Sequence record: NZ_CP019922.1
Strand: one strand, 5' to 3'
DNA from: a plasmid
Length of the DNA: 16,800 nucleotides
Part shown: positions 1 through 16,800 of the stretch, in pieces
Position numbering within the stretch: the first letter of the stretch is position 1
Layout of the letters: the number at the start of each line of letters is the position of its first letter
Program-made: the position numbers and the translations under genes
The notes under the pieces: model-generated
Told to the model about the DNA's origin: nothing
Databases searched by the model: none
The model's input: the letters and a program-made list of their open reading frames with translations, nothing else

Positions 1-906
1 TTACTTATAATAGCTATATACTACGAAATATACAAAAGAAAAATATATAAATGCCGTTTATATAAAATTACTTGGATTAGAAAAACAGGGAAAATTATTT
101 CCTATAAACCATCAAAAAATATAAAAACTTTCAAAAAGTATGAGGGAAAAAGTATTAATTTACATCCCCCCAAAAGAAAAAATTTGAAAATATTTTATAA
201 CACCAAACTTTTAAAAAGTAACAACCCTAACAAATATTTTCTCAAGTGCAATCTATTAAAATTGGTCAAAATGCCATAACGTTTGAAGAGCTTGCAATCA
301 AATATATAAAAATCCAATAATATTGCCTAGCAAATCTTATTATTTTAAAATTTTAAAAAAACAAATCCTAACTATGTCTTAAATCTGGATCAATATAATT
401 TATTTAAAACATTAAATAAAGATTATATAGATAATATACTTATTATTTTTAATTCAAAGCCTAGAAGAGAAAAAAAGAATGCCCATTAAATGTAACAAGA
501 TAAGTAAAAAAGAGGAAACAAAAAAATTTTTTGTGTGGAAATTTTTCAAAAAAATAACATAGTTAAAAAGGCATTTAAAAACACTCTCAAATATTAAAAT
601 TATAACATGCATTTATATAAATGCTACAGAACTATCGATAAACAAAAATGGAATTTTTTAAAAATTGAGATAGACTAAAATTGAAGGAGAATTAAAATTT
701 TTATGACAGCAATAATCGTGTATTCATGCTTGACTATGTGTGTAATATATTTTCACTTGCAACTAAAAACATTTTTCACAAAATTAATCAGATTTTGTAA
801 AAAATGTTTTGATATTTTTTTATTATTAATAGAAATGTTAAAATTAATTTTTTATCTATTAATTATTAATAATAAGTTTTATATATTTATTATAATATCA
901 ATAGCT

Positions 907-956
907 TTAATTACAATCAATACAATGATTTAACTTATTGTATTGATTGTAATTAA
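907..956. repeat. Perfect 20-bp inverted repeat with a 10-nt spacer (TTAATTACAATCAATACAAT - GATTTAACTT - ATTGTATTGATTGTAATTAA)
   Basis: Exact reverse-complement arms read from the sequence. No flanking U-run. It lies at the upstream edge of repeat copy A. Confidence 0.85.
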
Positions 957-974
957 GCCAAATGTATCCAACAA

Positions 975-2340
975 GCTAACTACTATTTCTAAATCAAAGA
1001 TCATTAAAATAACTTATTGCTTCATCTCATATGATAACTTTTTAAATTATTTTTTATTAAGACCGGCCATCCGCCAAAACATAATCCCCCAAACCTTACT
1101 TTAGGAAGTTCTTACCTTGGTTTTTTATTTCTTTATAAAAAGAAAGTCTTAAGATTTAAAATTGCATTTAAATCTCTATCATACATATTGAAACTTTACT
1201 AAAACATTCCTTTTTGTATAAAATTAATTGATTAAATTCCCTATCATTATGTTTTTATAATTGACTAAAAAGTAATAAGACAATTTACATAAAAAGTCTT
1301 TTCTTTGAATTTAATTTAAACTTTTCTTATACAAATTAGCAACCCTTAATCTAGATTTAACTCTATTAATAGCGCCCTTTGTCTTTTTAATAGTTTTCTT
1401 CCAGTATTTTTAAGTTTACTTTTATTTTTTATAAATATTTAGAATGATTGTTTTTTTACTTTCACGACTCTTTTTTATTATTTTTTTTATTGTTATTTTT
1501 AATATTTAAGCTCTCAACTACTACTGAAATATAATATTTATTATCGGTATTTTTTCTACTACTAAATTTTTAATAACTTTATTATTATAATGATCCTATG
1601 TAGACATAACTTTACAAATCCTATTTTAGATAAGCTTTATATTCATTTTCTATTCTTATTGGGTTTTTCATTTTATATTTAGGAAATCCTTACGTTTTGC
1701 TTCCCTTTTTAATTTATCTAAAAAATTATTATCTGCGAGGCTTTAATCAATCCATGCACAAAAAAGAGTTAAAGTATTAATCTCCTTTAAGAGTGAAAAT
1801 TTATTTTTATATTTGCCTAGATTAATGCTAAAACTTTTCTTGTTTTTTTATAAGAATCTTTCCTATCACTTAACATTTTGTCATACAAAAATCTTACAAA
1901 TCTAAATACTTTTAAAAATTTTTTTGATTAGTGTTAGAATATATTCTGTTTTTACAAACTTTATCGGCACTTATATACTCTATTATTTTATAATAATTAC
2001 TTAGTGTATATAGAAATGAGATAGCTTTTAATAATCACTGCATATATTTAGTTAATTATCCCCCCCCCCCGAGTACTAGTTACTAACCATAGACACAAAT
2101 GATGAGCTTATGCCCTGTCTCACAAAATAATACTTTTATATTCCTTATGGAAAATAACCATTAATGAATTAAATTGCAATAAAGATCACATTGCCAATAT
2201 TCAATCTTCTAAATTCATCAATAATTTAATACAATATCTTCATCAAAGCTTATAAGAAAAAATATTCTAATTATTTATGCATTGCTGAAAATCTTATTTT
2301 TAATCTAAAAACTACTGACTTATTTATACTAGAGAGAAAG
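975..2340. repeat. Degenerate dispersed repeat, copy A (pseudogene-remnant family), immediately downstream of the partition cassette
   Basis: Shares ordered blocks with copies B, C and D, at about 70-80% identity with indels. One block is 'TAAGATTTAAAATTGCATTTAAATCT' (1150-1175). Another is 'ATCTTACAAATCTAAATACTTTTAAAAA' (about 1888-1916). A third is 'TTCTAAATTCATCAATAA' (about 2205-2225). Stop-riddled in all frames. Confidence 0.7.
2060..2070. repeat. C11 homopolymer tract
   Basis: 'ATTATCCCCCCCCCCCGAGTACTAGT' is an 11-nt poly-C run in about 27% GC DNA, inside repeat copy A. Confidence 0.9.
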
Positions 2341-2482
2341 TTTTTCCGATATGATCAAAAAGCATATTCGGAATCAAAATAAATCCATTTACTAACAAAT
2401 TCATATCTACCTAAATTTCACAGAAATCATAGGTAGATAATTCTTTATTATTTTTTTGTTAAAAATTTAAATAACAAAATTA

Positions 2483-2752
2483 TTATTTTTTAGAAGCTTC
2501 TATATATTCCATAATTAAAGTTCTTATAAAACCAGAAGCTGTTAATCCCTTTTTGTCTAAAATAGAATAAAATTCAATCCAATATTCATATTTCAGTCCT
2601 ACACTTATTTGCTTGATCGTCATTTTTGATCTAATAGGCTTAACATTTGGAATGTTATTGCTAATAACATCATTATCACGAAAAGCAAATTTAGATTTGC
2701 TAACATTTTGTTTAATAATTTCTTCTAAATTAACCTCTTTGCTTATAGGCAT
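2483..2752 (-). CDS. Small (89 aa) putative ribbon-helix-helix DNA-binding protein, ParA partner (ParG/PF49-like, possibly a truncated paralog)
   Basis: The ATG at 2752 overlaps the parA stop by 10 nt, indicating translational coupling. The C-terminal half 'KQISVGLKYEYWIEFYSILDKKGLTASGFIRTLIMEY' fits a beta-strand / helix / G-x-T-x-S / helix RHH pattern. A basic, disordered-looking N-terminal tail resembles type Ib centromere-binding proteins. Confidence 0.55.
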   Translation of the reverse strand: MPISKEVNLEEIIKQNVSKSKFAFRDNDVISNNIPNVKPIRSKMTIKQISVGLKYEYWIEFYSILDKKGLTASGFIRTLIMEYIEASKK

Positions 2753-3483
2753 AAAGCATCTCCCAATCTTGAAAGTTCTAAGACAGATCTACTCTCCGGA
2801 TAATAATCAAAAATCGACTTCTTATATAGCTGAGATTCTGCTATTTTAGCATCTTGTCCAACCTCATAAAGATCATATCCAAAAGTTTTAAATTGCCTTA
2901 GATGCAAATTATGTCTTTTAAAACTTTTATTAAGCATATTGCAAATAATCTTCTCATGTTTAACCTTTTTTCTATAAGATTTTAACAAAGACTCAAACTC
3001 TTCTTTAAAAATATTAATTCCTTCAAGGCTTAAAAATTCTGGGGTCAGTGGAGTAATAACTTCACACATTGCAAGAATAATTCTTCGCTCCCAAAGCTCA
3101 AAACTGGGAGATAAATCAAAAATTGCAAATTCAAATCCCAATTTCTCCAATTCCAAACAAAAATCATCTATCAAATATGGAAAATCTTGCAATTCATGTT
3201 GCACATCTCTTCTAAAAGTTCCACTCGGCACACATGGCAAAATATAAAAATTTTTTTGTATTTGTCTTACTACTTGATCTACATCCATCTTCTTCAAAAG
3301 AAAATCTTTAATATCCAGCTTAAGAATTTCATGATTAAGAAACCATGTAGAAGAACTTGCTTGCTGTATATCACAATCAACTAATATAACTTTTTTTGTT
3401 TTAGATAAATAACTTGCAATATTTCCGCTTAAGGTAGTTTTCCCAACACCACCTTTTTGAATATGAAATGCTATTTTTTTCAT
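2743..3483 (-). CDS. parA: ParA-family plasmid partition ATPase (Borrelia PF32-type), 246 aa
   Basis: N-terminal deviant Walker A motif 'KGGVGKTT' (MKKIAFHIQKGGVGKTTLSG...). Length and overall sequence are typical of Borrelia PF32 ParA paralogs. ATG start with RBS 'AAGGAAG' about 8 nt upstream. The TAA stop overlaps the start of the next ORF. Confidence 0.9.
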   Translation of the reverse strand: MKKIAFHIQKGGVGKTTLSGNIASYLSKTKKVILVDCDIQQASSSTWFLNHEILKLDIKDFLLKKMDVDQVVRQIQKNFYILPCVPSGTFRRDVQHELQDFPYLIDDFCLELEKLGFEFAIFDLSPSFELWERRIILAMCEVITPLTPEFLSLEGINIFKEEFESLLKSYRKKVKHEKIICNMLNKSFKRHNLHLRQFKTFGYDLYEVGQDAKIAESQLYKKSIFDYYPESRSVLELSRLGDALCL

Positions 3484-3665
3484 ACAAACTTCCTTTTAAT
3501 TATTTTATATCACATATTAATTATTTTATATCACATATTAATTATTTTATATCACATATTAATTATTTTATATCACATATTAATTATTTTATATCACATA
3601 TTAATTATTTTATATCACATATTAATTATTTTATATCACATATTAATTACTTTAATCTCTACCTA
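3484..3665 (-). promoter_or_regulatory. Candidate centromere-like (parC/parS-type) iteron array and autoregulated promoter of the parA-RHH operon
   Basis: The iterons fill the entire space where the parA promoter must lie. On the coding strand each unit reads '...TGTGATATAAAAT...', an extended -10-like element (TGnTATAAA), so protein binding would occlude the promoter. This arrangement matches type Ib partition loci. The call is an inference. Confidence 0.4.
3498..3665. repeat. Tandem direct repeat: 7 perfect 21-bp units 'AATTATTTTATATCACATATT' plus 1 degenerate unit
   Basis: 'CACATATT' recurs at exactly 21-bp spacing, starting at 3511, 3532, 3553, 3574, 3595, 3616 and 3637. An eighth diverged unit lies at 3645-3665. 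The array starts 14 bp upstream of the parA ATG. Confidence 0.95.
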
Positions 3666-3724
3666 TGAAGCCCCTTTCACAAAATTTTTTAATGAATTAG
3701 ATCTGATGTGGCCTTAAAAGCTAG

Positions 3725-4800
3725 CAAACTACTATCTCTATATTCACGGCTTTTGTCTCATTCTACGATAACTTTTTAGTTCTTTTTATATCTTATTTTC
3801 ACACCAATAGCATGATTAACAAGCCTAAATTCGGAAAATTCCTGTCTTAGCTTTTATTTCTTTATAGCAATAAAACTTAAGATTTAGAATTGCATTTATA
3901 TCTTTATTATACAAAACGCTGTAAGTTTACCTAGCACCACTTAATTTTAGAATTGTATTTTTAACACCACAATTACAAATAGCTTGCTTGATGAAAAATA
4001 TATACCTACTTTATACAAAAAGGATCCATACCATTCTGATTTATACTATAATCGTCTTACAAGTTTATAACATCCTAAATTATTAATACTTTACCCAAAC
4101 ATTCACATATCTTTAATTAATAAGTTCTCTATTGCTATATTTTTATAAATAACTATAAAGCAAAAAATACCTTGTGTAAAAAGGTTTTTTGATTTACAAT
4201 TTTCTCATGTAACTTAGTAATTCTTAATATAGATTTAGCTCCATTAATAGAAGTTTTTTGTTTTTTTGATAATTTTTTTAGTATTCTTTAAGTTTATTTT
4301 CGTTGTTTTTTTATTATTAGCTTTAAAAGCTTGCTTATTTTTCTTGCTCTTATGTTTAAGAAATCCTTGTGTTCTATCCCTCTTTAAATTTCTCTAAAAG
4401 AATTTATATATAGAGCTTAAGTCAATCCATGCATACAAAAGGCCAAACTATAAACTTTTTTTAGCAATAGAAGCTCTTATTTATATTTATTTGAACAAGT
4501 AATAAGATTTTGCTTATTTTTTTTAATAAAAATCTATCTTGCCGCTTTAACACTGTATTATATAAAAATCCTACACATCTAAATACTTTTAAAAAGTATT
4601 TCTTTTGGTTGGTGTTAAAATATATTCTGTACTTATAAATGCCAACCTTCTCTTTGCCAAATAATACTTATTTTATGTTCTTTATAGAAAAAAGAACTTT
4701 TATTAAAAAAATTTAAATTATGATAAAAATAAAATTCATTTATCACCAGAATTTACTTACAATATTTAACCTTCTAAATTAATTAATAATCTAAAAACGG
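3725..4800. repeat. Degenerate dispersed repeat, copy B (with internal sub-duplication), immediately upstream of the iteron array
   Basis: Same orientation as copy A. Block 'TAAGATTTAGAATTGCATTTATATCT' (3878-3903), a second sub-copy at about 4050-4330, and 'CTACACATCTAAATACTTTTAAAAAG' (about 4575-4600) are all co-linear with copy A. Confidence 0.7.
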
Positions 4801-4960
4801 CACCTAAGCTATTGTCTTATCTATATTAGAAGCCTCTACCGATATCATAAAAAGTATATTCAGAGCTAAAAATAAATCTATTTTACAAACCTACCCCCCG
4901 CCCAAATTTATTTTGAAATTTAGGCGGGCAATTCTTCATTATTCTTTATTAAATTTATAA

Positions 4961-4995
4961 AAAGTCCTAAGAAATTTCTCTCTTAAGGACTTTTT
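4961..4995. terminator. Bidirectional terminator-like hairpin (GTCCTAAGA / TCTTAAGGAC) flanked by A5 and T5 runs
   Basis: A 9-10 bp stem with one bulge and an 8-nt loop, followed by TTTTT on the plus strand and preceded by AAAAA, which gives a U-run on the minus strand. No adjacent upstream ORF, so its role is unclear. Confidence 0.3.
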
Positions 4996-5077
4996 ATAAA
5001 TGGTTAAAGGTTAAAGATAAGTTAAAATCTACAACAGTTTAGAAAAAAAACAAAATTAAAAATATTTTTTTTATTTA

Positions 5078-5121
5078 TACTATGTATTAATTGATATATA
5101 ATATCAATTAATACATAGTAT
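5078..5121. promoter_or_regulatory. Near-perfect palindrome (about 20-bp arms, 3-bp centre) overlapping the promoter of the 5155 ORF; candidate operator
   Basis: 'TACTATGTATTAATTGATAT-ATA-ATATCAATTAATACATAGTA' ends about 30 bp upstream of the ATG. A -10-like 'TATATTATA' follows it. Confidence 0.45.
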
Positions 5122-5154
5122 TATATTATATTAATATATTTTTAAAGGATAAAA

Positions 5155-5817
5155 ATGCAAAAAGAAATAACAATAAACTATAATGAATATACAATTGGGG
5201 GCATAAAAGGAACTTTCTTTGGAAATTCTCAATATGAAGCTAATTATCGAGCAAAAATAAATGGCTTTATAATTGACTTTTTTAAAATTCCCATAAGTTT
5301 AAAGAAAAAATATGAACTTAATATTAAAGCCCTTAGTGATCCTAATTTTTCATCCACAAATATTGCAATGAATTGCATAAATACTTTCAAGCTTATAGTT
5401 GATATTGTTAATATGCAAACCGGTGAAAATTACGATTATGACACATTTATTACCAAAACAGACACAGAAAAAATGCTTAAATATGGAACAAAAATAATTG
5501 CCGCACTAGCAAGGCACTTCGACGAACAAAACAAAACCAACTTTAATGAAAGCTATTATGAATGGGAAAAAGGCTGGATAGATAAAAAATGGATAAATTA
5601 TGAACCAACTGCAGAAGAAATTAAAGAAATTCAAATAATGAATCAAAAATTAAATCCTTTAAAACTCAAACATAGAAAAAAAAACCTTAATAACGGCCAA
5701 ATAAGGCTTTTACAAGCCATCAATAAAATTGAAGATCAATCACAACAACAGGCTACTAAATCAAATAGCAAAACTAAAAAATTAAAAGGAAATCATGGGG
5801 AAAAAACCAAAATTTAA
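5155..5817 (+). CDS. Hypothetical basic protein, 220 aa (possibly a BBD18-like lp17 regulator; identity not verified)
   Basis: Clean ATG with RBS 'AAAGGAT' 4-10 nt upstream. Very long ORF for AT-rich DNA. Lys-rich C-terminus. A terminator-like hairpin lies downstream. The position relative to PF32 and PF57/62 recalls bbd18 of lp17; this is from memory only. Confidence 0.6.
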   Translation: MQKEITINYNEYTIGGIKGTFFGNSQYEANYRAKINGFIIDFFKIPISLKKKYELNIKALSDPNFSSTNIAMNCINTFKLIVDIVNMQTGENYDYDTFITKTDTEKMLKYGTKIIAALARHFDEQNKTNFNESYYEWEKGWIDKKWINYEPTAEEIKEIQIMNQKLNPLKLKHRKKNLNNGQIRLLQAINKIEDQSQQQATKSNSKTKKLKGNHGEKTKI

Positions 5818-5922
5818 CATTTTACTTAAAAGCGTTTAATTTTATTTATTATTATTAAATAATATTTACAAAATTAAAAAAATAAAATATTATATATGTA
5901 AGGTAGAAAACGATCTACCAAT

Positions 5923-5982
5923 AGTCCCCAACACCCCTATTAATCCTCTCCAAATAAGATCGGGGGTAGGGACTTCTTTTTT
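5923..5982 (+). terminator. Putative rho-independent terminator downstream of the 5155-5817 gene
   Basis: GC-containing imperfect stem (AGTCCCC...GGGGTAGGGACT), unusual in this AT-rich context, followed by 'TCTTTTTT'. Confidence 0.35.
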
Positions 5983-6104
5983 AAAAAAATAAAAACTAAA
6001 ATATTTGGTGCCTAAATTAATAAGTTTATAGCAAATAAGAAAAATGAAAATCTAAAAAACATAAATTAACTAAAAATTTGCATTGTGAATATAAAATTTT
6101 AACA

Positions 6105-6575
6105 ATGCTTTAAGATTTAAATTACTATTTCTAAATCAAAGATTATAGAAACAAATCCTCGATTTATTTCATGGCAGCTTTCTAAACTATTTAAAAGAAC
6201 AGTATTTACCAATACATGATCTAGCCTTACTTAAGGCAGCTCCTGTCTTAGCTTTTATTTCTTTATAAATAAGACTTAAGATTTGGATTTGAATTTAGAT
6301 TTCTATCACTTAGAACTACAACTGCCAAAAGGCCAACTGGTTTCTCTTAATTTTAGAGTTGTATTTTTAATACCATAATTACTACATAGTTTACTTAATA
6401 GGAAACATCTATCTGCTTTATGTAAATAAAATCCATAACAACTTAATTTATATAATAATTATCTTGCGACTCTCTATACCACCATAAACCACCAATACTT
6501 TTCTTTTGCTATACAAAAATCTTACAGATCTAAATACTTTTGAAAATTTCTTTTGGGTTTAGAATATCAATAATT
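6105..6575. repeat. Degenerate dispersed repeat, copy C
   Basis: 'CTAAATCAAAGATTATAGAAA' (about 6128), 'TAAGATTTGGATTTGAATTTAGATTTCT' (6278-6305) and 'ATCTTACAGATCTAAATACTTTTGAAAA' (about 6520-6550) lie in the same order and orientation as in copies A and B. Confidence 0.7.
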
Positions 6576-6913
6576 AATTTTCAATTTTTATTTAAAAGAA
6601 TGATAATAATTTAATGCATTATTTAGGGTTTATGAAATAATATTTTTGCATTTCTTATTCGTTTATATTTCTTTATAAGAATATATAATTTTGTTCGAAT
6701 TCTGCTTTAAAAAATGGTTAATTTAGAATATAATTCTAATGGCTAAAATGCTAAAAATGGATATAAATTTGGACTAATTTTATTATATTGAAAAACAAAT
6801 TATCTGTATATACTACAATAATGCTTAACTTTAAATTTTTAAAATGTGTTTACTTGTGCTTTATGGTTTTTGTAAGGTTAATTTTAATAATCAAATTTAG
6901 GGGAAAGAAATTT

Positions 6914-7210
6914 ATGAATAGAAAATTTGTTATTTCATTATTATTTATAATATTAACTTTTTTATTAATATTGGGTTGTGATTTATCAATAAATAACGAT
7001 CGAAACAAGATAGATGGGGCTTCTCATTTTAAAAAGAAATATATGGATAATTTGAATTATCAATGTTTAAGCAAAAAAGAGTCTGAGGCTAAAAATTCTC
7101 AAATTAAACTGGATGAGAATAATAATAAAAATCATTTTTATTCTTCCAGAGTATCTAATGTTTCAAATTACTATGATAGAACTCATATATCTTGCAAAAA
7201 AAATGATTGA
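6914..7210 (+). CDS. Small lipoprotein, 98 aa
   Basis: Internal ATG of the listed 6788-7210 ORF, preceded by RBS 'AGGGGAAAG' about 8 nt upstream. The N-terminus 'MNRKFVISLLFIILTFLLILGC' is a classic spirochaetal lipoprotein signal with lipobox LILGC. Confidence 0.6.
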   Translation: MNRKFVISLLFIILTFLLILGCDLSINNDRNKIDGASHFKKKYMDNLNYQCLSKKESEAKNSQIKLDENNNKNHFYSSRVSNVSNYYDRTHISCKKND

Positions 7211-7421
7211 TTTTTTTTGAAAAATAAAAGCATGCTTTGTTTACAATCTGATTTTAAAAAATTTTAGTTTAGTTGGTAAATATGAGTTTTTCAGTGTCTT
7301 TTTAATAGAAATGCATATATATATATGAACTGTAAGAAAATATATTAAATGTTCCTAAAGTAAAAAAATTCTTAGAATAGGGCCTATATATAATAATACT
7401 TTTTATATATGTAAATAGCAA

Positions 7422-8534
7422 TTAATTTTGATTAATTTTAATTTTGCTGATTCTTTTAAAACCTTTACTGTTAGAAAAAATAATACTTACTCTTTTTTCG
7501 TTATTAATAATCTTTTTATTTTCTTTTTCATAATTACTTCTATATTGTTTTTTTAAATTTTTATTTAAAAACGTTTTTTTAAATCTTTTTTCCCAAATTT
7601 CATAAAAGTCATTTGTTCTGTCAGTTTTTCCATTCATCATCCATATTTTTTTACTATACTTATTTTTAAACTCTTTTATAAAATGATTTGAAATGTCTTC
7701 AATTTTATATTCTTCCTTATATTTTTCTATTGCCAACTTTAAGTTTCTTAATGCATTTATATAGGTTTTTTCATTGTTGCTTATTTTAAGTATTTTTGTT
7801 ATTTGCATTTTTTCTATTTTGTGAACTTCTACTAACTTGTTTGCAATATATTCTTTGTAAGAAATTTTATTTATTTTTCCATTATTTTTTTCTATAGAAT
7901 TCTCTATCTTATTTATACCTTTTATACCTTTAGGTATAACATCCGCAATTGATTCATCTGCAATTGAGCTTTTAGGTTTTATATTTCTTATATTATTCTT
8001 GTTTATAGTATTGTTGATTTCCTTGAAAAAATCAGATACTATTTTTTTATCTTTTAAATATTCTTTTATTTCTTTATTAATTGCTTCCTGAATAATTATA
8101 AAGCGGTGTTTCCAAAGATTTTTGTTTTGTATATAAAATGCAAAGCTTCCGTTATCTTTGCCTAAATGTTTTAGTTTGGTTTTTATTAAGAGTATTTGAT
8201 TTAAAAATGATATATCATATTCTAAGGTCCTGATTGATATTTTTTTATTATCTTTTGCAAGGCATTTATTAACTATATTATGTATTTCTATTGTGGAATA
8301 TGTTTTAAGTTTGTTAGATTTATAGTATTGTTTGTTTTTAAGGTCAATTGCCCAGCATACTTTGAGTATTCGTTGGTATATGGCTCTTTTTTTAGTTAAA
8401 TATGATTTTAGCCTTGAGCGTTTTAATTCTATTAAATTAGAGCTTGCGTTTTTTTGATTGTACTTTATAATTTCTTCTAATGTTATGAGATTATTAAAAT
8501 TTGTATTGACATTATTTTTTATTTTTATTATCAT
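7422..8534 (-). CDS. Borrelia PF57/62-type putative plasmid replication initiator, 370 aa
   Basis: Size, Lys/Asn-rich composition and overall sequence resemble Borrelia PF57/62 plasmid-maintenance paralogs. ATG start with RBS 'AGGATAAG'. It stands alone, without adjacent PF50, PF32 or PF49 genes. Confidence 0.75.
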   Translation of the reverse strand: MIIKIKNNVNTNFNNLITLEEIIKYNQKNASSNLIELKRSRLKSYLTKKRAIYQRILKVCWAIDLKNKQYYKSNKLKTYSTIEIHNIVNKCLAKDNKKISIRTLEYDISFLNQILLIKTKLKHLGKDNGSFAFYIQNKNLWKHRFIIIQEAINKEIKEYLKDKKIVSDFFKEINNTINKNNIRNIKPKSSIADESIADVIPKGIKGINKIENSIEKNNGKINKISYKEYIANKLVEVHKIEKMQITKILKISNNEKTYINALRNLKLAIEKYKEEYKIEDISNHFIKEFKNKYSKKIWMMNGKTDRTNDFYEIWEKRFKKTFLNKNLKKQYRSNYEKENKKIINNEKRVSIIFSNSKGFKRISKIKINQN

Positions 8535-8546
8535 TATCTTATCCTG

Positions 8547-8581
8547 GCTTCTGAAGTTAAATTTGTTGTGGTTTCAGAAGC
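8547..8581 (-). promoter_or_regulatory. Stem-loop in the leader of the PF57/62 gene, immediately upstream of the RBS
   Basis: 9-bp perfect arms 'GCTTCTGAA ... TTCAGAAGC' separated by 17 nt, located at -13 to -47 relative to the ATG on the coding strand. Confidence 0.4.
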
Positions 8582-8689
8582 TTTTTCAATTATTTGGCTT
8601 GCATTCTAAATTCTTACTGCATCACAAACGAAATAATTAGCTTTTTACTATATTCTATAGCAATGTTTTTAAAATGTCAATATGATAGA

Positions 8690-9016
8690 TTATAAAATAT
8701 GACCCATCTTTTTTGAAGCAATTTGTATTTCGTGTTTTGTAGATTTTCGGCTCATTATTTTTTTTGCTTGTTCAATTCTTAATTGAATTGTTTCTTTCAT
8801 GCTATTTGTAATAGGTTTGGGTCTTCTAAAGTCCATTAGAAAATATGTGCAAAAATCTTCTAAAAGGTAAGGACGGTTGTCTACATGGATTGCGCATTTT
8901 AAAATTTTTGATTTTTTAGATATAGTATTTTTGCTAATTGAAAGATTATAAGAATCTTCTAATATATTTTGGAATTCTTTTAAAGAATAAAGTCTTACAC
9001 CGTTAATACTTAACAT
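8690..9016 (-). CDS. Hypothetical protein, 108 aa, upstream of the PF57/62 gene on the same strand
   Basis: ATG start with RBS 'TGAGG' 6-10 nt upstream. No recognisable motif. Confidence 0.55.
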   Translation of the reverse strand: MLSINGVRLYSLKEFQNILEDSYNLSISKNTISKKSKILKCAIHVDNRPYLLEDFCTYFLMDFRRPKPITNSMKETIQLRIEQAKKIMSRKSTKHEIQIASKKMGHIL

Positions 9017-9168
9017 AAATACCTCATAATTTCATTTTATTATATATTGCATGTTAGTTTCAAGGATGTTAGGTTATATGTTGAATACTTTTGTTAGGGT
9101 GTTTGTCAAGAGCTTATTAGATTATGTAGCTTGGGCAGATTGCAGTAATTTGTCTTTCCAAAAAAAAA

Positions 9169-10122
9169 TTACAATAATGTGATATTTTTAAGAAATGGGG
9201 TTACATTTGAAGCTTGGTTTAAGTATTTTTTTTCAATTTTATCTTCTAATAAGGTGATATCGATTCTGATACAGCTATTTTCTTGTATAATATTGATGTC
9301 ATTTAATATAAAGTCTAAGTCATTTAAGTTTAAATTTTTAATCAAAAAATTTGTTCTTTCTAAGAAGATTAACTTTATTTTACCTCCCAACCCATTCTTA
9401 TTCTCAATAAAAGATCTTAATGTTTTTAGAATTTTTTGTTTATTGTTGATAGTTTTTATTTGATTTGAATTTGTTAAAACTAGTTCTTCGTAGATTTTTG
9501 TGCTTAGATTTAGCAACATTCTATTCGTTGTTTTAGTGTTCGTATTTAAATTTTCATTAGTTTTTATATCTGCGGTATTAAGAGTTTTAATATTTGAATA
9601 GCTGATTTTTGTTAAAAACGGAAGTTTAATAGTCTTATCGATGCCTTTTAATAGTAAATTAACTTTTTGGTTGTTTGCTTTGTTTTCAAAAAGGTAAGTA
9701 TTGTTATTTTTTATAATAGGAATAAACGCATTTTCTATATTTTCTTTTCTATAAATAGATCCAAGTATTTTAAGTTCGATTAAGTAAATTTCATCTTTAT
9801 TGATAGCTTTTAAGTCAATTGTGTAAACTTTGACTACCATCATGTCATAAACTATTTTTAGTTTTTCTTCACTTACATAGTTAATATAAAATTCAAGTTT
9901 TCCCTTTAGAATGTCTTGTGGTAATTTAGAAAGTTCATTTGACCTTAATTGTAGACTAATAATTCCGCCTTTAAATGTTTTAAGTGCTATATTCTCTTTT
10001 GAATTTGTTTGAATAATTTTTTCAAAATTAAGTTCAAATTTAAAAGCTATTGGGTTGATAATGAAGATTTTTTTGTTTTTTACAAAGTAAGTATTAATAA
10101 TTGACCTTGGGTCAGTATACAC
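9169..10122 (-). CDS. Hypothetical protein, 317 aa
   Basis: Long ORF. GTG start preceded by strong RBS 'TAGGAGAAATC'. The next in-frame ATG is about 93 codons downstream. Asn/Lys-rich with no recognisable motif. Confidence 0.65.
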   Translation of the reverse strand: MYTDPRSIINTYFVKNKKIFIINPIAFKFELNFEKIIQTNSKENIALKTFKGGIISLQLRSNELSKLPQDILKGKLEFYINYVSEEKLKIVYDMMVVKVYTIDLKAINKDEIYLIELKILGSIYRKENIENAFIPIIKNNNTYLFENKANNQKVNLLLKGIDKTIKLPFLTKISYSNIKTLNTADIKTNENLNTNTKTTNRMLLNLSTKIYEELVLTNSNQIKTINNKQKILKTLRSFIENKNGLGGKIKLIFLERTNFLIKNLNLNDLDFILNDINIIQENSCIRIDITLLEDKIEKKYLNQASNVTPFLKNITLL

Positions 10123-10165
10123 GATTTCTCCTATAGATGCACTTTGAAATTTATATAAATTGGGA

Positions 10166-10184
10166 TTAGATATAATCTAATCTT
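10166..10184. promoter_or_regulatory. Palindrome GATTAGAT-ATA-ATCTAATC in the divergent promoter region between the 317-aa gene and the lipoprotein gene
   Basis: Perfect 8-bp arms with a 3-bp centre, about 45 bp upstream of the GTG start at 10122. Confidence 0.35.
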
Positions 10185-10348
10185 TAAATTGGTTTTTGTT
10201 AGAACAACACCTAATAATAATAGTTTTTTAATTTTAATTCAAGCTCTAAAATTAGAATGTTTTTATTTGAATTAATTATATTATTTAATTTTCTAATTTT
10301 TGAGAAATTTTTTTAAAATAAATATAAGATAAACTAAGGGGGGTTTTA

Positions 10349-10927
10349 ATGAATTCAAAATTTATTTTAAAGTATTTTATTTTGGCGTTTTTTTTAGTTT
10401 CTTGTCAAACTTATCAAATAGCTTATGATAGGTTTTCTCAAGTATTAGATTCACAATATGATATTGGGGTAAATTATTCTAGAGATGGAATATTTAAGTC
10501 TGTAATTTCTATTAAATATGATAAATTGAAAAATAAAAGGGAATATTTTATTTTAGTTAGAGTTGAATCTAGAAATTCTAGTCAAATAAAGCCCGAAAAG
10601 ATAATAACAGATACTAGATTTGAGGCTAAAGGAGAGTTGGTTTCAGAGGATAGCAAACGTGTTGTTTATTATAACGATTTTTATGATTCATATTTTCCTT
10701 ATGATTACACAACAGTGATTACTGAAAAAAATATTAAGGTAGAAATTTATAAATTTATTATTTCAGAAAGCGAATTTATAAGATTTGTTGCCTTGGGAAA
10801 TGATAATATAGCAGCATTTAGAATCTATGCGTTCAGAAATGATGTTATTGTAAGTTTTAATAAGATTCCTTTTAAAAAGTTTTTGGATGATTTTAATTCA
10901 AAAGTTAAATTACTTGGTGGCAGTTGA
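10349..10927 (+). CDS. Lipoprotein, 192 aa
   Basis: RBS 'AAGGGGGG' before the ATG. N-terminus 'MNSKFILKYFILAFFLVSC' gives a signal peptide and lipobox LVSC. Confidence 0.75.
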   Translation: MNSKFILKYFILAFFLVSCQTYQIAYDRFSQVLDSQYDIGVNYSRDGIFKSVISIKYDKLKNKREYFILVRVESRNSSQIKPEKIITDTRFEAKGELVSEDSKRVVYYNDFYDSYFPYDYTTVITEKNIKVEIYKFIISESEFIRFVALGNDNIAAFRIYAFRNDVIVSFNKIPFKKFLDDFNSKVKLLGGS

Positions 10928-11061
10928 CTTAAATTTAAATAATTTTTAAGCCCAAGTTAAGTAATTATTTGTTAAAAAGGATATAGATTAAGGGTGTTTA
11001 GTATAAACAAGGTTTTTGATATTAGTTTATTATAATATCGACTTTAAAATGTTTTTAATAT

Positions 11062-11745
11062 CTAATCTTTTGAAAAATTAATAAATTCTAGTATCGCTTT
11101 TTCATTTCTCAGCAAGAATAGCCCTTCCCTTATTCCATTATGGAATTCTTCAAAGGAAATTAAGATTGTTTTTAAATTTTTATCTTTATCATCTATATTG
11201 TCGTAATAAAATATAAAGTAAGGTCTTCCAGTATTATCTTTAAAGCCAAGAAAATTTACAAATATTGCTGTTTCTTGAAAATCTGTTTTTAAATTGTATG
11301 AGTGACCATTTTTGTATAAAAAAATTCCATTTCCTTCAAGATTTTTAATTTCTAAATTATTGATTGTATTTTTAATTTTAGCAAAACTCTCAATTGCTTG
11401 TAAAATATATTTTATTGATGAAAATTTGGTATAGTATATGCGGTTATTGATTTGAAATTCTAAAAAGATTCCGCATTCATTACCGGCTCTAATTACATCT
11501 TGCTCATTTTTAATAGAAGTTGCAATTTTTTTGTCAATAACAAGATTGATTTTGAATGTAGAAATATGGTTTAAGGTTTTTACATTGTTAATTGCTAAAT
11601 TTTCTGCTAGATAGACTTTATAATTAATAAATATCCCTTTTAGATTTTTAATTTTAGCTTGTTTAAATTCATAGTTTATATTTTGAGCATATATTGCCAA
11701 ATTTTTAATCAAAAATATTAAGAATATAAAAGTTTTATTTTTCAT
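11062..11745 (-). CDS. Secreted or periplasmic hypothetical protein with a type I signal peptide, 227 aa
   Basis: ATG start. 'MKNKTFIFLIFLIKNLAIYAQ' has n-, h- and c-regions with an AxA-like cleavage site and no Cys, so it is not a lipoprotein. Confidence 0.7.
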   Translation of the reverse strand: MKNKTFIFLIFLIKNLAIYAQNINYEFKQAKIKNLKGIFINYKVYLAENLAINNVKTLNHISTFKINLVIDKKIATSIKNEQDVIRAGNECGIFLEFQINNRIYYTKFSSIKYILQAIESFAKIKNTINNLEIKNLEGNGIFLYKNGHSYNLKTDFQETAIFVNFLGFKDNTGRPYFIFYYDNIDDKDKNLKTILISFEEFHNGIREGLFLLRNEKAILEFINFSKD

Positions 11746-11959
11746 TATACAACTTATTATATGATAGCAGTCTTGAATAATTTTAGTAAACCTTTTTTAT
11801 AGATTAAGTCTGAAATTTATAAAAATTTTAGTTATAAAAGTAGTTTTTGTTGATTTTTTAGAGAATATGTCTTTCAATATTTTGCAGAGATTTGTGTTAG
11901 ATGATAATCTACTATTTATAAATCAAGGATTATAAAAACAGCTTTTTCCTTTATTCTGG

Positions 11960-12300
11960 ATAGCTATACAATAATTGTCTTACAATTTCATGCAATTCTA
12001 AATCATTAATACTCTTTCTAAACATTCCTTTTTGTATAGCTTTAATTTATAGTTTTCTATTGCTATGTTTTTATAATTAGCCATAAATATAGGCATAAAT
12101 GTGTAAATTCTAAGCTTTCATCTTTTTTTATCCAAATAATACTTTATTTTCTGTTCTGTGTAGAAAAGAACCCTTAATAAATCCAATTATGACAATGATT
12201 ACATTCATTTATTATTAGAATTTGCCTCCAATATTTAACTTTCTAAATTCATCAATAACCCAAAGATAGTAATCTTAAAGATTTATAAGAAAAAATATTT
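11960..12300. repeat. Degenerate dispersed repeat, copy D; its 3' tail forms the left arm of a perfect inverted repeat
   Basis: 'GTCTTACAATTTCATGCAATTCTAAATCATTAATACT...CATTCCTTTTTGTATA...TTTCTATTGCTATGTTTTTATAATTAG' is co-linear with A (1140-1290) and B (4050-4200). The tail 'TTCTAAATTCATCAATAACCCAAAGATAG' matches the tail blocks of A and B. Confidence 0.65.
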
Positions 12301-12665
12301 TATTTATTTATATGAGCATTACTTAAGCCATTATTCTAGCTTTGAATAATATTTGATCTTCTCTGCAAAAATCTAATTTAAAAAAAAATTTTAAAAATAC
12401 ATGGTAATACTCAATTATTGAACTAATAATTGAGTATTAAATATTCTCCTTTTTTAAAATTAAAAGAATTTATTATCAATATTTACTTCATACCATACAT
12501 TCTTTTAAATAAACCTCTTATCTTTAAGGGGTTTTCTTTTTATTAAATCTTTAAGATTACTATCTTTGGGTTATTGATGAATTTAGAAAGTTAAATATTG
12601 GAGGCAAATTCTAATAATAAATGAATGTAATCATTGTCATAATTGGATTTATTAAGGGTTCTTTT
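12165..12665. repeat. Perfect 121-bp inverted repeat (12165-12285 and 12544-12665) with a 258-bp spacer that contains its own 14-bp-arm palindrome (12406-12438)
   Basis: Base-by-base reverse-complement identity of 'AAAAGAACCCTTAATAAATCCAATTATGACAATGATTACATTCATTTATTATTAGAATTTGCCTCCAATATTTAACTTTCTAAATTCATCAATAACCCAAAGATAGTAATCTTAAAGATTTA'. The inner hairpin is 'AATACTCAATTATT-GAACTA-AATAATTGAGTATT'. Confidence 0.9.
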
Positions 12666-12981
12666 ACATAAAGAATTTGCTATGCAATTTTAATTTTTGT
12701 TTGTAATCGCCAATTATTAAAAATAAAATTATTAAAGGGAATTAATGTAAAATTAATTACCTTTAAATATACTTCTTTTAGAGAATATATCATTACTAAT
12801 ATTAATCTATTACTAATGATATTATTAAATTAAAGATCTATAGAAACATCAGTTTACTTATTATTAGAATTAAAGTTTATGTAAATTATAGGTTAAAAAT
12901 TTTTTGTAATCTTTAGTAAGAATGTTAAACCTATCTTTTATTAAAGACAGGCTTTGTATTATAACAATTTCAATATGCAAT

Positions 12982-13203
12982 TTAAAGGCTACTATATATT
13001 GAATATATGTCATTTTTTAGTTTTTCTGCTTCTTTTCTTTTTTCTGAGACTTGATTGCAAATATCTTCTGTATGAGATTTAAGTGCATTTTCATCTGTTT
13101 GTATGTTATTTATATTATTTTGATAGTCTAATAAGAGTTGCTGCATCATTTCTGAGACTGTTGTTTTTGTAGATAAAAATTTTCCCAAATAATATTTAAG
13201 CAA
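12982..13203 (-). CDS. Small coiled-coil-like hypothetical protein (73 aa from a TTG start, or 55 aa from the first ATG)
   Basis: Overlaps the stop of the upstream ORF by 8 nt, suggesting coupling. The start codon is TTG as called. The first ATG is at codon 18-19. Confidence 0.35.
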   Translation of the reverse strand: MLKYYLGKFLSTKTTVSEMMQQLLLDYQNNINNIQTDENALKSHTEDICNQVSEKRKEAEKLKNDIYSIYSSL

Positions 13204-13660
13204 TACAAGATTTAGTAAAGCGTATATTTTTATTTTTTGATTTAATTTCAGTTATTTTTAGGATTTTTATTATTTTAATCATATTTTCTTTATCAATATT
13301 TAATGTTAATAAAATTGAAATAATTTCTTTACATAAAAAGTCACATTTATTGAAATGCTTTATTACTTGATACTTTTCTATTTCGTTAATTTTTCTTTCT
13401 TCTTTTATATTATTATTACAATTCTCCAATTGTACACTACCCATTTTTGTATCAGAATTTTTATTAAAATAGTTGGCAACTCTATTTTGAAATCTTTTTT
13501 CTTTTTTTTCTTTAAAGTGTTGGTTTATCTTATGGTAACAATCTTTTTTAGGATAATTAAGCTTATAATAAATTTCTGTACCCGAATTTACCCCCATATG
13601 TTGATAGTAATTTGTTGTGACTTTTATTTCTTTTTGTAGTCTATAAATATACTTTTGCAT
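13196..13660 (-). CDS. Hypothetical protein, 154 aa
   Basis: Long ORF whose stop overlaps the start of the next small ORF. Charged and Lys-rich. Confidence 0.5.
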   Translation of the reverse strand: MQKYIYRLQKEIKVTTNYYQHMGVNSGTEIYYKLNYPKKDCYHKINQHFKEKKEKRFQNRVANYFNKNSDTKMGSVQLENCNNNIKEERKINEIEKYQVIKHFNKCDFLCKEIISILLTLNIDKENMIKIIKILKITEIKSKNKNIRFTKSCIA

Positions 13661-13889
13661 AGTTCTTAGTGTAGAAATAGTTTGCCCGTTTTTTATAGAT
13701 TTTCATTGAAATAATATAATATGGTTTTTGGGGTATATTTTAGATTTTTGGTATTTAAATAGCTTGTAGAAATAAGAACTATCAATTTATATTTATATTG
13801 GTTATAATTTAGAATATTACTAGATTAATATATCTAGACTTTATTTTCTATTTAATATACAATTAATTAGGAAGCATTATGTGCTCCAA

Positions 13890-14021
13890 ATGGATGATAA
13901 CCAGATAAAGGGCTTTAAGTGGCTTAAGGAAGATAAGTTACTTAAAGCCCTTATCGCATTTATACTAATTTCCCTAATTTACGTTTTATTTTGTTTAGAG
14001 CGTTATATTATTAATTTTTAA
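13890..14021 (+). CDS. Possible small membrane peptide, 43 aa (MDDNQIKGFKWLKEDKLLKALIAFILISLIYVLFCLERYIINF)
   Basis: ATG with 'AGGAAG' about 15 nt upstream. One predicted transmembrane helix. Below the ORF-track length cut-off. Confidence 0.2.
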   Translation: MDDNQIKGFKWLKEDKLLKALIAFILISLIYVLFCLERYIINF

Positions 14022-14258
14022 TCATAAAATGGAGGATTAGTTTTGTAATTGTATATATTTTTAGCTTTAATTGTTCTTTATTAGGCCTTTAATACTCTAA
14101 AGTATTATGCTATTTCGCAAAAATAATTTTCTGGATTATATTAGCTTACATATTAGGATGAGAATTATAAATTTTAGTGCAACAACCTTCTACAGGGTAA
14201 AGGAGTGTATAAAGGCCTCTAAAGCTTTCATTTTCTTTATTTGTGGAACATTTGAAGA

Positions 14259-14414
14259 TTACTTTTGGATTTTTTCTAATATTTCAAGATATTCTAACAG
14301 GGTTTTAGAATCAACTTCATGTTGATTAGTTTTAGCTAGAGCCTTATTAAACTTGCTTCTTATTAAGGAATAAGCATAATTTTTATTTGCACTATGGAAT
14401 AATTTTTTATTCAT
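14259..14414 (-). CDS. Possible small ORF, 51 aa (MNKKLFHSANKNYAYSLIRSKFNKALAKTNQHEVDSKTLLEYLEILEKIQK)
   Basis: ATG start. A 17-bp palindrome 'AGCAAATT-A-AATTTGCT' (14452-14468) lies 40-55 bp upstream. The plus-strand 72-aa ORF on the opposite strand is judged spurious. Confidence 0.2.
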   Translation of the reverse strand: MNKKLFHSANKNYAYSLIRSKFNKALAKTNQHEVDSKTLLEYLEILEKIQK

Positions 14415-14789
14415 ATGATCTAGTGTTTTGACAAGAATGATTAACTTATTCTTAGCAAATTAAATTTGCTTTGTTATTCTTGCCAATGTATTGTTAATTA
14501 CTCCATCCATAATGAATTAGCCCCCTATTATATTAAATTTATATTATAAATATAGCACAGTATTTTTTTAAATTTTTTTAGCGTAAAACAATATATTTCT
14601 AAAGTTTTGCATAAGCTTATTTTATAATGTATTTATAATTAAGTAGTAGTGATTTTTTGTAAAAATTGTTTTAATTCTTCATAGAATAATACGTAGTAGT
14701 CTTTTATTTTTAATAAAACTCTTTCTAAGGAGCAATTAACTTTATAATAAATTATAGATTTAGGATTTTTCTTAAAATAAAGTTTGACT

Positions 14790-14867
14790 ATGACGGTTAT
14801 TTCTTTTTCTAATTTGCGTTTTATTTATATATTTTTTAGTTTTAATTGTTCTTTATTAGGCCTATGA
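14790..14867 (+). pseudogene. Truncated lipoprotein signal-peptide remnant (MTVISFSNLRFIYIFFSFNCSLLGL*); paralogous remnants at 14058-14088 and 15646-15738
   Basis: The 29-bp block 'TTTTAG(C/T)TTTAATTGTTCTTTATTAGGCC', encoding FSFNCSLLG followed by a stop, occurs twice at 28/29 identity. The 5' leaders 14725-14810 and 15583-15670 are about 75% identical direct repeats with RBS-like AAGGAG / AAGGGGG. Confidence 0.3.
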
Positions 14868-15034
14868 GACACTATAATACATTTGCAATACCTGATTTTT
14901 TAATTAATTTGGGATATATAATTTAAAATATGGTATCACCCCCATTATACACCTTAAAACAACTTTAGATTAAGGGGAGAAACACCTTTAGTAATATACT
15001 AAAGATGTTTCTCTTTTTAATATCATTATATAGT

Positions 15035-15391
15035 CTATTTATAGTAGTTCATAATTTTTGTGTAACATATTTTTAAAGGATAATTGATTATGTAGTAAAG
15101 TTTGAATATATTTTTTTCTACTTTATATTTATTAGTTATAATTTTTAGGTTGTTTTCTAAAAAATCGAGATACTTTATTAATAAGTCTATGTCTATTTCA
15201 ATATCTTTACTAGTATTGCAATATCTATCTATGTTAAAAGTAAACGCACGGCGTATAAAGCCCCTACTATAGTATCCAATATTTTTTGAATTTAGGTCAA
15301 TGTTGTTTAGTGTGTAAATAAGAATTATTAAGTGTGAAGATAGCCTATTTTTGCTATTCATACTTAATATTTCTTTTAAAAATTTTTCCAA
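15035..15391 (-). CDS. Hypothetical protein (118 aa from TTG at 15391, or 108 aa from ATG at 15361)
   Basis: An ORF longer than chance in AT-rich DNA, but the start is ambiguous and the RBS is weak. It may be a gene fragment. Confidence 0.35.
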   Translation of the reverse strand: MEKFLKEILSMNSKNRLSSHLIILIYTLNNIDLNSKNIGYYSRGFIRRAFTFNIDRYCNTSKDIEIDIDLLIKYLDFLENNLKIITNKYKVEKNIFKLYYIINYPLKICYTKIMNYYK

Positions 15392-15997
15392 ATAGTGCCC
15401 CAGTAATTTTTATTATTTATCAAATAAAAATATATGTCTTTACATTTATATTTCTAAATTGCTTAATTTGCAAAGAAATATTTTTTACGATTAAATAGTA
15501 GTAGGATAGTTTAGTTCTAACCGTAGTTTTAGTTTATCTGCTATTGTTTGATAGTAGTCTTGTATTGTTGAACGAAACACTTTAAGGGGGATTAATTTTA
15601 TAATAAATCATATATTTGGACTGGTTTTTAAAAGATAGTTTTACTATGGTTTTTGTTTTTTCTAATATATCAAGATATTTATTCATTGTTGGTAGATCGC
15701 AAGAATTTTTATTATCTTTTTTAAGAATTTCGTTGTAAAATTTTAATAGTTTTTTTGAGAATAATTATTCAATTCTAGATTTAATAATGTATTGTCACAT
15801 AAAGCAGGCATACCCCAGTAAACTCAATTTCTAATTGATGGAGTTGTTTTTCTATTTCTGATTGGTTATTTATTATTTCTAATTGTGTTTTTTCTATTTC
15901 TGAGCACTTGTTTTTTTGATTTTTTTTCATAATATTATAGTATATAAAAAAAATAGTATTAAAATTTTCAAGAATATTGGTAATTTATAAAGATTTT

Positions 15998-16589
15998 TTA
16001 TAAGTTGCTAATAATTCTTAACAAATTGTCTCCATTTATTATGTAGTTGGTATAGTAATAACTACTACTACTATCAGCATTATTGTTAATGCTAGGCATG
16101 ATTAAATGTATGTATTCTTTAAAATTGTCGACATGAATATGCGAGTCTTTGTTGTTTTCTTTTTGGGTTTGATTTTCTCTAACATCTTTAGCCCTAAAAC
16201 TTCCTCCATATTGAATTGCATCTTTAAGTCGAGAAATATTCCCATTTGGAATTTCTAAAAGCTTTTTAGTTTCTGTGCCACTTTCTTTAGTCATCCCATT
16301 AATAATAATATTTCCGTCAACTTGTTTTTCTATTTTTAAGATAGTTTGAATATAAGGTGGGTAGTTAATAGTAGAATTAATATTATCATTTTGGTTAGTA
16401 ATAATGGTTGAACGTGTATCTTTTAACGCTTGAATTTCGTTTGAAAATTGAATATTTGTTTGACGACTCATTTATTTGATATTCGCTTATTTTTTCTTTA
16501 TTTGACATGTTTAGTGGATTATTTTGATCAGAATTACTTAAATTACATGAAAAGACTAATAAAATAATGAATATCAATAATTTGTTCAT
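15998..16589 (-). pseudogene. Frameshifted lipoprotein gene: signal peptide in one frame (16395-16589), body in another frame (15998-16471)
   Basis: 'MNKLLIFIILLVFSCNLS' (lipobox VFSC) begins at an ATG at 16589. The 157-aa body ORF continues in a different frame, and the two overlap at 16395-16471. A T6/A6 run at 16490-16495 lies near the junction. Confidence 0.45.
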
Positions 16590-16638
16590 GGATATTATAG
16601 CTCCTATTAAACTTGCAAAAACCGCTTATAATATTATA

Positions 16639-16690
16639 GATCAGGTTTATTGATAATCAATAAACCTGATCAACGATTATTCTAATCGTT
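16639..16690. promoter_or_regulatory. Two adjacent perfect palindromes upstream of the frameshifted lipoprotein gene: 16+1+16 bp (GATCAGGTTTATTGAT-A-ATCAATAAACCTGATC) and 8+3+8 bp (AACGATTA-TTC-TAATCGTT)
   Basis: Exact palindromes read from the sequence, about 50-100 bp upstream of the ATG at 16589 on the minus strand. Candidate operators. Confidence 0.4.
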
Positions 16691-16800
16691 TTAAAAAAAA
16701 CAAGAGAATAAAATTGCAAAAATTAAAGTTTTATCATTTCGGGTTAAAGTTTAGTATTTTCAAGTTAAAGTTAGCAATTTAAAGGGTAAAGTTTTGAGTC

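Follow-up and report, generated by a model that had tools for sequence, protein, structure and literature searches.

The degenerate repeats of the Borrelia plasmid lp17 are very probably four remnants (copies A to D) and one inverted fragment (Dinv) of a single Borrelia IS of the IS200/IS605 type, which have decayed and whose inverted copies have recombined. We analysed a window of 16,800 nt, meaning the whole stretch of DNA under study from lp17, a Lyme-disease plasmid. IS remnants cover 22.7% of lp17 and much of the sequence that separates its gene modules, and their share of the lp17 non-coding DNA is perhaps 45%. The repeat family is an ordinary, already described kind of feature; the links of the IS to a known inversion and to the small RNA SR0726 are modest additions to the known picture.

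Extent of the repeat family

Comparison of the window with itself by BLAST aligned copy A with copy B (E=8e-59, 61% identity across 1.3 kb), B with C (E=5e-42, 72% across 300 nt) and A with C (E=5e-24), in each case in direct orientation, and the blocks are ordered alike in all three copies (repeat families D3-D13). These values, from 8e-59 to 5e-24, bear out a sequence-only reading of this DNA in which A, B and C were direct repeats sharing ordered blocks, and they place the repeats well above chance and apart from low-complexity sequence. The left edges drawn in that reading (975, 3725 and 6105) lie no more than about 15 nt from the true RE ends at 974, 3719 and 6120; on the right, however, A and B were drawn 121 and 151 nt short of their true LE ends at 2461 and 4951. 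The family extends beyond the interval then considered, to a fourth direct copy, D, and to Dinv, and tnpA remnants on the plus strand of A, B and D had been overlooked (Table 1). All four copies A to D share one orientation, which by chance would occur in about 1/8 of cases.

Table 1. IS remnants and neighbouring features of the window
Feature	Position	Strand	Description and evidence
Copy A	974..2461	-	near full-length IS200/IS605-type remnant; element 1-1391 + 1570-1766; 178-bp internal deletion
Copy A tnpB remnant	about 1974-1233	-	tblastn; 10 stops when stitched
Copy A tnpA remnant	2015-2392	+	tblastn
Copy A LE subterminal hairpin	2405..2438	-	terminus alignment; DNA fold -9.1 kcal/mol, z -4.2
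Module 1, 89-aa gene	2483-2752	-	ORF and annotation; between copies A and B
Module 1, ParA	2743-3483	-	ORF and annotation; between copies A and B
Eight 21-bp tandem repeats after ParA module	3454-3675		tandem family D1
Copy B	3719..4951	-	LE to degraded RE; element 1-150, 222-373, 536-901, 1144-1732; three internal deletions
Copy B tnpB fragments	4637-3840	-	TnpB tblastn E 5e-35
Copy B tnpA fragments	4713-4882	+	tblastn
IttA sRNA gene	3' end about 4953-4983	-	between copy B LE end and bbd18; PMC7224557; terminator fold
Module 2, bbd18, 220 aa	5155..5817	+	ORF; PMC3303823; between copies B and C
Copy C	6120..6555	-	tnpB 3' part and RE (element 1380-1766) joined to tnpB 5' piece (567-621)
Copy D	11909..12427	-	RE tip (element 1707-1764), tnpB piece (1270-1431), tnpA remnant (61-420)
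Copy D tnpA remnant	12064-12334	+	Pfam Y1_Tnp 31 bits, cut-off 23; tblastn
D/Dinv spacer, invertible, 238 nt	12296..12533	.	carries bbd07/SR0726; 12296-12427 is tnpA remnant
Dinv	12532..12675	+	inverted tnpA fragment, element 201-342

The repeats derive from an IS200/IS605-type element

Members of the IS200/IS605 family undergo single-strand peel-and-paste transposition catalysed by the Y1 transposase TnpA, and their TnpB is an omegaRNA-guided nuclease. The intact Borrelia element is about 1.77 kb long, with tnpA (Y1/HUH transposase) divergent from tnpB (RNA-guided nuclease), and its ends were fixed from intact copies sitting in different contexts. The Y1 TnpA, the accessory tnpB and the asymmetric ends with subterminal hairpins place it in this family. 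Copies A to D map collinearly onto the coordinates of the intact element, and their DNA matches elements with annotated tnpA and tnpB in B. recurrentis, B. miyamotoi and B. bissettiae; specifically, blastn of copy A against the intact B. recurrentis copy aligned 1415 nt at 72.5% identity and 208 nt at 76%.

At the protein level, tblastn with intact Borrelia TnpB and TnpA gave E values from 1e-9 to 5e-35, and TnpA matched A, B, D and Dinv (E 4e-6 to 2e-15). The reference TnpA scores 140 bits against Pfam Y1_Tnp (PF01797), and the reference TnpB has all three Pfam domains, OrfB_IS605, HTH_OrfB_IS605 and TNB. Among the remnants, the matches above the curated Pfam cut-off are HTH in copies A (34.5 bits, cut-off 21) and B and Y1_Tnp in copy D, while OrfB_IS605 and TNB in copy B and TNB in copy C are weak and fall below it. 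RefSeq annotates only a 54-aa 'transposase' at copy B. Copy C, which contains the site of a 238-bp strain-level deletion (6374-6611, a stretch that JD1 lacks), may reach rightwards to about 6675, judging by similarity to copy A alone.

The earlier guess that the repeats are transposase-like pseudogenes of Borrelia linear plasmids was thus correct, the type being PFam82/IS605, and a search with Borrelia TnpB and TnpA does find a protein family for them (E down to 5e-35). The peptide quoted in that reading, SLADNNFLDKLKREAKRKDFLNIK, lies inside the copy A TnpB remnant at about TnpB residues 78-101. Its description of the copies as decayed paralogs of one gene does not hold, since they derive from an entire IS of two genes with LE and RE ends of its own. 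A TnpB-omegaRNA (OMEGA) nuclease system, which would take an intact TnpB with a RuvC active site and an omegaRNA gene at the tnpB 3' end and RE, was rejected because the tnpB remnants are broken; no Rfam family matched the window or the intact reference elements.

The LE hairpin folds in the intact element, in copy A and in copy B (z -5.2, -4.2 and -3.9), and the stem of copy A is altered in sequence relative to the intact element with its pairing retained. Even the intact element folds only a weak RE hairpin (z -1.2), which the lp17 copies have in degraded form; end alignment recognises the RE tip sequence in all four copies A to D and reveals no terminal inverted repeats. The tetranucleotides flanking LE vary among the copies (GATG, ACTT, TTTT and AATT), so that they define no target motif, and a comparison of copy A with the empty site of B. 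maritima showed no target-site duplication.

This element has been named PFam82 by Casjens et al., who described an IS605-type transposase with numerous fragments (PMC3303823), and IS605B by Delihas, who described its ends and stem-loops (PMC2775950). The lp17 d20 pseudogene and, close to the plasmid's right end, a left stem-loop termed 'free-standing' are likewise already described (Casjens et al.; Delihas 2009). The stem-loop, at B31 lp17 14378-14428 (PMC2775950), overlaps the LE hairpin of copy A and is the LE of a 1.49-kb remnant, at a site where only a degenerate 91-aa fragment had been reported (PMC2775950).

Insertion and decay

In B. maritima the site of copy A is empty, the distance from the RHH stop codon to a conserved palindrome being 55 bp, compared with 1530 bp here. 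Homology to Eurasian lp17 plasmids breaks off within 3-7 nt of the ends of copy B and resumes at 4948, no more than 3 nt from its LE end. B. burgdorferi N40 and ZS7, B. californiensis, B. mayonii, B. lanei and B. carolinensis carry copies in these four slots, oriented as here, and within this set the internal deletions of the slot copies differ species by species. Sharing of a slot does not always reflect one ancient insertion, because slot A of B. afzelii K78 holds a copy 93% identical to the reference, compared with 72% here. At slot B no IS was detectable in six Eurasian species, which could reflect later insertion or loss.

The copies measure 519-1488 bp against 1770 bp for the intact element. 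They carry frameshifts, deletions from 178 bp up to over 750 bp and 2-10 stops per stitched remnant, a count that the earlier description of the repeats as riddled with stops had not given; the exception is the 43-aa tnpB piece of copy D, which has none. No copy in the window combines an intact tnpA with intact ends, and all of them are dead. TnpA-mediated single-strand 'peel-and-paste' would have brought the copies into the intergenic spacers of lp17, where each would have become non-functional and decayed on its own, through point mutations and lineage-specific internal deletions.

Inverted copies at the sites of rearrangement

Inversion of bb_d09-d14 in lp17 has been published (PMC5870499), and small lp17 rearrangements have been described (PMC3303823). 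Relative to B. maritima, the window is collinear to 6078, inverted from 6572 to 11963 (with pieces to 12540), and its collinearity resumes at 12674. The left breakpoint interval, 6078-6572, is within the copy C region and the right interval is Dinv. This bracketing is identical in all type I plasmids, and both intervals hold oppositely oriented IS remnants (here C and Dinv) in both arrangements. Oppositely oriented IS copies, unlike direct copies, have acted as recombination substrates, and on balance we favour recombination between the inverted copies at slot C and Dinv as what gave rise to the inversion of replication block bb_d09-d14/15 that defines the clade. At the breakpoints only family-level similarity (60-67%) is left in the IS core, at which the crossover cannot be placed, and because the decayed copies hide it the older inversion could still be a product of illegitimate recombination. 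Most Borrelia plasmid rearrangements have been ascribed to non-homologous recombination (Casjens et al.; PMC3303823). With about 23% of the plasmid IS-derived, two breakpoints would both fall in opposite IS DNA by chance about once in ten times.

A smaller inversion distinguishes strains. Dinv and positions 12154-12295 of copy D form a 142-nt inverted repeat (I1) that is 94% complementary, with 122 nt of exact match. In N40 and ZS7 the D/Dinv unit (502 bp) matches at 99-99.8% identity when inverted, compared with 90% when collinear, and the D/Dinv arms flip the 238-nt SR0726 spacer between strains. SR0726, which was placed by primer mapping (PMC9108270), is a validated small virulence RNA that is 97-100% conserved and polymorphic in orientation between strains. 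Its mature form occupies 12437-12534, on the plus strand here, and is ended by a terminator-like stem at 12511-12534 (terminator scan); its promoter probably flips along with the gene. The LE-homology test detected no IS origin for the SR0726 body. Rearrangement junctions within the repeats, which the first reading had proposed to look for, are found for the inverted pairs C/Dinv and D/Dinv, but not for the direct copies that bracket the partition cassette.

Alternative explanations

The window is only about 23% G+C, which inflates weak matches, and many self-BLAST matches of 57-60% are of that kind. Nevertheless, the probability that the family is chance similarity of AT-rich, low-complexity sequence is negligible, since the copies match one another at the E values given above, match intact elements of other species at E=0 to 1e-110, and match at the protein level (tblastn, Pfam); such noise was ruled out. 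Segmental duplication of one ancestral transposase pseudogene within the plasmid, which would make the copies paralogous, is quite improbable. It would suit their single orientation, and duplicative rearrangement is a known trait of the linear plasmids of Borrelia (PMC5870499); the D/Dinv arms, 94-99.85% identical within each of several species, are probably a product of local inverted duplication or conversion. Yet each copy has the element's own ends, at which similarity between copies stops, the copies (65-71% identical to one another) are no nearer each other than to intact elements of other species (68-80%), and presence or absence across species respects the IS boundaries. Unlikely, although less so, is that the remnants have been kept for host use, with LE hairpins serving as terminators or RNA motifs and other parts as sRNA promoters, sRNA 5' parts or arms of an invertible switch. 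The copy A LE hairpin sits downstream from the RHH-parA operon, 45-78 nt past its stop codon, and pairs despite its sequence change, in the functional bbd07/SR0726 fragment the 200 upstream bp are a tnpA remnant, the two arms beside SR0726 have been homogenised within each of several species, and conserved IS605B stem-loops occur outside elements (Delihas 2009; PMC2775950). However, only B. burgdorferi has an intact hairpin downstream of RHH, and B. carolinensis a near-intact one, with the other species showing it degraded or deleted; internal deletions vary freely among species, and a strain-level inversion and deletion in JD1 strike copies A and C, both as for neutral DNA. The D/Dinv arms are dispensable, because B. 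afzelii keeps an SR0726 that is 99% identical with no IS arms detected alongside.

Copies A and B bracket the RHH-ParA cassette as direct repeats, and the sequence-only reading saw here a composite-transposon-like architecture from which the cassette could be excised or shuffled. TnpA in trans can in principle move DNA between a correctly oriented LE and RE, as for IS608 and ISDra2, and B's LE hairpin and A's RE tip can still be recognised. Mobilisation or excision of the cassette, whether by homologous recombination or by a transposase acting on these two ends, is nonetheless highly improbable. The longest exact matches are 19 nt (A/B), 21 nt (A/C) and 27 nt (B/C) at 65-71% identity (61-71% for A/B), which makes the direct copies poor substrates for RecA, for which high identity and exact runs of at least a few tens of nucleotides are needed. 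The tnpA and tnpB remnants are all broken, and B31 reportedly lacks any intact PFam82 member (PMC3303823). The cassette adjoins bbd18 in 17 of 17 lp17 plasmids compared (15 species), with a detectable IS remnant on the far side of RHH in 12 and in the ParA-bbd18 interval in 10, and lp17-type ParA and PF62 records in PLSDB agree in number (65 and 66). Without its partition genes the plasmid would probably be unstable. A composite transposon was rejected, as the IS copies are dead and the ParA cargo has one context in all 17 plasmids; divergence leaves A, B and C unfit for homologous recombination, they lack a transposase, and they are presumably now inert.

Comparison with known systems

As a set of IS remnants, the lp17 copies belong to the element known as PFam82/IS605B (Casjens et al. 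2000, 2012; Delihas 2009), with the same LE and RE ends, the same LE stem-loop and 68-80% identity; relative to the published picture, the lp17 fragments are here assigned to four remnants of the whole element, ends included. The family shares its gene content (Y1_Tnp with OrfB_IS605, HTH and TNB), subterminal hairpins and lack of terminal inverted repeats with Helicobacter pylori IS605/IS608 and with ISDra2, and with IS605 also the divergent tnpA and tnpB, whereas the window copies are pseudogenes. Like IS-mediated inversions in bacterial chromosomes and plasmids, the lp17 rearrangements have breakpoints in oppositely oriented IS remnants and include a smaller flip between 142-nt arms seen between strains, although the lp17 copies are too decayed to pinpoint the crossover. 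Site-specific invertible switches such as fimS, hin and shufflons offer a resemblance only: the D/Dinv flip has no recombinase gene or site and its arms are transposase-gene debris, but, as in those systems, a short regulatory-gene segment, here SR0726, occurs in both orientations between inverted repeats.

Identity and layout of the repeat copies

The window corresponds to nearly the entire lp17 plasmid of Borreliella burgdorferi, in reverse complement relative to the deposited records, and lp17 of ZS7, N40 and other strains matches it at 98.5-99.6% identity. B31 coordinates were converted by the relation window = 16803 - B31 coordinate, which was obtained from exact matches of the published primers for the B31 bbd07/SR0726 locus.

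Sensitive self-comparison of the window confirmed that three repeats in direct orientation, termed copies A, B and C, resemble each other far above chance (A/B, E = 8e-59; B/C, E = 5e-42; A/C, E = 5e-24) and share many sub-blocks in the same order, as the sequence-only reading had described. The comparison also uncovered a fourth direct copy, D, and an inverted repeat (12154-12295 versus 12534-12675) in which 142 nt are 94% complementary; the inverted fragment is termed Dinv. In distant DNA searches, copies A and B matched, at 70-78% identity, Borrelia loci annotated as 'IS200/IS605 family transposase tnpA' and 'RNA-guided endonuclease TnpB family protein'. Intact reference elements were taken from B. 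recurrentis, B. miyamotoi and B. bissettiae, and comparison of intact copies in different contexts delimited an element of 1770 bp that comprises, in order, a left end (LE) with a hairpin of approximately 35 nt, tnpA (137 aa, bottom strand), tnpB (377 aa, top strand) and a 118 nt right-end (RE) tail. Copy boundaries were set by mapping the window to element coordinates, with a check of the termini (see table). Copies A-D all carry tnpA on the plus strand of the window and tnpB on the minus strand, and IS-derived DNA amounts to 3820 bp, or 22.7% of the window.

Features of the window, with B31 positions where available
Feature	Window position	Strand	Remarks
Copy A	974-2461		LE to RE, one 178 bp deletion
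89 aa gene (RHH)	2483-2752	-	ORF scan and annotation
ParA/bbd21	2743-3483	-	ORF scan and annotation
Eight 21 bp tandem repeats	3454-3675
Copy B	3719-4951		LE to degraded RE, three deletions
bbd18 (220 aa)	5155-5817	+	ORF scan and annotation
Copy C	6120-6555		RE, 3' part of tnpB and a short 5' piece of tnpB
DUF5425 lipoprotein gene	6914-7210	+	ORF scan and annotation
bbd14, PF62 plasmid-maintenance gene	7422-8534	-	ORF scan and annotation
Further genes			108 aa, 317 aa, 192 aa
bb_d09 (227 aa)	11062-11745	-	ORF scan and annotation
Copy D	11909-12427
bbd07 complementing fragment (317 bp)	12230-12546		B31 4257-4573
Mature SR0726 (98 nt)	12437-12534	+	B31 4269-4366
Dinv	12532-12675		Orientation opposite to copies A-D

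The same reading had proposed that the repeats are transposase-like pseudogenes. This identification proved right, both from the annotated tnpA/tnpB loci and from protein-level comparison, in which intact TnpB and TnpA matched the window with E-values down to 5e-35 (tblastn); the protein-like peptide quoted in its support is part of the TnpB remnant of copy A. Stitched conceptual translations contain 2-10 stops each, the only exception being the 43 aa tnpB piece of copy D. When in-frame stops were masked, Pfam matches above the curated cut-off were obtained for HTH_OrfB_IS605 in copies A and B and for Y1_Tnp in copy D, with weaker matches to OrfB_IS605 and TNB in copies B and C. The copies are members of the IS200/IS605 family, present as inactive remnants, and belong specifically to the Borrelia PFam82/IS605B group described by Casjens (PMC3303823) and Delihas (PMC2775950). 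At gathering thresholds, Rfam gave no match in the window or in the three intact reference elements, and hence no known omegaRNA or IS605-orfB motif occurs in either; with tnpB broken as well, membership in an OMEGA system is ruled out.

The element map also places the 'free-standing' left stem-loop that Delihas reported on lp17, which is the LE of copy A, a 1.5 kb remnant. In a cross-species check this hairpin was intact in B. burgdorferi only and near-intact in B. carolinensis, so there is no case for its exaptation as a conserved terminator of the partition (par) operon.

Other repeats lie outside the IS copies. The 21 bp tandem array is situated immediately upstream of parA and adjoins the RE of copy B. 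It was found in all eight other species checked, with varying copy number, and 8-18 copies have been reported among strains (Casjens 2012, PMC3303823). The array could be centromere-like or an iteron array, and the RefSeq-style ORFs that span it are repeat artefacts. The far part of the plasmid (12869-15690) carries degenerate repeat families unrelated to the IS copies (14528-14836 versus 15371-15690, 65%; 14058-14104 versus 14833-14879, 85%; and a family termed D2), which probably derive from pseudogene paralogues of plasmid-maintenance and lipoprotein genes.

Stability of the partition cassette and origin of the copies

The layout had been read as composite-transposon-like, with direct repeats that would allow excision or shuffling of the RHH-ParA cassette by homologous recombination. 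A comparison that took in 16 further lp17 plasmids, all complete and representing 15 species, does not support this reading. The cassette adjoins bbd18 in every plasmid compared; the PLSDB records (65 with lp17-type ParA, 66 with PF62) give no sign of cassette loss. The longest exact identity between direct copies is 19-27 nt, the elements are dead, and B31 reportedly has no intact PFam82 gene (PMC3303823). This removes the suggestion that the partition genes sit within a novel mobile architecture.

Duplication of one resident copy would be an alternative source of direct repeats. In a joint alignment, identity to the intact element is 80% for copy A, 77% for B, 74% for D and 68% for C, and siblings are 65-71% identical to one another. 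Each copy is nearer to the intact element than to any sibling, none of the copy-to-copy similarity extends past the ends of the element, and presence or absence of the IS in different species follows these ends. For example, in B. garinii, B. yangtzensis and B. tanukii homology to the window restarts at 4948, 3 nt from the LE end of copy B, and on its other side ends within about 7 nt of the RE. Similarly, B. maritima carries a conserved palindrome with 20 bp arms 55 bp beyond the RHH stop codon with no IS between them; the homologous palindrome in the window (907-956) lies 1530 bp from the RHH stop, and copy A fills the gap. On the grounds of these identities, the end-limited similarity and the distribution among species, each copy is taken to have arrived by its own transposition and then decayed. 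This does not extend to the D/Dinv pair, which has the appearance of an inverted duplication made locally or of a conversion product.

IS remnants occupy the same four intergenic sites (slots A-D), in the same orientation as in the window, in N40, ZS7, B. californiensis, B. mayonii, B. lanei and B. carolinensis, with internal deletions that differ among these six plasmids. Slot C, for instance, retains element positions 577-1305 and 5-155 in B. mayonii and 1380-1766 and 567-621 in the window. Such a pattern points to old, once full-length insertions that have decayed separately. A filler of approximately 100 bp in slot B of B. valaisiana, B. yangtzensis, B. tanukii and B. garinii was considered as a solo LE+RE remnant, which is not supported because its scores fall within the shuffle range.

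Palindrome 907-956 (20 bp arms, 10 nt loop) lies just past the RE of copy A. Eleven of 15 lp17 plasmids retain it, and in B. mayonii and B. lanei changes in one arm are compensated in the other; its distance to the RHH stop is 248-266 bp in B. garinii, B. lusitaniae and B. turdi. Possibly it served the par operon as its original terminator, or as a binding site, and was displaced by insertion of copy A. The IS copy in slot A of B. afzelii K78 (1212-2914) matches the reference at 93%, compared with 72% for the copy in the window, but its first 60 nt, including the LE hairpin, are missing. Two further copies (93-94%) reside at 20056-21768 and 22790-24085 of the same plasmid. This lineage may thus have had IS activity recently, or a renewed insertion into slot A.

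The LE of copy B borders a second validated lp17 sRNA, IttA (SR0736), whose 3' end was mapped to B31 11,820-11,850 (PMC7224557), which is minus-strand window 4953-4983. Immediately next to the LE end at 4951 is a strong terminator hairpin (4996-4960, minus strand; z = -7.25). Across the eight species checked, among them those in which slot B has no detectable IS, conservation of segment 4948-5113 is 91-96%. A near-perfect 45 nt palindrome (5077-5121, 20 bp stem) precedes the start codon of bbd18 by about 35 nt. The start sites of the divergent bbd18 and IttA transcripts reportedly overlap in this region, and the palindrome is a possible operator.

Inversions and deletions at the remnants

In Eurasian species and B. 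maritima, the bb_d09-bb_d14 block, which in some includes the lipoprotein gene, is inverted relative to bbd18-ParA. This inversion was reported previously (Casjens et al. 2018, PMC5870499), and the accessible text of that article makes no link to IS remnants. The window is collinear with B. maritima to 6078, inverted from 6572 to 11963 and in pieces to 12540, and collinear again from 12674. These limits place the breakpoint intervals at copy C (minus orientation) and Dinv (plus orientation), and in B. maritima the matching intervals are occupied by two IS copies, X (minus, 4428-5115) and Y (plus, 11612-12556). The same bracketing was found in all six plasmids tested that have the arrangement of the window, termed type I (the window, N40 and four other species), in which unique DNA on the bbd18 side is 84-88% identical and collinear with B. 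maritima and that on the lipoprotein side is 68-71% identical and inverted.

Recombination between IS copies of opposite orientation classically leaves this pattern, and we consider an IS-mediated mechanism somewhat more likely than not. Type I slot-C copies resemble X and Y at only the family level (60-67% in an orthology search), and because the IS cores retain no closer similarity the crossover cannot be placed within them. We regard coincidental location of the breakpoints at IS copies as unlikely. The minimum of cumulative GC skew lies at about 6400-6800 (skew negative over 800-6600, positive over 6800-11000), so that the switch in strand bias coincides with copy C, the left breakpoint, beside the bbd14 replication region.

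Smaller rearrangements among strains fall in the same debris. The 502 bp D/Dinv unit aligns with N40 and ZS7 at 99.0-99.8% in inverted orientation and about 90% when collinear, and this better fit indicates that the spacer between the arms has flipped between strains. The flip, a clear and recent event, corresponds to the 259 bp inversion at about bp 8000 in N40 (Casjens et al. 2012, PMC3303823). JD1 has a 108 bp inversion within copy A (1388-1495) and a 238 bp deletion in copy C (6374-6611), which are probably the 101 bp inversion and 241 bp deletion listed by the same authors; flanking repeats of note were sought at both events and none was found. Thus the bb_d09-d14 inversion, the N40 inversion and both JD1 events all map to IS remnants, and the strain-level variation listed by Casjens et al. 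for the conserved part of lp17 is concentrated in IS debris. In ZS7-type plasmids, similarity to the window is lost from about 6374.

SR0726 within the D/Dinv palindrome

The flipped spacer (238 nt) holds bbd07/SR0726, an sRNA required for heart colonisation (PMC9108270), whose 3' end forms a terminator-like stem (12511-12534). SR0726 is 97-100% identical in all 15 other lp17 plasmids tested, exceeding the conservation of any coding block. It is in plus orientation in the window, JD1, B. lanei and B. carolinensis and in minus orientation in N40, ZS7, B. californiensis and B. mayonii. Within species the arms are homogenised, matching at 94% over 142 nt in the window, at 95% over 268 nt in B. 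californiensis and at 97% over 352 nt in B. mayonii. B. maritima has the largest and freshest palindrome of this kind, between bbd18 and bb_d09, where an inverted IS repeat (4429-5083/5402-6056) of 655 bp and 99.85% identity encloses a 318 bp spacer with an SR0726 homologue.

In its upstream part, the complementing fragment consists of the tnpA remnant from copy D. A derivation of the mature SR0726 body from a degenerate LE of copy D was rejected, since its local alignments to the LEs of the reference, A and B score as expected from shuffled sequence (z = -0.4 to 1.2); near SR0726, an IS origin is demonstrable only upstream of 12427. B. afzelii keeps SR0726 with no IS arms detected beside it, and hence the arms are not needed for the sRNA.

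One could go beyond debris and regard D/Dinv as a cassette that is inverted by recombination and encloses SR0726, on lp17 the non-coding element with the highest conservation; the larger IS-mediated inversion would have moved this cassette from beside bbd18 (Eurasian species, B. maritima) to bb_d09 (burgdorferi group). We consider this proposal unlikely. If it were true, and orientation or neighbourhood altered read-through, antisense transcription or processing of SR0726, dead IS copies would modulate a virulence-associated sRNA. The orientation difference among common strains (B31 and JD1 versus N40 and ZS7) matters for comparisons of SR0726 expression between them. The palindrome also matters for primer design because the published primer P931 has two exact sites in the window, the second in the opposite arm (12569-12599). 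The papers on SR0726 that were searched mention no transposase, repeat or inversion.

Relation to known Borrelia IS debris

The element-coordinate map of the lp17 spacers is precise and possibly useful to Borrelia researchers, as may be the assignment of the rearrangements to IS remnants and the position of two infection-relevant sRNA genes at IS-remnant boundaries, IttA at the LE of copy B and SR0726 inside an IS-derived palindrome. The link between IS copies and the bb_d09-d14 breakpoints and the invertible SR0726 palindrome are modest new observations worth a note to the field. The finding as a whole is real and already known in kind: the repeats in themselves matter little, being a textbook case of the PFam82/IS605 debris known to fill Borrelia linear plasmids.

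Follow-up and report, generated by a model that had tools for sequence, protein, structure and literature searches.

Segments of DNA that lie in either orientation between long inverted repeats (>100 bp) are known from the invertible centres of Tn10 (IS10) and Tn5 (IS50) and from rrn-mediated inversions. In these systems, the IS or rRNA repeats are homogenised within the genome and no dedicated recombinase is needed. Short segments that occur in two orientations in nature are also found in fimS (FimB/FimE), Hin/Gin and the Bacteroides invertons; their inverted repeats are ~10-30 bp long, a dedicated recombinase is present nearby and a promoter reads out into a fixed gene.

The locus described here lies in a stretch of 16,800 nucleotides (the window; sequence record NZ_CP019922.1) which represents lp17 of Borreliella burgdorferi, B31 type, reverse-complemented. 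As in Tn10, Tn5 and the rrn systems, a segment (the core) occurs in both orientations between long inverted repeats (the arms), which appear to be homogenised within the genome; as in Tn10 and Tn5, the repeats derive from a mobile element. In contrast to these systems, the inverted segment is only 258 bp long and holds one complete sRNA gene on a linear plasmid, and the repeats are short internal fragments of a dead tnpA instead of whole active IS copies. The locus differs from the invertons in its 122-142-bp repeats and in that promoter and product flip together; in addition, a Pfam scan of the window's own 10 largest ORFs returned ParA, Borrelia_orfA and PFam54_60 and no recombinase, although one encoded on another replicon could act in trans.

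The sRNA is SR0726, at the bbd07 locus; it is one of only a few Borrelia sRNAs with a reported infection phenotype. Earlier papers on this locus are reportedly those of Popitsch in 2017 and Casselli in 2019. The locus described by Crowley and Bankhead (2022; PMC9108270) is the same as the one analysed here, and the ORF, the 98-nt sRNA and the 317-bp fragment studied there all map to the repeat or its interior. That paper does not deal with the repeat on either side, its derivation from an IS, the inversion among strains or the occurrence of conserved sequence in relapsing-fever species; the strings 'inverted', 'inversion', 'palindrom' and 'promoter' do not occur in its text. The rearrangement itself is listed among other small ones as a '259 bp' inversion at bp ~8000 of N40 lp17 relative to B31, JD1 and 297 (Casjens 2012, PMC3303823). 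The lp17 section of that paper does not mention flanking repeats, segment content, recurrence or wider distribution. No paper was found that links the 259-bp inversion to a repeat or to SR0726; telomere-to-telomere assembly papers containing the word 'inversion' deal with hairpin telomeres and not with this locus.

The preferred reading, with a probability of roughly 0.8, is that an sRNA gene has become trapped between inward-facing IS200/IS605 remnants and behaves as a recombinase-independent invertible segment, with a polymorphism in orientation that is most likely neutral.

Inverted repeat and its relation to IS200/IS605

The inverted repeat is made up of the following features:

12164-12285 (unstranded): left arm, 122 bp; matches nt ~148-269 of a 369-nt IS200/IS605 tnpA gene on the + strand, reading towards the core
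12544-12665 (unstranded): right arm, 122 bp; matches the same tnpA segment as the left arm on the - strand, also reading towards the core
12154-12295 (unstranded): extended left arm, 142 nt; 94% identical to its partner at 12534-12675
12286-12543 (unstranded): core, 258 bp; in either orientation depending on strain

The original prediction of a perfect inverted repeat around a 258-bp core was borne out at the expected place, with arms of 122 bp and not 121 bp. The whole arm-core-arm structure covers 502 bp. When mismatches are allowed, homology extends by 10 nt at every edge, and it is only within these 10-nt edges, outer and inner, that the resulting 142-nt arms differ from each other. A perfect reverse complement of 122 bp within 16.8 kb cannot have arisen by chance. 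The predicted fold of the 522-nt stretch as single-stranded DNA is -158.7 kcal/mol, compared with -41.1 +/- 4.4 kcal/mol for shuffled sequences (z = -26.6). No ORF of 50 aa or more is found between 11745 and 12982, which agrees with the earlier statement that none of 60 aa or more lies inside the structure. Elsewhere in the window, the arm sequence recurs at 4657-4795 and 2194-2266 with 76-78% identity, within the 70-80% given previously.

A direct repeat search recovered the 142-nt repeat in all 11 other B. burgdorferi assemblies so examined, and junction matches are present on both sides in 18/18 B. burgdorferi lp17 records of PLSDB; consequently, the repeat is not an assembly artefact of the window record.

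Sequence matches identify the arms as homologous internal pieces of an IS200/IS605 tnpA (Y1 transposase) pseudogene, both facing inward. Remnants of this IS family in the window are:

12064-12334 (+): left tnpA pseudogene remnant, TnpA residues 17-106, with frameshift and in-frame stops; the longer of the two copies
12532-12676 (-): right tnpA pseudogene fragment, tnpA nt 138-279; truncated on both sides in B. burgdorferi, longer in other species
4461-4625 (-): tnpB N-terminus (HTH_OrfB_IS605) of a second decayed copy of the family (whole copy 4461-4814)
4713-4814 (+): tnpA fragment of the same second copy

A tblastn search with B. mayonii TnpA matched 12064-12334 on the + strand (E 8.6e-16) and 12671-12558 on the - strand (E 8.5e-9). 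At the nucleotide level (blastn), identity to tnpA of B. mayonii lp28-3 is 80%, covering tnpA nt 69-307 in the left copy and nt 279-138 in the right copy (12532-12675). The conceptual translation of the left copy scores 31 bits against Pfam Y1_Tnp (PF01797; cut-off 23), while the lp28-3 product scores 115 bits. On other Borrelia plasmids, homologues of the arms sit under genes annotated 'tnpA: IS200/IS605 family transposase'.

An intact tnpA frame is absent: the left copy has a frameshift between 12144 and 12152 as well as in-frame stops, and the right copy retains residues 48-85 only. In other copies of the family, both at 4461-4625/4713-4814 in the window and in B. mayonii, a divergent tnpB N-terminus stands beside the tnpA homology; the HTH_OrfB_IS605 match scores 23.4 bits (cut-off 21). 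The arms had already been linked correctly to a dispersed repeat family; this family, which had not been identified, consists of decayed IS605-type elements with divergent tnpA and tnpB.

Two other assignments were dropped. The arms contain an outward-reading 'GGAGG...ATGAATGTAATC...' which resembles the beginning of a lipoprotein-like gene with its ribosome-binding site; this reading was given up because the opposite strand is the tnpA fragment. The arms were also considered as the left end of the IS or the region 5' of tnpB, but they are internal to tnpA.

Two inverted IS copies around a cargo have the layout of a composite transposon, and the IS family is dispersed across many Borrelia plasmids (126 records). 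It is nevertheless very improbable that the structure is a MITE-like or composite-transposon unit, now or recently mobile, with SR0726 as cargo. The arms match internal gene fragments (tnpA nt 138-279) instead of element termini, and every copy in the window is a pseudogene. Transposition in the IS200/IS605 family proceeds through single strands by way of subterminal hairpins, and its elements lack terminal inverted repeats; an inverted two-copy composite is therefore not expected to move. No obvious direct repeat suggesting a target-site duplication was seen on reading the flanks at 12144-12153 and 12676-12685. The SR0726 block is single in each of the Lyme-group lp17 records listed, and it occurs twice only in those listed relapsing-fever records that have it in two places; in the one of these that was examined, B. 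miyamotoi lp12, the plasmid as a whole is an inverted dimer. The dispersed part is the arm sequence only and not the arm-core-arm unit, so the earlier proposal of a MITE-like element is not supported.

The SR0726 unit in the core

The core is a complete SR0726 unit comprising a conserved upstream region, the 98-nt sRNA and its terminator. That the locus is an experimentally studied sRNA had been missed by the original prediction. The relevant features are:

12437-12534 (+): SR0726, 98-nt sRNA; published as lp17 4269-4366 and mapped via the bbd07 start codon (PMC9108270)
12430-12546 (+): bbd07, discontinued ORF annotation; TTG start, 38 codons and stop
12511-12544 (+): intrinsic terminator of SR0726; 10-pair stem followed by TCTTTTTATT
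12334-12436 (+): conserved region upstream of SR0726; Lyme-group conservation starts at ~12334-12342, relapsing-fever conservation at ~12378
12230-12546 (unstranded): published 317-bp 'bbd07 intergenic region' (lp17 4257-4573; PMC9108270), as mapped in this analysis
12405-12439 (unstranded): perfect palindrome with 15-bp arms and a 5-nt loop, spanning ~-33 to +3 of the proposed SR0726 promoter
12418-12431 (+): candidate extended -10 region, TTGAACTAATAATT, matching the ospC promoter TTGGACTAATAATT

The TTG at 12430 opens an ORF of exactly 117 bp, which is the published size of bbd07 (TTG at lp17 4373); in AE000793.2 numbering, the offset used for this mapping is 2 nt smaller. The bbd07 ORF has been excluded experimentally as a functional product (PMC9108270). 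The mapped sRNA ends on the terminator stem, and the end of the terminator coincides with the inner edge of the right arm; one such terminator was found where 0.1 was expected. The predicted fold of SR0726 is -15.8 kcal/mol (z = -3.55). An Rfam scan of 11000-14000 matched no family; the sole hit was a chance miRNA (E 0.49).

The 317-bp region takes in the entire core, 56 bp at the inner end of the left arm and 3 bp of the right arm. When it is deleted, the heart is no longer colonised, and the fragment by itself is enough to restore function in cis and to drive transcription in trans (PMC9108270). The dosage of SR0726 makes a difference in vivo: infection is attenuated when it is deleted, and infectivity is lost when it is overexpressed. 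The transcript is reported to be RpoS-dependent (PMC9108270). In Petroni 2023, SR0726 was added by hand, a 5'/3' end being lacking within 75 nt of the earlier annotation; the passage covered of one of its 3'-end tables lists no lp17 end between 3711 and 5048.

A putative promoter is suggested by likeness to ospC. Around TAATAAT, 17/20 nt are identical to the ospC promoter (verified on B31 cp26), and the local alignment scores 40, compared with 23.7 +/- 3.9 for shuffles, 2/500 of which score as high. Transcription would start ~6-8 nt downstream of the candidate -10 region, at 12436-12438; the reported 5' end at 12437 fits. The candidate -10 region of SR0726 is thus nearly identical to that of ospC, and a long perfect palindrome adjoins the ospC promoter as well as the proposed one of SR0726, whose transcript is reported as RpoS-dependent (PMC9108270). 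In ospC, however, the palindrome is located upstream of the -35, whereas the SR0726 palindrome overlaps -35 to +3.

The palindrome reads TAATACTCAATTATT-GAACT-AATAATTGAGTATTA. The hairpin noted earlier inside the core is therefore real, but its arms are 15 bp and not 14 bp, and the spacer has one A fewer than the GAACTA that was given. The palindrome shows no variation among 8 Lyme-group sequences. Relapsing-fever species preserve most of the pairing, and two pairs show compensatory change (helix 1: 90.8% of cells paired); the terminator stem of these species is remodelled yet retained. About 75 nt of the transcribed sequence are invariant across Lyme-group, relapsing-fever and reptile-associated Borrelia, with the exception of one base in B. 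miyamotoi. This argues for a conserved core function of SR0726 beyond the murine phenotype described so far. No mention of this conservation was found in those papers naming SR0726 that the search covered.

SR0726 does not appear to derive from an IS end: it has no homology to the DNA downstream of tnpA in the better-preserved B. mayonii IS copy, where only chance AT-rich matches were seen. A single-stranded motif near its 5' end, UUCUCCUUUU, looks like an anti-Shine-Dalgarno sequence.

Core orientation among strains

Orientation was defined relative to a conserved neighbouring gene. Orientation A is that of the window; in orientation B the core is flipped.

11062-11745 (-): BB_D09, 227 aa, no confident Pfam match; the fixed reference (name from the supplement of PMC10319736)

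Comparison of consensus assemblies shows that the core lies in either orientation between otherwise collinear, nearly identical plasmids. Junction typing of the 18 PLSDB lp17 records gave 8 A and 10 B. By flank-arm-core patterns, 10 B. burgdorferi loci and the locus of B. finlandensis are A, whereas 9 loci are B. Piecewise BLAST showed the core to be reversed in ZS7, N40 and B331, while JD1 and 297 share the orientation of the window. ZS7 matches the window fully in both arms and ~390 bp of adjacent flank, with 0 differences over 264 + 122 + 125 bp around the core, yet its orientation is opposite. Over the same 264/122/125 bp, N40 differs from the window by 4/1/1 and JD1 by 14/5/3. The core is also flipped relative to BB_D09 in B. 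californiensis, B. mayonii and B. afzelii. The suggestion that the structure may act as a recombination hotspot is supported, since the core is inverted in about half of natural strains.

There have most likely been at least two orientation changes within B. burgdorferi. A neighbour-joining tree of the left flank was unreliable for counting events because B31-type lp17 is mosaic in BB_D09, and repeat-adjacent segments were compared in its place. In B31-type lp17, BB_D09 resembles that of JD1, whereas the repeat is directly flanked by ZS7-like sequence; the pattern of orientations could therefore partly reflect exchange between plasmids instead of local flipping.

Short reads cannot orient a 258-bp core between 122-bp perfect repeats: reads of less than ~150 nt are unable to bridge flank, arm and core, and some public assemblies are based on short reads. 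Even so, there is little chance that the orientation differences are assembly artefacts. Many independent assemblies in both classes agree within lineages: all 6 European ZS7-like records are B, and all 4 assemblies with B31-type left-end gene content are A. The Sanger reads used for B31, N40, JD1, 297 and ZS7 would presumably span the 502-bp structure. Furthermore, the N40 inversion is explicit in a finished sequence (Casjens 2012, PMC3303823).

The SR0726 segment is thus opposite in standard laboratory strains (B31, JD1 and 297 versus N40 and ZS7), and its orientation matters for strain comparison, allelic exchange or PCR design at this locus. Allelic-exchange complementation failed repeatedly according to the authors of PMC9108270; the flanking perfect repeats may be the cause.

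Under the preferred reading, general homologous recombination between the 122-142-bp inverted arms, with RecA as the presumed agent, would produce a reciprocal crossover and flip the core. Both the putative promoter and the terminator of SR0726 lie within the core, so a flip probably alters expression little; for this reason the orientation polymorphism is most likely neutral, a side effect of the IS remnants and not a programmed switch.

The alternative is a phase-variation switch, in which the arms exist to flip SR0726 at appreciable frequency and orientation alters its expression or action. This could come about through read-through into BB_D09 in orientation B, through transcripts that enter from the flanks (convergent or antisense), or through an effect of local supercoiling on an RpoS-type promoter; the outcome would be population heterogeneity in a virulence regulator. 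In favour of such a switch, both orientations are common in nature and differ between plasmids with identical flanks, the dosage of SR0726 matters in vivo (PMC9108270), and at least five North American species have kept an inverted-repeat architecture around it in which the surviving parts of the arms differ. It is unlikely, however, given that promoter and terminator lie within the flipped segment and the 317-bp fragment is sufficient in cis and in trans (PMC9108270). A recombinase gene is absent among the window's 10 largest ORFs, the arms are remains of a decayed transposase gene that differ in sequence from species to species (82-88% identity), and B. afzelii and B. bissettiae lack one arm and have a fixed orientation.

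A variant of this idea, which is just as doubtful, is that the IS-derived arms act as a recombinase-independent flip-flop which keeps populations mixed, and that orientation tunes the level or timing of SR0726. The means would be transcription entering from the flanks, antisense or convergent, or the topology of the linear plasmid at this place. If true, the flip-flop would contribute to differences between strains such as B31 and N40 in tissue tropism and immune evasion, and the persistence of the architecture from different parts of the IS would reflect selection.

Arm identity within and between genomes

The perfect identity of the arms over 122 bp, compared with 76-78% for other copies of the family in the window, could be taken as a sign of a very recent inverted duplication in the window strain, with too little time for divergence. 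This explanation, put forward in the original prediction, is refuted by the distribution of the repeat and retains only a negligible probability. No B. burgdorferi lp17 examined lacks the repeat (18/18 PLSDB records have it), and at least four other species have it too. Strains differ by up to 6 positions in the arms, and these differences are common to both arms within a strain. Arms are longer in B. finlandensis (183 bp) and B. californiensis (268 bp), where the right-hand IS copy still has the tnpA 3' end and the element end. The proposed comparison with orthologous plasmids thus found both arms and the core to be ubiquitous in B. burgdorferi lp17 and gave no support to a recent event.

The distribution of variants suggests that the arms are kept alike by gene conversion, the other origin that had been proposed. 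Of 8 arm positions that vary among strains, the same variant is nearly always found in both arms (JD1 5/5, B-17 4/4, 80a 4/6, N40 1/2). Identity between the two arms of a genome is 90-100% (97.3% over 183 bp in B. finlandensis, 95.1% over 268 bp in B. californiensis, 97.4% over 352 bp in B. mayonii), compared with ~82-91% between orthologous arms of different species. Because of these two patterns, concerted evolution is the likely explanation. The B. burgdorferi arms are 82-88% identical to their orthologues in B. finlandensis, B. bissettiae, B. californiensis and B. americana. In B. andersonii, the surviving arm fragments of 72-78 bp match each other about as well as they match the B. burgdorferi arm (~90% identity in either comparison), so this species does not discriminate.

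Heteroduplex repair accompanying recombination would repeatedly remove differences between the arms, which can explain why they are perfect in the window strain; the mismatches in the outermost and innermost 10 nt would mark the limits of conversion tracts. In these decaying plasmids, a repeat identity of 100% appears to signal ongoing gene conversion and not recency. Selection on a structure such as a cruciform, which had also been considered, receives no support: between species, the arms drift as fast as the neighbouring DNA, and only the arm-to-arm identity within a genome is maintained.

The forms of the repeat found in B. finlandensis, B. californiensis, B. mayonii and B. andersonii are longer or have lost other parts. 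B. americana has kept only the inner ~77 bp as a repeat, and the arms of B. mayonii correspond to a different part of the IS. One arm has been lost in B. afzelii and B. bissettiae, in which orientation is fixed. Although decay is heavy elsewhere, several species still have this sRNA enclosed in an inverted-repeat architecture; this persistence could hint at selection for an invertible state, which the neutral reading does not predict.

The inverted repeat and the sRNA unit it encloses

The window is very AT-rich (G+C 18-30%), and Borreliella burgdorferi lp17 plasmids match its whole length on the reverse strand with identity of up to 98.6%. The discontinued ORF bbd07 has been placed at a TTG at lp17 bp 4373, 117 bp long on the minus strand (Crowley and Bankhead 2022, PMC9108270); the TTG at window 12430 starts an ORF of exactly 117 bp at this published position. 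Since the published B31 coordinates fit the window exactly, a coordinate in that paper equals 16803 minus the window coordinate. For AE000793.2, the B31 lp17 record found through a look-up of the neighbouring protein and identical in arrangement to the window, the value is 16801.

Features of the repeat and core (window coordinates)
12164-12285: left arm of the perfect inverted repeat, 122 bp
12544-12665: right arm of the perfect inverted repeat, 122 bp
12405-12439: inner palindrome with 15-bp arms, TAATACTCAATTATT-GAACT-AATAATTGAGTATTA
12437-12534, + strand: SR0726, a virulence-linked sRNA of 98 nt (reported at lp17 4269-4366)
12511-12534: terminator stem on which SR0726 ends, followed by TCTTTTTATT
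12230-12546: 317-bp functional fragment (published as lp17 4257-4573)

The spacer between the perfect arms is 258 bp, as originally noted; the arms are one base pair longer than the 121 bp first given. Homology extends a further 10 nt beyond each edge, where 3-4 positions mismatch, so that the extended arms measure 142 nt at 94% identity. The hairpin noted inside the core is present, and the window's other copies of the arm, put at about 70-80% identity, are 76-78% identical. The core was said to hold no ORF of 60 aa or more; none of at least 50 aa is found between 11745 and 12982.

The core is the bbd07/SR0726 locus. The SR0726 terminator is the sole terminator-like site in the region (0.1 expected). 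The 317-bp fragment is made up of the entire core, 56 bp from the inner end of the left arm and 3 bp from the right arm. Its deletion abolished heart colonisation; by itself it served for complementation in cis and over-expression of the RNA in trans, and the transcript was reported to depend on the Rrp2-RpoN-RpoS pathway (PMC9108270). As a speculation, the perfect 122-bp inverted repeats around the target could interfere with the constructs used in that work.

Upstream of SR0726, TTATTGAACTAATAATTGAG shares 17/20 nt with the ospC promoter TTGTTGGACTAATAATTCAT, verified on B31 cp26; their local alignment has a score of 40 (shuffles 23.7 +/- 3.9, with 2/500 as high). Transcription would be expected to start about 7 nt past TAATAA, at 12436-12438, and the reported 5' end is 12437. 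This fit, together with the reported RpoS-pathway dependence, makes the 98-nt SR0726 a candidate primary transcript from an RpoS-type promoter. The palindrome, spanning about -33 to +3, is a putative operator-like or hairpin element and can be likened to the palindromes that adjoin the promoter of ospC.

Orientation of the core among strains and species

Casjens et al. 2012 (PMC3303823) list, among small lp17 rearrangements, 'inversions (of 259 bp at bp ~8000 in N40...)'; the paper's lp17 section mentions neither flanking repeats nor what the segment contains. In an alignment of 3-kb pieces, ZS7, N40 and B331 carry the core as the reverse complement of that in the window, JD1, 80a and B-17/2013, which is confirmed by piecewise BLAST. 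Orientation A is that of the window, with SR0726 transcribed away from the conserved neighbour gene BB_D09 (11062..11745, - strand); B is the flipped form. A query made of unique flank, arm and core start was used to type all 18 B. burgdorferi lp17 records in PLSDB, and exact flank-N-core patterns give calls in agreement.

Orientation of the core in 18 B. burgdorferi lp17 records
A (8/18): 297, JD1, 80a, B-17/2013, CP094589, CP124078, CP132439, CP031400
B (10/18): ZS7, Am315, NE_5267, NE_5261, NE_5248, Fr93, N40, B331, CP074063, CP094569

Seven more NCBI assemblies with a BB_D09 identical to that of the window, B31 among them, are all in orientation A. With the core inverted in about half of the strains, the suggestion of a recombination hotspot is supported.

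Differences from the window (264-bp left flank; 122-bp arm; 125-bp right flank)
ZS7, orientation B: 0; 0; 0
N40, orientation B: 4; 1; 1
B331, orientation B: 6; 0; not comparable
JD1, orientation A: 14; 5; 3

The outgroup B. finlandensis is in orientation A. Taken with the flank differences and strain orientations, this calls for at least two orientation changes within B. burgdorferi, or for exchange between plasmids. With BB_D09 as the fixed reference, B. californiensis, B. mayonii and B. afzelii also have a flipped core, and B. bissettiae, B. americana and B. andersonii have it in orientation A.

On the BB_D09 side (11062-11900), the window has informative sites in common with the JD1 clade; from about 11900 rightwards (11900-12950) it is identical to ZS7-type plasmids. 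The B31-type lp17 thus looks mosaic, which implies that lp17 lineages have recombined close to the repeat. In B331-type plasmids, the sequence right of the repeat is replaced from 20 nt inside the right arm.

Origin and age of the arms

A search for other copies of the arm found homologues in 126 Borrelia plasmid records, several of them under an annotated 'tnpA: IS200/IS605 family transposase'. The tnpA of B. mayonii lp28-3 (122 aa, Pfam Y1_Tnp at 115 bits) was taken as reference.

Transposase remnants in the window
12064-12144 and 12152-12334, + strand: left tnpA remnant (tblastn, TnpA residues 17-106, E 8.6e-16)
12671-12558, - strand: right tnpA remnant (tblastn, TnpA residues 48-85, E 8.5e-9)
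4461-4625, - strand: tnpB N-terminus (HTH_OrfB_IS605) of a second IS copy
4713-4814: tnpA fragment of the second copy, divergent from the tnpB N-terminus

At the nucleotide level, 12084-12323 corresponds to tnpA nt 69-307 and 12532-12675 to nt 279-138. The left remnant carries a frameshift and stops; its conceptual translation still scores 31 bits for Y1_Tnp (threshold 23). Because they match the inside of tnpA on opposite strands, the arms are, by homology, a pair of internal fragments of a defunct transposase gene, both facing inwards. They are not terminal inverted repeats, and the proposed MITE-like element is rejected. The dispersed family from which the arms were said to derive is now identified as IS200/IS605 type, with its further copy at 4461-4814. 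Elsewhere in the window, at 3454-3675, a 21-bp unit (TTAATTATTTTATATCACATA) is repeated eight times in tandem next to decayed IS605-type sequence; the array lies within the d20 pseudogene described in Casjens et al. 2012 (PMC3303823), where copy numbers of 8 (B31), 18 (N40), 8 (JD1) and 13 (297) are given.

The 142-nt repeat is found in 11/11 other B. burgdorferi assemblies by direct scan. The layout of tnpA remnant, SR0726 and inverted tnpA remnant recurs in several species, with deletions that differ lineage by lineage.

Arms in other species (length; identity between arms)
B. finlandensis: 183 bp; 97.3%
B. californiensis: 268 bp; 95.1%
B. mayonii: 352 bp; 97.4%; region upstream of tnpA and its first ~80 nt
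B. andersonii: 72 bp; 90.3%
B. americana: about 77 bp; outer left arm gone, only the inner ~77 bp repeated

The right copy still has the tnpA 3' end and the end of the element in B. finlandensis and B. californiensis. Comparison with orthologous plasmids therefore finds the repeat widespread and old, and the very recent inversion-duplication once proposed is rejected. The alternative of gene conversion is supported. Eight arm positions vary among seven B. burgdorferi strains, and the same variant is mostly present in both arms (JD1 5/5, B-17/2013 4/4, 80a 4/6, N40 1/2). As a sequence pattern, this is a signature of gene conversion, so that perfect identity in the window would reflect a steady state rather than youth. 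Mismatches limited to the outer and inner 10 nt would fit the edges of conversion tracts. The B. burgdorferi arm is 82-88% identical to its orthologues in B. finlandensis, B. bissettiae, B. californiensis and B. americana; between B. finlandensis and B. burgdorferi, identity is 92.7% in the left flank and 85.8% in the initial part of the core. Since orthologous arms are no better conserved than adjacent DNA, the arm sequence itself appears unconstrained. B. andersonii is uninformative, as its fragments are ~90% alike within the genome and also to B. burgdorferi.

The flip, its cargo and the neighbourhood

Among the window's ten largest ORFs, none has a Pfam recombinase domain (the domains recognised are ParA, Borrelia_orfA as intact gene and fragment, and a PFam54_60 fragment), and the IS copies are all pseudogenes. 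The simplest mechanism would be general homologous recombination, presumably by RecA, between the 122-142 bp inverted identities: a crossover between arms would invert the core, and mismatch repair of heteroduplex would homogenise the arms.

Promoter region, RNA and terminator of SR0726 all flip together. Because the complete unit lies inside and the 317-bp fragment works out of context, expression is expected to be largely unchanged, and the flip is most likely a neutral structural polymorphism. A regulatory role is less probable yet conceivable: the sRNA points towards BB_D09 in B and towards a PFam54 pseudogene, on the opposite strand, in A; SR0726 dosage is critical in vivo; and the inverted-repeat layout is kept around SR0726 in several species, from different IS parts. 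Neutral or not, the feature is a naturally invertible cassette bounded by IS remnants and carrying a virulence-associated sRNA. The rearrangement is of a known kind; what makes the feature moderately interesting is its cargo. None of the strings 'inverted', 'inversion', 'palindrom' and 'promoter' occurs in the text of PMC9108270. Four points appear to be new as links between pieces already known: that the arms come from a transposase gene, that the invertible segment is the SR0726 unit, how frequent the two isomers are, and that the arms evolve in concert. They supply one more example of a familiar type of rearrangement.

The SR0726 block is conserved far outside the Lyme group, on small plasmids (lp10-lp12, the 5.1-kb cpD, lp83).

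Identity of the SR0726 block outside the Lyme group
B. miyamotoi lp12: 85%
B. turicatae cpD (5.1 kb): 89%
B. hermsii lp12: 87%
B. anserina lp10: 91%
Reptile-associated Borrelia sp. RT1S lp83: 89%

Across 13 aligned sequences, ~75 nt of transcribed SR0726 (12437-12511, ATTAAATATTCTCC to TTCTTTTAAAT) are invariant except for one B. miyamotoi base. There the terminator stem is remodelled yet kept; in the palindrome, 90.8% of cells are still paired and two pairs are changed on both sides. The 5' UUCUCCUUUU stretch is unpaired in the predicted structure and is a possible anti-Shine-Dalgarno seed. The papers searched make no mention of this conservation across Lyme-group, relapsing-fever and reptile-associated species. 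By its annotation, B. miyamotoi pZSt-lp12 (NZ_CP114737.1 1-11890) is as a whole an 11.9-kb linear inverted dimer, with genes at 42-5510 mirrored at 6382-11850 under identical protein accessions; it therefore holds two SR0726 homologues.

Right of the repeat lies a pseudogene graveyard that varies between strains, with a truncated Borrelia_orfA (plasmid maintenance, PF02414) and a C-terminal fragment of a PFam54/CRASP-1-type lipoprotein at 13196-13660 (-) and 12982-13203 (-). The supplement of Petroni 2023 has an RNA 3' end at window ~11755 (+), or lp17 5048 (-), which is antisense to BB_D09 and lies a short way upstream of the BB_D09 start codon; SR0725, an sRNA of very high abundance, is entered there at lp17 2882-2990 (+ strand of the window, about 13811-13921).
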